From a virus: a stretch of DNA of 64,000 nucleotides. Below the pieces are notes generated by a model. That model was given only the letters and a program-made list of their open reading frames with translations, had not been told where the DNA came from and ran no database searches. Positions 1 through 64,000 of this stretch are shown piece by piece. The translations under genes were made by a program, and so were the position numbers. Each line of letters starts with the position of its first letter. Position 1 is the stretch's first letter. The stretch is taken from IMG/VR virus record IMGVR_UViG_3300045253_000023, positions 32,001 through 96,000 of that record; one strand, 5' to 3'.

Positions 1-196
1 AGGATTCTTGGGTGGCGGCAATCCAGCAATTGGTTCACTTCCATTGTTCTCATTCACTCCAAATACGCAGTTGTTCTTTGCGGTTTCAGTAGCAGCAAAT
101 GCTGGTTCATCTGGACCAAATGGACTCAACACAATCAACAGCGGTCAGGCGTCGCCTGTTAATACCGCACCAGCAGGTTTCGATCCGTGGGGTTAA
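1..196 (+). CDS. C-terminal end of a gene running in from the left edge; by synteny probably gp15-like tail completion protein
   Basis: Open frame ending at TAA 194-196 directly before gp16; identity from gene order only. Confidence 0.35.
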   Translation, partial: GFLGGGNPAIGSLPLFSFTPNTQLFFAVSVAANAGSSGPNGLNTINSGQASPVNTAPAGFDPWG

Positions 197-201
197 GTGT
201 T

Positions 202-735
202 ATGACAAAAGTTGATGATACATTTTCATCATTGAATGAACTTCTTGGCATCAATGCCGAAGAAAAACAAGAGATGATCTCTGTCGACGATGACAAAAAT
301 GTCCAGAGTCTTGTGCCTCAAGACAATACTGTCATTGCTTTCAGAGAGAATACGAATGCGCCAGATAAAGGCCAGAGTGCCACGGATGATTTCAACTTCG
401 CGCGGGAAGTCATTCATGACGCGCTCCAGCGCGCGCAGGACTTGGTTGCTGTCACGATCCGTGAAGCAAAGATCACTGGACATCCTATGGTCATGCAGGC
501 TGCTAACCAAGCAATCAAGAACATTTCGGAGCTGGGCAAAGACTTGCTCGAAATACATAATAAAATCAAGGAGTTAAAGGCTGACGACAAACCTCAGCAG
601 CCTGGCAAGACAATTATTGTTGAGAAGTCGACCCTTGAACTCTTGAGAGAACTCAAGAAAGATATGGCCATTATTGATGGTGAAGCAACAAGGATAGAGC
701 ATAATGGATCTGAATCTCGAACCACCAGTTCCTGA
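202..735 (+). CDS. 16: Terminase small subunit (gp16-like)
   Basis: Helical DDFNFAREVIH...HP..QA motif; overlaps start of large terminase. Confidence 0.8.
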   Translation: MTKVDDTFSSLNELLGINAEEKQEMISVDDDKNVQSLVPQDNTVIAFRENTNAPDKGQSATDDFNFAREVIHDALQRAQDLVAVTIREAKITGHPMVMQAANQAIKNISELGKDLLEIHNKIKELKADDKPQQPGKTIIVEKSTLELLRELKKDMAIIDGEATRIEHNGSESRTTSS

Positions 736-2386
736 TTTCAAGTTGAAACGCTCCCAGGGATATCTGGGAAACAAAGAAATTAAGCGAGCAGGAGTTACGT
801 TGCCTCTGACACCAGAGCATATCAAGGAATATGCCAAATGTGCCATGGACATCAACTACTTCTGCGAAATGTACATGAAAATTGTCTCTGTGGACGATGG
901 TTTGATTCCATTGAAGCCATTTCCATTCCAGAAGAAGATCATTGCAGCATCCATCGAGAACAGATTCAACATCGTGGTTTGCGCACGTCAATCTGGTAAG
1001 ACAACAACCAACACAGCAATCATCCTTCACTATATTCTGTTCAATGAGCAGAAGAACGTGGCCATCATTGCTAACAAAGCGCAAACTGCTCGAAGCATCC
1101 TCGATCGTATCCAGTTGGCATACAGACATCTACCAAAGTGGCTGCAACAAGGTGTTGTGGAGTGGAACAAAGGTTCTTCATCCTTTGAGAATGGTTGCAA
1201 GATTTTCGTTGGTTCAACGACATCATCATCGATTCGTGGTGAAACAATCGCCATGCTGTTCATCGACGAAGTTGCCTTCATTGAGCCAAACCTGTATGAA
1301 GAGTTCTTCCGCTCAGTCTACCCAACCATCTCATCTGGTAAGACAACCAAGATTTTCATGGTGTCAACTCCAAATGGAATGAATCACTTCTACACACTGG
1401 TCAAAGCTGCCAGAGAGAACAAGAGCGGATTTAAGCTGCTTGAGTTCACGTGGCGCGATGTTCCAGGTAGAACTGAGGAATGGAAAGAACAAGAAATTGC
1501 CAACACTTCTCCTGAGGCGTTCAATCAGGAACAAGAATGTGTGTTCATGGGTTCCACCAAGACGCTGTTGTCTTCGAAGTGCCTCAAAGATTTGTCCTTC
1601 AACAATCCGCTGGACATCAATGATGAGAAGACACTCAAGCTCTATGAGAAGCCAATCAAGAGAAACCCAGATATTGAGGATGACGTCAACAACGTTGATC
1701 ATCAATACTTTTTGTCTGTGGACGTTTCGGAAGGTTTGAATCAAGACTACTCCACAATCTCTGTGATTGACATCACATCAATCCCATACAAGCAAGTCGC
1801 TACATACAGAAGCAATCGCATTTCGCCACTGTTGTTCCCTATGATCATCTACAAGATGGCCACTGCGTACAACAATGCGTATGTCCTTGTTGAGAACAAC
1901 TCCATTGGTCACTCTGTGGTCAACGATTTGAACTTTGACTTGGGTTATGAGAATGTGTTGTTCATCAAGACCACAGAAGAAGAAAAGATTCGTCTGGGTA
2001 TGAAGACAACCGTTCGAACCAAGAAGCTGGGTTGCTTGCGTATCAAGGATTTGCTGGAATCTGGAATCCTCGAACTGAATGATGAGCAAACCATTCTTGA
2101 GTTGTACAACTTTGTTGAGAAAGGACCAACTTATGCGGCTGAGGAAGGATATCAAGACGACATGGTCATGGGCCTTGTCAACTTCGCATACTACTCATCG
2201 CTTGAGCAGTTCCGCAATCTGACAGAGAACGTTTTCAAGGTTCATTTCCAGGAAATGAAGAAGAAACACCTTGAGGATTCCATGCCAACGATGCCTTATA
2301 TGAACATGGATGCTGCCAAGGAAGTCCATTATGACCCGACGGACGAAGAGAACCAAAAGCTGTTTGATCAAGGGTTCTATTTGTAA
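704..2386 (+). CDS. 17: Terminase large subunit (gp17)
   Basis: ARQSGKT Walker A, FIDEVAF Walker B, STPNG, nuclease VDVSEG..DYS and DDMVM motifs. Confidence 0.98.
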   Translation: MDLNLEPPVPDFKLKRSQGYLGNKEIKRAGVTLPLTPEHIKEYAKCAMDINYFCEMYMKIVSVDDGLIPLKPFPFQKKIIAASIENRFNIVVCARQSGKTTTNTAIILHYILFNEQKNVAIIANKAQTARSILDRIQLAYRHLPKWLQQGVVEWNKGSSSFENGCKIFVGSTTSSSIRGETIAMLFIDEVAFIEPNLYEEFFRSVYPTISSGKTTKIFMVSTPNGMNHFYTLVKAARENKSGFKLLEFTWRDVPGRTEEWKEQEIANTSPEAFNQEQECVFMGSTKTLLSSKCLKDLSFNNPLDINDEKTLKLYEKPIKRNPDIEDDVNNVDHQYFLSVDVSEGLNQDYSTISVIDITSIPYKQVATYRSNRISPLLFPMIIYKMATAYNNAYVLVENNSIGHSVVNDLNFDLGYENVLFIKTTEEEKIRLGMKTTVRTKKLGCLRIKDLLESGILELNDEQTILELYNFVEKGPTYAAEEGYQDDMVMGLVNFAYYSSLEQFRNLTENVFKVHFQEMKKKHLEDSMPTMPYMNMDAAKEVHYDPTDEENQKLFDQGFYL

Positions 2387-2400
2387 GATTCTGTAGGGAA

Positions 2401-2406
2401 TAAGTA
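2401..2406 (+). promoter_or_regulatory. Putative late promoter TAAGTA upstream of tail sheath
   Basis: Same hexamer precedes many structural genes (see findings). Confidence 0.65.
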
Positions 2407-2491
2407 ATCTGTGATGAACATCTATTGGGAAGAAGCTGGAAGCAATCTTCTCTGACGCAGGAAGCACAACAATATATCAAGGAGAAACATA

Positions 2492-4309
2492 ATGGCTGGT
2501 TCCTTCCTCATTTCACCAGGAGTACTTGTCAAGGAACAGGATTTCTCCCTCATTGTCCCAACAGTTCCAGTTAACATCGGAGCGGTCGTCGGTGACTTTA
2601 ACTGGGGACCTGTTGAGGAAATCACACTGATTTCTGACGAGCCAACGCTGGCGCAAGTTTTCGATCCACCTGTCAATCGCAATGCGAAGGACTGGTTCAC
2701 CGCGCGTAACTTCTTGACTTACTCCAAGAATTTGTATGCTGTGCGTATGATCGACGACGTTCTTACCAACTACGTTTCGTCAAATGGTAGCTCGGCAGTT
2801 GGCAACGCTGTTGACCTGACATACACCCCAACACACACTTATTGGAATGCTCCAGCCTCTGGAACACCTTCCAAGATCATCGTCAAGAATCATCAGGATT
2901 TCTTGAATCAGTATGACACTCTGAAGCAGTACACCAACGGCACCAACAAGATCAACTTCATTGCTCGTTACCCAGGCAGCAAGGGTAACAACATTCAGGT
3001 TGCATTCACAGGTACTGCTGGCTTCGGTGCATGGACATATGCTGATCGTTTCTCCTTCACCCCAACATTGAATGAATTGGCAATGGTTGTTCTGTTGAAC
3101 GGCCAGGTCGTCGAAACATTCTTTGTTTCCCTGATTCCAGGAACAGTTGACGGCAATGGCCAGCCAATGTACATCGGCAACGTCTTGAATGACGAGTCGC
3201 AGTACGTCTATGTCCTTCCAGCCAACTTTGTCACATACACTGGCGGACACAACGGCGACACATATGTTGCTGGCGATGCTCCAACCGTTTACCCAACAAC
3301 AGTGGTTTCATTGATCCATGGTGGCGACACCACAGCAAATTCATCCACAGCGATGGAAGCTGGATATTTCGCAGGCTGGGCATTGTTTGCCGCAGCTTCC
3401 GACATCTCAATCAACTACTGCATGCAGGGTGGTGCTGACCCAGTCGTTGGTAACTACATCATCGAGAATGTGGCAATGGTCCGTAAGGACTGCGTTGCGT
3501 TCGTTTCCCCACGTCAGCAAGACGTCGTGAACAACGCAACTCCATCAACCACAATGGTCAACTTCCGTCAGGGTGGCTTGACAGACCTGTCATACAACAT
3601 CGACTCGTCATATGCCTTCCTCGATGGCAACTACAAGTACCAGTTCGACAACTACAACCTCGTCTATCGTTGGGTTCCATTCAACGGCGACATGGCTGGT
3701 CTGTTGGCTCAAACAGCTTACACAAACGATCCTTGGTGGTCGCCAGCTGGTTTGAATCGTGGCCAGATCAAGGATGTGGTCAAGTTGGCATTCAATCCAA
3801 CTCAGGCAATGCGAGACCAGATGTACTCGGCAAACATCAACCCAATCGTGTCCTTCCCAGGACAAGGTGTGGTTTTGTATGGCGACAAAACAATGCAGGC
3901 TCGCCCATCAGCATTCGACCGCATCAACGTGCGTATGCTGTTCATCGTCATCGAAGTCGCTATCGCAAAGGCAGCTCAGTATTTGCTGTTCGAGTTCAAC
4001 GACGTCTTCACACAGAATCGTTTCGTCCAGATGGTCGAACCTTACCTGCGTGATGTTCAGGCTCGTCGTGGTATTGAAAAGGTCAAGGGTCAAGATGGAT
4101 TCTACATCATCGCAGACTCTCGCGTCAATACTCCACAGGTCATCGACTCCAACCAGTTCGTGGCAACAATCCTGATCAAGCCTGCGCGTTCGATCAACTT
4201 CATCACCTTGACATTTGCAGCAACGTCAACTGGTGTTGAGTTCGCAGAACTTGCAGCCGAGATCACAGGTTCGTCGCCAACCACTGGCACAATCAACCTC
4301 AGCGCGTAA
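2492..4309 (+). CDS. 18: Contractile tail sheath protein (gp18)
   Basis: SPGVLVKEQD N-terminus, WGP, PWWSPAGLNRG, SAFDRINVR, IKPARSINFI motifs. Confidence 0.98.
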   Translation: MAGSFLISPGVLVKEQDFSLIVPTVPVNIGAVVGDFNWGPVEEITLISDEPTLAQVFDPPVNRNAKDWFTARNFLTYSKNLYAVRMIDDVLTNYVSSNGSSAVGNAVDLTYTPTHTYWNAPASGTPSKIIVKNHQDFLNQYDTLKQYTNGTNKINFIARYPGSKGNNIQVAFTGTAGFGAWTYADRFSFTPTLNELAMVVLLNGQVVETFFVSLIPGTVDGNGQPMYIGNVLNDESQYVYVLPANFVTYTGGHNGDTYVAGDAPTVYPTTVVSLIHGGDTTANSSTAMEAGYFAGWALFAAASDISINYCMQGGADPVVGNYIIENVAMVRKDCVAFVSPRQQDVVNNATPSTTMVNFRQGGLTDLSYNIDSSYAFLDGNYKYQFDNYNLVYRWVPFNGDMAGLLAQTAYTNDPWWSPAGLNRGQIKDVVKLAFNPTQAMRDQMYSANINPIVSFPGQGVVLYGDKTMQARPSAFDRINVRMLFIVIEVAIAKAAQYLLFEFNDVFTQNRFVQMVEPYLRDVQARRGIEKVKGQDGFYIIADSRVNTPQVIDSNQFVATILIKPARSINFITLTFAATSTGVEFAELAAEITGSSPTTGTINLSA

Positions 4310-4336
4310 CAATCAACAGGAAAGGAATCTTCGAAT

Positions 4337-4819
4337 ATGGATATTGAACAGTTCAAGGGTGCGTTTAGCGACCTCGCTCGCCCAAATCGCTTCCAAGTGA
4401 TTCTGTCGCGCGCTGGCAACTTGCAGTTCTTCTGTAAGGCAACCACTGTGCCTGGCAATCACGTCGCGGCAGCAGACGTCAACTATCAAGGACGTATTGT
4501 CAAACTTCCTGGTGATCGTGAGAATCCAGATTGGACTGTTACAGTCTATTCGGATACCACATATGCGGTCTATCAGGCATTCCAGGCTTGGCTCAAGGAT
4601 ATCAATGATCCTGAAGGCAATACTGGCAATACACCTGCGGGAGTGAAGGCCGATGGAATTATCAACCATCTTGGTCGTGACGATGCGGTCATCAACAGCT
4701 GGCAGATTGTTGGATGCTTGCCAACCGAACTCGGCTCTGTCGAGTTGGATTGGGGTACCAACAACACTGTCTCCAGCTTCACTGTGACGCTGGCGAACGA
4801 CTACGTCTTGCCAAACTAA
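4337..4819 (+). CDS. 19: Tail tube protein (gp19)
   Basis: ARPNRF, GRIVKLPGDR..DWTVT motifs; follows sheath. Confidence 0.95.
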   Translation: MDIEQFKGAFSDLARPNRFQVILSRAGNLQFFCKATTVPGNHVAAADVNYQGRIVKLPGDRENPDWTVTVYSDTTYAVYQAFQAWLKDINDPEGNTGNTPAGVKADGIINHLGRDDAVINSWQIVGCLPTELGSVELDWGTNNTVSSFTVTLANDYVLPN

Positions 4820-4844
4820 GCAGGCAGTAGAACGAGACCCACAG

Positions 4845-4873
4845 AAGGGAAGGAGTGATATCCTTCCCTTTTT
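4845..4873 (+). terminator. Rho-independent terminator
   Basis: AAGGGAAGGA/TCCTTCCCTT stem plus T-run. Confidence 0.75.
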
Positions 4874-4896
4874 AATTTCTGGCTCTACCAACAACC

Positions 4897-4902
4897 TAAG
4901 TA
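4897..4902 (+). promoter_or_regulatory. Putative late promoter TAAGTA upstream of portal
   Basis: CTAAGTA 35 nt before portal ATG. Confidence 0.65.
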
Positions 4903-4937
4903 CCACTGTTGAGATAGATTCCATATAAGGGAAATTC

Positions 4938-6656
4938 ATGTTTAAGGTATTCGGACTCGAATTTGGCAAAGAAAAGCAAGCCAATGAAGAGGAACGCAAG
5001 CTACAGTCCATTGTCCCTCGTTCAGACCAGGGCGCAGTTGTCATTGACGACAACTATGTCGGGCGTTCTGCGGAATTCTTCATCTATGGCAACACTGCTG
5101 AATTCACCTTCCGCAGCCAGAAGGATCGCATCGAGCTGTATCGCAGGATGTGTGAGAATCCATATGTCGACACAGCAATTGATGACATTGTCAATGAAGC
5201 AATCACCTTCGATGTAGAGAAAGGCATTGTCTTCTTGAAGCTGGACAAGACCACATTCTCAGAGAGTATCAAGAAAAAGATCATTGATGAATTCAATGGC
5301 GTGCTTGAGCTCATGGAGTTTGATTTCAATGGTCCTGACGTATTCCGTCAATGGTATGTTGATGGTCAAACATATATTCATGTGGTTGTTGATCCAGAAG
5401 ACCTCAAGAGCGGTATCCATGAGATTCGCTTTGTTGATCCCCGCGCAATCCAGAAGATTGTTGAGATTCAGACAGACCCAGCAACTGGTGTCGAAGTATC
5501 TCGCAATGAGTTCTACCTGTATATGCCTAACATGGCATTGGATAAGAACAATCTGTCCACCAAGACCAAGATGGCTCAAGAATTCAAGGCTGTCAAGCTG
5601 ACTGCTGATTCTGTGGCGTATATCTGGTCTGGCAGAACCAACATCGATGGTTTCCCAATTTCCTACATGGACAGAGCCATCAAGGCTTGGAACCAAATCA
5701 ATTCATTGGAAGACGCATTCATCGTTTTCCATCTTTCTCGTGCCCCATCCAAGCGTGCTTTCTACATTGACGTTGGCGATTTGCCAAAGCCAGCTGCTGA
5801 AAAGTACATGAAAGGCATGATTGAGAAGTACAAGAACAAAGCCATCTACGACATGAAGACTGGTCAGGTCGACAATGCTGCCCAGATCAATTCCATGTTC
5901 CATGACTACTGGCTGCCTCGTCAGAACGGCAAAAACAGCACAGAAATTGGAGTCATTGAAGGCACCGCACAGAATTTTGCTGGTCCAAATGAGTTGGAAT
6001 ACTGGCTCAAGAAGCTATGGCGCGCATTCAAGATTCCAATCACTCGACTCAATTCAGAGTCTGTAACTCCATTTGGACGTGGTTCAGAAATCACACGCGA
6101 TGAACTGAAATTCCAGAAGTTCATCAACAAGTTGCGTGGCCGATTCTCACAGCTATTCTCAGAAATTCTGCGTCGTCAGTTGTTGCTCAAGAACATCATC
6201 ACCCAGGATGATTGGGAAGAGAACAAATACAACGTGCGTTTTGAGTATGCCCAAGATTCCATGTTCTTTGAGATGAAGAGCACAGAAATTCTTGAGATGC
6301 GTCTCCAAACATTGAACACAATCACACCATACATCGGCAAATACTACACACAAGACTGGGTTGAGAAGAACGTGCTCATGTTGTCTGATGAACAGATTGA
6401 TGAGATGCACAACAAGTTGGGTGAGGAAATTGGTTCTGGTATCCATGACAGTGACTTCACAGACAAGGAAGGCAACCCAATGCAGCCTTCACAAGCTGCG
6501 AAGAAGGGTTTGGGTGCGGGCGCTGCGTTCGGTCAAAGCACCAACGCGACTTCTACTGATGCCAACAAAAATTCAGCATACTCTTCACCAAAGAGCAAAT
6601 CAAATCCAGGCAAAAGCCTGATTTCAACCAGAGACAAAGCACCAAAGGGAGCATAA
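4938..6656 (+). CDS. 20: Portal protein (gp20)
   Basis: FRQWYVDG, RAP..R.FYIDVGDLPK, DYWLPR, ITRDELKF motifs. Confidence 0.97.
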   Translation: MFKVFGLEFGKEKQANEEERKLQSIVPRSDQGAVVIDDNYVGRSAEFFIYGNTAEFTFRSQKDRIELYRRMCENPYVDTAIDDIVNEAITFDVEKGIVFLKLDKTTFSESIKKKIIDEFNGVLELMEFDFNGPDVFRQWYVDGQTYIHVVVDPEDLKSGIHEIRFVDPRAIQKIVEIQTDPATGVEVSRNEFYLYMPNMALDKNNLSTKTKMAQEFKAVKLTADSVAYIWSGRTNIDGFPISYMDRAIKAWNQINSLEDAFIVFHLSRAPSKRAFYIDVGDLPKPAAEKYMKGMIEKYKNKAIYDMKTGQVDNAAQINSMFHDYWLPRQNGKNSTEIGVIEGTAQNFAGPNELEYWLKKLWRAFKIPITRLNSESVTPFGRGSEITRDELKFQKFINKLRGRFSQLFSEILRRQLLLKNIITQDDWEENKYNVRFEYAQDSMFFEMKSTEILEMRLQTLNTITPYIGKYYTQDWVEKNVLMLSDEQIDEMHNKLGEEIGSGIHDSDFTDKEGNPMQPSQAAKKGLGAGAAFGQSTNATSTDANKNSAYSSPKSKSNPGKSLISTRDKAPKGA

Positions 6657-6660
6657 TATC

Positions 6661-6837
6661 ATGGCAAATTTGAAGGAAAGAATTGAAAATCTGTTGAGAG
6701 AGAAGGTCGCCAATCGCGTCCGCTTTGAAGGCAAGTCTTTGATCAAGAAAGACATGAATGCCTACACCAAATTGGATTCTACTGGCATTTCAAACTCAAC
6801 TGGCATTGCCACAGAAGGCAAGAAAGACAAGAAGTAG
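6661..6837 (+). CDS. Small prohead core protein (gp67/68 position), 58 aa, not in ORF track
   Basis: MANLKERIENLLREKVANRV...KDKK*; GGGAG SD; lies between portal and protease. Confidence 0.55.
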   Translation: MANLKERIENLLREKVANRVRFEGKSLIKKDMNAYTKLDSTGISNSTGIATEGKKDKK

Positions 6838-6951
6838 CCATTGGTTTGGAGAAATATGCTTGGCAAACCACAGCCAAAATTCTCCAACCACTAAGTAATT
6901 GATAGGAAATGGAATTTCTTCAGGGTTGAAAAGGACTTCAGGGATAATACA

Positions 6952-7620
6952 ATGAGACTGCTTGTCGAAGACATCACAGAGACCAAGCTGGTCCATGAAA
7001 TTAGTGAGGCCATCTCAGAGAATGGTGGCACTCCTATGAAGCAATATTGGCTGACAGGAATTTTCCTGCAAGCGGATATGAGGAATGGCAACAACCGCAT
7101 CTATCCAAAAGCAATTTTGGATGAAGCAGTTGATGTGTATCGTCAGAAGTACATCGCGCTTGGGCGCGGATATGGCGAACTTGGACACCCTGATCCAAAT
7201 GATCCTGGTATCCACTTGAACAACGTTGCAATCTTGACGCAAGACATCAAAGAAGATGGAAACAATTTCATTGGCAAGGCCAAGGTCATTGATACTCCAG
7301 CTGGTCGCATTGTGAAAGCCTTCATTGATGAGGGTGTAACATTGGGCGTTTCTTCGCGTGGTCGTGGCGATGTCAAGAATGGTATTGTCCAGAAGGGATT
7401 CCGACTGGTCACCGCTGTGGACGTGGTTGCTGATCCTTCTGCTCCTGACGCATTTGCATCTGCATTGGTTGAAGGCAAGGATTGGGTTGTTGAGAATGGC
7501 ATCATGCTGGATGAGGAAGTTTCAAGTCTTCGTCTGGAATTGCTGGCTACAAACCGCAAGAATTTGGTTGCCAAGAAGATGGAATTGCTTCAAAAGTTCC
7601 TTGGAAAAATCTCAACTTAA
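6952..7620 (+). CDS. 21: Prohead maturation protease (gp21)
   Basis: NGNNRIYP, GELGHP (catalytic His), GVSSRG (catalytic Ser), DVVADPSAPDA. Confidence 0.97.
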   Translation: MRLLVEDITETKLVHEISEAISENGGTPMKQYWLTGIFLQADMRNGNNRIYPKAILDEAVDVYRQKYIALGRGYGELGHPDPNDPGIHLNNVAILTQDIKEDGNNFIGKAKVIDTPAGRIVKAFIDEGVTLGVSSRGRGDVKNGIVQKGFRLVTAVDVVADPSAPDAFASALVEGKDWVVENGIMLDEEVSSLRLELLATNRKNLVAKKMELLQKFLGKIST

Positions 7621-7674
7621 TAAGTAACTGTTGTACATGGAATTTCAACCGATTCGCGAGAAAGGAATCCAAAC

Positions 7675-8511
7675 GTGAAAAAGAACAAAATTACAGTTGC
7701 TCTCGATGTGAAAGCATTGAACACAAATTACAAGGTCGAAAAGGAACTCAAGGAAGAGCTGCGCAAGATTTTGGGCGCAGAACTGACAGAGTCCGATGGC
7801 GACAAGGTTTCCGTCCTCTTTGAATCCGCAGTGAATGCAAAGTTGAACAAGCTGTTGCCAGCAGTGGCAAAGCAGTTCAACACACAAGTTGCAGCACGTG
7901 TGGTTGAAATCAAGGAAGAACTCACAGACAACATTTCTGACTATCTGTCATATGTCGTTGAGCAGTGGTTTGATGAAAACAAGCAAGCCATCACCACAGG
8001 CCTCAAGGCAGCACGCGACAATACTCTGATTGAAGAACTTCAGAAGGTGTTCGCAACCCATCTGGTTTCCGTTCCAAACAAGGGCGAGAACCTGGTTGAG
8101 AGCCTGGAAAAGAAGCTCAAGAAAGCAGAGCGTCAGTTGTCAGAATCACAAGACAACAACATTGCTCTCAAGAACCGCGTCGCTGGTCTCAAGTGCGAGC
8201 GCGTTTTTGAAGACTTGTCGGAAGGCCTCGCAGCAACCGAAGCAGAGAAGTTCATGACTCTGGTTGAGGACCTCGAAGTCAACGATCCAAAAGATTTTGA
8301 AACCAAGGCAAAGATCATCCGTGATGCCCACTTCCCAAAGGCCAAGACATTGGCTGAGTCGAAGGTGGACGCCAAAGCAGCAGCTGGCAAGGTGCTGACG
8401 GAATCCAAGCAGGTGGGTTCAAAGGCGGCATCAACTGCCAAGACCAATGATGGTAATGGAAATGTCATCGACATGTCCCGTGCTCTCAAGAAGTCGCGAT
8501 TTGCTTCTTAA
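7675..8511 (+). CDS. 22: Prohead core scaffold protein (gp22)
   Basis: LFESAV, DYLSYVVEQW..EN motifs, coiled coil; between gp21 and gp23. Confidence 0.9.
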   Translation: MKKNKITVALDVKALNTNYKVEKELKEELRKILGAELTESDGDKVSVLFESAVNAKLNKLLPAVAKQFNTQVAARVVEIKEELTDNISDYLSYVVEQWFDENKQAITTGLKAARDNTLIEELQKVFATHLVSVPNKGENLVESLEKKLKKAERQLSESQDNNIALKNRVAGLKCERVFEDLSEGLAATEAEKFMTLVEDLEVNDPKDFETKAKIIRDAHFPKAKTLAESKVDAKAAAGKVLTESKQVGSKAASTAKTNDGNGNVIDMSRALKKSRFAS

Positions 8512-8542
8512 TTTTTAACCAACATTTCAAGGAAGAATACAA

Positions 8543-9766
8543 ATGAACATGAAAGTCGAACTCACAGAAGAGATCGTCGGCAAGTGGCATGATGTCATCG
8601 AGGCAGAAGGCGCTGTCGCGATCAAGGACCCAACGGTCAAGAAGAACCTCATCCGCACACTCGAAGTCTCCGAGCGTACCCTTCAGGAAGAAACCACAAC
8701 TGGCGCAGTCGCAAACTGGGACCCAGTACTTGTTTCCCTGATTCGTCGTACACAGCCATCACTGGTTGCCAACCAACTCGTCGGCGTTCAGCCAATGACT
8801 GGTCCAACTGGCCTGATCTTCATCATGCGCGCGTTCTATTTCAACTCTGTCACATCAACACAGACAGAAACTTGGAATCAGGTTGCTCCTGATCCAAACC
8901 AGTCCGGAAACGGTTCTGGCGTGTCGATGACCACATCTGCTGCTGAGCAGCTGGGTACTGCGTTGGTGACCAACACTGGTTCCAACCCACAGCCAGTTCT
9001 GCCAACCGCACCATGGACAGAAATGAACTTCTCCATCGAAAAGAGCTCAGTCACTGCTGGCTCCCGCGCGATGAAGGCAAAGTACACTCGTGAACTTGAG
9101 CAAGACCTGCGCAACATTCACGGCTTGGACGCTGAGCAAGAATTGTCCACGATCCTTTCCGCAGAAATCACTGCTGAAATCGACCGCGAAATTCTCGCCC
9201 TGATCTTGTCCCAGGCTGTCAATGCTGGCAACTTCGACCTCAACACCGACACAGACGGTCGTTGGGAAGTTGAAAAGTACAAGGCTCTCGTCGTCAAGAT
9301 CGAGAAGGAAGGCAACAAGGTTGCACGCGGTACACGTCGTGGCAAGGCCAACTTCATCATCACCTCGGCAAACGTCGCTGGTGCGTTGAACATGGCAGGC
9401 AAGATTGACGCGTTGACCAACTTCGGTTCGTTCGCACCAAACACAGTCGGAATGTCTTACGTCGGTGTCTTGGCTGGAACATACCAGGTGTATGTCGATC
9501 CATATGCTACCACAGACTATGTCGTGGTTGGATACAAGGGACCAAACGTGTATGATGCTGGTATCTTCTACAGCCCATACGTTCCTCTTGAGTTCCTCCG
9601 CGCAACTGGTCAGGATGACTTCCAGCCACGTATCGGTTTCAAGACACGTTATGGTATCATCGCCAACCCATTCGGTGCTTACACAGACCCATCCTCGAGC
9701 TCTGCTCCAGGATACCTGGGATCAGGCAACCAGTACTACCGTCTGTTCACAGTTTCCTCGATCTAA
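8543..9766 (+). CDS. 23: Major capsid protein (gp23)
   Basis: GVQPMTGPTGLIF, ELEQDL..HGLDAE.EL, FQPRIGFKTRYG. Confidence 0.99.
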   Translation: MNMKVELTEEIVGKWHDVIEAEGAVAIKDPTVKKNLIRTLEVSERTLQEETTTGAVANWDPVLVSLIRRTQPSLVANQLVGVQPMTGPTGLIFIMRAFYFNSVTSTQTETWNQVAPDPNQSGNGSGVSMTTSAAEQLGTALVTNTGSNPQPVLPTAPWTEMNFSIEKSSVTAGSRAMKAKYTRELEQDLRNIHGLDAEQELSTILSAEITAEIDREILALILSQAVNAGNFDLNTDTDGRWEVEKYKALVVKIEKEGNKVARGTRRGKANFIITSANVAGALNMAGKIDALTNFGSFAPNTVGMSYVGVLAGTYQVYVDPYATTDYVVVGYKGPNVYDAGIFYSPYVPLEFLRATGQDDFQPRIGFKTRYGIIANPFGAYTDPSSSSAPGYLGSGNQYYRLFTVSSI

Positions 9767-9795
9767 TCATCGAGCAACTGAGTCACAAACACTTG

Positions 9796-9824
9796 GAAAC
9801 CCGCGCAAGCGGGTTTTCTTGTTT
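9796..9824 (+). terminator. Rho-independent terminator after capsid gene
   Basis: GAAACCCGC-GCAA-GCGGGTTTT stem-loop. Confidence 0.85.
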
Positions 9825-9873
9825 CCGGAAACCGTATAAGTAGAGGCATGATTGAGCACTTGGATAACACATA

Positions 9874-10497
9874 ATGATTCCTGAGAATGTATTCAACGAT
9901 ACCACCATCTGGCACGATGACAATCCACATCGTTCTTTGATTGTTGTAGACAACTTCTATCGACATCCAGATGCGGTGCGTGAACTTGCGTTGAGGCAAG
10001 ATTATGTGGAAGACCTTCGATATTACAAAGGTCTGCGTACAAGAGAACAGTTCTTGTTCCCTCGCGTCAGGGAAACTTTTCAAGACCTTCTACAGTCCAA
10101 CATAACTGATTGGACAGATCAATCATTCAATGGTGTCTTTCAACAAACCAATTGCAATGATCCATTGGTATATCACTCTGATCTTCAGAGCTATGCCGCA
10201 GCCATCTATCTGAATCCTGCGTACCACCTTGAAGGTGGCACATCATTTTGGGCTCATACTCTGACTGGTCAAATGGACAGCAGAACAGACGATCCAGACA
10301 ACACCATATTCACCGCTGAATCTGTGCTTGACTCCAAACAATGGAGACTCGTTGACAAGGTGGCCCCAGTATACAACAGATTGGTGATTTGGGATGCGAA
10401 GCGTATTCATTCTGCTTCCTCATATCAAGCATCCACGAAATATGATCCTCGATTGGTGCAGTTGTTCTTCTTCAACACTTTCGACACCAAGTCTTAA
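9874..10497 (+). CDS. 2OG-Fe(II) oxygenase-fold protein (DUF6445-like)
   Basis: VVDNFY..PD, YHSD (HxD), GGTSFW, YNRLVIWDA..IHS, RLVQLFF. Confidence 0.75.
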   Translation: MIPENVFNDTTIWHDDNPHRSLIVVDNFYRHPDAVRELALRQDYVEDLRYYKGLRTREQFLFPRVRETFQDLLQSNITDWTDQSFNGVFQQTNCNDPLVYHSDLQSYAAAIYLNPAYHLEGGTSFWAHTLTGQMDSRTDDPDNTIFTAESVLDSKQWRLVDKVAPVYNRLVIWDAKRIHSASSYQASTKYDPRLVQLFFFNTFDTKS

Positions 10498-10748
10498 CCC
10501 AATTTTAACCTTTCTTGACGTATAAGTACAGTGTGCTGACACATCAAGAGACATGAAGAGAGATGATTTGTATGATACTCAACAACAGAATATTTCGGAT
10601 TCTCCGAGAGATCAAAGAGGATATCGCACAGGTCATTTGTCTTCTGAAGAAGCTCGTCAGGAATCACGTCCCAGCTCCAACAGCCCTGTATGAGCTGAGA
10701 TTTTCAGTCCCTTCCATCCATCAAATGTTTTTCCAAGGAGTTACACTC

Positions 10749-11099
10749 ATGAATCTTACCACAGAACAGAAAGTCTCTGTAACCGTTACTGGCGCCAAGA
10801 CAGCTCTGGGCAATCCAGCTCAGATTTTTGGTGCGGCAACATTTACTTCCGACACCCCAAGCGTTGCAACAGTTTCCCCAAATGCTGATGGCCTTTCGGC
10901 TGAAGTGTTTGCGGTTGGCGTTGGTGCAGCTCAGATCAATGTTTCTTTTGAAGGCGATCCAACCCCAGGCGTTGACACAGTTCATCTGTCAGGCGCTGTG
11001 AACGTTGTCGCAGCAGAAGCAGCAGTTGGTGAACTGACATTCGGTACACCAGAACTGAATACACCACCAGCTCCAGCACCAGTTCTCGGCGCAGGCTAA
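10749..11099 (+). CDS. Ig-like (Big_2-type) protein, possible virion decoration protein
   Basis: FTSDTPSVATVS...AVGVGAAQINVS pattern; AAGGAG SD before ATG 10749; an in-frame upstream start exists at 10563. Confidence 0.6.
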   Translation: MNLTTEQKVSVTVTGAKTALGNPAQIFGAATFTSDTPSVATVSPNADGLSAEVFAVGVGAAQINVSFEGDPTPGVDTVHLSGAVNVVAAEAAVGELTFGTPELNTPPAPAPVLGAG

Positions 11100-11125
11100 G
11101 AACCACTGTAGCACGCAACATTCGC

Positions 11126-11157
11126 AAAAGACCCCAGCAATGGGGTCTTTTTCTTTG
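11126..11157 (+). terminator. Rho-independent terminator
   Basis: AAAAGACCCCA-GCAA-TGGGGTCTTTT. Confidence 0.85.
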
Positions 11158-11210
11158 TGGGATTGTGGCCCTAAGTACATTCATGTTTACCAGACACGTG
11201 CTCTAACATC

Positions 11211-11744
11211 ATGGCAAATCAAGCAAACAGCGGCCAAATTGACTACACCTATGCCAATGAAAACAACTTCAGGGTCATCATCAACAAGATGCCCAAGGTG
11301 TCGTTCTTCGCACTGAACACCTTCCTGCCAGAAGTTTCTTCTCCAGGAGCAGGGGTCGCGTTCCCAACCCAAGACATCAATATCCCTGATGACAAGCTCA
11401 TCTGGGCTCCGCTTGATGTTGGGTTTGTGGTTGATGAGGGCTGGTTCAACTATGAAGAAGTGTTTCGTTGGATGGAAGCAACTGTCATGCCGCGTAACAC
11501 AGAAGCATCATACATTCAATACAGCGATGCCCTGATCATGATTCTGGACAATCTGAAGAGTCCAGTGCTCAATGTCAAATTCGCATCGTGTTTCCCTGTG
11601 ACTCTATCACAGGTTGCTGTCAAGACGACAGACTCCACCACATTGTTCGGAAGTGTGTCTCTCAGATATTCATACTACACGATCGATCGTGTTTCTGAAC
11701 TCACTCCGCCAATAGGCGATCCTCCTCCGATCCTGACACTCTAG
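11211..11744 (+). CDS. 3: Tail completion / tube terminator protein (gp3-like)
   Basis: NNFR..I...PKVSFF, F.VDE...NYEEVFRWM, FPVTLS; typical position before uvsY. Confidence 0.75.
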   Translation: MANQANSGQIDYTYANENNFRVIINKMPKVSFFALNTFLPEVSSPGAGVAFPTQDINIPDDKLIWAPLDVGFVVDEGWFNYEEVFRWMEATVMPRNTEASYIQYSDALIMILDNLKSPVLNVKFASCFPVTLSQVAVKTTDSTTLFGSVSLRYSYYTIDRVSELTPPIGDPPPILTL

Positions 11745-11830
11745 AATGCCGAGAGTGCTTGTCTGAGAAGGTTTCTCATAACCTTCCTTGCCAACATCAC
11801 TGAGATGCTCTCTCGTGCGGAGATTTGCGC

Positions 11831-11860
11831 TTGACTTTTAACCCAGTTTCATCATATAAT
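11831..11860 (+). promoter_or_regulatory. Sigma70-type promoter TTGACT-N18-TATAAT
   Basis: Member of the repeated TTGACTTT/TA(G/T)AAT promoter family. Confidence 0.7.
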
Positions 11861-11894
11861 AGTCAATCTGACATTGAATTCAACAAGGTTTATT

Positions 11895-12317
11895 ATGACC
11901 AAACAGACAGTCGCCCCACAATCTCTTGATGCACTGATGGAAGAAGCCAAGGCTGATCTGGCTTTCGACATGACCACCGCAGAACATGTTTCTGTTAAGG
12001 TGCCTTTCCTCACAGAGAAATATGCCAGGAAGCTGGTGTTTGCCAAAGCATCTCTGCGCAAAGCTGAGATGGACATGAATGAAGTGTATGCGGAACGACT
12101 GCAGCACTACATAACATCCCACAATATCCGCATCGACAGACGCGATCTCGACACATATGTCAAGGGCGACAAGGAATACAATCAAGCAGTCGCGCGCATG
12201 GAGACAAAGAAACTTGAGGTGGAATATCTTCAAGCTATCATGAGCGCACTTGACAAGTTGAGCTGGAATGTGGGTAACGCCATCAAACTGTGGATTTGGA
12301 AACAAGGTGGCAGATGA
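11895..12317 (+). CDS. uvsY: Recombination mediator UvsY
   Basis: Helical, YVKGD.EY, W.V.NAIK.W C-terminus; adjacent to uvsW. Confidence 0.85.
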   Translation: MTKQTVAPQSLDALMEEAKADLAFDMTTAEHVSVKVPFLTEKYARKLVFAKASLRKAEMDMNEVYAERLQHYITSHNIRIDRRDLDTYVKGDKEYNQAVARMETKKLEVEYLQAIMSALDKLSWNVGNAIKLWIWKQGGR

Positions 12318-12384
12318 AATTCTGTTATCGCGGCCCAGATAATTAACTGGGCCCAGATAGCAATCATGACTATAGGATACACAA

Positions 12385-13893
12385 GTGAGTGATGTAACCA
12401 TCCAAAAACTGAATGACACTTTCCTGCTGGTCGACGCTGACATGTCGATTGCGGCAGAGATAAGTGATTTCTTCACATTCGAACCACCGAATGCCTTTTG
12501 GATGCGCAAGAAGCGCCCAATGTGGGATGGCAAGATTCGCCTCTACCACATGGACAAACGATTACTGTATGTCGGCCTGCTGACCCATCTTTTGGAGTTC
12601 TGCGACAAGTGGGGCTACAGTGTTGAACTAGACCAATCTCTCGTGCCAGAGATTGCCTCGGTGGATGACATTGAGGCGTTCATTGACAATCTGGACGTGC
12701 GCAACGAGGATGGTGACGAGATTGCTTGCTATGACCATCAGGCTGAGGCTGTTCAGCAGTGCATCCGCTTCGGCCGTCGAACCATTGTCTCCCCAACAGC
12801 ATCAGGCAAGAGCCTGATCATCTATATTTTGCTGCGCTGGTATGAAGCCAAGTTGCGTGCAGAAAACAAGAAAACACTCATTGTCGTGCCAACCATTGGA
12901 CTTGTTTCTCAGATGGCATCTGATATCTGGGATTACAGCAGTCAAGATGCAGAATTCGATGCTGAATATGATATCCTCAAGATTGCTGAAGGCTCTGACA
13001 AAAACTCAGAAACAGCTTGTGTCTATATCAGCACCTGGCAGTCCATCTATCAGGAATCACCTGAATACTTTGAACAATTTGGCATGATCATTGCAGATGA
13101 ATGCCATCAATACAAGGCGGATGCCATCAAAGGCATTCTTGAGAAGAGCATCAACACGCCATTGCGTTTTGGTCTCACTGGCACGCTGACTGCTGATGGA
13201 TCCAAATGCAACAAGCTCATCATCCAGGGATTGTTTGGTCCACAGATCAAGATTGCTTCAACGCGCGAGCTCATGGACAAGGGTATCATTGCTGGTATTG
13301 ACATCAACATCATCAACACGTACTACTCAGAAGAAACAGCTGAGTTTGCACGCCACATGGACTATCACCAAGAGATTGACTTCATCACCAAGAGTCAATC
13401 GCGCAATGAGTTTCTGACGAGAATTGTTTCCGCAGAAAAGAAGAACACGTTGCTGTTGTTCCTCAAGCAAGATCATGGTGAGAGGCTTTTTGAGATGGTG
13501 GTTGATGCCAATCCTGGTCGCCCAATCTATTTGATCTATGGCAAGCATCCTGCTGATGAGCGCGAAGAAGTCAGACGCCTGATGGAGACCCATACTGACG
13601 CAATTGCCATTTGTTCATTTGGAACGTTCTCAACAGGCGTCAATATCAAGAATATCCACACTGTCATCTTTGCCAGCCCATCCAAGAGCGCAATCCGCGT
13701 GTTGCAGTCTATTGGTCGTGGTCTACGAAAGCTGGCTGGCAAGACAGTGCTCAAACTGATTGATATCGTGGACATATTCCAAATTGGTAATCGCAGACCA
13801 AACAACTACTGCGTCCAACACTCTGTCGAGCGCATGAAGCTATATGCAGCTGAGGAGTTCGACTATAAATTGATTGATGTGGAGATAGAATAA
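12385..13893 (+). CDS. uvsW: SF2 DNA helicase UvsW
   Basis: WDGKIRL, SPTASGKS, DECH, GLTGT, LQSIGRGLR. Confidence 0.97.
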   Translation: MSDVTIQKLNDTFLLVDADMSIAAEISDFFTFEPPNAFWMRKKRPMWDGKIRLYHMDKRLLYVGLLTHLLEFCDKWGYSVELDQSLVPEIASVDDIEAFIDNLDVRNEDGDEIACYDHQAEAVQQCIRFGRRTIVSPTASGKSLIIYILLRWYEAKLRAENKKTLIVVPTIGLVSQMASDIWDYSSQDAEFDAEYDILKIAEGSDKNSETACVYISTWQSIYQESPEYFEQFGMIIADECHQYKADAIKGILEKSINTPLRFGLTGTLTADGSKCNKLIIQGLFGPQIKIASTRELMDKGIIAGIDINIINTYYSEETAEFARHMDYHQEIDFITKSQSRNEFLTRIVSAEKKNTLLLFLKQDHGERLFEMVVDANPGRPIYLIYGKHPADEREEVRRLMETHTDAIAICSFGTFSTGVNIKNIHTVIFASPSKSAIRVLQSIGRGLRKLAGKTVLKLIDIVDIFQIGNRRPNNYCVQHSVERMKLYAAEEFDYKLIDVEIE

Positions 13894-13894
13894 C

Positions 13895-14377
13895 ATGGCC
13901 ACCAAAAAGAAAGCACCAGTGAAAACCAAGAAGCCAGTCACTCGCGGCACAACTGTCGCAAAATCAGTGAAGGCTGTCGCCAAGAAACTTTTGGACAAGC
14001 GCATCAATGGCCCCAATCGAAACACCAAGGTGTTTGCATTGCAAAGTGGGTTTGAATTGATTGGAACAATCGTCCATTCGGATGCCGAGAGCGTGTATCT
14101 ACATCGCCCTGGTGCTATTTTGAGAATGAATCAGTCGTTGGAAGGTGGCGGGATTCAGCAGATTTACTTCTTGATTCCCTCATATGCATTTGCAGTGAAT
14201 GATATGATTCAGGTGATCAAGTCCAGCATCGCAATCGTTTGCATTCCTGATGAGTACATGATGAAGACGTATGATGCCTTCATCGCGGGAGAGTATGATG
14301 CGATGATAGAGAAACCAACGAAAGAGAAGAAGTCAACCAAGAAGGTTGTTGATGGACAGAAGCTGAGTGATCTCTAG
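13895..14377 (+). CDS. Hypothetical protein with Lys-rich N-tail and Sm-like core
   Basis: LQSGFELIG...LHRP pattern; position between uvsW and gp55. Confidence 0.6.
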   Translation: MATKKKAPVKTKKPVTRGTTVAKSVKAVAKKLLDKRINGPNRNTKVFALQSGFELIGTIVHSDAESVYLHRPGAILRMNQSLEGGGIQQIYFLIPSYAFAVNDMIQVIKSSIAIVCIPDEYMMKTYDAFIAGEYDAMIEKPTKEKKSTKKVVDGQKLSDL

Positions 14378-14694
14378 TTCTGTCGAATCAAGAAGTTAAT
14401 TGAAAATTGCGATACCACTATATGGGTCACCCTTCGGGTGACGCTACGCTAACCCCATTAGATCAAAAACAATCATATCATTTTCTTCTTCAGGTGTCAT
14501 CTCTTAAGTATACGAGCCGAACTTGAAAATCGACCTCAAAATGAGCATGAAATTTTAACCAATTGATTCGTTGCAAAATATACTTTCTGGTATCGAAAAG
14601 TTGTTAAGCTCTCGTTTACAAATGGTTGTCCCTTGACTTTGTAGACCATATCATCTATGATAGAGCAATACACCACTCCTATTGAGGATATTTC

Positions 14695-15402
14695 ATGATT
14701 CGATCAAAGACTGCCAAGAAGCCAGCTCCTGCTAAGAAAAAGGCTTCATTCGCGAAGAAGGCACCTGTCAAGAAGATCGCAGCAACAAAGAAAGCTGCTC
14801 CAGTGAAGAAACAACCAACTCTGTTGAAGAGAGCACTGGGTCTGGATGTTACAATGGGCGTCGAGAAACCTGCCGTTTCTGCCACAAACAAGAACCACTA
14901 CGTTAACAACGTTGAATTCTATCAAGAGATGATTCAGTTCCGCATTGACAATGCGGATCGCATAAAACAGGGACTTCGTCCCAACATCTCAAACTCCATC
15001 GGCAAGAAAATTCTTGAAATCTGCACCAGGTTGTCATTCAAGTTCAACTTCATCAAGTACTCCTTCCGCGAAGACATGATCTCTGATGCAATCCAGAATT
15101 GCATCAACTACATCTGGAATTTCAACCCTGAGAAGGGTAAGAATCCATTCTCATATTTCACCTTGATTGCATACCGCGCATTTGTGCGTCGTATTCAACG
15201 AGAGAAGAAGATCATGGCTGATCGTCAGAAGTACATGAACCAAATCCTGATTGAGCTGGAAACAGAAAGCAACGGATTGTCGGATGAAGAGAAGTCCATT
15301 GCCAAAGAGATTGAAGCATCCATCTTTGGTGATCGTCATGCGGTTGCGAAGGACCCAGGCTATGACATGGAGTTCAACAGTCAGGATGGCGCATATGACT
15401 GA
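14695..15402 (+). CDS. 55: Late transcription sigma factor gp55
   Basis: HYVNN.EF, NFIKYSFREDMISDAI.NC, FNPEK.KNPFSYFT.IA..AF.RRI..EKK. Confidence 0.96.
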   Translation: MIRSKTAKKPAPAKKKASFAKKAPVKKIAATKKAAPVKKQPTLLKRALGLDVTMGVEKPAVSATNKNHYVNNVEFYQEMIQFRIDNADRIKQGLRPNISNSIGKKILEICTRLSFKFNFIKYSFREDMISDAIQNCINYIWNFNPEKGKNPFSYFTLIAYRAFVRRIQREKKIMADRQKYMNQILIELETESNGLSDEEKSIAKEIEASIFGDRHAVAKDPGYDMEFNSQDGAYD

Positions 15403-16459
15403 CAAGAAGTTTGCTATTCTGGGCGACACCCATTTTGGTGCTCGTTCAGATTCCCTGACGCACATGTCATACATGGCGAAGTTCTATGATGAGGTGTTCT
15501 TTCCTCGACTCGAGAAAGACGGCATCAAGAAAATCTTCCAGCTGGGTGACTTCCTTGATCGTCGCAAGTTTGTCAACTTCAACACGCTGAATCAGACAAA
15601 GGAAATCTTCCTTGATCGCGCTGAGGCTGCTGGATGTGAGGTCTACATTCTGGTTGGCAATCACGACATCTACTGGCGCGACACCATCAAGCTGAACTCC
15701 ATTTCACAGTTGTACAAGTCATACAGCAACGTTCATTGCGTTGATGAACCTATGACTGTGACTGTTGGAAAGGATTTGGAGATAGACATCATCCCATGGA
15801 TATGCAAAGAGAATGAAGCTGACATCATGTCCTTCATTGAGCACACATCCTCTTCCATCCTGATGGGTCATCTTGAGTTGTCTGGCTTCCCAATGTACAA
15901 GGGAATCACCTCAGAGCATGGCATGGGTTCAGGCCCATTCGCAAAGTATGACCAGGTGTTCACTGGGCACTATCACACCCACAGCGTCAAAGACAACATT
16001 GAGTATCTCGGTACACCATATGAGATCACTTGGTCTGATTGTAATGACAGCAAAGGGTTTGGCATCTATGATGTGAAGTTGCGCGCAATGGAGTTTGTCT
16101 ACAATCCATTCCGTATCTTCCACAAGATCGTGTATAATGACAGCCAACACAACTACAAGAAGTTTGATTTTGCTGCTGTCAAGAACTCATACATCAAGAT
16201 ATTCATTGAGCACCGCAAGAGTGAAGAGGACTTTGACAAGTTCCTTGAGACACTCTACAACAAGTCGGAGCCACTTGATGTCACTATCACTGATCTCACC
16301 TCATCATACACTGATTCAGAATTGGATTCAATCCAAAGTCAAGACCCACTGAGCGTTTTGATTCAATCTGTTTCCGATGATGTGAAAGACGCAAAGGACA
16401 TCCGAATGCTTATCCAGGAAATTCATGCGCAGGTGTTACAAGACGGAGCAAGTGAATGA
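15395..16459 (+). CDS. 47: Recombination endonuclease subunit gp47 (Mre11/SbcD-like)
   Basis: GDTHFG, LGDFLDRR, GNHD, GHLEL, GHYH. Confidence 0.96.
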   Translation: MTDKKFAILGDTHFGARSDSLTHMSYMAKFYDEVFFPRLEKDGIKKIFQLGDFLDRRKFVNFNTLNQTKEIFLDRAEAAGCEVYILVGNHDIYWRDTIKLNSISQLYKSYSNVHCVDEPMTVTVGKDLEIDIIPWICKENEADIMSFIEHTSSSILMGHLELSGFPMYKGITSEHGMGSGPFAKYDQVFTGHYHTHSVKDNIEYLGTPYEITWSDCNDSKGFGIYDVKLRAMEFVYNPFRIFHKIVYNDSQHNYKKFDFAAVKNSYIKIFIEHRKSEEDFDKFLETLYNKSEPLDVTITDLTSSYTDSELDSIQSQDPLSVLIQSVSDDVKDAKDIRMLIQEIHAQVLQDGASE

Positions 16460-18219
16460 TTCGGTTTACAAATATCAAGGTTCGCAACTTCATGTCGGTG
16501 GGCAACAAGTGGATGGGTTATGACTTTGCTGAGGGTCAAAGCTATCTGGTGACGGGCAAGAATGGAGTAGGCAAGAGCATCATCCTGTTAGATGGTCTCA
16601 TGTTTGCTTTGTTCAACAAAGCCTTTCGCAACATCAATCTGGGTCAGCTGGTCAATTCAATCAACAACAAAGAGTGTCAAGCTGAAGTTGAGTTTGAGAT
16701 TGGCAAAACCACATACAAGATTGAGCGTGGCATCAAGCCCACTTATCTGAACATCTACATCAATGGCAAACTCAAGACGAAAGATGGCGACTTGCCATCG
16801 TATCAGAAGTTCCTTGAGTCCCAAATCTTGCGCATGAATGAAAAGACATTCAAGCAGATTGTGGTGTTGGGTTCCAAAGAATACACTCCCTTCATGAAGC
16901 TGTTCAAAGCAGACAGACGCATTGTTGTGGAAGACCTATTGTCTCTGACCATCTTCCAACAGATGGCAACAGTAGTCCAAGCACGCCAGAAATCACTGAT
17001 GCAAGAGTCGCAAACACTGGCCACTGAGCTTCGGTTTGTTCAGAAGAGCATTGATGAAACAAAAGATTTCATCAACACCTTGCGCTCATCTGGGGATGAA
17101 TACGTCAGCAACAAGCAGAAAGATATTGAGAAGCACCGTCTCAAGATGGATGAGCTCAAAGATCGTGTTGCTGAGAAGGAAGAACTGGTTGAAAAGGAAC
17201 GCAAGGGCGAAGACCTTGATGCGTTGTTTGATTCTGTGCAAGAGTCAAAGATGAAGTTGCTTGAGATGTCTTCTGTTGTCGAATCATCAATCAAACGCAT
17301 CAACGATGAACTGAACTTCTTTGCCAAGAATGATGTCTGTCCAAAGTGCCATCAAGATATCTCGCAAGAATTCAAAGACCATTTGAAGTGTGAGAATGAT
17401 GACAAGCTGCGAGACTTCCACAAGTGCATCGAGACTTCCAAAACACACACCATCAAACTCAATGATGACATTGATCAGATTCAGGCACGCATGGGCACGA
17501 TTCGCGATGCTCTGGATCAAGTACGCACACTGTATGCTGAGATACGTTCGCATGAGAACATCATCAACGTACTCAACACTGACATCAAGACGCATTCATC
17601 TCATTCTGATTCTGACTTGGCCACATTTGAACGCAAGCTGGCTGATCTGAATGATGACATGACTGCGAAGCGTCAGCGTGACATGGAGATCGTAGTTGAA
17701 GGTCGTCGCCTAAACTACATCTATGATATGGTGCGCGATGGTGGTATCCGTTCCAAAATCATTGATCAGTACCTGCCTGTCATCAACAAGTTGATTCGCA
17801 AGTATCTGGAGATCATGGAAAGCGATATTGACTTCTCATTTGATAGTGACTTCAAGGAGTCCATCAAGAGTCGTCATCGTGATGCCTTCACTTATGCCTC
17901 ATTTTCTGAAGGTCAGAAGCTGCGAATTGACCTTTGTTTGCTATTCACATGGCGTGAAATCTCTCGCATGCGCAACTCCTCAGCCACCAACCTGATTGTG
18001 TTTGATGAGATTGGTGACTCTTCACTTGATGCTGAAGGCTTTGAATGCTTCATGCGTATTTTGAAGGAAGAAAGTGAGAAACAATGCGTGATTATCATCT
18101 CACATACACCTGAGAAGATTGCTGGCAAAGTGGATCGCATCTATGAGTATGATCTGCATCGAGGCTTCACCAATTTGAAGAAACTGACAAACAACGCAAA
18201 TGAGGTATCACTGACATGA
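16456..18219 (+). CDS. 46: Recombination ATPase gp46 (Rad50/SbcC-like)
   Basis: GKNGVGKS, CPKC zinc hook, FSEGQK signature, VFDE. Confidence 0.97.
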   Translation: MIRFTNIKVRNFMSVGNKWMGYDFAEGQSYLVTGKNGVGKSIILLDGLMFALFNKAFRNINLGQLVNSINNKECQAEVEFEIGKTTYKIERGIKPTYLNIYINGKLKTKDGDLPSYQKFLESQILRMNEKTFKQIVVLGSKEYTPFMKLFKADRRIVVEDLLSLTIFQQMATVVQARQKSLMQESQTLATELRFVQKSIDETKDFINTLRSSGDEYVSNKQKDIEKHRLKMDELKDRVAEKEELVEKERKGEDLDALFDSVQESKMKLLEMSSVVESSIKRINDELNFFAKNDVCPKCHQDISQEFKDHLKCENDDKLRDFHKCIETSKTHTIKLNDDIDQIQARMGTIRDALDQVRTLYAEIRSHENIINVLNTDIKTHSSHSDSDLATFERKLADLNDDMTAKRQRDMEIVVEGRRLNYIYDMVRDGGIRSKIIDQYLPVINKLIRKYLEIMESDIDFSFDSDFKESIKSRHRDAFTYASFSEGQKLRIDLCLLFTWREISRMRNSSATNLIVFDEIGDSSLDAEGFECFMRILKEESEKQCVIIISHTPEKIAGKVDRIYEYDLHRGFTNLKKLTNNANEVSLT

Positions 18220-18668
18220 GTGGATTCATCACATTGAAATGTAATTTCATGGTGGATCAACCCACCATCAACAACCGCATCTATCCTCGCGCAATGATGG
18301 AATCTGCCATCAAAGAGTACCTGACCAACGGTAGTCGCGCGGGTGAGCTCCTTGCTTATTCAAATGGAAAGGAGTTTGGAGCATCTACCAACTTGAGAGC
18401 AGCTAGTCATGTTGTTCAAGATGTTCATCTTGAAGAAAATGGAGAAATCAAAGTTGATTTCAAGATACTCGACACAGCTGCTGGGAGAATGGTCGAAGCT
18501 CTTTTAATTGAGGTGCCTGGTTCACTTATGCCAAACATGATCATGGCTGGTAAGCTCAAACAGCACAAGAATGGTATGGGTGAATTGACTTCCTATTCTG
18601 AAGTCGAAGACCTCAAGGTGGCTTCGATTGATCTGTATTGTAAGCCATTGAATGAACAGAAAAGTTAA
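18216..18668 (+). CDS. gp21 prohead-protease paralog lacking catalytic motifs
   Basis: NNRIYPR, GEL, ILDTAAGRMVEALL match gp21; GHP and SSRG absent. Confidence 0.7.
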   Translation: MSGFITLKCNFMVDQPTINNRIYPRAMMESAIKEYLTNGSRAGELLAYSNGKEFGASTNLRAASHVVQDVHLEENGEIKVDFKILDTAAGRMVEALLIEVPGSLMPNMIMAGKLKQHKNGMGELTSYSEVEDLKVASIDLYCKPLNEQKS

Positions 18669-18738
18669 GAAGGCTTGACTTTTGTTTTCGTTCAAGGTAG
18701 ACTAACTCTGTCATCTATATTTGTTGAGGCTATGCATC

Positions 18739-18987
18739 ATGAGTACAACATTCCACGTCGACTTCATCGCTGACTGTGCGCAGAAAGTTCTTACGCGGTT
18801 CCCTGGAAATGATTCTGTAGAAAAGGCTCTCATTCTTCTGATGGTTGGTTTGTATGGTGTTACCTACAGCGATGAACAACTGGCATTGGCACTTCAGTTA
18901 GTTCATGATGAGAGTTTGACACCCGAGGAAAGCTATCAGAAAGCAAAGGCTGCTGGTCTTACTCATCAACACTTAACAGGAGCATAA
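18739..18987 (+). CDS. Hypothetical protein
   Basis: ORF after TTGACTTT promoter at ~18676. Confidence 0.55.
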   Translation: MSTTFHVDFIADCAQKVLTRFPGNDSVEKALILLMVGLYGVTYSDEQLALALQLVHDESLTPEESYQKAKAAGLTHQHLTGA

Positions 18988-18990
18988 TTC

Positions 18991-19209
18991 ATGGATTCAG
19001 CAGCAATCAAGATTCTGGAAGATGATACCAGACCAATTGAACAACTCAACAAGTTGTTCAATCCAACATTCGATGCATTTTCGAGATTCAGGTTCCGTGG
19101 TCGTCCATTGCGGACCATGCGCAAGCCTGAGTTGATTGAAGAACTCAAAACAGAAGCTGAGGCAAAGCGCGCTCGCCGCCGTGCCCGCAATCTGAGGATC
19201 GTAGCATGA
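18991..19209 (+). CDS. Hypothetical basic protein
   Basis: AGGAG SD; tightly packed. Confidence 0.55.
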   Translation: MDSAAIKILEDDTRPIEQLNKLFNPTFDAFSRFRFRGRPLRTMRKPELIEELKTEAEAKRARRRARNLRIVA

Positions 19210-19412
19210 AAGCAAAATTCTTCCTTGCCAACTTTGCATTAACTTGCATCACCATGTCATTCATTGCTCTTCTCTTCAAGATGCAAGGTCTTGATCAGTT
19301 GACGTGGCCCATGGTGTTGGGTCCAGTGATGCTTTGTGGCACAGTGTTCATCAGCCTGTTTGCTGTCATTGGGTTCTTGTTCTCATTTGGGTTCTTGACA
19401 GACGAAACGTAA
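19206..19412 (+). CDS. Small membrane protein with two TM segments
   Basis: Two hydrophobic stretches; ATGA overlap with previous ORF. Confidence 0.6.
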   Translation: MKAKFFLANFALTCITMSFIALLFKMQGLDQLTWPMVLGPVMLCGTVFISLFAVIGFLFSFGFLTDET

Positions 19413-19510
19413 GTCAATGATCAATTGGAAAATTTAGTGCTTGACTTTTGCCTTCAAAGAGAGTAAGATAGCTCGTTGAGATAGACTTTTGTTGTTCACT
19501 GAGAGAGCAC

Positions 19511-19684
19511 ATGGCAACCACCCAGCAAACTGAAGCCAAGACCATAGCCAAGCGTATGGTTGAATTGAGCAAACGGTACGTGGCAAATCCGAATGACAAA
19601 AACTATGCGGAGTTTCATGCCTACATGAGCATCAAGAATGTCATGTTGGTCGCATTGCTGGCGCTAAATGAACTGGCTGAGTAA
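19511..19684 (+). CDS. Hypothetical protein (57 aa, not in ORF track)
   Basis: MATTQQTEAKTIAKRM...NELAE* after promoter at 19441. Confidence 0.45.
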   Translation: MATTQQTEAKTIAKRMVELSKRYVANPNDKNYAEFHAYMSIKNVMLVALLALNELAE

Positions 19685-19762
19685 GCCTTAATCTATCACC
19701 ACCCAAACCAAGGGAGTTTCAGTTCCCTTGATTTTCGTCATATTCCATACAGGAGTTTCATC

Positions 19763-20431
19763 ATGCAGTTATCTGAAAAGACCCTCACCGTTCTCAAGAA
19801 CTTTGCGAAGTTCAATGAAAACATCCTCATTGAGGAAGGTTCTGTCCTCAAGACAATGACAAACCAGAAGAACGTGTTTGCCACTGCCACCATTGAGGAA
19901 GAGTTTCCTCGTGAAGTGCCAATCTACAACCTGACTGAATTCCTCAATGCGCTTTCGTTGTTCAAGGCACCTGAACTTGAATTCGAAGATGCCTACATCG
20001 AGATCAAGGACACATCTGGACAGGGCATCAAGTATTTCTATGCTGACAAGAGTGTGTTGGCATATCCTGAGAAGGACATCGCCTTCAAGAAGAAGGACTT
20101 GGAGTTCAAGTTGACTGCGGTCAAACTTGAGAAGGTTCTGTTGGCAGCCCGTACATTGAACTTGCCAAATGTCACATTGGTCAATGATGGTGAGAAGTTG
20201 TTCCTTCGTGCCCATGATGCGGCCAATGCCACATCCAACAAGTTTGACGTCACCATCGATGACTTCGATGTTTCCGATGTCAAGGAATTCCAGGCTCACT
20301 TCAAGATGGAAAACCTGCGCTTGCTTGAACTGGATTATGATGTCGCTGTCAATCTTCAAGGCATTGCTTCTTTCAGCAATGAGAACTACAATCTGGTGTA
20401 TCTGATCGGATTGGCCACTGCCAAGAAGTAA
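19763..20431 (+). CDS. 45: Sliding clamp gp45
   Basis: MQLSEKTL.VLKNFA..N, IYNL.EFL..LSLF, FKMENL. Confidence 0.95.
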   Translation: MQLSEKTLTVLKNFAKFNENILIEEGSVLKTMTNQKNVFATATIEEEFPREVPIYNLTEFLNALSLFKAPELEFEDAYIEIKDTSGQGIKYFYADKSVLAYPEKDIAFKKKDLEFKLTAVKLEKVLLAARTLNLPNVTLVNDGEKLFLRAHDAANATSNKFDVTIDDFDVSDVKEFQAHFKMENLRLLELDYDVAVNLQGIASFSNENYNLVYLIGLATAKK

Positions 20432-20501
20432 TCATTGCATCGGCACATAACTGGATCGCGCCGATTGTGATGGCGCGATCCATCACCAGAAGGAAGTCAT
20501 T

Positions 20502-21458
20502 ATGAGCAAGTTTGAAAAGAAACTTTGGGTTGAGAACTATCGTCCACAAACACTCAACGATGTGATTCTTCCGGAAACATTGAAGGCTGAGTTCCGAAAG
20601 TTTATCGAAGAGAAACAGGTGCCTCATTTGCTCCTTTCTGGACAAGCAGGCACTGGCAAGACCACTATGGCGCGTGTACTCGCAAACGAGATTGGCGCCG
20701 ACTTTTACATGATCAACGGCTCCAAGGAGTCAGGCATCGACACACTGCGCACGAAGGTCGTGTCGTATGCATCAACCACTTCTCTTGAACACCCAGGCCA
20801 GCCCAAGATTCTATTGATCGACGAGGCTGACTATCTGAACGCAAACTCATTCCAACCCGCATTGCGCGGCATCATGGAAGAAGTTTGGGAGAACTGTCGT
20901 TTCATCTTCACATGCAACTACAAGAACAGGCTGATTCCAGCCTTGCATTCTCGATGCACTGTGATTGACTTCTCATTCTCTGCCAATGACAAGATTGAGA
21001 TGATGGGCGCATTCATGTCTCGTTGCATGAAGATTCTGAAGGAAAACAATGTCAAATTCGATCCAAAGGTCTTGGCAGCATTCATCAAGAATCACTTCCC
21101 AGACATGCGTCGTACACTGAATGAGCTTCAACGCTATTCAACCTGTGGCACCATCGATGAAGGCATCCTGAAGGCATCAGGGCAAGACCTGATTGATCAG
21201 ATCGTGGTTTTCTTGAAGAACAAAAACTTCAAACAGATGCGCGATTGGGTTGACATGAATGAATCCATCGATGCTTCGGTGTTGTTCGACAAGCTGTATG
21301 ATGAACTCACTCCGTTCCTCGCTCCGCAATCTGTTCCAGACCTCATCCTGGTGTTGGATGACTATCAGAACAAGGCAGCCATTGTTGTGAATCAACGCAT
21401 CAATCTGGCTGCCTGTCTGACAACTCTGATGTCGACACTGGAGTTCAAAGCATCATGA
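20502..21458 (+). CDS. 44: Clamp loader large subunit gp44
   Basis: LWVENYRP, G.AGTGKTT, IDEAD, LHSRC, FPDMRR. Confidence 0.97.
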   Translation: MSKFEKKLWVENYRPQTLNDVILPETLKAEFRKFIEEKQVPHLLLSGQAGTGKTTMARVLANEIGADFYMINGSKESGIDTLRTKVVSYASTTSLEHPGQPKILLIDEADYLNANSFQPALRGIMEEVWENCRFIFTCNYKNRLIPALHSRCTVIDFSFSANDKIEMMGAFMSRCMKILKENNVKFDPKVLAAFIKNHFPDMRRTLNELQRYSTCGTIDEGILKASGQDLIDQIVVFLKNKNFKQMRDWVDMNESIDASVLFDKLYDELTPFLAPQSVPDLILVLDDYQNKAAIVVNQRINLAACLTTLMSTLEFKAS

Positions 21459-21697
21459 AATCTGTCAAGAAAACTCCCAAAGTTGGCGACTTGAGGATAC
21501 GCAGAATATTCCTTTTCAAATCAAGGAATCTGCGTCGTTTTGAGGGCGGCATGGAAAAACGTTGGTTAGAATTTGCTGATGTGATTCAAGAATGGCAAGA
21601 GTGGACTGAGTGGGAATACACACCAGAAGGCGGCGAAACAGGCTACTATTCTGGATGGAAAGATATCGGATGGTGGGATGAGGAGCGAAACTTATGA
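21455..21697 (+). CDS. Hypothetical Trp-rich protein inserted between gp44 and gp62
   Basis: ATGA overlaps at both ends. Confidence 0.55.
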   Translation: MKSVKKTPKVGDLRIRRIFLFKSRNLRRFEGGMEKRWLEFADVIQEWQEWTEWEYTPEGGETGYYSGWKDIGWWDEERNL

Positions 21698-22104
21698 GTG
21701 AAATCAAACCAGCAACCATTTGGGAGCTGTTGAATGATATCACATCAGAGAAACGTGGCTTGTTTCACGAAGATGAAATGCACCAAAAGGCATACAACAT
21801 CTTCATCTTCAATCTGATGCTATCACAGCATCCTGATTGCATTCTCATCATCAATCAACTCAATGCCCATGGATCATTGTCCAAGAAGTGGCATCATGAT
21901 TTTCTGTTCCACAAGCTGCCACGTCGCAAGCGATTCGCGAAACTGGCAAAGCCTGAAGAAGATCAGAATCTTGACAATGTGATGGAAGTATTGAACCTGT
22001 CCCGAGAAAAGGCATCAGAAATGATGTTTGCTTTTTCCGCAGAAGATTTTGCGGAGATGGCAGCCTCGTTGGACAAAGGAGGAAGGCATCGTGGCACTAA
22101 GTAA
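21694..22104 (+). CDS. 62: Clamp loader small subunit gp62
   Basis: Y..FIFN..LSQH.D, HDFL...L..RKRFAK, LDKGG. Confidence 0.9.
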   Translation: MSEIKPATIWELLNDITSEKRGLFHEDEMHQKAYNIFIFNLMLSQHPDCILIINQLNAHGSLSKKWHHDFLFHKLPRRKRFAKLAKPEEDQNLDNVMEVLNLSREKASEMMFAFSAEDFAEMAASLDKGGRHRGTK

Positions 22105-22144
22105 CTCTGATATCTACCTTCTCGATGACATAGGATGTAACATC

Positions 22145-22588
22145 ATGGATGATGTGTTTGAACGTTTTGGAATTCTTGAGGTTTCATTGGCCTCGCCTGA
22201 CGACTTCTTGAAGATCAAGGAGACGCTCACGCGCATTGGCATCCCATCCTTCAAGACAAAGACCCTCTATCAGTCCTGCCATATCTTTCACAAGCAGGGA
22301 CGCTATGGTATTGTCCATTTCAAAGAACTGTTTGCCCTTGATGGCAAGCCTTCGGAGATGACGGCTGATGATACTGAGCGCCGCAACCTGGTTGCCAAGC
22401 TGATTGTTGAATGGGGTCTCTGCAAGCCAGTGAACTTCGACATCGCCACATTTAATGTTGGCAATGCGTTCAACAAAACCAAGATCATCAAGTTCGGCGA
22501 GAAGCATGAATGGAAACTGGAGTCGAAGCATTCGCTCGGCAAGGTTTCATTGCGCGAAGAACCAAACCAAACAGGAAGACTGGCATGA
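22145..22588 (+). CDS. regA: Translational repressor RegA
   Basis: DDFLKIKETLTRIGI, LYQSCHI.HKQGRY.IVHFKELFALDG. Confidence 0.97.
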   Translation: MDDVFERFGILEVSLASPDDFLKIKETLTRIGIPSFKTKTLYQSCHIFHKQGRYGIVHFKELFALDGKPSEMTADDTERRNLVAKLIVEWGLCKPVNFDIATFNVGNAFNKTKIIKFGEKHEWKLESKHSLGKVSLREEPNQTGRLA

Positions 22589-22824
22589 AGTTCAAACAAT
22601 CTGTAGAGCTCACAGAAAGCAGAAGCATCACGTTCTATGTCGAAGGCGCTGCTGAGGGTATCGACAAGAAATACAACGATCACGGACCAACCGTCAATTG
22701 GTCTGCTCTGGGCAGCGTTGAACTTCCTCAGGCAATAGCATTTGTCAAGTATCTTCAGAAGGCTATTGACACAGCCAAGTCACTCAAACCAGGTCAGCGA
22801 GAGAATTTGAATTTCAGCATTTAA
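22585..22824 (+). CDS. Hypothetical protein; MKFKQSVELTES N-terminus
   Basis: ATGA overlap with regA. Confidence 0.55.
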   Translation: MKFKQSVELTESRSITFYVEGAAEGIDKKYNDHGPTVNWSALGSVELPQAIAFVKYLQKAIDTAKSLKPGQRENLNFSI

Positions 22825-22839
22825 TATGGGGTATTCATT

Positions 22840-23508
22840 ATGGCAGTTGGAAACATTGAATCTGAGGACAAAGGCACAGCAGCACGTTACAATGACAACA
22901 AGATTGAATATGAGTTGATCCCAACTCATCTTCTTGAGTCCACTGCGCGCGTGTTCATGCATGGCAAGAAGAAATACAAAGCATGGAATTGGGCCAAGGG
23001 CATGCCATGGTCTGTTGTCATTGGTTGTATGAAACGTCATCTGGCAGCCATTGAGCGCGGCGAAGACTTTGACGTTGGCAAGAAGGGTTCAGGATTGCGC
23101 CACATTGGGCACATCATGTGCAACGCAATCATGCTTGAACATTACATGAACACCTTCCCCGAAGGTGATGATCGTCCAAAGTGGTTCAATGGCAAAGCGG
23201 AAGGATCGCTTGGTCAGAACGTTCCACTTGAGTCTGAAGATGAACCATCAGTGTTGGGTGGTGCTCTTGCAGAACATCCAGCACCAATGCCAGAAGAAGT
23301 TCAGAATCCAAAGATTTTGCGTTTGGATATTGGAACAATGACTGAGCAAGAAGCCACCAAGGCAATAGCCAAAATCCAAGGTGAATTGGATGACAGGCTT
23401 CTCAACAAATTGTTGGTCTCAACGAGCATTAAACCAACATTCCCATGTAACTCTGGAATCCCAGGGAACTACGAACATCCAACAGTTTCTGGTGGTGATT
23501 TAACCTGA
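22840..23508 (+). CDS. dATP/dGTP diphosphohydrolase-domain protein (DUF5664-like)
   Basis: AARYNDNK..YELIP, VFMHGKKKY..WNW.KG, RHL....GEDFD..SGL.HIGH..CNA. Confidence 0.8.
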   Translation: MAVGNIESEDKGTAARYNDNKIEYELIPTHLLESTARVFMHGKKKYKAWNWAKGMPWSVVIGCMKRHLAAIERGEDFDVGKKGSGLRHIGHIMCNAIMLEHYMNTFPEGDDRPKWFNGKAEGSLGQNVPLESEDEPSVLGGALAEHPAPMPEEVQNPKILRLDIGTMTEQEATKAIAKIQGELDDRLLNKLLVSTSIKPTFPCNSGIPGNYEHPTVSGGDLT

Positions 23509-23571
23509 CCATTGACTTTCCTCAACTATCCAGCTACACTAGCAGAGGCTGGAAGCAAATAGGAGTTCCTC

Positions 23572-26148
23572 ATGTATACATCTGTCGTTCCCTATGGGAA
23601 CTCACTACTCATACGCGAACGTGATGCCAAAGGTCGTTTGAAGGCATGGCGTGAGCGTGAGTTTCAGCCATCTGTCTATATCCATTCAGAGAAAGGCAGC
23701 TTCACCAATCTACGTGGTGATCAGAAACTTGCTCGTGTCGAAACTGGTGACATCGCAGCAACCAAAGACTTCATGGAGTCTTATGTCGAAAACAGCAACG
23801 TCTCAATCTATGGGATGGATAACATTGCTCTGCAATACATTCAAGCCATGTATGACCGCAAGCAACCCATTCCCAAAAGCGCCATTCGAACTGGAACGCT
23901 CGACATTGAAGTTGGTTCAGATCAAGGTTTTCCAGACCCCATGGAAGCCAAATATCCCGTCACAGCAATCACTTATTTCGACTCATTCGATAACATATTC
24001 CACGTTTGGAGTACATGTGCTTGGGAAAGTTCCAAGAGTGAACTGAAGCCTGATGTTCTTCACAGAGTCAAGTATACGCAATGTGATACTGAAGAAGACA
24101 TCCTGCGCGGATTCATGGAATACTGGACAAGCAACTATCCAGACATCATCACTGGTTGGAACACAGATGGATTCGACTTGATCTATCTCTACAACCGCAT
24201 GGTTGGTATTTGGGATGAAACGGAAGCCAACACCATGTCTCCATGGAATGTTGTGCGCACCAAGAAGTTCACCAAGTTCAACAAAGACCAGCATGAAGTC
24301 AATCTGCTGGGCATCAATCAACTGGACTACCTGAAGCTGTATCGCAAGCATACATTCAAGATGCAGGAGTCTTATTCGCTTGACCATATTGCTTCCATTG
24401 AGCTCAAGGGTCATCGCAAACTGTCTTATGAAGAAGTCGGTTCTCTTCATGAACTCTACAAAACCAATCCCCAAAAGTACGTTGATTACAACATCACCGA
24501 CGTTGATTTGGTGTTGCGTATTGACTTCAAGAAGAAGCTGCTGGCTCTGGTGATTGACGTTGCATACTTCGCTGGTGTCAACTACGACGACACGTTCTCT
24601 CCAGTGAAGATTTGGGAAGCCAAAATCTATGACTATCTCATGAGCAATGGCATCATTGTTCCATGGAAGTCCAATCAAGGAGACAATGACTCTGGCGGTG
24701 AATTGCTTGGAGCATTTGTCAAAGAGGCTCCAACTGGCAAGATATGGAAATGGGTGATGTCTTTTGACTTGACCTCATTGTATCCATCCATCATGCGCCA
24801 ATGGAATCTGGGTCCAGACACACTCACATTGCCTCGCAATTATGAATTGCAGCAAATCCATAATCTGAACATTGTCAACAAAATTCTCAAGATGGAATTG
24901 ACAGAAGGTCAATTGGAAGCATTGCGCATGGAGAATTTGTGCCTTGCTGGCAATGGAACATTCTACACCAACAGCAAAAAGTCCTTCATGAATGTGCTCA
25001 TGGAAGAATTGTTCACTGAGCGCAAACGTTGTAAGGACTTGTCGATTGCGGCAAAGAAAGCCAAGACGCATTTGGAAGAAGGCTCTGATGAATGGAAGAA
25101 ACAAGATGCCATCGTCAGTGAGAACTTTGTTCGCGAACAAGCACTCAAGGTGTTGCTGAACTCAGCATATGGCGCTTTGGGCAACGCATACTTCATGTTC
25201 TATGATTTGGATGTGGCAGGTGCTGTGACGTATTCAGGTCAGGCCATCACACAATGGATTGAGATTCGTCTCAACAAATATCTGAATGATCTGTTCAAAA
25301 CCCAAAACGTGGATTACATTTTGTACATCGACACTGACTCAGTGTACATCAACTGCGAACAGTTTGTCAAACGTTTCATTCCAAAGGGAACACCAGAGAA
25401 TGACATCGTTGATTTCCTGGACAAGGTGGGTCAGAAGTTCCGCGATGATGTGATTGATCCAGGCTATGAGCATTTGCAGAAACACCTGAATTGCATGGAA
25501 CAGCTGATGATCATGAAGCGCGAAGCCATCGCCTCGGCCGCATTCTGGAAGGCCAAGAAGAAGTATGCCATGCGCGTACTTGATTCTGAAGGTGTCCGTG
25601 AGGAAGACTACAAGATCATGGGCTTGGAAGCAATTTCAACCAAGACCCCAATTTTCTCACGCAAGGCGCTCAAGGAAGCATACAAGATCATTCTCACCAA
25701 AGAGAATGAAGCACTGCTTGACTTCATTGATGAGTTCCGAACAAAGGTCGATGGCCTGTCCATTGAAGACCTGGCACTTGGCACATCTGTCTCTGGTCTG
25801 AAGAAGTATTCAGATGATGAAGGCTATCCAATCCAAGGCACCCCACAGCATGTAGCAGCCGCGTTGCTCTACAATCGTCTGATCAAGCAATATGGTGTGG
25901 ATGGCACCTATGAGTCCATCAAGGAAGGCGAGAAGATGAAGATGGTCTATCTTAAACAACGCAATCCATTGAAGACCTTCACTGTAGTTGGTTTCTCCAG
26001 CTTCTGGCCTCGTCAATTTGAGCTTGACAAGTTCATTGATCGCAACCGCATGTTTGAGCGTGGATTCTTGTCACCACTCGCTGAGATGTGCGACACATTC
26101 AATTGGCAAACTGAACGTGTTGCCGATTTGACACAATTTTTCACATAA
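23572..26148 (+). CDS. 43: Family B DNA polymerase gp43
   Basis: DIEV exonuclease, SFDLTSLYPSI, KVLLNSAYG, YIDTDS. Confidence 0.99.
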   Translation: MYTSVVPYGNSLLIRERDAKGRLKAWREREFQPSVYIHSEKGSFTNLRGDQKLARVETGDIAATKDFMESYVENSNVSIYGMDNIALQYIQAMYDRKQPIPKSAIRTGTLDIEVGSDQGFPDPMEAKYPVTAITYFDSFDNIFHVWSTCAWESSKSELKPDVLHRVKYTQCDTEEDILRGFMEYWTSNYPDIITGWNTDGFDLIYLYNRMVGIWDETEANTMSPWNVVRTKKFTKFNKDQHEVNLLGINQLDYLKLYRKHTFKMQESYSLDHIASIELKGHRKLSYEEVGSLHELYKTNPQKYVDYNITDVDLVLRIDFKKKLLALVIDVAYFAGVNYDDTFSPVKIWEAKIYDYLMSNGIIVPWKSNQGDNDSGGELLGAFVKEAPTGKIWKWVMSFDLTSLYPSIMRQWNLGPDTLTLPRNYELQQIHNLNIVNKILKMELTEGQLEALRMENLCLAGNGTFYTNSKKSFMNVLMEELFTERKRCKDLSIAAKKAKTHLEEGSDEWKKQDAIVSENFVREQALKVLLNSAYGALGNAYFMFYDLDVAGAVTYSGQAITQWIEIRLNKYLNDLFKTQNVDYILYIDTDSVYINCEQFVKRFIPKGTPENDIVDFLDKVGQKFRDDVIDPGYEHLQKHLNCMEQLMIMKREAIASAAFWKAKKKYAMRVLDSEGVREEDYKIMGLEAISTKTPIFSRKALKEAYKIILTKENEALLDFIDEFRTKVDGLSIEDLALGTSVSGLKKYSDDEGYPIQGTPQHVAAALLYNRLIKQYGVDGTYESIKEGEKMKMVYLKQRNPLKTFTVVGFSSFWPRQFELDKFIDRNRMFERGFLSPLAEMCDTFNWQTERVADLTQFFT

Positions 26149-26157
26149 GGAAACCCC

Positions 26158-27270
26158 ATGTCCAAAGTATCCGAACTTGCTAAGAAACTCCTGGCGTCAT
26201 CGAAGTCTGAATATGCCTCGATGATTGAAGAATCAGAAGTGTTCAAGAAGACCTTTGTCCAAACTGAAATTCCAATCATCAATGCTGCTCTGTCTGGACA
26301 TCTTGATGGTGGTTTGACTTCAGGTCACACAGTGCTTGCTGGTGAATCGCGTTCATTCAAGACCTTGATTGGTTTGTTCTTGATGCGCGCCTATCTCAAC
26401 AAGTTTCCAGACGCAGTTGCCGTCATGTACGACAATGAGTTTGGTTCTCCTCCGATCTATTTGGAAGGCATGGGCATTGACACCAAGCGCCTGATCCATG
26501 TTCCATTCACCAATGTTGAGCAATTGAAGTTCTCACTGGTGTCCCAGTTGGACTCAGTAAAGCGTGGCGACAAGGTGTACTTCTTCATTGATTCCATTGG
26601 CGCAGCAGCATCCAAGAAGGAATTGGAAGATGCGCAGAAGGAATCCAGTGCAGCAGACATGACGCGCGCAAAGCAGATCAAGTCGTTGTTCCGCATGATC
26701 ACTCCATACTTCTCATTGCTGGATATTCCGTTGGTGACCATCAACCATATCTACATGACGCAAGAATTGTATGCACAGGCTGTCGTGTCTGGTGGTACTG
26801 GTGTCATGTTGTCAGCAGACACCTGCTTGATCATCACCAAGTCGAAGTTGAAAGAAACCATTGGTGGCAAAGAAAAACACAGTGGATTCCAATTCAACAT
26901 CAATGTTGAAAAGAGTCGTTTTGTGAAAGAAAAGTCGCGCTTGCCGTTGACTGTTCGATTCGATCGTGGTATTGATCCATGGTCAGGCTTGTTTGAACTT
27001 GGTCTTGAATTGGGCTACATCGTCCAACCAAAGAACGCATGGTATGCGCGCACCTTCCTCGACAAGAAGACAGGTGAGTTGGTTCCAGAAGCAAAGAACT
27101 GGCGCAAGGAAGATACCAAGTCCACTGAGTTCTGGACTGAATTGATTGAGAAGTCTGACTTCGCAAAGTCAGTTTCCCGTCACTATGCTCTCAAGAGCGA
27201 AAACCTTGTATCGGAGGATTCCAATGCGATTCTGGCAATGTTTGAAAACGCTCCTGAGTCGGAAGACTAA
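26158..27270 (+). CDS. uvsX: RecA-like recombinase UvsX
   Basis: AGESRSFKT, IDSIG..ASKKE, DMTRAK..KSLFR, KSRFVKEK. Confidence 0.97.
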   Translation: MSKVSELAKKLLASSKSEYASMIEESEVFKKTFVQTEIPIINAALSGHLDGGLTSGHTVLAGESRSFKTLIGLFLMRAYLNKFPDAVAVMYDNEFGSPPIYLEGMGIDTKRLIHVPFTNVEQLKFSLVSQLDSVKRGDKVYFFIDSIGAAASKKELEDAQKESSAADMTRAKQIKSLFRMITPYFSLLDIPLVTINHIYMTQELYAQAVVSGGTGVMLSADTCLIITKSKLKETIGGKEKHSGFQFNINVEKSRFVKEKSRLPLTVRFDRGIDPWSGLFELGLELGYIVQPKNAWYARTFLDKKTGELVPEAKNWRKEDTKSTEFWTELIEKSDFAKSVSRHYALKSENLVSEDSNAILAMFENAPESED

Positions 27271-27559
27271 GGAAGCAGACATCATCCGCAGGAACGTGAC
27301 CATCGATGGGCGCAAATGGCCCATCATGATCACAGACATCAGACCCTGTTTTGAGATTGATGGCAAAGTTGGTATTCAAGTTGATTGGCAGCTTGATTTG
27401 ACTAATCCTCGTCTTTCAGGTATGATAAAGTCTCTACAGCTTCCTGATGGTGAAGTTGTACCGCACTCCGCGATCAAACCAAAAGAACTCGATGAAGTGA
27501 TGACCAAGATTGGAGACTATCTCCAAGCTGAACTCGCTGAGGGTTTCAAACAAGGATAA
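27146..27559 (+). CDS. Hypothetical protein between uvsX and gp41 (start uncertain)
   Basis: ORF fills the gap, in the gp40-like position. Confidence 0.45.
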   Translation: MRSLTSQSQFPVTMLSRAKTLYRRIPMRFWQCLKTLLSRKTKEADIIRRNVTIDGRKWPIMITDIRPCFEIDGKVGIQVDWQLDLTNPRLSGMIKSLQLPDGEVVPHSAIKPKELDEVMTKIGDYLQAELAEGFKQG

Positions 27560-27562
27560 CAC

Positions 27563-29032
27563 ATGAGCGATGAATCACAACAGAAGAGCATCAAATCGCT
27601 GTCTTCTGTTCCTGATCTTGTTCTCCATGGCCTGTTGTTCAATGAAGAGTATTTCCGACATGTAATTCCATACCTGAAGAAAGAGTACTTCGAAGATGAG
27701 TCATCAAAGATCATCTTCGATACTATTCAAGACTTCGAGAAGGAATACAGCAGCCGCGCAACGCCTGCTTCATTGTTCATCTCAATTGAGAAGCGCAAGG
27801 GCATCTCAGAAACAACGCTCAACGATTGTGTTCAAAAGATCGAAGACATTGTTTCTCATGAAGAATCTGGACTAACAACAGACAATCAATGGCTCACCAA
27901 CTCCACCGAGAGTTGGGTCAAGGACCGCGCGTTCTTCTCTGTGTTGTTGAAGGCAGCTGATGCTGTCAATGGCAAGAAAGAGATGTCGCAACTTGGCATC
28001 CCTGATGAGATGAATGAGGCCATGTCCATCTCATTCAACACTACGATCGGTCATGACTATCTGGTGGACGCTGAGAAGCGATATGAGTTCTACCACAAGA
28101 AAGAGAACAAGATTCCATTCAAGATTGAGATGTTCAATCGTATTACCAAGGGTGGATTGGTTCCGAAGACACTGACATGTTTCATGTCGAACACGACAGG
28201 TGGATTCAAGTCAGGTACGATGTGCGATTATGCGGCATTCTTGTTGACACAAGGCTATGATGTGTTGTACATCACCTTAGAAATGTCTGAAGAGAAGATT
28301 GCTCATCGTATTGACGGCAATCTGATGAACCTGGAGTTGGATTATGTTGAGACCATTGGGCGCGAGAACTACATGTCCAAGGTTGAAAAGATGCGCAAGG
28401 ATTACACTGGCAAGCTCATCATCAAGGAATTCCCAACATCAGGCGCGCATGCTGGACACTTCCGCTATCTGTTGAAGGAACTCAAGCAGAAGAAGAAATT
28501 CAAACCAAAGGTTGTGTTCATTGACTATCTGAATATCTGCTCTTCCTCGCGTCTCTCTGCTGCCACATCAAACAGCTACAGCTATGTCAAGTCGATTGCC
28601 GAGGAGTTGCGCGGACTTGCGATCGAGATGGACTTTGCCTGTGTCACTGGTACACAAGGTGGTCGCGATGCGATTGAGTCCACTGATGTGGGTCTGGGTG
28701 ATGTTTCTGAATCCATCGGCCTTCCAAACACCTGCGATCTGTTTCTTGCTATCATCACCACTGAACAATTGGACAGCATGAATCAGCTGATGTTCAAACA
28801 GCTGAAGAATCGCTATGGTGATTTGGCAAAGTATCGAACCTTTGCAGTGGGTGTCAACAAGGCCAAGATGCAATTATATGACATCAGCAACCAGCAACAG
28901 CCTGGAGTAGTCGCGCCCAAAGGTCGTACAGTGACGACAGGAAATGGTTCTGAGGAGATCAATCTGGAGACAGGCGAAGTAACCAAGATTGCGCAAAGCA
29001 AGAAAGGCAACTTCGATGGATTCAAGTTCTGA
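27563..29032 (+). CDS. 41: Replicative helicase gp41
   Basis: YITLEMSEEKIA.RID, IDYLNIC, AEELRGLA, SESIGLP.T.D, KQLKNRY. Confidence 0.97.
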   Translation: MSDESQQKSIKSLSSVPDLVLHGLLFNEEYFRHVIPYLKKEYFEDESSKIIFDTIQDFEKEYSSRATPASLFISIEKRKGISETTLNDCVQKIEDIVSHEESGLTTDNQWLTNSTESWVKDRAFFSVLLKAADAVNGKKEMSQLGIPDEMNEAMSISFNTTIGHDYLVDAEKRYEFYHKKENKIPFKIEMFNRITKGGLVPKTLTCFMSNTTGGFKSGTMCDYAAFLLTQGYDVLYITLEMSEEKIAHRIDGNLMNLELDYVETIGRENYMSKVEKMRKDYTGKLIIKEFPTSGAHAGHFRYLLKELKQKKKFKPKVVFIDYLNICSSSRLSAATSNSYSYVKSIAEELRGLAIEMDFACVTGTQGGRDAIESTDVGLGDVSESIGLPNTCDLFLAIITTEQLDSMNQLMFKQLKNRYGDLAKYRTFAVGVNKAKMQLYDISNQQQPGVVAPKGRTVTTGNGSEEINLETGEVTKIAQSKKGNFDGFKF

Positions 29033-29038
29033 TTGTTG

Positions 29039-29569
29039 TTACTTCTCGAGTTTCTGAATGCCTTGCGATGTTTCTTGGGCAGGCCACAGGTGTCTGTCAA
29101 CATATGGAGCAAGGAAGCTCATGATGGCAAGAGCACCAATCAACAACCAACGCGCAATCTCAAGTTTGCGGATGCGCTCATCTCTGATTTTGTTGTCTTC
29201 CTTTCTGTCAAGTTCGCGCTGATCAGCTTCCTTGCGAAGCTGTACAACTTCAGCATCGTTGTCCTTCTCCATTCGCTCAAGGTTCTTTGTAAGAACATCA
29301 TCTTTGGAATTCAGCAACTTTTCCATGGTGAGCATGGTTCGTTCCTGAATGCTGATGACAGCTTCAAGTTTGGATGTGACGCCATCGATCTTGCTGACTG
29401 TGTTGTCAATTTTTCCATACAAGAACTGGAGTGATTGAATGTCACGTTTGACAATTTGGATGTCAGTCTTGGCGTTTGCTAGGTCGCGTGCGATTTCGCC
29501 TTCGAAGAAAGATGAGTTATCTTGTGGTCTAGGCGACATTGTTTTACAATCCCTTGAGAAATTTGTCAA
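29039..29569 (-). CDS. Coiled-coil protein with C-terminal TM segment
   Basis: Heptad-rich, ends RIRKLEIARWLLIGALAIMSFL. Confidence 0.65.
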   Translation of the reverse strand: MTNFSRDCKTMSPRPQDNSSFFEGEIARDLANAKTDIQIVKRDIQSLQFLYGKIDNTVSKIDGVTSKLEAVISIQERTMLTMEKLLNSKDDVLTKNLERMEKDNDAEVVQLRKEADQRELDRKEDNKIRDERIRKLEIARWLLIGALAIMSFLAPYVDRHLWPAQETSQGIQKLEK

Positions 29570-29921
29570 TTGATGAATCGCACTTTACTCCACCATCATT
29601 CTCAGGTAGAATAGAAAGAAACCGCAAGAATGAATTCAGCTGAGGCTGAAATTCCTTGGGGACGTAAAAGTGCAACAGTTTGTTTGTGGCTTCTGCACCA
29701 AACAAATTGTTCAGTGTTATAATGTGGTTCAACGTCAGATGATGGTTGTCTGATTCACCTTTCTTATATCTGGTCATCAACTTTTTGATGTAGAAGAAGA
29801 TTCGCATGTCCTCATCGAATTCATCTCCATTGAACATCTGGTCATTTTTGTAGTGCCGCCAGGCATATTTTCTCACGCTGTCTTTGTTCAATACTTCATC
29901 TTGGTCGTTCATATAGTCCAT
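29544..29921 (-). CDS. T4-like conserved hypothetical protein
   Basis: YA..HY.N, EFDED...F.YIKKL..RY, L.LNHII.L.NLFG motif; divergent from primase. Confidence 0.7.
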   Translation of the reverse strand: MDYMNDQDEVLNKDSVRKYAWRHYKNDQMFNGDEFDEDMRIFFYIKKLMTRYKKGESDNHHLTLNHIITLNNLFGAEATNKLLHFYVPKEFQPQLNSFLRFLSILPENDGGVKCDSSIDKFLKGL

Positions 29922-30954
29922 GTCGTTAATCTCAGATACCAAATTCCTGCTGATGATCTCTCATAAACTTGAGGGATTTCATCAGACATCCTCAACGACA
30001 TGGAACTGTCGCTGTCCATTGTGTGGTGACTCCGAGAAGAAGAAGTCCAAGATGCGTGGCTACTTCTACCCATCAAAGAATGGAGACTCAATCTCATTCA
30101 AGTGTCACAATTGCGGTGAAAGCCACTCGTTGTCTTATATCATAAAACTGGCAGCCAAAGACTACTATCAACAATACTTATATGAGAGGCTTGTGGGAAG
30201 GCAGGGCCAACGCAGAATGCGTGCACTAGACCCTGTTCCTCAAGAACGAAAGCCAAACAGAGCAGTTGCTGTTGACAACTTCAACAAGCTCATATATCGC
30301 ATTGATATGCTGCCAAAAGATCACGACGCACCACAGTATCTAGCTTCTCGATCTATACCAGAAACAGCTTGGAAAACCATGATGTGGACGCCTACATTCA
30401 TGGCATTTGTCAACAGTGTTGTCCCAGACAAATTCAACGAGCGATCCCTAAGTAACGATTATCCAGCATTGATTCTTCCCATGATCGACAAAGACAACGT
30501 TGTCTTTGGCTTTCAAGGTCGATCTCTTGTTGATGATCCATACATTCCAAGATACATCAGCATCATGCTGGATGAGAACAAGGAACGTTTGTTTGGGCTC
30601 AACAGAGTTGACATGAACAAGAAGTTCTATGTCGTTGAAGGACCACTGGATTCTCTCTTCCTTGATAACTCTATTGCCGTTTGTGGGTCAGACATGCAAC
30701 GAGTCGAAGGCACCAACGCGGTGTTTGTGACTGATTGCGAACCACGAAACAAACAAATCGTCGGGAAGATACAGAAGCTCATCGAAGCAAACCGCAAAGT
30801 CTGTCTGTTGCCGCCAGAAGTTTTCTCTGGTGAGGACATCAATGACATGATCGATGCTGGTTACACCCAAGAAGAAATACACGACCTGCTTGATATGCAC
30901 ACATATCAAGGAGCAGTCGCATTCATTCAATTCCAGAAATGGCGCAGAGTTTAA
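29920..30954 (+). CDS. 61: DNA primase gp61
   Basis: CPLCGDS..K.RGY, CHNC zinc finger, GFQGR, VVEGPLDSLF, D.EPRN. Confidence 0.97.
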   Translation: MSLISDTKFLLMISHKLEGFHQTSSTTWNCRCPLCGDSEKKKSKMRGYFYPSKNGDSISFKCHNCGESHSLSYIIKLAAKDYYQQYLYERLVGRQGQRRMRALDPVPQERKPNRAVAVDNFNKLIYRIDMLPKDHDAPQYLASRSIPETAWKTMMWTPTFMAFVNSVVPDKFNERSLSNDYPALILPMIDKDNVVFGFQGRSLVDDPYIPRYISIMLDENKERLFGLNRVDMNKKFYVVEGPLDSLFLDNSIAVCGSDMQRVEGTNAVFVTDCEPRNKQIVGKIQKLIEANRKVCLLPPEVFSGEDINDMIDAGYTQEEIHDLLDMHTYQGAVAFIQFQKWRRV

Positions 30955-30968
30955 TACAGGAGCAACAC

Positions 30969-32912
30969 ATGTCTGATACGCAGGAACTCATTGACTATTC
31001 CACACCTGGAGTCATTCCACCTTGGTCCACCATTGGTTTGATCACAGCAAAACGAACATATTGCCGCAGACTGGATGAGAACAATGAGGATGGTCCAAAA
31101 GAGGAATGGGATGACGTTTGCAATCGCGTTGTAAACTCTGCAAGAACACAATTGAAGGTTCCATTTGAACCTGGTGAGGCTGAGTCCTTGTTTCATATTC
31201 TCCATGAGCTCAAGGGAAGTGTTGCTGGACGTTTCTTGTGGCAGCTTGGAACATCGACTGTTGACAAGTTGGGAATGGCTTCGCTTCAGAACTGCGCAGC
31301 TGTCGTTGTTGATGAGCCTGTGCGTCCATTCACTTGGGCCATGGACATGCTCATGCTTGGTTCTGGAATTGGTTACAATATCCAGCGCGAGTATGTGTAC
31401 AAGTTGCCGAAAGTGAAGGAAGATTACATCAAGCCTGTGCGACAGGACAATGCTTCTGCTGACTTCATCGTGCCTGATACTCGCGAAGGATGGGTCAAGT
31501 TGCTTGAATACACACTCAAGAGCGCATTTGAGGATGGTCACAAACCAGGCTTCAAGTATTCATCTCAGTTGATTCGTGGTAAGGGCACCCCAATCAAGGG
31601 ATTCGGTGGAGTTGCCTCTGGTCCAGAAGAACTTTGCCTTGGCATTGGTCAGATTGGTGAAGTGATTGAGAACCGTGCTGGCAAACAGCTGCGTCCGATC
31701 GACTGCCTTGACATCATGAACATCATTGGTCAGATTGTTGTTTCTGGTAATGTTCGTCGCAGTGCCCAGATTGCTATTGGCGATGCGGATGACTTCCAGT
31801 TTCTGCGTGCTAAGAATTGGGCATCGGGCAACATTCCCAACTGGCGCTCCAATTCAAACAACTCTGTGGTCTGCAACAACATTGATGATCTGCCAGATGA
31901 ATTCTGGAAGAACTACAATGGCAACAGCGAACCATATGGCTTGATCAATCTCAAGCTGGCGCGCTCGATGGGTCGCACTGGCGAAACCCAGTACAAAGAC
32001 AAAGAAGTGATTGGATTCAATCCATGCGCAGAACAATCACTGGCCAACAAAGAAACCTGCTGCTTGGCAGAAGTGTTTCTTCCAAACATCAAGTCAGAAG
32101 CAGAATTGTTCAAAGTGGTCAGGCTACTCTATAAGGTCTGCAAGCATTCACTTGCACTCAAATGTCACAACAAGGACACCCAGGGAATTGTTCACAAGAA
32201 CATGCGCATGGGTATCGGTGTCACTGGATATCTCCAGGCTACTGAGGAACAGCGTAGTTGGTTGGCAGAATGCTACAAGAAGCTGCGTGCCTTCGATGTC
32301 GAGTACTCCAAGGCCCAGGGATTCACCCCATCCATCAAGCTGACCACTGTGAAGCCATCTGGCACGCTCTCGTTGCTCCCAGGTGTGACTCCTGGTTGCC
32401 ATCCAGGATATGCTCAGCATATGATCCGTCGCATCCGTGTGGCATCCAATAGCCCACTGATTGAAGTCATCAAGAAACATGGCTATCATGTTGAATATCA
32501 ACGCAAATTTGATGGCAGCAATGATTACAACACAATGGTGGCTTCGTTTCCATATTCCTATCCAGCAGGCACCAAGCTGGCCAAGGACATGTCAGCAATT
32601 GATCAGCTGGAAACAGTTCGCACTCTTCAAACAGATTGGTCTGATAATTCAGTGTCTTGCACAGTGTATTATCGCAAGGAAGAATTGCCTGAGATCAAGG
32701 AATATCTGGCCAAGCATTACAACAAGAACTTCAAGACACTGTCATTCTTGTTGCATTCTGAGCATGGCTTTGATCAGGCTCCATTTGAAGAGATCACTGA
32801 AGAGGCTCACACCAAGATGGTGTCCAAGTCCAAGATTATCTTGACAATTGATGATGCTGGTGAACTTGATGTTGATGCTGAATGCGCAGGTGGTGTATGT
32901 CCAATACGATAG
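30969..32912 (+). CDS. nrdJ: Class II (adenosylcobalamin-dependent, monomeric-type) ribonucleotide reductase
   Basis: AGRFLWQLG, LQNC, GNVRRSA, FNPCAEQ, TTVKPSGT, C-terminal C.GGVCP. Confidence 0.93.
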   Translation: MSDTQELIDYSTPGVIPPWSTIGLITAKRTYCRRLDENNEDGPKEEWDDVCNRVVNSARTQLKVPFEPGEAESLFHILHELKGSVAGRFLWQLGTSTVDKLGMASLQNCAAVVVDEPVRPFTWAMDMLMLGSGIGYNIQREYVYKLPKVKEDYIKPVRQDNASADFIVPDTREGWVKLLEYTLKSAFEDGHKPGFKYSSQLIRGKGTPIKGFGGVASGPEELCLGIGQIGEVIENRAGKQLRPIDCLDIMNIIGQIVVSGNVRRSAQIAIGDADDFQFLRAKNWASGNIPNWRSNSNNSVVCNNIDDLPDEFWKNYNGNSEPYGLINLKLARSMGRTGETQYKDKEVIGFNPCAEQSLANKETCCLAEVFLPNIKSEAELFKVVRLLYKVCKHSLALKCHNKDTQGIVHKNMRMGIGVTGYLQATEEQRSWLAECYKKLRAFDVEYSKAQGFTPSIKLTTVKPSGTLSLLPGVTPGCHPGYAQHMIRRIRVASNSPLIEVIKKHGYHVEYQRKFDGSNDYNTMVASFPYSYPAGTKLAKDMSAIDQLETVRTLQTDWSDNSVSCTVYYRKEELPEIKEYLAKHYNKNFKTLSFLLHSEHGFDQAPFEEITEEAHTKMVSKSKIILTIDDAGELDVDAECAGGVCPIR

Positions 32913-33023
32913 AATGTCCTAATTGCTTTGCGAAACCAATGAGTCGAATTCGGATGGTCAAACATCATGAAACTTGTTGGCCAACGCATATAAGTACCAA
33001 GTCAGAACAGGAGTTACCATCCA

Positions 33024-33248
33024 ATGGCAGCACTCGAAATTCCAAAGAAGAAAGAACTGCAAGAACAAGCTGATGAGATTCTTGGTCTTATTGCTTTCCA
33101 GCCTTTGACTGAAGCAGTCGAAGTTGTGAAGGAATACAACAAGAATCATGAATCGCATTTCTCGCTCGTTTACAACAACCAAACCCGAACAGCAACAGTG
33201 ATGAACAAAGGTCGTCGATTCTTTGAGATCACTCCTGACGGAATGTAA
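33024..33248 (+). CDS. Hypothetical protein
   Basis: AGGAG SD; TAAGTA upstream at 32991. Confidence 0.55.
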   Translation: MAALEIPKKKELQEQADEILGLIAFQPLTEAVEVVKEYNKNHESHFSLVYNNQTRTATVMNKGRRFFEITPDGM

Positions 33249-33264
33249 CAAAGGACATCATATC

Positions 33265-33636
33265 ATGATAAATTATGCAGCAATTGCGAAAGTGGCCCAT
33301 GAAATCAACAGAGCATACTGTCAGGCTCTCGGTGATTTTTCTCAGCAATCGTGGGAAGCAGCCCCAGATTGGCAAAAAGATTCTGCTGTCGCTGGAGTCA
33401 AATTCCATTGCGATAATCCATCAGCAACACCTGAACAGTCTCATGAGAAGTGGTTGGAAGTCAAGAAGGCTGAAGGCTGGACGTATGGTCCTGTCAAAGA
33501 TGCCGTCAAGAAAGAACATCCTTGCTTCATGCCATATGATGGCTTGCCTGTTGAGCAACGCGCCAAGGACTATCTGTTCCGCCAAACGGTACACAGCTTG
33601 AAGGACATTCTTGCCTTCCATACAAAGAACGCTTGA
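33265..33636 (+). CDS. RyR-domain protein
   Basis: HEKW...K.AEGWTYGPVKD..KKEHPC.MPYD.LP.EQ..KD. Confidence 0.85.
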   Translation: MINYAAIAKVAHEINRAYCQALGDFSQQSWEAAPDWQKDSAVAGVKFHCDNPSATPEQSHEKWLEVKKAEGWTYGPVKDAVKKEHPCFMPYDGLPVEQRAKDYLFRQTVHSLKDILAFHTKNA

Positions 33637-33687
33637 CTTCTTTGTTCAACTCAGGTAGAATAGATTCCCTTGTGATAGGAGTATATC

Positions 33688-34623
33688 ATGCGCATTCGTT
33701 ACGTCTCAGATTTACATCTTGAAATCTCCCGCGACAACTTTCGCTTGGACAACAAGCAGAAGGATGACGTTCTTGTTTTGGCTGGAGACATCTGCTGCTT
33801 GATGGATGTGTATCATGCTCAGGACTTCATGGAGGACGCACTGTCCACTGTGATGAAGGATGTCTACATCAACTTCATCAATGATTGCTGCAAGAAATTC
33901 AAGCATGTCATTATGGTGCTCGGCAACCACGATTATTGGGGTTTGCAGATTCAGATGCAGCCTGACAATCCTCACTATTTCCTGAGCAACAATCCTCAGG
34001 CAGACAAGAGTCCAATCATCTATCAGCATCTGGCGCAAAAGAATGCCAACTTCCATTTGCTGAGTGGTAATTCTGTCTTTGTTGACAATGTGCTCTTCAT
34101 TGGCGCGACCCTTTGGACGGATATGAAGAATGGCGACCCAATGATCTCCATCCAGTCGAAGACACATATGAATGACTGGCGCAAGATTTATGTGCAATCC
34201 AAGTATAGTTGCACTGCGATCACACCTGCTGATTGGGTCAAACTAAATAAGATTGACACTCAGAAACTCGCTGGCCAGCTCAACGCAGCAATCAAGGCCA
34301 ATGTCGAGAAGATTGTTGTTGTCACTCACATGGCTCCATTCTCCGAGTCAGTTGGTGCAAAATTCGTTGGCAACCCAATGAATCACATGTTCCACAACAA
34401 CAATTTCGGCTCAGTCAAAACAGGTGCAGTTGCGCCATTTGATCGTGCCAACATTTGGATCCATGGTCACATGCATGATGTGGTGGACTACAATGTCTTG
34501 AATGACAACGATACCGCAACTCACGTTGTTGCCAATCCACGAGGATATGTCTTCAAAGACAATCATGGCAAGTGGGTGTCTGAACGTACTAACTTCAATC
34601 CCAACCTCTTTGTAGAGATTTGA
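33688..34623 (+). CDS. Calcineurin-like metallophosphoesterase
   Basis: SDLH, LAGDI, GNHD, VTHMAP, WIHGHMH, NPRGY. Confidence 0.9.
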   Translation: MRIRYVSDLHLEISRDNFRLDNKQKDDVLVLAGDICCLMDVYHAQDFMEDALSTVMKDVYINFINDCCKKFKHVIMVLGNHDYWGLQIQMQPDNPHYFLSNNPQADKSPIIYQHLAQKNANFHLLSGNSVFVDNVLFIGATLWTDMKNGDPMISIQSKTHMNDWRKIYVQSKYSCTAITPADWVKLNKIDTQKLAGQLNAAIKANVEKIVVVTHMAPFSESVGAKFVGNPMNHMFHNNNFGSVKTGAVAPFDRANIWIHGHMHDVVDYNVLNDNDTATHVVANPRGYVFKDNHGKWVSERTNFNPNLFVEI

Positions 34624-34626
34624 CAT

Positions 34627-35277
34627 ATGACAGCACGCCTGCGTGATTACATCCGCATATACGATGATGCGATTCCAGCTGAGGCTATCGACAAGCTGCG
34701 TCAGTTCTACTATTTCATGGAGAAGAAAGGTGATGTGAAGTTGGTTGATGTTGAGAACTATGCCAGATACTATCATGTTCCCATCACATCGTCAATCAAG
34801 GAAAAGGAAGATGAGGCGCATCTATGCCATAAGTATTTGGCAAAGGTTCAACTGCATTATTTCCAGGAATATCAGAAGCAAATTGGTATCTCACATCAAC
34901 GATTGTTCTCTTCTGAATCTGATGGCGACACCACACGCGCATACAATGAATCATTCTTCATGCGCATGTATGCTCAGGATTGTTTCGTTGGCGAGCAGTA
35001 TGATGCGCGTTGCCACAACTCTGGTCGTCGTTTCTTGTCTTCAGTTTTGTTCTTGACCAATGATGAACAGAACTCATTCCACTTCGATACTCCAGTGGTT
35101 GCTGAACCAATCAAGGCAAAGGAAGGTCGTCTTGTGATCTTCCCATCCAGTTGGCAGTATGTCCACAAGGAACTTCCACCAATTGAAACTCATCCGCGCA
35201 TCAACATCTATGGTTTCTATAGCTGGTATGATGAACTCGCGGCCATGAAGAAGATTGAAGAGGCAAAGAAATCATGA
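34627..35277 (+). CDS. 2OG-Fe(II) oxygenase-fold protein with degenerate metal site
   Basis: RRFLSSVLFL, GRLVIFPSSWQYVH; QYD in place of HxD. Confidence 0.7.
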   Translation: MTARLRDYIRIYDDAIPAEAIDKLRQFYYFMEKKGDVKLVDVENYARYYHVPITSSIKEKEDEAHLCHKYLAKVQLHYFQEYQKQIGISHQRLFSSESDGDTTRAYNESFFMRMYAQDCFVGEQYDARCHNSGRRFLSSVLFLTNDEQNSFHFDTPVVAEPIKAKEGRLVIFPSSWQYVHKELPPIETHPRINIYGFYSWYDELAAMKKIEEAKKS

Positions 35278-35762
35278 GCGCAATCAACCACACACAATTC
35301 ATGAACATCGCCAAGGAAGTGGCCAAGAGTTCAAATTGTATCTCACTCCAAGTTGGTTCAATCATTGTTGTGGACAATCGTATTCGTTCCATGGGTTACA
35401 ATGGAACACCAAAAGGATTTGTGAACTGTTCTGATCTGTTTCGCGAACGCGGTCCAGAACACACTAAATGGTCCATGGATCATGAAGTACACGCGGAACT
35501 CAACGCTGTTCTCTATGCAGCAGCCGAGGGACTTCCGATCAAAGGCGGCACCATCTACACCACAGTTGAACCTTGTAAGAATTGCATGAAGCACATGATC
35601 GGCGCTCAGCTGAAATCATGTGTGTTCGATCAAGCATACTACAATGAACAATATGACGACAAGACCATCAAGCATGAGCTTGCCAAGGGATGTGGCTTCG
35701 GAGTTTATCAACTCATCAACGGGATTGCTGTCGATTGGACACTAGCACAAGATCAACCATAG
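35274..35762 (+). CDS. cd: dCMP deaminase
   Basis: GYNGTP, HAELNA, PCKNC. Confidence 0.92.
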   Translation: MSAINHTQFMNIAKEVAKSSNCISLQVGSIIVVDNRIRSMGYNGTPKGFVNCSDLFRERGPEHTKWSMDHEVHAELNAVLYAAAEGLPIKGGTIYTTVEPCKNCMKHMIGAQLKSCVFDQAYYNEQYDDKTIKHELAKGCGFGVYQLINGIAVDWTLAQDQP

Positions 35763-36367
35763 GAATTGACTTCTCAATGACTTCCCCTGCGCTGTGCCGC
35801 TTCATTGGCACTCCAGGGGAGTTTTCGTTTGAAGGATGTGAGTTCCTGTTTCTCACAGGAAAGAAATTCCAACAGAAAGAACACTTGAATGGCTCCATGA
35901 TTGGCCGCCCATTCAAGGCATATCGAACAGACACAGAACGTTTTCTACTGAACGCGCATGACATCAAACACTGGGTTAAACCGTCGTCGCTGGTGGACAT
36001 ATACATTGAAGGCTATTCATTCGGGTCAAGAGGCTCAAGACTTTTTCAGATCGGCGAGGCGGTGGGAATCCTCAAGACACTGTTAATGCATGACCAGGAT
36101 GGTAGAATGATCAATGAGGGAAGGAACATATGTCCACTGGCGCCGTCGGCCATCAAGAAGTTTGCGACTGGAAAAGGCAATGCAGACAAGCAAATGATGT
36201 ACAATGCGTTCTTCAAAGAGACAGGATGCAACCTGCTCAACACATTCAAACAACTCTCCGTGGCTTCTCCCATCAATGATATTGTCGATGCATATTACAT
36301 CTGCAAATTAGGAACGACTCTGAAGGGGAATACATATACAGGTACGACAACAAAACAACCAGGATAA
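35690..36367 (+). CDS. RuvC/RNase H-fold nuclease (start uncertain)
   Basis: IGIDFSMTSP, YIEGYSFGS, IKKFATGKGNADK, DIVDAY. Confidence 0.8.
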   Translation: MWLRSLSTHQRDCCRLDTSTRSTIGIDFSMTSPALCRFIGTPGEFSFEGCEFLFLTGKKFQQKEHLNGSMIGRPFKAYRTDTERFLLNAHDIKHWVKPSSLVDIYIEGYSFGSRGSRLFQIGEAVGILKTLLMHDQDGRMINEGRNICPLAPSAIKKFATGKGNADKQMMYNAFFKETGCNLLNTFKQLSVASPINDIVDAYYICKLGTTLKGNTYTGTTTKQPG

Positions 36368-36371
36368 TATC

Positions 36372-36701
36372 ATGGCAAAGGGTAGCAAGAAACAATTTGA
36401 CGATTTGAGTCCCAAAGCATTTCCTGTTGTGGGTCTCGATGCCCCAGCTGGAGAAGAGGAACAACTCATTCCATCTGAAAACACAATTGGCGATCCAAGA
36501 CCACAAACAGTTGATGGCTGGATCAAACTAAATGAACAATGGATTCGCACTGAGGCTCGTGGCCTCTATCAAGTGGTCCGTCGTTTCGTTTCCGACTTTG
36601 ATCTGCTTCCTATCATGGAATGTGATCTGCAACGATTTGAACCTTCGCTTCAAGTCCGCAGAATCCTTGAGAAGTTGCTGATCAATCACAGAAAGGCATA
36701 G
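36372..36701 (+). CDS. Hypothetical protein
   Basis: Tightly packed ORF with SD. Confidence 0.55.
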   Translation: MAKGSKKQFDDLSPKAFPVVGLDAPAGEEEQLIPSENTIGDPRPQTVDGWIKLNEQWIRTEARGLYQVVRRFVSDFDLLPIMECDLQRFEPSLQVRRILEKLLINHRKA

Positions 36702-36711
36702 GAGAAAACTT

Positions 36712-37212
36712 ATGGCAGCTGGAAAACCAGGTCGCCCACGTAAGGCACCACCAAAGACACCTGCGACAGACGCAGCTTCAGCAGCAATTGCTGAACAGGC
36801 CAAGCAGGAAAAAGAAAATGCAGAACCAGTCACTGGCGAATTCAATGCCAACGATTTGGCTCCATCTTCCGACCAAGGCAACGTCGATGCTTCTGAGGAA
36901 GATGGCGACGATGATGAACAGGAAGAAGTGCAAGATGACGATGATGCTGTTGCTTCTGATGAGAAAGAAGAACCAGCATTCAACAGCGATGACATTGAAG
37001 ATGTCAAGATTGCTGCTCTTGAATTCCTGAGCACAGATGAATGCAAAGAACTTGTTCGTCGCGGAAACAGCGCGAAGAAGATTTTCCAGATTGCTCTGCA
37101 CAACGCAGGTATGAACACTCATACACATGCATTTGCTGAGCAGATGCGCAAGCACTTCACTGACCATGCTGATGTGTTGAAAGACACTTCGGAACTCATC
37201 AAGGCACTGTAA
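36712..37212 (+). CDS. Hypothetical acidic protein with AT-hook-like GRPRK N-terminus
   Basis: KPGRPRK followed by D/E-rich tract. Confidence 0.6.
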   Translation: MAAGKPGRPRKAPPKTPATDAASAAIAEQAKQEKENAEPVTGEFNANDLAPSSDQGNVDASEEDGDDDEQEEVQDDDDAVASDEKEEPAFNSDDIEDVKIAALEFLSTDECKELVRRGNSAKKIFQIALHNAGMNTHTHAFAEQMRKHFTDHADVLKDTSELIKAL

Positions 37213-37215
37213 TCA

Positions 37216-38052
37216 ATGGTTGCTTCCTTCAGGCAGTTCTCTGGAGAGCTGACCGAAAGTGGAATGTCTTTTTCAGGCATTCAAACTTCGCGCATTTCCA
37301 AAGAGAACATTGAACCTACTGTCAATTCTGTGCTGGCCAAACTGAAGAAGTATGGTTATCGCAGAAGTGACTTGTCATTGCTGGGTTCTACAGGCAAGAA
37401 GGAGAGCAGCGGTGATATTGATGTGGGCATCCACACCGAACCACTGCTCAATGCCACCAACATGTCTGAGATTGGGCCTGCTCTGAAGAAATTGCAGAGC
37501 TATCTGGCTGGTTTCTATGGCGATGTCAAATTCATCTTTGGCATGCAGCTATCCATGGGTGTGCCTGTGGTTGGATCTTCTGGAAGACCAACTGGTGAGT
37601 TTTGCCAGGTTGATTTGATGTTCACTCCATCATTGGAGACATCTTCCTTCTACTATCACTCTCCTGCCCAGAGTGAGTCTCAGTACAAGGGCGCATACCG
37701 CACCACCCTGTTGTTCGCGATTGCGATAGAGCACCAGCGCGTTGATCTAGGTGATGGTAGAGAGGAACGATACTGGTTTGACAAATGGTATGGTCTCCTG
37801 AAGGGAGTTGAAGCCAAAGTTGGCAACAAACGAGTTGCCTCTGACAAGGAAATGGTCACCAATGTTCCTGATGAGATTGTCCAGATTCTATTGGGACCAT
37901 CCTTCACAGTTGCTGATTGCAATTCATTTGAATCCATTTGGAAGGCAATCCACTCGTCAAAGTTTGTTGGTAAATCCACATTAAGTCGAGTTGTGTCCAC
38001 ATTCAAGGACATCTGTAACAAACAAAAGATGCCGTTGCCATCAGGAGTGTAA
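37216..38052 (+). CDS. Pol-beta superfamily nucleotidyltransferase-like protein
   Basis: LGSTGKK..SGDIDV plus QVDLMF third Asp. Confidence 0.75.
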   Translation: MVASFRQFSGELTESGMSFSGIQTSRISKENIEPTVNSVLAKLKKYGYRRSDLSLLGSTGKKESSGDIDVGIHTEPLLNATNMSEIGPALKKLQSYLAGFYGDVKFIFGMQLSMGVPVVGSSGRPTGEFCQVDLMFTPSLETSSFYYHSPAQSESQYKGAYRTTLLFAIAIEHQRVDLGDGREERYWFDKWYGLLKGVEAKVGNKRVASDKEMVTNVPDEIVQILLGPSFTVADCNSFESIWKAIHSSKFVGKSTLSRVVSTFKDICNKQKMPLPSGV

Positions 38053-38055
38053 CAA

Positions 38056-39369
38056 ATGGCAACCAAGCTGTCTCCAGCCGATGTCCAGAAGTACGCAGCA
38101 TTCATCACTTCAACTTTGAAATACAAGGTGAAGAAGGTGGCTGGTAGCAAGATCACCTTGTTTGCCAAGTCATCTGATCGCATGTCTGAACTCAAAAGTC
38201 TTCAGAAGAGTTTCAAAAACAGCACCTGGGAAAACAAAGATTCATCAGTGGGTCGATTGTTTCTGAAAGACAATGGGGTGATGATCTATCTGAAAGATGA
38301 GACAGTCGGTTCTGAGTCATTGGGTATCAAAGCTGAAGCCATGGTCAAGATGGGCAAGAGCATTGTTCGTTCCAAGTGGATTGCTGGTGGCGGTGTTGAG
38401 TTTGATTCTGTTGTCCATACAGATGCGCGCACGTTGCGTGCCTCGGTTGTGGCTGCCTTCAAAGCCAATGCCAAGACAAAGAACCTGGCGCCATTCATTG
38501 ACCAACTGTTTGACAGGAAGAACTACAAGAAGATTCCATGGCCGCATGATGTGCCAGAAAATGAGCGCGCCCAGATTGCTAAGTACGTTGGTGAGGTGCT
38601 TGTGGGTTACATGGCACTTGATGGCAACTACAGCTGCATTCGCAATCTGAATCCAGGAAAGAAAGCAACTGCTGTTATCTTCCCAATGTCAGCAAACATG
38701 AAGGGAATTGATTCCATCATTGTTGTTGGCAGCAAACAGTACCCAGTTTCTTCCAAAAGCGGAACAGGTGCCTCGGCTTCCTGGTTTGCCAACATTGCGC
38801 CGTATGCTATCAAGCATCTGAATGACTTCAAGTCTTCTGAGCTCAAGACCATCGCCACATTCATCGCAAGGTCTGGTGTTGCTCCAGACAAGAGCGGAGA
38901 AGCCATTAAGTTGCTGTATCGTTATGGACTCTCTGTCATGAAGATCAAAGACATTGATCCGCTGCGCTTGTTGACCAAGGTGAAAGCACACAACAAACGT
39001 GATCCAGAAGTCATTCACATGATGTCAGAGATCAAGATGCGTGGTGAGAAGTTTCTGAATGATCCAAGAACATTACATGAAGTGATCAGCAAGTTTCCAG
39101 CATCAATCAGTGGTTTCTTCTCACGCATGATTGCGAAGAGGCTGAACTCTGATCCAGCATCCATCCAACAAATGAAAGACCTGATTGCTGCCAAAGGCTT
39201 TTGGCAAGTCAATTTGGACAAGAACAAATTCATCAAAGACAATGGCGAAATCATCTTTGATGCGAAGGTCTCCAAGGGAGGAATCAATTCTCTGAAGATC
39301 ATTGCATCCAAAGGACAGCTGACAGACCCTGGCCTCAATCGTGGTCTCCTCAATTACGAGCTCAAATAG
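38056..39369 (+). CDS. Basic hypothetical protein, possible PD-(D/E)XK nuclease fold
   Basis: GE.L, IDSII....YPVSSKSG pattern. Confidence 0.55.
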   Translation: MATKLSPADVQKYAAFITSTLKYKVKKVAGSKITLFAKSSDRMSELKSLQKSFKNSTWENKDSSVGRLFLKDNGVMIYLKDETVGSESLGIKAEAMVKMGKSIVRSKWIAGGGVEFDSVVHTDARTLRASVVAAFKANAKTKNLAPFIDQLFDRKNYKKIPWPHDVPENERAQIAKYVGEVLVGYMALDGNYSCIRNLNPGKKATAVIFPMSANMKGIDSIIVVGSKQYPVSSKSGTGASASWFANIAPYAIKHLNDFKSSELKTIATFIARSGVAPDKSGEAIKLLYRYGLSVMKIKDIDPLRLLTKVKAHNKRDPEVIHMMSEIKMRGEKFLNDPRTLHEVISKFPASISGFFSRMIAKRLNSDPASIQQMKDLIAAKGFWQVNLDKNKFIKDNGEIIFDAKVSKGGINSLKIIASKGQLTDPGLNRGLLNYELK

Positions 39370-39370
39370 C

Positions 39371-40531
39371 ATGTTGAAGGTCAAACCACTCAAGCAGTAT
39401 CTCACAGAACTCCTGCACTTGTCAGACGCATTTGACAAGAAGGGCGCTGACTTTGTTCAGCAGCTCATTTCACAACACGTGGTTGTTTCTGTGAAGGTCG
39501 ACAGCGCATCGCTTGTGGTCATGAATGACAATGGCACGCTGCGCTTCTATGGACGCAATGGTGCTCAAGAAATTGACCTGATCAAGCGCACTGGCTTTGA
39601 CTTCTATGAGAAGGCCATCAATCATTGCGAGAAGATGCAGTGGCGTCGACTTCCATCTGGTGTCCAGTTCTTCATGGAGATGTTTTCAGACATTCTCAAT
39701 CCAGTGATCAAGTATGCTACTCGCCCGCGCAATGACCTTATTCTATTGTTCGCAAAACGTGGTGGCAAGATTCTGCGTCCAGATGATCCAATGTTGTGGA
39801 AGGCTGCTGAGATTCTTCAGATTGGCGAACCACCATTGATCTTCTCTGGAAAATTGGATCAAGACCAGAAGGAACAAATCTTTGATTTCATCTCAGCTGA
39901 ACCATCTGAGCGCAAGCGCATTTTTGGCGGCGATGATTTCAAGTACATGATCTTGTCCATGTTTGCTGTTCCAAGAGTCACTGACTATCTGATCAAGAAT
40001 GGTCTTGAAGGTATTGTCTTGTACTTTGGCAATTCAGATGAACCAACTCCATTCAAGATTGTTGATCCAAAGTTCACAGAGAAGGTGCTTGACAAGATGG
40101 ATGATTCATCCACCTATCTTCAAGACTTGTATGATATGGCTTTCAACAATGCTGTTGGTTATGCCTCGCAGATTTTGAATCATGAATTCAAAATGTCCAA
40201 GACAAATGTTCAACAGGACTATGTTGAATTTGTGGGTCAACTCACCAAGAGGATCGTGGATTCCCAGGGCAAGCAGATACTAAGTACAGTTGGAAAGTAT
40301 CAGACATATGTTCAGAAGACGCGATACAGCGGTCTGAACATGAATCTCGCACCAACGTACATCTTGGCATATTCCAAGAAGTTCTTCTTTGTTGATGACT
40401 TGTTCAGGACGCTGCTGTTCTCTCTTCAGAAGAGTAATGTGCGCTCCAACCCTGCAAAGGGCATCACAGTCAAGGTCAAAGACGCACTGAACACAATTGC
40501 CACCATGCTCAAAGCAAAAGGACTTGTCTAA
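39371..40531 (+). CDS. ATP-dependent ligase-like nucleotidyltransferase
   Basis: SVKVDS (motif I-like), FFME, LEGIVL (motif IV), FKIVDP (motif V). Confidence 0.6.
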   Translation: MLKVKPLKQYLTELLHLSDAFDKKGADFVQQLISQHVVVSVKVDSASLVVMNDNGTLRFYGRNGAQEIDLIKRTGFDFYEKAINHCEKMQWRRLPSGVQFFMEMFSDILNPVIKYATRPRNDLILLFAKRGGKILRPDDPMLWKAAEILQIGEPPLIFSGKLDQDQKEQIFDFISAEPSERKRIFGGDDFKYMILSMFAVPRVTDYLIKNGLEGIVLYFGNSDEPTPFKIVDPKFTEKVLDKMDDSSTYLQDLYDMAFNNAVGYASQILNHEFKMSKTNVQQDYVEFVGQLTKRIVDSQGKQILSTVGKYQTYVQKTRYSGLNMNLAPTYILAYSKKFFFVDDLFRTLLFSLQKSNVRSNPAKGITVKVKDALNTIATMLKAKGLV

Positions 40532-40532
40532 C

Positions 40533-40982
40533 ATGACATCTGGACCAATCATCTCATTCAACCGATTCCTTGCTGAATCGGATTCCCTCACATACATGAA
40601 AGTGGCTGCCAATCAAATGGTTCAGTCTTTTCGCTTTGCGCGCTCCGAAGGAGTTGATGCAATGGGACGCTGGATTGTGTTTGTTGGTGAACAAGACCCA
40701 AAATTGCTTGACTCTTCACTGCGTGCCATGGGTTATGAGTTCTTCGAAATGACCGACGATGACGGCAATGCAGTCACAGGTTACATGAAGGATTATGTGG
40801 ACTTGCAGATCATGAAGGCTTCCCGCATTGTGGCTTCTGGCACCATTGTTGGATACGAGATTGCAATCTTCGCCGACACTGATGATGTTGAGGCTCTGGG
40901 CCTGACACCAATGGAAGGTGATTCTGGCGATGGCGATTCAGCAGACGATTCATTCACAGACAACATGCGCAATCAGTTTTAA
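40533..40982 (+). CDS. Hypothetical protein (IISFNRFLAES N-terminus)
   Basis: Tightly packed ORF. Confidence 0.6.
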   Translation: MTSGPIISFNRFLAESDSLTYMKVAANQMVQSFRFARSEGVDAMGRWIVFVGEQDPKLLDSSLRAMGYEFFEMTDDDGNAVTGYMKDYVDLQIMKASRIVASGTIVGYEIAIFADTDDVEALGLTPMEGDSGDGDSADDSFTDNMRNQF

Positions 40983-41005
40983 TCATTTTCCATCCGAGGA
41001 TTGCT

Positions 41006-41584
41006 GTGAGATCATTCAAAGAATACCTGACGGAAGCACGCTCTACAACAGCGACATTTTGCTTCGGTAGGTTTCAGCCTCCGACGATTGGGCATGATAG
41101 GCTGTTGGGTGCTGTGAAAAATGAGGCGCGTGGTGGAGAATTCTTCATCTATGCGTCTCAGTCTGAAGATGGCAGGGATAATCCACTGCCATACAAGGCA
41201 AAGATTGCCATTATGAGGACAATGTTTCCTGGAGTGGCAAGCGAGATTCAGCTAGATACTAGCGTGGTGACGTTTTTTGACGCCGCCAAGAACCTAAGTA
41301 AGAAGGGATACAAGAACTTACGGATGGTTGCTGGTTCTGATCGCGTCGGAAAGTTCAAGGAATTGTTGGATAAGTACAACGGCGATCTGTACAACTTTTA
41401 CTCCATTGATGTTGTCTCGGCTGGTGAACGTGATCCAGACCAAGATGGTGTCGCAGGCATGTCAGCATCAAAGATGCGACAAGCTGTCAGAGATGACAAC
41501 TACTCAGCATTTGTTGCTGGGCTGCCAAAATCATACAAGGACAAGCAGGCTCTGTTTGACCTGCTGAAAACAAAACTCTCTTAA
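41006..41584 (+). CDS. Cytidyltransferase-like (HUP fold) protein
   Basis: FGRFQPPTIGH, NPL, VAGSDR, VSAGERDPD..GMSASKMR. Confidence 0.88.
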   Translation: MRSFKEYLTEARSTTATFCFGRFQPPTIGHDRLLGAVKNEARGGEFFIYASQSEDGRDNPLPYKAKIAIMRTMFPGVASEIQLDTSVVTFFDAAKNLSKKGYKNLRMVAGSDRVGKFKELLDKYNGDLYNFYSIDVVSAGERDPDQDGVAGMSASKMRQAVRDDNYSAFVAGLPKSYKDKQALFDLLKTKLS

Positions 41585-41600
41585 GGAAAAGGACACAAAC

Positions 41601-42302
41601 ATGTCATTGACTATCAACTACACCAAACTCTTCCACCAGATTCTGAAAGAAATCAAGGAAGATGAGGACAACAAAGACAAAGTCCTCAACGGCGATGAGA
41701 AGGCCGAAGGTGATGAAACCCAAGTTGGCAAGGGTGAACTCCCAGTCAATGGTGATAAGGAAAAGATCACCAAGGGCGCGGTTGGAGAGGGTGAAGACGA
41801 CAAGAAAGATGATGACGAGATGGAAGAGGAAGAAGTCCAGAACGCTGGTGGCCCAGCTGCAAAGATTGGTTCAGGCACACTTCCTTCTGATGGCAACAAG
41901 GCTCGCATCAAGCAAGGTCAAGTTGGTGAGAATGGCCAGAAGCTGGTTGGTTCTCTCGGCGAAGATGAAAAAGATGATGACAAGAATTCCTTCATGAAAG
42001 AAGGTGAAGATGAGCTGGATGCTCTCAACGCTAAGAAAGATGAGAAGAAGGAAGGAATTGAAGACATCAACAAGGACAAGAAAGACGAAACCAAGGAAGG
42101 CGATGAAGGAAACCTCGACAACCTGAAGAAGGATGACGAAAAGAAGGAAGGCGAGGATGACGACAAGGACGCTGACGACAAGAAAGATGAGACCAAGGAA
42201 GGCGAGGATGACGACAAGGCTGACGACAAGAAGGCCGAGAAACAAGAGTCCATCCGCTTCAAGATGTTGAAGGACAGGGTTGCCCGCAAGAGCAAGAAGT
42301 AA
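41601..42302 (+). CDS. Highly charged repetitive protein, probable internal head protein
   Basis: Repeated (T/K)KEGEDD units; strong SD. Confidence 0.7.
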   Translation: MSLTINYTKLFHQILKEIKEDEDNKDKVLNGDEKAEGDETQVGKGELPVNGDKEKITKGAVGEGEDDKKDDDEMEEEEVQNAGGPAAKIGSGTLPSDGNKARIKQGQVGENGQKLVGSLGEDEKDDDKNSFMKEGEDELDALNAKKDEKKEGIEDINKDKKDETKEGDEGNLDNLKKDDEKKEGEDDDKDADDKKDETKEGEDDDKADDKKAEKQESIRFKMLKDRVARKSKK

Positions 42303-42444
42303 CAGTTTCACACACTGAGACTTTCAGTTACTTGAATGGCTGGCGACCCACAAGTTGCCAGCCATTTGTTTTGCCTATCGATTTTGCGTTTTCCATTGAA
42401 AGAATTTACTTGACTCTCTCGTAAAAGGGAGTAGAATACCCTCA

Positions 42445-42627
42445 ATGTCAACAAACAACTACACCAAACTGTCGTCTGTGATTGTGAAGCCTCGCACTGA
42501 GCGCGGCCCAGCATCCATGTCACATCTGGGTTGGGAACTTTGGATTGATCATGAGTTCAATGGTTACTTTGCATCCCAAGATGAAGCCAACAACATGGGT
42601 ATGGCATTGACTGGTCTCTTCGGTTGA
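42445..42627 (+). CDS. Hypothetical protein
   Basis: Starts just after promoter 42410-42437 (possibly leaderless). Confidence 0.45.
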   Translation: MSTNNYTKLSSVIVKPRTERGPASMSHLGWELWIDHEFNGYFASQDEANNMGMALTGLFG

Positions 42628-42663
42628 ATGTAAACGAATTGTAAACCATAGTTGAGCAACCAC

Positions 42664-42692
42664 TTGACTTTTGGGTTTGAAAGGCGTAATAT
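42664..42692 (+). promoter_or_regulatory. Sigma70-type promoter at the start of the tRNA/ncRNA region
   Basis: TTGACT-N17-TAATAT. Confidence 0.6.
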
Positions 42693-43391
42693 AGCTTCTC
42701 TGGTTCGGTAAACACTTGATCTGCACTAGCAGCCCAAAATTCACCAACAGGAGAGTGTCATGTAACTGCTGTTGCTTTGTCTCACAACATAGCTAAGTAT
42801 TGATACATGAGATCGCGGGCGCTCAAACCAGCCCGCACTGAATTCGCGTAAGTCTGACTGATCACATAGCGAGAATGCAACTCTAGTGTAGATCGTATCA
42901 GCGTAGTGGCGCCCACGACAATGGCGCCGCCAAACATGAAAGGTTTGGGTCTGGCTGCATTATGCGCTGACCCTTTTGTATAGCAAGCCAGCCGCATGAC
43001 CGTTCCGGCAGGTGAAACCCAAAGGTCACAAATCATGGGTGCTTGCGTTTGTTTTGGTAGTTCGATCATGCCACCATAAGTCTGAGATAAGACGCGGCCT
43101 GACGACTTGTACAAAGTCCTGTAAAGTCAGGAGATGTCTAGGGAAGTTGGCACTTCCTGGATCGGTCTACCAATCTTTTGTTATGTCAACAGCGCAGGGT
43201 TGATGAGGCCTGCGTGTCCTATCCCAAGGATATCTGTCAAGAATCAAGGCAGAACGTTAAGCGTGGTTGGCTGAGCACAGCGGCCCACGGACGAGAAATT
43301 GGGAAGCCATCGTGAGAGTGCAAGGTTCCATTGTGAGAGTGGAATCCCCGCATTGAAGTTGCGGGTTGTTTGTTTCTCATAAAGATTACAT

Positions 43392-43484
43392 GGTCTGTGT
43401 AACTAAGAGCTAACTGGTGTGGCTGCCTGGCTGTAAACCAGGTCCCTAATGGGCATGAGGTTCGATTCCATCCATAGACCACCA
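43392..43484 (+). tRNA. tRNA-Tyr(GTA), atypical D region
   Basis: GGTCTGTG/CATAGACC-A-CCA; CCTGG-CTGTAAA-CCAGG. Confidence 0.75.
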
Positions 43485-43561
43485 TATTCACAGCGTTGAG
43501 GCTTTGTACTCAGATAGCTGGAATGGTTTGACGGCTTTTCCTAAAACCGTCATGAATTATT

Positions 43562-43636
43562 GGGCTGCTAGTGATAATGGGAGCACATCTGCCTTGCACG
43601 CAGAAAGTAAGAGTTCGATTCTCTTGCGGTCCACCA
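43562..43636 (+). tRNA. tRNA-Ala(TGC)
   Basis: Cloverleaf, G3:U70, CCA. Confidence 0.9.
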
Positions 43637-43654
43637 GGTTGTGACGCTTCAATT

Positions 43655-43723
43655 GCTGTTCTAGTGTAATGGAAGCACGCCCGAATGAAAGTCGGGAAGA
43701 TGGGTTCGAGTCCCAAATACAGA
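43655..43723 (+). pseudogene. Degenerate tRNA (GAA anticodon), weak acceptor, no CCA
   Basis: D arm, CCCGA-ATGAAAG-TCGGG, TGGGTTCGAGTCCCA. Confidence 0.5.
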
Positions 43724-44067
43724 TCGGACAATTGATATAAGCTAGATCACTGTCAAGTACCCATTATCCGAATGGCGAAAGCAAAATGCACAGCCGTCTT
43801 AGAAACGGCAGGATCACTTGATCGGTGAACCTGGTTCATAGCCAGGCTGGTGTATAAGCTGAGTCACATTTATATTCGCTCCTGGCGCATTATGCGCTGA
43901 GCAACACGTGAATAGAGAGGCGCGGGTTCGAATCCCGCATTGAGTAAGGCGTCCACAACTAGCTTGTTTGTGCACAGACAAGCATATCTCGCCATGGGTG
44001 CACCTGGTGCTGGGACGTTTTGATTGGCGTAGTGGTAGCGCACTCTTGCTTATTTTGTTGTCCAAAT

Positions 44068-44143
44068 GGGTTGCAGGTGTTATTGGCTGCATGTCAGACT
44101 CTTAATCTGTTCGGTTCGAGTTCGAATCTCGAGCAACCCACCA
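44068..44143 (+). tRNA. tRNA-Lys(CTT)
   Basis: GGGTTGC/GCAACCC-A-CCA; loop CTCTTAA. Confidence 0.88.
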
Positions 44144-44155
44144 ATTTCAATACAT

Positions 44156-44232
44156 CGGAGTGTAGCTCAGTTTGGTAGAGCGCTTGCTTTGGGAGCAAGA
44201 TGTCGCGAGTTCAAATCCCGCCCCTCCGACCA
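44156..44232 (+). tRNA. tRNA-Pro(TGG)
   Basis: CGGAGTGTAGCTCAG...CTCCGACCA. Confidence 0.92.
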
Positions 44233-44632
44233 ATTTTATGTAACACAATGGCCTTGCCTATTCATCGGCTCGTCGAGCGTAACGACAGAGGCACGCCAAA
44301 TAATGGGGCACTAGGTGTAGAGCGGGTTCGAATCCCGTATGGTCCAGAATATGGGCTTGCATGGCGCTAGGACGACGGTCCGCTATTGGGGTTCGATTCC
44401 CCTTTGCTCCACTCATAATAACATGAATTATATGATCACAAAATGCCCTCGCTGTAGAGTTGATCTTGTGCTGGGAAAGGCAATTGACACTGGTTCAAGT
44501 CTATATGATAGAGCAATTTGTGCATTCAAGCGTGTCTTGAAATGGAGTGAACTACGAATTATTGATTGTCTGAAGTGTCCGAAATGTGGATTTTCAGATG
44601 ATGGCGGGTTTTCAGTTTATGAAGAACAACCT

Positions 44633-44719
44633 GCTCTCTTGGTGGAATTGGCAGACACGCATCCTTGAGGTGGATGTGCCTTTACGGGCGTGAGGGTTCG
44701 AGTCCCTTGGAGAGCACCA
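44633..44719 (+). tRNA. tRNA-Leu(GAG), long variable arm
   Basis: GGTGGAATTGGCAGACAC D arm; CATCC-TTGAGGT-GGATG. Confidence 0.9.
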
Positions 44720-44849
44720 AGAAAACAGCATCACTCAGCGAGTAGCTTGTAAACAGAGTATCTGTATCAGAAGGATGCGCTTGAAAAGTGAAAGTGCTGC
44801 TCAGGCGGGACTGATACCCTAACCGAGTCAAGAGTGAATTATTTCAAAT

Positions 44850-44925
44850 GGTCCGGAAGCTATCCTGGGAAAGCGATAGGCTGTTAACCTATGAGAGACA
44901 GGTTCGATTCCTGTACGGATCGCCA
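44850..44925 (+). tRNA. tRNA-Asn(GTT)
   Basis: ATAGG-CTGTTAA-CCTAT; GCCA end. Confidence 0.85.
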
Positions 44926-44985
44926 ACAACAGAACGAGGAGTACATGTATAATGACATATTAGGTTCCTACAATGGAGTTCTAAC

Positions 44986-45216
44986 ATGTCTCGTACTTTT
45001 CGAAAGACCAGACCACGTGTGTCCAGAATTGGACAGTGGTTGTCAGCAAAAGATTCAAAGGGCAACTCACTGCCGCTGAACAAGCGCAATGTTGCTCGTG
45101 ATGGCAAGAACAAAGTCGTTTGGGTGTGCAATTGCGACTATTGCCTTGACAACAAACTACACCATCTCAAACGTCATACGACAGTTGAATGGGAAATGAA
45201 GAACATGGGTTGCTAA
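44986..45216 (+). CDS. Small basic protein with CxCxxC motif
   Basis: GGAG SD; CNCDYC. Confidence 0.5.
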   Translation: MSRTFRKTRPRVSRIGQWLSAKDSKGNSLPLNKRNVARDGKNKVVWVCNCDYCLDNKLHHLKRHTTVEWEMKNMGC

Positions 45217-45282
45217 CTCAATTGCGCAGAGTCACGCCTTTTAAGCGGAAAGATGTGGGTTCGAGTCCCACGCAACCCACCA
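45207..45282 (+). tRNA. tRNA-Lys(TTT)
   Basis: GGGTTGC/GCAACCC-A-CCA; loop CTTTTAA. Confidence 0.88.
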
Positions 45283-45287
45283 AACAT

Positions 45288-45363
45288 GCGTCCTTAACAT
45301 TGAAGGTCAATGTGCCCTCCTGAAGAGTGGGATAACTCAGTTCGATCCTGAGAGGATGCACCA
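45288..45363 (+). tRNA. tRNA-Phe(GAA), divergent
   Basis: GCGTCCT/AGGATGC-A-CCA; loop CTGAAGA. Confidence 0.75.
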
Positions 45364-45372
45364 AATACCAAT

Positions 45373-45448
45373 GCACTTGTAGCTCAGTTGGTAGAGCAAA
45401 GGACTGAAAATCCTTGTGTCAGCGGTTCGATTCCGTTCAAGTGCACCA
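45373..45448 (+). tRNA. tRNA-Phe(GAA)
   Basis: Canonical cloverleaf. Confidence 0.95.
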
Positions 45449-45590
45449 GAAACAATGCCGTCGTGGCCAGACACTGTACAGGGTGTGTAATCCCTGGATG
45501 GCACCATTTTGAGGAAGAAGAGAGAACGCAACGTTCTCCATTTGTGATAAACAACTCAAAGAAACATGCCATCTATTAGGAGACTATCCA

Positions 45591-46610
45591 ATGAAAACCA
45601 GGCAGCCATCAACAGCACCAAAGACCAAGAAGTTGGTCAACAATGTGATCTTCGTCATTGATTCATCGTCCTCCATGGACCGTCACGCTCGTGCCGTCAA
45701 TCAAGTGATCAATGATCTCATCAAACCGCTTTCTGCAACAGGCTATGCCAATCAGCAGACGCGAGTATCCCTCTACACATTCAATGATCTGGTAACCAAG
45801 CACAAGTTCTTGGTTGATCCAGTCTATCTCCAGAATTTCTCCCTCATTCCTCAAGGTTACACTGCCTTGATCGATGCCACATACACTGCGATCGCAGAAC
45901 ACCAGATTCTGGAACGTTCTGACTATGAAGACAATACCTTCTTGCTCTATGTGATCACAGATGGTGAAGAGAATCGTTCGCGTCACAATGCTGCACAACT
46001 GCGCCAGTTGTTTGCTGGATTGAATGATTCATGGACACTGGCAACAATGGTTCCAAATCAGACTGCTGTGCATCACGCTAAGAACTTCGGTTTCCCTGCT
46101 GGCAACATTGAAGTTTGGGACATCTCTTCTGATCATGGTTTTGAGGAAGTCGGTCGCACTGTTTCGCGCTCGTATTCTGACTACACCAATCTGCGTTCAC
46201 AGGGAATTCGTTCCTCCTCCAATTTGTTTCATGTGAATGCCAACAACATTTCAACACAGGCTGCGAAAGCCAATCTGCAAGAAGACTACACAGCCAAGTT
46301 GTATCCTGTGAACTTCACAGGTCAGATTCGCGAAGTGGTTGAAAGTGTCACTGGACGCCCATACATCCTTGGCGATGCGTTCTATGAACTCATGAAAAAG
46401 GAAACAGTGCAGCCGCAGAAAGAGATTGCCATTGTTCACAAGCGCGATGGCAAGAAGTATTTCGGCCGCAATGCACGCATCATGCTGGGTCTCCCGCAGA
46501 CGCCTGTCAAGGTGATCCCTGGTGACTTCGGTGATTGGCGCCTGTTTGTTCAGTCAACATCTGTCAATCGCAAGGTCGTTCCTGGAACTGCGCTGCTGAT
46601 TCGATCATAA
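45591..46610 (+). CDS. vWA-domain protein
   Basis: VIDSSSSM MIDAS, TALIDA, ITDGEEN. Confidence 0.85.
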   Translation: MKTRQPSTAPKTKKLVNNVIFVIDSSSSMDRHARAVNQVINDLIKPLSATGYANQQTRVSLYTFNDLVTKHKFLVDPVYLQNFSLIPQGYTALIDATYTAIAEHQILERSDYEDNTFLLYVITDGEENRSRHNAAQLRQLFAGLNDSWTLATMVPNQTAVHHAKNFGFPAGNIEVWDISSDHGFEEVGRTVSRSYSDYTNLRSQGIRSSSNLFHVNANNISTQAAKANLQEDYTAKLYPVNFTGQIREVVESVTGRPYILGDAFYELMKKETVQPQKEIAIVHKRDGKKYFGRNARIMLGLPQTPVKVIPGDFGDWRLFVQSTSVNRKVVPGTALLIRS

Positions 46611-46636
46611 CGCAATTCATCGCTTTACTTTGAATC

Positions 46637-46671
46637 AAGGCTCAGGTAGAATAAGTCTCCTGAGCCTTTTT
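46637..46671 (+). terminator. Terminator overlapping a promoter -10 box
   Basis: AAGGCTCAGG...CCTGAGCCTTTTT; TAGAAT lies in the loop, TTTACT -35 upstream. Confidence 0.65.
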
Positions 46672-46690
46672 CGTCTATGAGGAGTTTGCT

Positions 46691-46966
46691 ATGTTCGGCT
46701 GGTTGTATCGAATCATTGATCGTTCCGACGCCAAAGAGATCGCTCGCATTGAAGCACTCAATGCGCGCCTTGTTGAGTCTGAGAAGGCTCGTGAGCTTAA
46801 CTTCAAAATCTCAGCATACGAGAAGCAGAAGTCCAGTGCTGAATTCCCGCCATTGGCTCTTTCCTATGCTGATGATGGTACTCCAAAGCTGAGAGAGGCT
46901 GTATGTGCAGGTGATTTTCGTGGTCTCTCGCCAACAGATACAGGCATTGAAGTAAGTATTTTGTAA
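46691..46966 (+). CDS. Hypothetical protein
   Basis: GAGGAG SD. Confidence 0.55.
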   Translation: MFGWLYRIIDRSDAKEIARIEALNARLVESEKARELNFKISAYEKQKSSAEFPPLALSYADDGTPKLREAVCAGDFRGLSPTDTGIEVSIL

Positions 46967-47096
46967 GTTCTTGAACTTTTGGAAAATTTAGTTTAAGAAA
47001 TCGCTTGACTTTTGTTTCCAATGAGAGTAGAATAGCTTCTGTCAGTCAAGGTGATTGACAGTTTTCAACCCTTCCATTGATTATGAGGTCTTCATC

Positions 47097-47552
47097 ATGT
47101 TTCGTTCGAATCGTTTGGCTGCTGTTGTTTTGGGTGTGTTGATGGTTTCTTCGACCGCGTTCGCTGACAACTCGTTCAGTCGTTCGCCTGGTGGTGTTGT
47201 CAATCACAACCCTACGCCCAGCCCATTCAATCGTGTAATTCCGCGCTGGAAAATCAATATTCTGTCTGCCCAGAATGAGCTCACGAATTTCAGCAACTGT
47301 GTCATCGACACCGAATATGCGGGCAGCAACAATGCTGATCCTTCCGAAGTGTTGGTGGTCAACTGTACTGATGTTCGCTTCTGGGGTCCAGTTGGTCCGC
47401 CAGTTGGTCCTGGTCCGTATGTTGCTCCTCCTGGTTTGACGATCGCGACCGTTGTGATGAACGGTGCGAACTTCTACAACTGCACCGTGACTGGCTTGTT
47501 TCTGAACAGCAATGGTGAAACGCAGACCCAGTCGTTGACTTGTGAGTTTTGA
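47097..47552 (+). CDS. Secreted/periplasmic hypothetical protein
   Basis: Signal peptide ending AFA; own promoter at 47025. Confidence 0.6.
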   Translation: MFRSNRLAAVVLGVLMVSSTAFADNSFSRSPGGVVNHNPTPSPFNRVIPRWKINILSAQNELTNFSNCVIDTEYAGSNNADPSEVLVVNCTDVRFWGPVGPPVGPGPYVAPPGLTIATVVMNGANFYNCTVTGLFLNSNGETQTQSLTCEF

Positions 47553-47562
47553 TTGATTCTTT

Positions 47563-48105
47563 GTGTCAAAACACAGTCTTCATAGCAAGGTCCTAACAGA
47601 CCATCTGGCATCACGTGGCTTGTATGTTGACAACTATAAGCACGTGTTCCTGGACGAGCAACAGCTAGTTGTTTCCTTCCCGCTGTACACTCTCACAGGA
47701 AAGCTGGTTGGCTTTCAATACTACAGACCATTTGCTGATCCAAAGCAAAACAAGGCGCATCCTGAGCTCGGGAAGTATTTCCCTGATGTCAATGAGTTCG
47801 ATGTGCCTTTGTGGGGCACAGAGAAGTACGATCCACATCAACAGACCTGTTACCTGGTGGAAGGCATCTTTGATGCAGTTCGCTTTCACAATCTTGGACT
47901 CAACTGCCTCGCAGTGCTGTGCAACAATCCTAAGCACGCGAGAGCCCAACTGAAGGCACTTGGGTGCCGTCTTGTGGCAGTGTGTGACAACGATGTTCCT
48001 GGACGCAAACTCGCAGGGTTCGCTGACAACTTCATCATTTGCGATGGAGCTAAAGACCCTGGAGACATGACAGAGCAGGAACTGACCAAATTCCTTCAAT
48101 TGTGA
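47563..48105 (+). CDS. TOPRIM-domain (primase-like) protein
   Basis: LVEGIFDA, VCDND.PG, KDPGD. Confidence 0.8.
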   Translation: MSKHSLHSKVLTDHLASRGLYVDNYKHVFLDEQQLVVSFPLYTLTGKLVGFQYYRPFADPKQNKAHPELGKYFPDVNEFDVPLWGTEKYDPHQQTCYLVEGIFDAVRFHNLGLNCLAVLCNNPKHARAQLKALGCRLVAVCDNDVPGRKLAGFADNFIICDGAKDPGDMTEQELTKFLQL

Positions 48106-48111
48106 GATACA

Positions 48112-48294
48112 ATGAAACTTTCGTCATTTGCTAATGCAAAATACACTGGACTTCGCGAGCAGGTGGTTAAAATGCGTGAAGACCTGGAACGTCTTGGCAG
48201 TCAAGGCAGCCATGATGACTTCTACAAGATGGGTCTTCGTCATGCAATTGAGCGCATTGACATGATCCTGAAGACCAATCCTGCCAGCCACTGA
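48112..48294 (+). CDS. Hypothetical protein
   Basis: Packed ORF. Confidence 0.45.
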   Translation: MKLSSFANAKYTGLREQVVKMREDLERLGSQGSHDDFYKMGLRHAIERIDMILKTNPASH

Positions 48295-48335
48295 GCAGGC
48301 TAAGTAAGTCCTGTACATTCACATGGATTGACAAA

Positions 48336-48617
48336 ATGAGACTCAAGGAACATGTGCTGACTGAGGGCAAGAAGACGTTGATGGAATCATCTTCGCCATA
48401 TGGCTACAGCATCAAATCAAGCACTGTTTTGACAGACAAAGAAGGAAATGTCTTCAGCAACTTTGAAGTCACTTTGTTGGTTGGAGCAAATGGAACTGTC
48501 ACTCCGTGGCTCAACTATGTAATTCGCATGGCCAAGAAGCCAGGTGAAGCGGAACACAACAGAATCAATGAACAAAACAGCGTGAATGATTTCCTCAAAA
48601 ACTATTTCCCACGCTAA
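48336..48617 (+). CDS. Hypothetical late protein (MRLKEHVLTE N-terminus)
   Basis: TAAGTA at 48301. Confidence 0.55.
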   Translation: MRLKEHVLTEGKKTLMESSSPYGYSIKSSTVLTDKEGNVFSNFEVTLLVGANGTVTPWLNYVIRMAKKPGEAEHNRINEQNSVNDFLKNYFPR

Positions 48618-48625
48618 CTAACAAT

Positions 48626-48711
48626 CGCGAGTTCGATCTCCGGGAGATCACTGGGCTCATAACCCAGGAGCCATAGTGCTCAAGCCTGTTCGACTCAGAG
48701 ACTCGCTACCA
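48626..48711 (+). tRNA. Initiator-like tRNA-Met(CAT) with long variable arm
   Basis: C1/U72 mismatch, CTGGG-CTCATAA-CCCAG, GAGC-CATAGT-GCTC extra arm, ACCA end. Confidence 0.7.
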
Positions 48712-48724
48712 TTTAAGGAAGACC

Positions 48725-49156
48725 ATGGCTGTTGCAGGATATATCAAAAATTCAGACAATGCCAATACACCGATCAACCTGAATTTGGTTGTGTCATACG
48801 GCATCAGCACCAAAGATGGTGGTTTGAGTGTTTACTTCGAGACAGTCTACGGTCGCATTCTGTGGAAGTTCGCATCTGCACAAGCAGCAACGGATGCGAA
48901 GAACCTGGTTGACACATTCGTGGCTGCGACAGCACAGAACGTCACATACTTCACGTTGACGTATACCGCTGGCGCGAACGGAACTGTCACTGGTCCAAGT
49001 CCACAAACAGTTGCTTCTGGTGGTAGCGGTCAAGCTGTTACTGCTGTTCCAAACGCTGGAAAAGCATTCGTGAACTGGAGCGATGCTTCAGTACAAAACC
49101 CACGTACAGATACAAACGTCTCTGGCAACGTGACCGTCACAGCAAACTTTGCTTAA
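48725..49156 (+). CDS. Probable virion protein with C-terminal InlB B-repeat-like domain
   Basis: TLTYTAGANGTV...VTAVPNAG..FVNWSD...VTVTANF. Confidence 0.7.
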   Translation: MAVAGYIKNSDNANTPINLNLVVSYGISTKDGGLSVYFETVYGRILWKFASAQAATDAKNLVDTFVAATAQNVTYFTLTYTAGANGTVTGPSPQTVASGGSGQAVTAVPNAGKAFVNWSDASVQNPRTDTNVSGNVTVTANFA

Positions 49157-49184
49157 TCTTTAACTCTAAGGAAGGAATACAACA

Positions 49185-49430
49185 ATGACAGCTACTGTCT
49201 CTCTGATTTCAAACACTGACGTCTCAGTCAGCCCAAACATCGTGAATCCAAACATTCCTCTGGCAGCTGTTGTTTCATACGCTGCTGCAGCTGATGGTGT
49301 TCATTTGGTGTTTGAATTCGCAGGCGGCAACAGCATTGCATGGCGTTTCGCAAACAACACCAAGTTGCTTGCTGCGAAGGGTCACATTGATGCTCTTGTG
49401 ACAGCTGCACAAGCAATCGCAAACACTTAA
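49185..49430 (+). CDS. Paralog of the N-terminal domain of 48725 ORF
   Basis: IPLAAVVSY/INLNLVVSY, IAWRFA/ILWKFA, AKGHID/AKNLVD. Confidence 0.65.
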   Translation: MTATVSLISNTDVSVSPNIVNPNIPLAAVVSYAAAADGVHLVFEFAGGNSIAWRFANNTKLLAAKGHIDALVTAAQAIANT

Positions 49431-49518
49431 CGGATTGTAAACGGCATTTCATCGCCCACTTGACTTTCCGGATTCATCAGGCTATACTATCTGTCTGTTG
49501 AATCAAACCAAGAACAAT

Positions 49519-49592
49519 TCTCGGGGAGCCTGTCGGATGGGCGGTCGGCTGATAACCGTTGAAACTGAGTTCGACTCTCAGCCCGAGAACCA
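49519..49592 (+). tRNA. tRNA-Ile(GAT)
   Basis: TCTCGGG/CCCGAGA-A-CCA; loop CTGATAA. Confidence 0.8.
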
Positions 49593-49601
49593 ACAATCAA
49601 T

Positions 49602-49684
49602 GCGCCAATAGTCGAGGGTGCCTTCTAAGCATTCATCCGTAACTGGAACTGAAAATGCGGGTTCGAATCCTGCTTGGTGCTCCA
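49602..49684 (+). tRNA. Atypical D-armless tRNA-Arg(TCT)
   Basis: GCGCCAA/TTGGTGC-T-CCA; GGGTGC-CTTCTAA-GCATTC; canonical T arm. Confidence 0.7.
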
Positions 49685-49772
49685 AAAGATACAATGTGTC
49701 ATTGCCAATGAGCTCTCTTGTTGCTGGGACAAGGGATGACGACAATGCCACAAAGGCCCAGCAAGAATTTAT

Positions 49773-49847
49773 GGGTTAGTCGTCTAACGGCAAGATAGCA
49801 GCTTCCAACACTGCCTGATGAGGGTTCGAATCCTTCCTAGCCCGCCA
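49773..49847 (+). tRNA. tRNA-Trp(CCA)
   Basis: GGGTTAG/CTAGCCC-G-CCA; loop TTCCAAC. Confidence 0.8.
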
Positions 49848-49929
49848 ATTTATGTCTCATTGCGAAAGCTGAATTCTGGTGAATCGATGCCAGGAGATTC
49901 CCTTCAATGGGGAGATGGGACACGCCTAT

Positions 49930-50106
49930 ATGACAAACGAAGAAGCAATCGCAGCCAAGAGCGCGGAAGTTGAACATTACATTGGTGTCCTCAGCCGATA
50001 TGGAAGAGGGAGATGGTATGACATGGGTTGTCGTCATCTTGCTGAACTCCGTGAAGAGTTGAAGGCGCTACAAGATCAATGGCTAGGTGACAGAAAGGTT
50101 ATGTGA
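49930..50106 (+). CDS. Hypothetical protein (3' end overlaps tRNA-Cys)
   Basis: Short ORF. Confidence 0.35.
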   Translation: MTNEEAIAAKSAEVEHYIGVLSRYGRGRWYDMGCRHLAELREELKALQDQWLGDRKVM

Positions 50107-50155
50107 CGGCCTGCAAAACCGATACATGCTGGTTCGAATCCAGTCCTAGCTTCCA
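50081..50155 (+). tRNA. tRNA-Cys(GCA)
   Basis: GGCTAGG/CCTAGCT-T-CCA; loop CTGCAAA. Confidence 0.88.
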
Positions 50156-50179
50156 AATTCGACTATGTACCAACACAAT

Positions 50180-50257
50180 GCACCTATCTTCTAACTGGTC
50201 TAGGAACTCTGACTTTCAATCAGAACAATGTGGGTTCGAATCCCATTAGGTGTACCA
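50180..50257 (+). tRNA. tRNA-Glu(TTC)
   Basis: TCTGA-CTTTCAA-TCAGA. Confidence 0.9.
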
Positions 50258-50266
50258 AATTCAAAT

Positions 50267-50340
50267 GCGTCCGTAACTTAATGTAGAGGATCACCCTGTC
50301 ACGGTGGAAGGTGCGAGTTCAAGTCTCGTCGGGCGCGCCA
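50267..50340 (+). tRNA. tRNA-Asp(GTC)
   Basis: Loop CTGTCAC; GCCA end. Confidence 0.85.
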
Positions 50341-50348
50341 AGTTTTAT

Positions 50349-50423
50349 GGAGCCGTAAGCATCTGGTGAGGCTGCCGAGCTGTCTACTCGGTGAGGTGGG
50401 TTCGACTCCCATCGGTTCCGCCA
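50349..50423 (+). tRNA. tRNA-Asp(GTC)
   Basis: CCGAG-CTGTCTA-CTCGG; GCCA end. Confidence 0.88.
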
Positions 50424-50624
50424 AATTGAAATTGGGTTACAATGGTGAGATAGGTCGCGCCTATTTCTGTTGTATCCTGTATTTCCGCGCAGTGCCCATC
50501 CTCGCGTTATAAGATCGACGGCACGAATATCGCTGGAGCGTAAATGTTGTCGTCGTTGGCAATCTACACTCAAGCAGGTTCCCGATTCAAAGGGATTAAA
50601 GCCAGGTTGGCGCCAATTTTACAT

Positions 50625-50696
50625 GGGGTGTCCGCAGGGGCGGAGACTGCACTTGCAATGCGATCGCGATGGGTTCGAGTCCCATACATTCCACCA
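50625..50696 (+). tRNA. tRNA-Ala(TGC), divergent
   Basis: G3:U70; loop CTTGCAA; ACCA end. Confidence 0.8.
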
Positions 50697-50704
50697 ATTC
50701 AAAT

Positions 50705-50785
50705 GCCGTAGTAACCCGCGTGTCTACGAAACACGACTCAGGTAACTGGAGGAAGATGCAGGTTCGAATCCTGTCTGCGGCTCCA
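50705..50785 (+). tRNA. Atypical D-armless tRNA-Arg(ACG)
   Basis: GCCGTAG/CTGCGGC-T-CCA; CGTGT-CTACGAA-ACACG; canonical T arm. Confidence 0.7.
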
Positions 50786-50794
50786 AAGTTTCAT

Positions 50795-50871
50795 CGGTGT
50801 GTAGGCTAGGTTGGAGAGTCACTCGGTTTGGGGTCGAGTCCACGCAGGTTCGAATCCTGTCACACCGACCA
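50795..50871 (+). tRNA. tRNA-Pro(TGG)
   Basis: CGGTGTG/CACACCG-A-CCA. Confidence 0.88.
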
Positions 50872-50879
50872 ATTTCACA

Positions 50880-50995
50880 AGGGTAGTTTCTGCATCCATA
50901 AAATCTTGTTGGTTCGACTCCAACATCTCCCGCCACTATGGGAGATGCGCCGCTTGGGCGGCACATTTGAGGTGGTGACACCTCATACTATCCTG
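50880..50995 (+). ncRNA. Y-RNA-like element A containing a permuted tRNA
   Basis: AGGGTAG/CTATCCT stem, TTCTGCA motif; order T arm, acceptor hairpin, D arm, anticodon-like arm. Confidence 0.65.
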
Positions 50996-51021
50996 TTTTA
51001 TTGTTCCACAAGGAGTACGAT

Positions 51022-51180
51022 ATGATCGCAGGTTCAGCAGCTGGTATTCTGATTCTCATCGCATTTGTCTTGACTATTGTTGACATTGTGCGCGGCGCTT
51101 TTTCTCTGCTTCATGCTTCTGTTCTTCTTGTTGAAATTGCATTGTTGATCGGTTTCTCTGGTCCAATCTTTTTCAAATAA
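51022..51180 (+). CDS. Small membrane protein (52 aa, not in ORF track)
   Basis: AAGGAG SD; MIAGSAAGILILIAFVLTIVDIVRG... Confidence 0.55.
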   Translation: MIAGSAAGILILIAFVLTIVDIVRGAFSLLHASVLLVEIALLIGFSGPIFFK

Positions 51181-51189
51181 CACAACAAC

Positions 51190-51264
51190 GCGCGATTGGG
51201 TCATTGGTTGATCACCACCTTGCCAAGGTGGATTAAATGGGTTCGATTCCCATATCTCGCTCCA
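51190..51264 (+). tRNA. tRNA-Gly(GCC)
   Basis: CCACC-TTGCCAA-GGTGG; TCCA end. Confidence 0.88.
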
Positions 51265-51272
51265 AATTATAT

Positions 51273-51347
51273 GTGTCCGTAGTATAGAGGCAATTATTCC
51301 TTCCTTCCAAGTAGGAGATGTGGGTTCGATTCCCACCGGATGCTCCA
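51273..51347 (+). tRNA. tRNA-Gly(TCC)
   Basis: Loop CTTCCAA; TCCA end. Confidence 0.88.
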
Positions 51348-51353
51348 AAATGA

Positions 51354-51428
51354 CGCGGAATAGAGAAGTGGCATCTCGCTTGGCTCATAACCAAGAAATC
51401 GTGGGTTCGAGTCCCTCTTCCGCTACCA
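51354..51428 (+). tRNA. tRNA-fMet(CAT)
   Basis: CGCGGAA start with C1 mismatch; loop CTCATAA. Confidence 0.88.
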
Positions 51429-51444
51429 TTCACAAAGAGGCAAA

Positions 51445-51948
51445 ATGTCCACATTGGGTTCGGCAAACAAAACAGAACCAGTGACATTGAAGGAATTCAT
51501 CCTCACCGAATCCTTTGAACCAGTGTCCATTCCATATGGCTTTGACTTCAAAATGAGAAACGGCAGATGGGATCATCTGGGTGGGTTTGATTACACTTTC
51601 TTCACTCTTGATGGTCTGTACTACATGGTGACATTGAAGAAGCCAAGTGGAATTGTTTCCTTTGGTACTTCAGATGAAAACACCACAGACCCAGGCTTGT
51701 ATGATCAAACACCATATCAAGCCAAAGATGCGCTACATGTTTTCAATAGCGTGATCTATGTTGCACTCCAAGGCGCCAAGAATCTCGGTTACACAAGACT
51801 CAGATTTGACGCAGCGAGCCGCGCCTTGGGTCGAGTATATGACGCAATGGTTCGCAACAAATTCTTGATCGACAAACTTGCTGGATATGGTTGGAAGTAT
51901 CTTGGCAAAGATGATGACAACAATCATATGTTTGGTCGATCCAAATAG
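51445..51948 (+). CDS. Hypothetical protein (TLKEFILTES motif near N-terminus)
   Basis: GAGG SD; 167 aa. Confidence 0.6.
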   Translation: MSTLGSANKTEPVTLKEFILTESFEPVSIPYGFDFKMRNGRWDHLGGFDYTFFTLDGLYYMVTLKKPSGIVSFGTSDENTTDPGLYDQTPYQAKDALHVFNSVIYVALQGAKNLGYTRLRFDAASRALGRVYDAMVRNKFLIDKLAGYGWKYLGKDDDNNHMFGRSK

Positions 51949-51954
51949 TTCAAT

Positions 51955-52030
51955 GCCCCTGTGACGGAACGGCATACGTGTCAGTCTCAAAAGCTGAATT
52001 TTGTGGGTTCGACTCCCACTTGGGGTACCA
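51955..52030 (+). tRNA. tRNA-Leu(CAA) with short variable loop
   Basis: Leu-type D arm GACGGAACGGCATACGT; loop CTCAAAA. Confidence 0.85.
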
Positions 52031-52039
52031 AGTTTTTTT

Positions 52040-52102
52040 AGAATGCATACAGCCACCAAACCAAAGTCAAACCTGTTAAGTCTGACGACTAAATGCATTC
52101 TG
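52040..52102 (+). ncRNA. Y-RNA-like element B (anticodon-arm cargo, GTT)
   Basis: AGAATGCA/TGCATTCT stem, TACAGCC motif. Confidence 0.65.
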
Positions 52103-52110
52103 TGAGTTTT

Positions 52111-52224
52111 AGGTTGCCTACAGCAAACATTTCTATTGGTTCGACTCCAATACCTGCCGCCAAAACTGGCAAGTTCGCTCAATGGTAGAGCAATGGGCTA
52201 ATACCCCATCTAATGTGCAGCCTG
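52111..52224 (+). ncRNA. Y-RNA-like element C containing a permuted tRNA (AAT anticodon)
   Basis: AGGTTGC/GCAGCCT stem, TACAGCA; T arm precedes acceptor, D and anticodon arms. Confidence 0.75.
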
Positions 52225-52244
52225 TATTTCGTTGTCTATACATC

Positions 52245-52481
52245 ATGAGGATATCTGATATGGTCCGTCATCTTCGTAAGGGTCGATTCGCTCTTCAGCT
52301 GCGCCGTGAAACGGCATTGAGGAATCTCAACAAGAGGATTCCACTGATTGAGCAAGAGATCGACAGATTGACCAAGGTCGGAAAGTTGACAGACATGTCA
52401 ATCCTCTTGAAGCAAGTTGATGGCAAGCACACACGTGCACTCGGTGAGAGACAATCACTGCTTCAACATGGCATCGCATAA
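52245..52481 (+). CDS. Hypothetical protein
   Basis: Packed ORF. Confidence 0.45.
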   Translation: MRISDMVRHLRKGRFALQLRRETALRNLNKRIPLIEQEIDRLTKVGKLTDMSILLKQVDGKHTRALGERQSLLQHGIA

Positions 52482-52696
52482 TGAGTGACTGTCCGTGGGT
52501 CGGAACTTCCAAAGAGAAGGACTGTCCTGTTGCCAAGAATGCTCCAGCCAATTGTCCATATATGAAGTCTTGTTTGTCGTTGCTTCCTCGCTTCGAACAG
52601 CAAGCCTTCCTCAACAAGAACAAACAGTCTGAGAAGTCAATCTCATCTCAGGAACTACTTGACAATCTATTGAAGTCAGGGAAACATTTATCATGA
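52481..52696 (+). CDS. Hypothetical Cys-rich protein
   Basis: CP repeats; overlapping stop/start. Confidence 0.45.
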   Translation: MSDCPWVGTSKEKDCPVAKNAPANCPYMKSCLSLLPRFEQQAFLNKNKQSEKSISSQELLDNLLKSGKHLS

Positions 52697-52983
52697 TGCC
52701 ACAAGTCGCTGACTTTGCCAATGGATCATTTGAGATCATTGGCGCCATCTGCAATTGGTTGAATGTTGCCACCTATTTGAAAGATCGTGTGGTGCGTGGT
52801 GTGTACTGGCCAACTTCATTCTTCTACATCGGTTGGGGTTTGTGGAATCTGTTGTATTATCCTTCGCTTGATCAGTGGTTTTCATTTGTCGGTGGTTGCT
52901 TCTTGACCGCAGGTAACATCACTTGGATCGCGTTGGTGGTCTATGACAAGGCTTTACTTTCACGCAGGACTCAGGTACAATAG
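52693..52983 (+). CDS. Small three-TM membrane protein (PQ-loop/SemiSWEET-like layout)
   Basis: Three hydrophobic segments, K.VRGV.W motif. Confidence 0.55.
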   Translation: MMPQVADFANGSFEIIGAICNWLNVATYLKDRVVRGVYWPTSFFYIGWGLWNLLYYPSLDQWFSFVGGCFLTAGNITWIALVVYDKALLSRRTQVQ

Positions 52984-53008
52984 GGTCTTGTGATACAAAC
53001 AAATCAAT

Positions 53009-53085
53009 GCACCTGTGATGTAACTGGTAAACGTGTTGGACTCAGAATCCAAATTGTGTGAGTTCGAATCTCACCAGGTGCACCA
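53009..53085 (+). tRNA. tRNA-Leu(CAG) with short variable loop
   Basis: TTGGA-CTCAGAA-TCCAA; ACCA end. Confidence 0.87.
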
Positions 53086-53179
53086 AAGTTCAATGCGTGC
53101 GATTGTGGGTTGGTAACTGTCTGATCAACAGTATGGTAGACCCTGAGAGTGATGAGCACTCCTCGCGCGCTCCAAATAT

Positions 53180-53264
53180 GGGTTGTTGGCAGAGTGGTTA
53201 TGCACCAGACTCTTAATCTGTGACGGAAACGTCAATCTGGGTTCGATTCCCAGGCGACCCACCA
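53180..53264 (+). tRNA. tRNA-Lys(CTT) with long variable arm
   Basis: Loop CTCTTAA followed by GACG-GAAA-CGTC arm. Confidence 0.82.
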
Positions 53265-53286
53265 CTATTCGTTATGAGAGGGACAA

Positions 53287-54075
53287 GTGAAGATCATCAG
53301 CAAGTTCAGAGACTTCTATGATGGAGTACAACGCACATCATTTGATGAGCATGTTCTTTACATCAGAGAAACCAAGAACATTGAATTGCAGTCTCACAAG
53401 TTTCTTCCTGTTGACCAAGACCGCTACAATGTTCTTGGAAACAGAAGTCGTTCGACATTGTTCTGCGCAGTACTCACCACGCGCAACTATGTCGCAAAGC
53501 TGGAAGGCAACCTGCTGTGTTTCTGCGGCAAGACCTACACACTGTTTCGTGTCAAGATTTACAAGAATGAATATCGATACTATGAGATGAACGACCCGAT
53601 TTGGGTTGACACTTTCCCAACATGGAAGGATGCGATGGTTTGGATTCAAACTCAAACCAATGAAGAGTTCATCATCCCAAAGTATCGAAACAAGGCAGGG
53701 CATCTTCTTGGCTATAATGAAGAAGATGCCCTGAAGGCACTTGAGACTAAGGCAAATGAGCCTTGTGATCAAGTTCATCTGGAATTCAAGAGTCCTGTCG
53801 TGTTGTTTCGTTTCAACAAGACTCGACAAATCAAAGCAAACTATTTGACACCAACGTTTGAAATTGTTGTCAACCCATGTTTGAAGGATTATCACTTCCA
53901 GCGCATCATGGATGCATATGGAACGTTTCAGGAAATCTTCATGTACCAAAGTGGAGTGCTGGCTGGTCCAGAACGTCCCATGGTGCAACTGAGCGACAAG
54001 ACCCTTATAAGTAAACATGGATTCGATGTGAAAACTTCCTTCAGGAAAGCGAAGGAAACACATCACAAAGGTTAA
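53287..54075 (+). CDS. Phage hypothetical protein
   Basis: MKIISKFRDFYD...KHGFD.KTSFRK; 262 aa. Confidence 0.7.
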   Translation: MKIISKFRDFYDGVQRTSFDEHVLYIRETKNIELQSHKFLPVDQDRYNVLGNRSRSTLFCAVLTTRNYVAKLEGNLLCFCGKTYTLFRVKIYKNEYRYYEMNDPIWVDTFPTWKDAMVWIQTQTNEEFIIPKYRNKAGHLLGYNEEDALKALETKANEPCDQVHLEFKSPVVLFRFNKTRQIKANYLTPTFEIVVNPCLKDYHFQRIMDAYGTFQEIFMYQSGVLAGPERPMVQLSDKTLISKHGFDVKTSFRKAKETHHKG

Positions 54076-54080
54076 CAAGT

Positions 54081-54396
54081 GGGATGGGTACAGCACCAAA
54101 TCTAACAGAAGGCTTCGGCCATGATGTTAAACTCGGAGGCTAATTTGTGGAAGGTCCAGAAGACCTGTCTACGATGCAAGAGAACAAGAGTTGGGTTCTC
54201 CCAAGGCCATATAACAACAATGGTGTTGAAAGAGCACTATGATCTTGTCAGAGTCACAGTGGCGTGAGTGGAAGTCTGTAATCCTTCGGGTCATCAATTC
54301 TTAGTAGTTGATGTTGGATGGAAGCACATAGCACTTGAAAGAACTGAATAGGGTCCGTCACCGAAAAGACGCCTGTAAAGCCAGGAAACCATCCCG
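54081..54396 (+). ncRNA. Y-RNA-like element D (large, ~300-nt structured cargo)
   Basis: GGGATGG/CCATCCC stem, TACAGCA motif, multiple internal hairpins. Confidence 0.6.
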
Positions 54397-54411
54397 AATA
54401 CTTTTTTCAAT

Positions 54412-54488
54412 GGTGACCTAGTTGTATCTGGTGTGCATAGCTGCCTGTGAAGCAGCTGGAGAGAGTTCGATCCTCTCAGGTCACCCCA
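54412..54488 (+). tRNA. tRNA-His(GTG)
   Basis: G-1/C73; GCTGC-CTGTGAA-GCAGC. Confidence 0.9.
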
Positions 54489-54649
54489 AATTTTCAATGA
54501 CAAGGAGTGTCAAATGCTTACCCTCGTTCTCTGCGCTGCATCGTTTGTTGCTGGTCACGTTCTTGCTTGGCCAACCTGGCTGCAGAATGCTTGGGCCGCA
54601 ATTGTTGCAAAGTTCAGCTCAAAAGTCGAATAAGAAACACAGTTTTAAT

Positions 54650-54738
54650 GGAAGGTAAACCAGCCAGGGCGCTGGGCTTGTTTGCTAAACAAAGCGTTCG
54701 GGCAACTGAATGGTTTTCGATTAACCTGCCTTCCTCCA
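54650..54738 (+). tRNA. tRNA-Ser(GCT)
   Basis: GGAAGGT/GCCTTCC; long variable arm; weak T arm. Confidence 0.78.
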
Positions 54739-54745
54739 CAGTTTT

Positions 54746-54819
54746 AGGATCAATTCAGCAACCAAATCGCGGCCCACGTGGCTGCACCATGGACTGGTAG
54801 CCTCGCTACTCTGATCCTG
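54746..54819 (+). ncRNA. Y-RNA-like element E
   Basis: AGGATCA/TGATCCT stem, TTCAGCA motif. Confidence 0.6.
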
Positions 54820-54827
54820 TATTTTAT

Positions 54828-54903
54828 GTTCCCTTCGTCTAGTGGTCTAGGATACCAGCCTCTCAAGTTGGGCACACGGGTTCAAATCCCGTAGGGAACA
54901 CCA
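54828..54903 (+). tRNA. tRNA-Glu(CTC)
   Basis: GTTCCCT/AGGGAAC; loop CTCTCAA. Confidence 0.9.
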
Positions 54904-55020
54904 ATTCATAGAAAGTGAGATTCACATGTCGTTACAACATTTGTTGATCGCAGAACAAGATGGCTATACTATCCAGTCTCTGCTTGAATTTGTCATCTTC
55001 TCCTGAAGGAATTCCATATC

Positions 55021-55224
55021 ATGAGCAATGCAACTCTTCCATCCAAGTACCAACTGTTCGCTCAAGTCGCATACAAGTATGACAACAGCGATCCAGAAAC
55101 TCGTATTGGTCAGGTTGTTTCCGTCAAGTTCACTCCATCAGATGTGATTTACAATCTGGTGAATTTCAAGACAGGTGAGCTCAACGTTGATGTTCCTGAA
55201 GAGTTTGTTTCGACAATCAACTAA
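55021..55224 (+). CDS. Small SH3-like hypothetical protein
   Basis: GQVVSVKFT...YNL; paralog of 55436. Confidence 0.55.
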   Translation: MSNATLPSKYQLFAQVAYKYDNSDPETRIGQVVSVKFTPSDVIYNLVNFKTGELNVDVPEEFVSTIN

Positions 55225-55238
55225 GTACACAACACCAC

Positions 55239-55313
55239 GCTCCAAAAGCATTAGTGGCGATGCAGTTGCCTTGTAAGCATCAGAAGAGGGTTCGATTCCT
55301 TCTTGGAGCACCA
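55239..55313 (+). tRNA. tRNA-Thr(TGT)
   Basis: GCTCCAA/TTGGAGC-A-CCA; loop CTTGTAA. Confidence 0.88.
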
Positions 55314-55435
55314 AATTGAAACCCTCGCTCGGCGGATCGCCTTAGATCAAGATGGCAACACTTTCTTGAAGCCTAGGACTCCGTGATCAGGTAACCAATC
55401 CTTTCCGAGCGACATCTTATTATGGAGATACACAT

Positions 55436-55633
55436 ATGTCTGGATCATTCACGTCAAACTTTGCAATCGGCGACACAGTTGTAGCATCTGTCGGTCTTAC
55501 CGAAGTTCAACATGGTGTTGTCGTTGCAGTTCGATTCACAAAGGGCAAGGTGTTCTATGACATTCTTGCTGACTATGATGCCAGGGTGTATCTCGAAATT
55601 CCATCGGATGATGTGAAAGCCTACACACCATAG
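55436..55633 (+). CDS. Small SH3-like hypothetical protein
   Basis: FAIGDTV...GVVVAVRFT...YDI. Confidence 0.55.
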   Translation: MSGSFTSNFAIGDTVVASVGLTEVQHGVVVAVRFTKGKVFYDILADYDARVYLEIPSDDVKAYTP

Positions 55634-55756
55634 GCAACCAGTTGTGCGCATAGGCGAGTCATCGACCTGTAATTCGATGTCCTACCAGCAAACGTTATGC
55701 TGTGACCGTATGGAACAGACATGCCGCCAGGGACCGTAAGTCCCCATGAATTCAAA

Positions 55757-55833
55757 CGTGATCTGCCAGTCTGGGTGAATGGCGCAGTCTCATAAGCTGT
55801 CGAAGGTGAGTTCGAATCTCACGATCACGACCA
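55757..55833 (+). tRNA. tRNA-CAT (elongator Met or Ile2)
   Basis: CGTGATC/GATCACG-A-CCA; loop CTCATAA. Confidence 0.82.
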
Positions 55834-55854
55834 CATTTATCTGGAGTTTACATT

Positions 55855-56070
55855 ATGTCATCCGTGCCTCTCTCCAAGATTCAAGATGATGCTCCACTTG
55901 CGGCTGCCTCAGCCTCAATCTTCACAAAGCCTGTAGAAGACAAGTATGTTGGCGCTCGCCACAGCATCAAGCAAATCAAGTTGTTCCTGTCTCGTGCTAC
56001 TTCCAAGGCTGAGCGAAAGGCCATCGTGTCTCTCGCAGGTGTTGGCAAGAGGACTCATCGAAAGCACTAA
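55855..56070 (+). CDS. Hypothetical basic protein
   Basis: GGAG SD. Confidence 0.5.
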   Translation: MSSVPLSKIQDDAPLAAASASIFTKPVEDKYVGARHSIKQIKLFLSRATSKAERKAIVSLAGVGKRTHRKH

Positions 56071-56109
56071 ATATCCTTGATAATTGACCTTGTTGAGGAT
56101 GATGACCAC

Positions 56110-56586
56110 ATGACAACTGCGGCCTGGGATGGAATTACACTTGCAGCTGATACGCTTGCAGCTGGAGAATCTGGATCATGTGAAGTAACAAAAATTCATA
56201 AGGTCAAAACCACAGGATTTGATGACCAAGAGGAAACAGTCCTATTTGTCGCGGATGGTGGACTTGAGTATGGGCCCATCATAGCACACTGGATTGCCGA
56301 GGGCATGCTAGAGGACCAAAGGCCACCCATCAAAGCCAAGTCAGACTTCCATGCGATTATCATCCGCCAGAATGGTGATGTGTATTACATGGAAGATGCG
56401 CTGGTCCCCATCAAGATTCACAACAAATTCTTCTCCATTGGTTCTGGCAACAATTATGCCATGGGAGCAATGGAAGCTGGTGCTGATGCTGAGGAATCAG
56501 TCAAAATCGCCAGCAAGTATGATCCACACACAAATGGACACATCGAAACATTGAGTTTTGAAGATTGTCCAGCTTTGTTTGTGTAA
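56110..56586 (+). CDS. Ntn-hydrolase (HslV/proteasome beta-like) peptidase
   Basis: MTTAAWDG.TLAAD N-terminus, SIGSG..YAMGAM, D.HT.G. Confidence 0.82.
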   Translation: MTTAAWDGITLAADTLAAGESGSCEVTKIHKVKTTGFDDQEETVLFVADGGLEYGPIIAHWIAEGMLEDQRPPIKAKSDFHAIIIRQNGDVYYMEDALVPIKIHNKFFSIGSGNNYAMGAMEAGADAEESVKIASKYDPHTNGHIETLSFEDCPALFV

Positions 56587-56593
56587 AAACAAT

Positions 56594-56670
56594 GCGTCTG
56601 TAGCTTAACTGGACAGAGACTCTGGCTTCGAACCAGAGGGGTGTGGGTTCGACTCCTGCCAGGCGCGCCA
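56594..56670 (+). tRNA. tRNA-Arg(TCG)
   Basis: TCTGG-CTTCGAA-CCAGA; GCCA end. Confidence 0.9.
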
Positions 56671-56932
56671 AGAGTTTATGCGGAAGCAGCTGGTAAGAAC
56701 AGCACGTTCAAGACCGCCATCCTGGACGTGTATGCTAAAGGGTAAGTGAGGATGGCTCACGAAAGACTAACCGCGCGTTGGTTTCCCTAAAGGTTGGCTC
56801 CCTGGGGAGTTGCTACAATTGGTGACATGGGCCGCAAGCCTGAAGAATCCAACTTCCGCCCTCTACACAACGAAACTTCTTTGACAGTCTTCAACTCAAA
56901 CATGTTTGTGCAACAAAAAGAGGAGAAGCATT

Positions 56933-64000: not shown

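What the first reader, a model, noticed from the sequence alone, without database searches (positions are those of the whole stretch)
49602..50785. Two tRNA-Arg genes with no D arm and a D-loop-like motif moved 3' of the anticodon arm
Seen: Arg(TCT) at 49602-49684 and Arg(ACG) at 50705-50785 both have a 7-bp acceptor, U73-CCA, a canonical T arm and only about 7 nt between acceptor and anticodon arm. Both have a ~22-nt variable region containing GTAACTGGA, the same string as the D loop of ordinary tRNAs here (for example 57807). Known: ArgRS reads A20 in the D loop. Inference: an alternative topology rebuilds the elbow from the variable region. Two isoacceptors with the same design argue against simple decay.
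Basis: partly seen in the sequence, partly recalled or inferred. Interest (0 to 1): 0.75.

Follow-up and report, generated by a model that had tools for sequence, protein, structure and literature searches.

The report
Two rewired phage arginine tRNAs
Two genes in this phage's tRNA cluster very probably encode working arginine tRNAs whose D-arm parts are strung in a different order from the textbook cloverleaf, a design shared by many phages, missed by a standard tRNA finder, and found in no paper I could search.

Summary
Windows 49602-49684 (anticodon UCU) and 50705-50785 (ACG) have a 7-bp acceptor, U73-CCA, a canonical T arm and a normal Arg anticodon arm. Only 8 and 7 nt separate acceptor from anticodon arm, and a 22-23 nt stretch holding UAACUGGA follows it. 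ARAGORN misses both; Rfam tRNA scores them just above its cut-off.

They are not decayed and not truly D-armless. An exact-pattern scan gave 66 distinct sequences of this design, all with Arg anticodons, 58 from viral contigs. In these the 5' linker pairs with the bases just before UAACUGGA, with compensatory changes. In the UCU subtype the linker also pairs with the bases just after it, and the window's gene carries a compensatory U-A there.

I predicted that the motif's second purine acts as nucleotide 15 and the last base before the T stem as nucleotide 48. This held: A with U in 66 of 66, G with C or G in 10 of 10.

Best reading (about 0.7): functional tRNA-Arg with segments 10-21 and 22-45 swapped, keeping the L-shape core and the ArgRS determinant A20. 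Expression and charging are untested.

This scan has noted the same family before on other genomes. I found no paper describing it.

The parts
49602..49684 (+). Rewired tRNA-Arg(UCU), subtype B (8-nt linker), with encoded CCA
   Evidence: Rfam RF00005 29.7 bits. Family model R1 59.3 bits against at most 30 bits for canonical tRNAs. ARAGORN misses it.
49609..49612 (+). Helix H1, 5' strand (TAGT). It pairs with 49648-49651 (ACTG), which lies directly after the D-loop-like motif.
   Evidence: 100% paired in 14 sequences. The two inner pairs show changes on both sides. The window's U-A replaces the usual C-G.
49613..49614 (+). Helix H2, 5' strand (CG). It pairs with 49638-49639 (CG), which lies directly before the motif.
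   Evidence: C-G is invariant, and G-C changes to A-U once. The same helix covaries in subtype A.
49617..49633 (+). Anticodon arm, loop CTTCTAA, anticodon TCT at 49624-49626
   Evidence: All five stem pairs covary across the family.
49640..49647 (+). D-loop-like motif TAACTGGA (inferred equivalents of A14, A15, C16, U17, G18, G19, A20)
   Evidence: The same string sits in the D loop of the canonical Arg(UCG) at 56605-56612. Covariation of positions 15 and 48 supports the assignment.
49652..49656 (+). Linker AAAAT. The final AT is invariant in the family (inferred A21 and U48).
   Evidence: AT in all 52 subtype A sequences. In subtype B the final T is invariant with A15.
49657..49673 (+). Canonical T arm (GCGGG / TTCGAAT / CCTGC)
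50705..50785 (+). Rewired tRNA-Arg(ACG), subtype A (7-nt linker), with encoded CCA
   Evidence: Rfam RF00005 33.1 bits. R1 85.3 bits. ARAGORN misses it.
50715..50718 (+). Rewired D-stem, 5' strand (CCCG). C50715-G50742 and C50716-G50741 are the core pairs. G50718-C50737 is a tentative further pair.
   Evidence: pair 11-39 is C-G in 52 of 52. Pair 12-38 is CG 38, GC 11, UA 2, with 1 unpaired. Pair 14-34 is CG 22, GC 6, UG 1, with 21 unpaired and 2 gapped, so it is tentative.
50719..50735 (+). Anticodon arm, loop CTACGAA, anticodon ACG at 50726-50728 (A34 would be deaminated to inosine by TadA; inferred)
50741..50750 (+). Rewired D-stem 3' strand (GG) followed by the D-loop-like motif TAACTGGA (50743-50750)
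50751..50757 (+). Linker GGAAGAT ending in the invariant AT (inferred A21, U48)
50758..50774 (+). Canonical T arm (GCAGG / TTCGAAT / CCTGT)

Best explanation
Both genes encode functional arginine tRNAs with a non-cloverleaf chain order. After U8-A9 the chain does not enter a D hairpin. It runs straight down as one strand of a short D-stem-like helix into the anticodon arm. After the anticodon arm it climbs back as the other strand of that helix. It then forms the D-loop sequence UAACUGGA, passes through a short linker ending in A-U, and enters the T arm. In cloverleaf numbering the order is roughly 1-9, 22-43, (44-45), 10-21, 48-76.

This keeps the parts that build the L-shape: the GG that docks on the T loop, the 15-48 pair, and probably U8-A14-A21. 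It also keeps what ArgRS reads: A20, C35 and G/U36.

The ACG gene (subtype A) has only the helix before the motif. The UCU gene (subtype B) also pairs linker positions 9-11 with the three bases after the motif, so its D loop is closed on both sides.

Shown here: the secondary-structure pairings, the 15-48 covariation, the restriction to Arg anticodons, and the tRNA-like gene context. Inferred: the 3D fold, charging by host ArgRS, A34-to-I editing, and decoding of CGU/CGC/CGA and AGA.
For: 1. Family. This gave 66 distinct sequences of the design, and every one has an Arg anticodon: ACG, TCT, TCG or CCT. U8-A9 is invariant, 59 of 66 encode CCA, and every stem shows compensatory changes.

2. Long-range helices.
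- In subtype A, pair 12-38 is CG 38, GC 11, UA 2, with 1 unpaired. Pair 11-39 is C-G in 52 of 52.
- In subtype B, H1 is 100% paired, with G-C changing to A-U or C-G and C-G changing to U-A or A-U. The window's UCU gene carries the U-A variant.
- The rival local hairpin is only 48.6% paired, has no double-sided change, and breaks when column 38 changes.

3. A prediction tested. If the motif is a D loop, its second purine should covary with the base before the T stem.
- With A at that position, the base before the T stem is U in 66 of 66.
- With G (a separate scan), it is C in 7 and G in 3 of 10, never U.
- Seven of the ten G variants have an A/U sequence as nearest neighbour, each a different one. 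This argues for several independent switches.
- R15-Y48 pairs, and G15-G48 in E. coli tRNA-Cys, are the known Levitt pair types (PMC9976931).

4. Identity. A20, C35 and U/G36 define bacterial Arg identity, and U73 is also listed among determinants (PMC9976931). This phage's canonical Arg(UCG) has the same UAACUGGA in its D loop.

5. Context.
- The genes lie 7-9 nt from neighbouring tRNAs. They share the neighbours' leader ending (…AAT) and encoded CCA.
- This genome has only two members, at 85.3 and 59.3 bits against at most 30 bits for its other tRNAs.
- ARAGORN finds no canonical Arg(ACG) or Arg(UCU) gene in it.
- CGC, CGT and CGA make up 79% of the phage's Arg codons, and AGA 12%.
- Across 98 viral copies, a canonical Arg tRNA with the same anticodon sits in the same locus in only 6.

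6. Plausibility. [quoted passage not shown]
Against: - There are no expression, processing, modification or charging data for any member.
- No close relative of this phage was found, so conservation at this locus could not be followed.
- In ACG-type members the rewired stem has only two firm pairs. The third position is mostly C·A or A·A.
- In subtype B the extra helix H1 makes the 3D equivalence to a canonical core less obvious.
- Single-sequence folding gives no support either way: z is about -1, and for the ACG gene the minimum-energy fold prefers a local hairpin.
- Bacterial genomes that carry a copy in a tRNA array also have an ordinary tRNA-Arg(UCU) elsewhere. No genome is therefore shown to depend on the design.
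- T5-like phages keep a relative without an anticodon arm. Not every member can decode.
- The family set was gathered with fixed motifs, so the invariance of those motifs is by construction.
Confidence: 0.72

Rival explanations
1. They are conserved tRNA-like RNAs that do not decode. They could act as decoys or sponges for a host factor that recognises tRNA-Arg, such as an anticodon nuclease or ArgRS, or as regulators.
For: tRNA-targeting defences and phage counter-tRNAs are well documented (PMC10264068, PMC12409363). T5-like phages keep a family relative that has lost the anticodon arm but retains acceptor, T arm, motif and H2. No genome is shown to depend on the design.
Against: Four different Arg anticodons occur, each in a perfect 7-nt loop. 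They are usually complementary to the canonical Arg tRNAs of the same array. Encoded CCA, a 12-bp acceptor/T branch, and the 15-48 and identity nucleotides are all kept. That is more than a decoy of the anticodon loop would need.
Confidence: 0.15
2. They are truly D-armless tRNAs with an independent long variable arm, and have no long-range D-stem.
For: For the window's ACG gene the minimum-energy fold has a local hairpin in the variable region. In ACG-type members the long-range helix has only two firm pairs.
Against: Across 52 sequences the local hairpin is 48.6% paired with no double-sided change. The long-range pair 12-38 stays paired through C-G, G-C and U-A. Helix H1 in subtype B covaries.
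Confidence: 0.08
3. They are decaying tRNA pseudogenes.
For: Gene finders reject them and Rfam scores are marginal. The same array holds other odd tRNA-like genes.
Against: The same architecture recurs in 66 distinct sequences from many unrelated contigs. Compensatory changes occur in every helix, loops are invariant, and only Arg anticodons appear.
Confidence: 0.03

Closest known systems
Canonical class I bacterial and phage tRNA-Arg (Rfam RF00005), e.g. this phage's own tRNA-Arg(UCG) at 56594-56670
   Same: 7-bp acceptor, discriminator and CCA. T arm with TTCGAAT. Anticodon loops CUACGAA and CUUCUAA. The D-loop string UAACUGGA with G18, G19 and A20. A 15-48 pair.
   Different: The D hairpin between positions 9 and 26 is absent. 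The D-stem is made of strands on either side of the anticodon arm, and the D loop lies 3' of that arm. No 4-5 nt variable loop is present.
Mitochondrial D-armless tRNAs, e.g. mammalian mt-tRNA-Ser(AGY) (PMC4394434, PMC7609411)
   Same: A short connector replaces a D hairpin between acceptor and anticodon stem.
   Different: The mitochondrial forms have lost the D loop and the D/T-loop contact, and they rely on adapted partners. Here the GG motif, a canonical T loop and the 15-48 pair are kept, and a D-stem is rebuilt.
Engineered 'mini HisT', a D-arm-less tRNA that works in E. coli (PMC11551756)
   Same: It shows that bacterial EF-Tu and the ribosome tolerate a missing D hairpin.
   Different: It is artificial and has no relocated D loop. 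That paper states that all known bacterial tRNAs are cloverleaves.
allo-tRNAs and (8/4) tRNA-Ser/His of bacteria and phages (PMC5389517)
   Same: Natural non-standard tRNAs found in phage and bacterial tRNA clusters by metagenome mining.
   Different: Those keep the cloverleaf order of arms and change only stem lengths (8/4, 9/3). Here the order of segments is changed.
Circularly permuted tRNA genes of the red alga Cyanidioschyzon merolae
   Same: The gene-level order of tRNA segments differs from the cloverleaf.
   Different: There the 3' half precedes the 5' half, and processing restores a normal tRNA. Here the acceptor strands are in normal order. Only internal segments are swapped, and no simple processing could restore the cloverleaf.

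Membership tests
tRNA (Rfam RF00005) | Score at or above the curated gathering threshold (29 bits) | tested here: met
   29.7 bits (UCU gene) and 33.1 bits (ACG gene), both full length 1-71. This is marginal.
tRNA (canonical cloverleaf) | 7-bp acceptor stem, discriminator, 5-bp T stem and 7-nt T loop | tested here: met
   Acceptor and T stems are 100% and 99.6-100% paired across the family, with compensatory changes.
tRNA (canonical cloverleaf) | 5-bp anticodon stem with a 7-nt loop, U33 and purine 37 | tested here: met
   Loops CTTCTAA and CTACGAA. The stems covary.
tRNA (canonical cloverleaf) | D hairpin (stem 10-13/22-25 enclosing the D loop) between position 9 and the anticodon arm | tested here: not met
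   Only 8 and 7 nt lie between acceptor and anticodon stem. Infernal deletes the 15 D-arm positions.
tRNA-Arg identity (bacterial) | C35 and U/G36 in the anticodon | tested here: met
   Anticodons UCU and ACG. Identity rules from PMC9976931.
tRNA-Arg identity (bacterial) | A20 in the D loop, presented to ArgRS | tested here: inconclusive
   An A directly follows the GG in UAACUGGA, as in the canonical Arg(UCG) here. That it occupies the position-20 pocket in 3D is inferred, not shown.
tRNA-Arg (function) | Aminoacylation with arginine and use on the ribosome | not testable with these tools
   No expression or charging data are available.
Class II tRNAs (long variable arm) | Self-contained hairpin in the variable region, alongside a normal D arm | tested here: not met
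   The local hairpin is 48.6% paired with no compensatory change. There is no D hairpin.
Mitochondrial-type D-armless tRNA | Loss of the D loop and of the D-loop/T-loop interaction | tested here: not met
   The GG-containing D-loop motif and a canonical T loop are conserved. Positions 15 and 48 covary.
Rewired (segment-swapped) phage tRNA-Arg family, defined here by model R1 | High score to R1, clearly above canonical tRNAs | tested here: met
   85.3 and 59.3 bits against at most 30.1 bits for the other tRNAs of the genome. The ACG gene was in the training alignment; the UCU gene was not.
Rewired (segment-swapped) phage tRNA-Arg family | The 5' linker pairs with the bases flanking UAACUGGA, and the linker before the T stem ends in A-U | tested here: met
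   UCU gene: TAGT/ACTG and CG/CG. ACG gene: CC/GG. Both end in AT.

The most novel reading that the evidence does not exclude
These are working tRNAs with a chain topology not described for any tRNA: two internal segments are swapped while the L-shape core is kept. On the boldest reading, phages maintain this rewiring because it stays compatible with ArgRS, EF-Tu and the ribosome while escaping host enzymes that recognise the canonical D-arm and variable-loop layout. Such enzymes would include tRNA-targeting defence nucleases or decay pathways.
Probability: 0.2. Interest if true: 0.9.

Novelty: new variant of a known kind. Interest (0 to 1): 0.8.

Why it matters
The cloverleaf is treated as universal for bacterial and phage tRNAs. 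A 2024 paper states that all known bacterial tRNAs adopt it (PMC11551756). A natural, widespread tRNA family that keeps the L-shape contacts with a different chain order would have four consequences.
- It would show that the fold, not the connectivity, is what is selected.
- It would give a natural test case for how ArgRS, RNase P, modification enzymes, EF-Tu and the ribosome read shape.
- It would explain missing Arg tRNAs in phage annotations, since ARAGORN called 2 of 98 copies.
- It would offer a new scaffold for orthogonal tRNA design.

The question is directly testable, because cultured phages carry members. Examples are Xanthomonas phage XacN1 (confirmed with model R1), and Microbacterium phage Pumpernickel and Pseudomonas phage PA11 (candidates from partial BLAST matches only).

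Tried and rejected
- **Close relatives of this phage.** DNA similarity to 50,697 phage records found only generic tRNA matches. Searches of viral contigs with a neighbouring 167-aa protein and with the major head protein found nothing. The head protein is at most about 46% identical to any cultured phage, which are distant T4-like phages. Conservation at the same locus could therefore not be followed.
- **Single-sequence folding.** This was uninformative. z-scores were -1.2 and -1.0, and even the canonical Arg(UCG) does not fold as a cloverleaf by minimum energy.
- **Local variable-arm hairpin.** Rejected on covariation.
- **Sole-isoacceptor test.** I asked whether any bacterial genome relies on a rewired copy as its only tRNA-Arg(UCU). 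None does. The five genomes checked each carry one rewired copy, four of them inside 18-25-gene tRNA arrays, and ordinary UCU genes elsewhere.
- **H1-like pairing in subtype A.** Pairing between U8-A9-N10 and the post-motif bases is not general (by eye).
- **Literature.** Seven full-text searches and targeted reading of PMC5389517, PMC7609411, PMC8421152 and PMC11551756 found no description of this architecture. Most subscription-journal papers are not in the library, so an older description, for example in the T5 tRNA literature, cannot be excluded.

Full report
**Setting.** The window is bases 32001-96000 of a 161,561-bp virus record with direct terminal repeats.
- It encodes a terminase, tail sheath, major head protein, DNA polymerase and ribonucleotide reductase.
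- Its head protein is at most about 46% identical to those of distant T4-like phages, such as Desulfovibrio phage 7757, Pelagibacter phage HTVC008M and Caulobacter phage Cr30.
- A tRNA region runs from about 43.5 to 58.6 kb, with a few further genes downstream. ARAGORN finds 31 tRNAs in the window and 37 in the genome.

**The observation.**
- ARAGORN misses both genes.
- Rfam's tRNA model matches both end to end, at 29.7 and 33.1 bits against a cut-off of 29. The alignment shows the 15 D-arm positions replaced by 4-5 nt and a 19-20 nt insertion after the anticodon arm.
- GTAACTGGA also sits in the D loop of the Ile(UAU) gene.
- More tellingly, TAACTGGA sits in the D loop of this phage's ordinary tRNA-Arg(UCG).

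**A family, not two oddities.**
- I scanned viral contigs for the motif followed within 4-18 nt by the T-loop string, a spacing impossible in a cloverleaf.
- The same scan of bacterial genomes returned mostly ordinary class II tRNAs, plus a few true members inside tRNA arrays.
- Parsing gave 66 distinct sequences of the same design, 58 viral and 8 from bacterial assemblies.
- All 66 have Arg anticodons (ACG, TCT, TCG, CCT) in regular 7-nt loops. U8-A9 is invariant, A-U before the T stem is invariant, and 59 of 66 encode CCA.
- ARAGORN called 2 of the 98 viral copies.
- Members also occur, unannotated, in cultured phages. Xanthomonas phage XacN1 is confirmed by the family model at 68.7 bits. 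Microbacterium phages Pumpernickel and Zooman and Pseudomonas phage PA11 and its relatives gave only partial (49-55%) unannotated BLAST matches and are candidates.

**Secondary structure.** Two subtypes exist, and the window has one of each.

*Subtype A* (7-nt linker; the ACG gene):
- Linker positions 11 and 12 pair with the two bases directly before UAACUGGA.
- Pair 11-39 is C-G in 52 of 52. Pair 12-38 is C-G 38, G-C 11, U-A 2, with 1 unpaired.
- A third pair is Watson-Crick in UCU-type members but C·A or A·A in most ACG-type members.
- A further pair between the last linker base and the second base after the anticodon stem is tentative: CG 22, GC 6, UG 1, unpaired 21, gapped 2.

*Subtype B* (8-nt linker; the UCU gene):
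- It has the same helix before the motif (CG/CG, once CA/UG).
- It also has a helix H1 between linker positions 8-11 and the four bases directly after the motif.
- H1 is 100% paired in 14 sequences. Changes on both sides occur at the two inner pairs (AGC/GCU, AAC/GUU, ACA/UGU).
- The window's own gene shows AGU/ACU.

*The rival structure*, a self-contained hairpin in the 'variable region', is 48.6% paired, shows no change on both sides, and breaks exactly when column 38 changes. The RNA is therefore not D-armless. A D-stem is rebuilt from strands that lie on either side of the anticodon arm.

**A test of the tertiary model.**
- The polarity of the rebuilt helix matches a normal D-stem. The strand entering the anticodon stem runs like 22-25. 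The strand leaving it runs like 10-13 and is followed by the D-loop string, as in a normal tRNA.
- This predicts that the second purine of the motif is nucleotide 15. It also predicts that the invariant A-U before the T stem is A21-U48.
- The Levitt pair is R15-Y48, so a G at 15 should come with C at 48.
- A new scan for the G variant of the motif gave 10 distinct family members. Seven have C, three have G and none has U at that place.
- All 66 A-variants have U.
- G15-G48 is itself a known Levitt variant, in E. coli tRNA-Cys (PMC9976931).
- The G variants occur in both subtypes and with five anticodons. Seven of the ten have a different A/U sequence as nearest neighbour outside the tested positions. 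This points to several independent paired switches rather than one inherited change.

**Function.**
- PMC9976931 gives A20, C35 and U/G36 as the bacterial arginine identity set, with A20 the strongest determinant for E. coli ArgRS. It also lists U73. The rewired genes keep GGA, C35 and G/U36.
- The two window genes lie 7-9 nt from neighbouring tRNA genes. They share the neighbours' leader ending and encoded CCA.
- A covariance model of the family (R1) finds only these two members in the genome, at 85.3 and 59.3 bits. The best other tRNA scores 30.1 bits.
- ARAGORN finds no ordinary Arg(ACG) or Arg(UCU) gene in the genome. It does find Arg(UCG), and an odd Arg(CCU) is described below.
- In long plus-strand ORFs, CGC, CGT and CGA make up 79% of Arg codons and AGA 12%. 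The two genes therefore cover the phage's main Arg codons.
- In other phages, an ordinary Arg tRNA with the same anticodon sits in the same locus in only 6 of 98 cases. Other Arg anticodons are often supplied by ordinary genes.

Together this makes a working, ArgRS-charged decoder the best reading. No step of expression, processing, editing or charging has been observed.

**Limits.**
- No near relative of this phage was found.
- In bacteria the copies sit in accessory tRNA gene arrays (18-25 genes in four of the five genomes checked), and those genomes also have ordinary Arg(UCU) genes. No genome is shown to depend on the design.
- T5-like phages carry a relative whose anticodon arm is replaced by a 10-nt loop. 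Some members must be remnants or must do something else.
- The geometry of subtype B, with H1 stacked above the motif, is not obviously that of a normal core.
- The family was collected with fixed motifs, so their invariance is by construction. The covarying positions lie outside those motifs.

**Novelty.** Seven full-text searches and four targeted readings found no description of this architecture. The library lacks most subscription journals. This scan's own notes record the same family on other genomes, with the same reading and likewise no paper. I had reached the swapped-order model before reading those notes. The 15-48 test is my own.

Noticed in passing
window 62235-62307 (+): A fourth Arg tRNA, anticodon CCU, with A73-CCA. 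Rfam tRNA gives 38.9 bits, but ARAGORN misses it. The 7-bp acceptor runs straight into a 3-bp D stem (CCA/TGG), with no nucleotides 8-9. The D loop ATAGGAA keeps GGA.
   Followed up: partly
window 50625-50696 (+): A tRNA-Ala(UGC)-like gene 8 nt upstream of the ACG gene, with a G3·U70 pair and A73-CCA. Its D region (CCGC-AGGG-GCGG) starts directly after the acceptor. Rfam gives only 20.1 bits and ARAGORN finds nothing.
   Followed up: partly
window 57807-57901 (+); also L122 4827-4918, L135 2559-2649, L152 6336-6425: A 95-nt tRNA-Ile(UAU) with a normal D arm and an extra hairpin after the anticodon arm. Long Ile(UAU) genes of about 90 nt accompany the rewired Arg gene in the bacterial tRNA arrays too.
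   Followed up: no
window 58859-58992 (+) and 59070-60476 (+): A weak Y-RNA-like match (YrlA, 24.9 bits against a cut-off of 69) with T-arm-like and D-arm-like modules separated by about 72 nt. It lies just upstream of a 468-aa protein with DUF2828 and DUF7788 domains (PHROG 850, 'RNA-binding protein'). This may be a Ro/Y-RNA-like pair.
   Followed up: partly
L240 570-641 (Escherichia phage KookSpook, annotated tRNA-OTHER), with over 300 T5-like records matching: A relative of the rewired family that keeps the acceptor, T arm, UAACUGG motif and a CGG/CCG helix. A 10-nt loop stands where the anticodon arm should be, and there is no CCA. It cannot decode. R1 gives 41 bits.
   Followed up: partly
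window 48627-48707, 43656-43723, 53180-53264 (+): Further atypical ARAGORN calls. One is an 81-nt Met(CAU)-like gene with a 3-bp T stem and no CCA. One is a 68-nt Phe(GAA)-like gene with a mismatched acceptor (Rfam 28.7 bits, below the cut-off). One is an 85-nt Lys(CUU) with a long variable arm.
   Followed up: no
L122, L152, L167, L179, L229, L236 (Blastocatellia MAGs), L182 (Chthonomonadales MAG), L135 (Bacteroidetes MAG): Rewired Arg genes sit among tRNA genes in bacterial assemblies, mostly arrays of 15-25 tRNA genes within 8 kb (L182 shows only four). In L122 the rewired gene exactly fills the gap between Thr(CGU) and Ile(UAU). Whether these arrays are prophage-borne was not examined.
   Followed up: partly

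What the first reader, a model, noticed from the sequence alone, without database searches (positions are those of the whole stretch)
52111..52224. Element C: complete circularly permuted tRNA with an AAU anticodon
Seen in order: T arm ATTGG-TTCGACT-CCAAT, 3' acceptor ACCTGCC-G-CCA, linker AAACT, 5' acceptor GGCAAGT, D arm GCTC-AATGGTA-GAGC, anticodon arm ATGGG-CTAATAC-CCCAT. The permutation point is in the variable loop, where the handle is grafted. An encoded internal CCA is retained. An AAU (Ile) anticodon is rare in bacteria. Standard tRNA scanners would probably miss it.
Basis: seen in the sequence. Interest (0 to 1): 0.78.

Follow-up and report, generated by a model that had tools for sequence, protein, structure and literature searches.

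The report
Rotated whole-tRNA mimic on Ro60-type handle
This phage RNA gene contains every part of a tRNA in rotated order, clamped by a conserved "handle" that travels with a Ro60-like ring protein in many phages, so it is most likely a tRNA look-alike partner RNA (a new kind of Y RNA) and not a working isoleucine tRNA.

Summary
At 52111-52224 (+) all the parts lie in the stated order: T arm, 3' acceptor strand, G-CCA, 5-nt linker, 5' acceptor strand, D arm, then an anticodon arm with loop CTAATAC. A 7-bp stem plus CTACAGC closes the element.

The rejoined halves are called tRNA-Ile(AAU) by ARAGORN. That test is lenient and is not enough alone.

The stronger evidence is comparative:
- A covariance model built only from foreign "handle RNAs" finds element C as the best hit in the window (54 bits).
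- The handle, T and acceptor helices covary across 78 RNAs.
- In 80 loci fetched by protein alone, the handle clusters beside a DUF2828/DUF7788 gene (here 59070-60476). Its predicted fold matches Ro60.

The only close homologue I found (IMG/VR) keeps all helices. It has a different "anticodon" (UCA) and no CCA. The phage already has Ile GAU and UAU tRNAs.

Best reading: a Y-RNA-like tRNA mimic, possibly cut by RNase P in its tRNA-junction-like acceptor loop. It does not reach the Rfam YrlA threshold (20.6 bits against 69). I found no published description.

Earlier notes of this scan report the handle family on DNA of at least 140 other genomes, and the same whole-tRNA design in several phages.

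The parts
52105..52110 (+). U-rich lead-in AGTTTT before the handle
   Evidence: Read in the sequence. The same lead-in precedes 6 of the 8 handle RNAs in this window.
52111..52117 (+). Handle 5' arm AGGTTGC. It pairs with 52217-52223.
   Evidence: All 7 handle pairs covary across 78 RNAs, with 93.8% of cells paired.
52118..52134 (+). Unpaired handle motif C-TACAGC-AAAC, then the connector to the T arm. Its last T can act as U48.
   Evidence: TACAGC is invariant in alignments A2 and A4. The motif was the anchor of the enrichment test.
52135..52151 (+). T arm ATTGG-TTCGACT-CCAAT
   Evidence: The T helix is 98.9% paired, and 3 of its 5 pairs covary.
52152..52158 (+). Acceptor 3' strand ACCTGCC
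   Evidence: It pairs 6 of 7 by Watson-Crick with 52168-52174. All 7 acceptor pairs covary in the family.
52159..52162 (+). Discriminator G and internal CCA
   Evidence: N-CCA stands at this exact place in 14 of 52 family members, where about 0.8 would be expected by chance.
52163..52167 (+). Linker AAACT. Together with GCCA it forms the 9-nt acceptor loop and has the grammar of this phage's tRNA-tRNA junctions. Predicted RNase P site between 52167 and 52168.
   Evidence: The phage's own junctions are NCCA, then an A-rich 5-9 nt spacer, then +1 G or C; seven of the nine spacers of 5-12 nt end in T. -1 is T in 24 of 31 tRNAs. The cleavage itself is inferred, not shown.
52168..52174 (+). Acceptor 5' strand GGCAAGT
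   Evidence: +1 is G in 12 of the 14 CCA-type members.
52177..52191 (+). D arm GCTC-AATGGTA-GAGC
   Evidence: Rfam tRNA model positions 10-42 match 52177-52209 at 24.1 bits.
52193..52209 (+). Anticodon arm ATGGG-CTAATAC-CCCAT, with AAT at 52200-52202
   Evidence: The stem is identical in the L102-type homologue, but the loop differs (CTTCATG).
52210..52216 (+). Connector CTAATGT, in the variable-loop position
52217..52224 (+). Handle 3' arm GCAGCCT and the conserved closing G
59070..60476 (+). Gene of the presumed partner protein: Ro60-like, with DUF2828 + DUF7788 domains and a vWA MIDAS motif DxSGS at D275
   Evidence: Pfam. PHROG 850 'RNA-binding protein'. AlphaFold2 model with pLDDT 79.5. 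The top 13 Foldseek PDB hits are all Ro60.
52040..52102 (+). Element B, a tandem handle RNA directly upstream. Its cargo is a hairpin with loop CTGTTAA.
51955..52030 (+). tRNA-Leu(CAA), the upstream neighbour in what is presumably the same tRNA operon

Best explanation
Element C is a small non-coding RNA of the phage 'handle RNA' family. Each member has a 7-bp terminal stem, an unpaired (C)UACAGCAA motif and a closing G.

By analogy with Y RNAs, I infer that this handle docks the phage's Ro60-like ring protein (DUF2828/DUF7788, 59070-60476). The binding itself is not shown. The handle presents a cargo. In element C the cargo is a whole tRNA shape wired in rotated order, with the handle in the variable-arm position. 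All tRNA surfaces therefore stay exposed: acceptor-T minihelix, D/T elbow and anticodon loop.

It most likely acts as a tRNA mimic. It would tether or bait a tRNA-binding factor to the Ro60-like protein, or protect real tRNAs. Candidates for that factor are a processing or decay enzyme, or a host tRNA-targeting defence nuclease. It most likely does not decode codons.

Its acceptor loop (GCCA-AAACU-G) copies this phage's tRNA-tRNA junctions. I therefore infer, at about 40-50%, that RNase P cuts between 52167 and 52168 and that exonucleases trim back to CCA. That would leave a two-piece RNA held together by the acceptor and handle helices, as shown experimentally for Mycobacterium smegmatis YrlA.

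Shown here: the anatomy, the family membership, the covariation, the linkage of the handle to the protein gene, and the Ro60-like predicted fold.

Inferred: the binding, the processing and the biological role.
For: 1. All parts lie at the stated coordinates.

2. Covariance model R1 was built from 10 minimal CCA-type handle RNAs of other contigs. It scores element C as the best hit in the 64-kb window (54.3 bits, E 3e-10) and element A second.

3. Covariation over 78 model-aligned RNAs:
- 88.3% of cells are paired, against 57% when shuffled and 37-48% with slid partners.
- 444 cells change on both sides, against 137 expected.
- All 7 handle pairs and all 7 acceptor pairs covary.

4. In 80 loci fetched only through the protein, I counted 140 handle structures on the gene's strand. 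There were 13 on the other strand and 19-30 with control arms. 57 of 80 loci have at least one, mostly within 1 kb of the gene. Four of five contigs carrying such RNAs encode the protein.

5. The protein model's best PDB matches are all Ro60 (phiLo phage 9kop E 5e-10; Xenopus 1yvp TMq 0.63; Deinococcus 2nvo).

6. Rfam YrlA aligns end to end over 52108-52217, but only at 20.6 bits.

7. The homologue in L102/L120/L142 is 64% identical. It has the same five helices and folds with z = -4.8. Its loop is CTTCATG and it has no CCA. It lies 12.4 kb upstream of its Ro60-like gene on the same strand.

8. N-CCA occurs in 14 of 52 members, with G at +1 and mostly U at -1. This matches the phage's own tRNA junctions.

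9. Precedent from papers:
- YrlA has a tRNA-like domain, and the 7-bp acceptor of M. smegmatis YrlA is cut by RNase P and receives CCA in vivo (PMC4201824).
- The PhageMaP preprint describes Bas63 gp130 as Ro60-like, located beside tRNAs and countering the Ppl defence (PMC11482910). Bas63 is a Felixounavirus by my own recollection. Other Felix O1-type phages carry a homologue of the DUF2828 gene at about 43% identity. I did not check gp130 itself.
Against:
- Binding of the handle to the protein is inferred from co-occurrence only.
- Element C lies 6.9 kb from the gene, not beside it.
- The single-sequence fold is not better than shuffles (z = -1.25). It prefers a 4-bp GCCA/UGGC hairpin to the mismatched acceptor stem.
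- The anticodon arm has a canonical 5-bp stem and a 7-nt loop with U33 and A37. A pure 'upper-half' mimic would not need these, which leaves room for an anticodon-dependent role.
- The covariation alignment was fitted to the model's structure, so it leans towards that structure.
Confidence: 0.72

Rival explanations
1. Working split tRNA. RNase P and 3' trimming open the acceptor loop. The resulting two-piece RNA ends in CCA, has a handle-type long variable arm, is aminoacylated, and either decodes (AUU through AAU) or donates an amino acid.
For: - It is a complete cloverleaf with all tertiary nucleotides, U33 and A37.
- ARAGORN calls the rejoined form tRNA-Ile.
- The acceptor loop has the grammar of real tRNA junctions: NCCA, an A-rich spacer, U at -1 and G at +1.
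- N-CCA is strongly enriched in the family.
- A variable-arm position for the handle is sterically like that of class II tRNAs. This point rests on my own knowledge.
- Two-piece tmRNA and cleaved M. smegmatis YrlA are precedents.
Against: - The homologue has another triplet (UCA), U37 and no CCA.
- Most CCA-type relatives have no anticodon arm.
- The phage already has Ile GAU and UAU tRNAs, and AUU makes up only 40% of Ile codons.
- From my own knowledge: A34 is not used by bacterial Ile tRNAs, and G73 does not fit Ile identity.
- The acceptor stem has an A.C mismatch.
Confidence: 0.1
2. Decayed remnant of two tandem tRNA genes (the 3' half of one followed by the 5' half of the next) with no function of its own.
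For: - The T-acceptor-CCA-spacer-acceptor-D order is exactly what a tRNA dimer junction gives.
- Chen et al. warn that tRNA dimers can mimic YrlA hits.
- The phage has many tandem tRNA pairs.
Against: - No remains of the missing halves flank the element. Instead a covarying 7-bp stem plus TACAGC motif closes it precisely.
- A model built from foreign RNAs finds it at E 3e-10.
- A 64%-identical homologue keeps all helices.
- No tRNA of this phage is a close source; the best is 53 of 75 identical.
- A dimer origin remains plausible. Loss of function does not.
Confidence: 0.04
3. Permuted tRNA gene matured as in Cyanidioschyzon merolae. The ends would be joined into a circle and the linker removed, giving an ordinary linear tRNA.
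For: - The gene order is that of a permuted tRNA.
- The genome encodes a T4 Rnl1-type RNA ligase.
Against: - The ends form a plain 7-bp helix with a long asymmetric internal loop, not a bulge-helix-bulge motif.
- The same handle closes cargos that are not tRNA-like, including a 45-nt hairpin and a 300-nt RNA.
- From my own knowledge, bacteria have no tRNA-splicing endonuclease.
Confidence: 0.02
4. Processing or stability element of the tRNA operon. It would be a structured spacer that recruits RNase P or RNase E, or protects neighbouring tRNAs, and would work in cis without the Ro60-like protein.
For: - It is embedded in a tRNA array, 80 nt after tRNA-Leu.
- The L102-type copy starts 5 nt after a tRNA 3' end.
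- No promoter-like site of its own was found.
Against: - The handle is tightly linked to the protein gene across unrelated phages, including loci where it lies right next to the gene.
- The handle grammar is conserved far beyond what a spacer would need.
Confidence: 0.08

Closest known systems
YrlA Y RNAs with Ro60/Rsr of bacteria and mycobacteriophages (Rfam RF02553; Chen et al. 2014, PMC4201824)
   Same: - The 5' and 3' ends pair into a stem that serves as the protein-docking module.
- The cargo is a tRNA-like domain read in the order T arm, acceptor hairpin, D arm.
- The partner is a Ro60-shaped HEAT-ring plus vWA protein.
- In M. smegmatis the 7-bp acceptor is cut by RNase P and receives CCA.
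- The Rfam model aligns end to end over 52108-52217.
   Different: - It scores 20.6 bits against a gathering score of 69.
- The handle motif is UACAGCAA, not the GNCGAA-type motif.
- The partner is DUF2828/DUF7788. It has no Pfam TROVE hit and no sequence-level PDB hit.
- The rotation point is the variable loop, not the anticodon stem, so a full anticodon arm is kept.
- The CCA is encoded.
Circularly permuted tRNA genes of Cyanidioschyzon merolae and other algae (Soma et al. 2007; recalled from my own knowledge)
   Same: The 3' half (T arm, 3' acceptor strand) lies upstream of the 5' half, with a short linker between them. The rejoined sequence reads as a tRNA.
   Different: In those genes, maturation goes through a bulge-helix-bulge motif, a splicing endonuclease and a circular intermediate, in the nucleus of a eukaryote. 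Here there is no such motif, the ends form the shared handle, and the CCA is encoded.
Two-piece (permuted) tmRNA of alpha-proteobacteria and cyanobacteria
   Same: The gene is permuted, with the T arm and the 3' acceptor strand ending in CCA upstream of the 5' acceptor strand. It is processed into two pieces that stay paired.
   Different: Element C has no tag reading frame, no pseudoknots and no G3.U70. ARAGORN finds no tmRNA, and neither Rfam tmRNA model hits this stretch.
Class I RNAs of Dictyostelium (Aspegren 2004; Kjellin 2021, PMC7919456; search pattern in PMC5054030)
   Same: The handle grammar is the same: a short terminal stem, then CUUACAGCAA next to the 5' arm, a variable interior, the 3' arm and a conserved G. 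The published pattern is GTTGRCCTTACAGCAA ... GTCAACTG.
   Different: These are eukaryotic RNAs of 42-65 nt whose interiors are not tRNA-like. The known binding partner is the RRM protein Rnp1A. I did not test whether dictyostelids have a DUF2828 protein.
Ro60-like gp130 of phage Bas63 (PhageMaP preprint, PMC11482910) and Thermus phage phiLo Ro60 with Yrl1/Yrl2 (PMC12135203)
   Same: Both are phage Ro60-type proteins beside small RNAs or tRNAs. gp130 counters the Ppl defence, and its authors guess that some neighbouring 'tRNAs' are Y RNAs. wV8, a Felixounavirus (the genus to which I recall Bas63 belongs), has four handle RNAs in that very place.
   Different: Neither paper describes the handle RNAs or a whole-tRNA cargo. 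The phiLo Yrl RNAs use a CGAA motif and a canonical TROVE protein.

Membership tests
YrlA (Rfam RF02553) | Reaches Rfam's gathering score of 69 bits | tested here: not met
   20.6 bits, E 0.026 on the 171-nt stretch. The alignment is full length, 1-114.
YrlA (Rfam RF02553) | tRNA-like domain in the order T arm, acceptor-like hairpin, D arm, closed by a stem made of the RNA's two ends | tested here: met
YrlA (Rfam RF02553) | Ro-binding module with the conserved GNCGAA-type motif (Chen 2014) | tested here: not met
   The internal loop carries C-UACAGC-AAAC instead.
YrlA (Rfam RF02553) | Encoded next to a TROVE-domain Ro60/Rsr gene | tested here: inconclusive
   The partner gene lies 6.9 kb downstream and is DUF2828/DUF7788 by Pfam, not TROVE. 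Its predicted fold matches Ro60. Three sister RNAs lie within about 430 nt upstream of the gene; the nearest ends 66 nt before it.
Phage 'handle RNA' family (unpublished; defined in this scan) | 7-bp covarying terminal stem, one nucleotide, T[A/T]CAGC, an A/C-rich linker, a cargo, the 3' arm, then G | tested here: met
   (54.3 bits with a model built from foreign members)
Phage 'handle RNA' family (unpublished; defined in this scan) | Co-occurs with a DUF2828 Ro60-like gene on the same strand | tested here: met
Functional tRNA-Ile | Cloverleaf with acceptor, D, anticodon and T arms plus CCA, recognised by a tRNA finder | tested here: inconclusive
   Only the in-silico rejoined form is called. 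The native order is not. ARAGORN also% of unrelated half-chimeras.
Functional tRNA-Ile | Anticodon conserved in orthologues and needed by the genome's codon usage | tested here: not met
   The homologue has UCA. Ile GAU and UAU tRNAs are already present.
Functional tRNA-Ile | Aminoacylation and use on the ribosome | not testable with these tools
   This needs an experiment.
Permuted tRNA genes (C. merolae type) | Bulge-helix-bulge motif formed by the precursor ends | tested here: not met
   The ends form a 7-bp helix followed by a 17-nt/7-nt asymmetric loop.
Two-piece tmRNA | Tag reading frame, pseudoknots and G3.U70 | tested here: not met
   The pair is C3-G70. ARAGORN and Rfam give no tmRNA call here.

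The most novel reading that the evidence does not exclude
Element C is opened by RNase P at its junction-like acceptor loop. It then becomes a two-piece, CCA-ended, complete tRNA that rides on the Ro60-like ring through a variable-arm handle. In that form it would either be aminoacylated, or serve as a full-length bait for host defence enzymes that attack the anticodon loop or the CCA end of tRNAs. That would make it a protein-tethered decoy tRNA. The anticodon-like loops vary between sister RNAs (UUU, GUU, GUA, ACG, CAU, AAU, UCA ...). On this reading they would be a repertoire of baits.
Probability: 0.15. Interest if true: 0.85.

Novelty: new variant of a known kind. Interest (0 to 1): 0.6.

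Why it matters
Y RNAs with a tRNA-like domain are known, but what that domain is for is still open. Element C is the most tRNA-complete version of the idea. It keeps the anticodon arm and an encoded CCA, it sits in a tRNA operon, and its acceptor loop looks like a real RNase P site.

The handle family is common. The partner protein has homologues in 711 cultured phage records, among them Felix O1-type, KVP40-type, Listeria, Staphylococcus and mycobacteriophages. In the papers I could search it is not described as an RNA family. It shares its handle grammar with the unexplained Class I RNAs of Dictyostelium.

A Ro60-like protein of a Felix O1-type phage has already been tied to counter-defence. 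Simple experiments in laboratory phages could therefore show what tRNA mimicry by Y RNAs does.

Tried and rejected
- BLASTN of 51400-52500 against 50,697 phage records found only tRNA-Leu matches and nothing for element C.
- An exact 19-mer scan of IMG/VR found the homologue in three contigs only. The other hits were a protein-coding stretch and ordinary tRNAs.
It gave mostly ordinary tRNAs and only four further handle RNAs, none with a 7-nt anticodon loop after the D arm.
- MAFFT alignments of whole elements slip by one column in the acceptor and 3' handle. I therefore counted covariation on a model-based alignment instead.
- phmmer of the protein against PDB found nothing. Only the fold comparison shows Ro60.
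- The ARAGORN rejoin test proved too lenient to stand alone.
- My acceptor-hairpin enrichment test gave only moderate contrast: 52 of 79 real, against 13-33 of 79 in the controls.
- The ORFs overlapping the element (52182-52481 +, 51733-52182 -) have no Pfam or PHROG match and overlap tRNA-like RNA. I rejected them as genes. The downstream gene most likely starts at 52260, behind a GAGGA ribosome-binding site.
- RtcB and Rnl2 are absent from the genome.

Full report
**Setting**

The window is part of a complete 161.5-kb virus record with direct terminal repeats. The closest homologues of its Ro60-like gene are in large phages. ARAGORN finds 31 tRNA genes between 43.5 and 58.6 kb.

Element C lies in the intergenic stretch after tRNA-Leu(CAA) (51955-52030) and a short sister element B (52040-52102). 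The next gene most likely starts at 52260. The ORFs that overlap the element have no family match.

**Observation**

The order is:
- a 7-bp stem arm
- C-TACAGC-AAAC and a connector
- the T arm
- the 3' acceptor strand
- G-CCA
- AAACT
- the 5' acceptor strand
- U8 C9 and the D arm
- A26
- a 5-bp anticodon stem with the 7-nt loop CTAATAC
- a 7-nt connector
- the complementary stem arm and a G

The nucleotides that make the tRNA elbow and core are all in place. The acceptor stem has one A.C mismatch.

ARAGORN and Rfam's gathering thresholds miss the element. At relaxed thresholds the Rfam tRNA model matches the D and anticodon arms (24.1 bits). The YrlA model aligns end to end over 52108-52217, but at only 20.6 bits against a threshold of 69.

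**Is it more than chance?**

The rejoined halves are called tRNA-Ile(aat) with seven different variable loops, and 0 of 500 shuffles are called.

I found that test lenient, however. ARAGORN also accepts 28% of chimeras made from unrelated halves of this phage's real tRNAs. The acceptor complementarity is more telling, because only 2.2% of unrelated strand pairs reach 6 of 7 Watson-Crick pairs.

The single-sequence fold recovers the handle and the T, D and anticodon hairpins. It is not better than shuffles (z = -1.25), and it prefers a small GCCA/UGGC hairpin to the mismatched acceptor stem.

**The family**

Eight elements between 50880 and 58826 share the same closing grammar. Pattern scans of IMG/VR and a protein-anchored fetch gave some 50 parsed relatives with the order T arm, acceptor hairpin, D arm.

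Three independent tests support a real RNA family.

1. Linkage. In 80 loci fetched only by similarity to the protein at 59070-60476, I counted 140 handle structures on the gene's strand. There were 13 on the opposite strand and 19-30 with control arms. 57 of 80 loci had at least one, mostly within 1 kb of the gene.

2. Recognition by a foreign model. A covariance model built from ten foreign minimal members scores element C as the best hit of the window (54.3 bits, E 3e-10) and element A second.

3. Covariation. On 78 model-aligned RNAs, 88% of cells pair, against 57% after shuffling and 37-48% with slid partners. Every handle pair and every acceptor pair shows double-sided changes. This alignment leans towards the model's structure.

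**The protein**

The gene carries DUF2828 and DUF7788 and belongs to PHROG 850 'RNA-binding protein'. It has a DxSGS MIDAS motif. It has no sequence-level match in PDB.

An AlphaFold2 model (pLDDT 79.5, pTM 0.75) has Ro60 structures as its 13 best PDB matches. These include Thermus phage phiLo Ro60, Xenopus Ro60 and Deinococcus Rsr.

Homologues occur in 711 cultured phage records. In phage wV8, a Felix O1 relative, four handle RNAs lie in the tRNA array just downstream of the gene.

**What is special about element C**

Most relatives place a hairpin before the T arm and join the handle between the D arm and that hairpin. The hairpin often has an anticodon-like 7-nt loop.

Element C instead keeps the native D-to-anticodon connection and joins the handle at the variable loop. 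I saw this wiring in only a few lineages:
- L102/L120/L142
- L300:1691-1812
- L049:9693-9825
- L066:2097-2210
- window element A and L358, both with a 7-bp stem and a GNRA tetraloop

Only element C and the L102-type copy have a canonical 7-nt loop there. That copy is 64% identical and folds with z = -4.8. It keeps the same D and anticodon stems, but its loop is CTTCATG and its acceptor is closed by GCTTT without CCA. It lies 12.4 kb upstream of its Ro60-like gene on the same strand.

**The CCA**

N-CCA follows the 3' acceptor strand in 14 of 52 parsed members, where 1 in 64 would be expected for each. In those 14, +1 is G in 12 and -1 is U in 9.

The phage's own tRNA-tRNA junctions read NCCA, then an A-rich spacer of 5-9 nt that usually ends in U, then +1 G or C. 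-1 is T in 24 of 31 tRNAs. Element C's GCCA-AAACU-G has the same grammar.

This suggests two things. The element may have originated from a tandem tRNA junction. RNase P may also cut here, as was shown for the 7-bp acceptor of M. smegmatis YrlA, which is cleaved and gains CCA in vivo (PMC4201824). This step is inferred.

**Why it is probably not a working tRNA-Ile**

- The triplet is not conserved in the homologue.
- Most CCA-type relatives have no anticodon arm.
- The phage already has Ile GAU and UAU tRNAs.
- Ile codons are 54% ATC, 40% ATT and 5% ATA.
- No tRNA of this phage is a close relative of the rejoined sequence.
- From my own knowledge, G73 and A34 do not fit bacterial Ile tRNAs.

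**Other rivals**

- A decayed tRNA dimer does not explain the precise, covarying handle or the conserved homologue.
- C. merolae-type maturation lacks its bulge-helix-bulge motif. The same handle also closes cargos that are not tRNA-like.
- The genome does encode an Rnl1-type RNA ligase but no RtcB or Rnl2.

**Literature**

I found no paper that describes this handle or RNA family. The closest are these:
- Chen et al. 2014 on YrlA.
- The phiLo Ro60 study (PMC12135203).
- The PhageMaP preprint. It reports Ro60-like gp130 of Bas63 as a counter to the Ppl defence and guesses at Y RNAs among the adjacent tRNAs (PMC11482910).
- A jumbo-phage survey that mentions ROT/TROVE proteins with a tRNA-like partner in RNA repair (PMC7824862).

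The handle grammar equals the published search pattern of Dictyostelium Class I RNAs, GTTGRCCTTACAGCAA ... GTCAACTG (PMC5054030; PMC7919456). Their function is unknown.

**Earlier notes of this scan**

Earlier notes report the same handle family in at least 140 other genomes, and the same whole-tRNA, variable-arm design in several phages. My tests were run independently and agree with them.

**Verdict**

Element C is best read as a Y-RNA-like tRNA mimic of a Ro60-like phage particle. It may be opened at its acceptor loop. It is unlikely to be a decoding tRNA. It is a new variant of the known Ro60/Y-RNA kind.

Noticed in passing
window 52040-52102 (+): Element B is a tandem handle RNA 8 nt upstream of element C. 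Its only cargo is a 7-bp hairpin (one mismatch) with loop CTGTTAA, an Asn-type (GUU) anticodon loop.
   Followed up: partly
L066:2346-2460, L102:6244-6360 (-), L264:3697-3814: These orthologous handle RNAs have an identical hairpin stem (TCTTT/AAAGA) before the T arm. Their 7-nt loops keep C32, U33, A37 and A38, but the middle triplet changes: ACG, GTA, GCA. Other members display TTT, GTT, TAT, GAA and CAT. This looks like a repertoire of anticodon loops.
   Followed up: partly
window 54081-54395 (+): A handle RNA with a cargo of about 300 nt (arms GGGATGG/CCATCCC). The handle therefore also closes large RNAs that are not tRNA-like.
   Followed up: no
window 58826-59004 (+): A handle RNA ending 66 nt before the Ro60-like gene. 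Its acceptor loop holds an insertion of about 85 nt. Rfam YrlA gives a partial hit of 24.9 bits.
   Followed up: no
L333 (Escherichia phage wV8, NC_012749.1) 6737-6803, 6903-6961, 7299-7367, 7386-7512: Four handle RNAs (arms AGACCNN/NNGGTCT plus TACAGC or TTCAGC) lie between annotated tRNAs, just downstream of the Ro60-like gene 47. One carries a T arm, a closed acceptor and a D arm. wV8 is a cultured Felix O1-type phage and could serve as a model.
   Followed up: partly
G000:C1:111795-112370 (outside the window): A T4 Rnl1-type RNA ligase gene (PF09511, 45.7 bits). RtcB and Rnl2 are absent from the genome.
   Followed up: partly
window 45591-46610 (+): A second vWA-domain protein (PF00092, E 3e-8) lies inside the tRNA region, apart from the Ro60-like gene.
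   Followed up: no
window 62235-62304, 50705-50782, 49602-49681 (+): Rfam's tRNA model passes its threshold at these three places (38.9, 33.1 and 29.7 bits), but ARAGORN does not call them.
   Followed up: no
window 52159-52170 (+): GCCA and UGGC (the linker U plus G1 G2 C3) can form a 4-bp hairpin with loop AAAC. This competes with the acceptor stem and would hide the CCA. The minimum-energy fold prefers it.
   Followed up: no
L358:5604-5720 (-) (metagenome contig): A handle RNA with G-CCA followed by a long hairpin insertion in the acceptor loop. After the D-like arm comes a 7-bp stem with a GCAA tetraloop, the same design as window element A (50880-50995).
   Followed up: no
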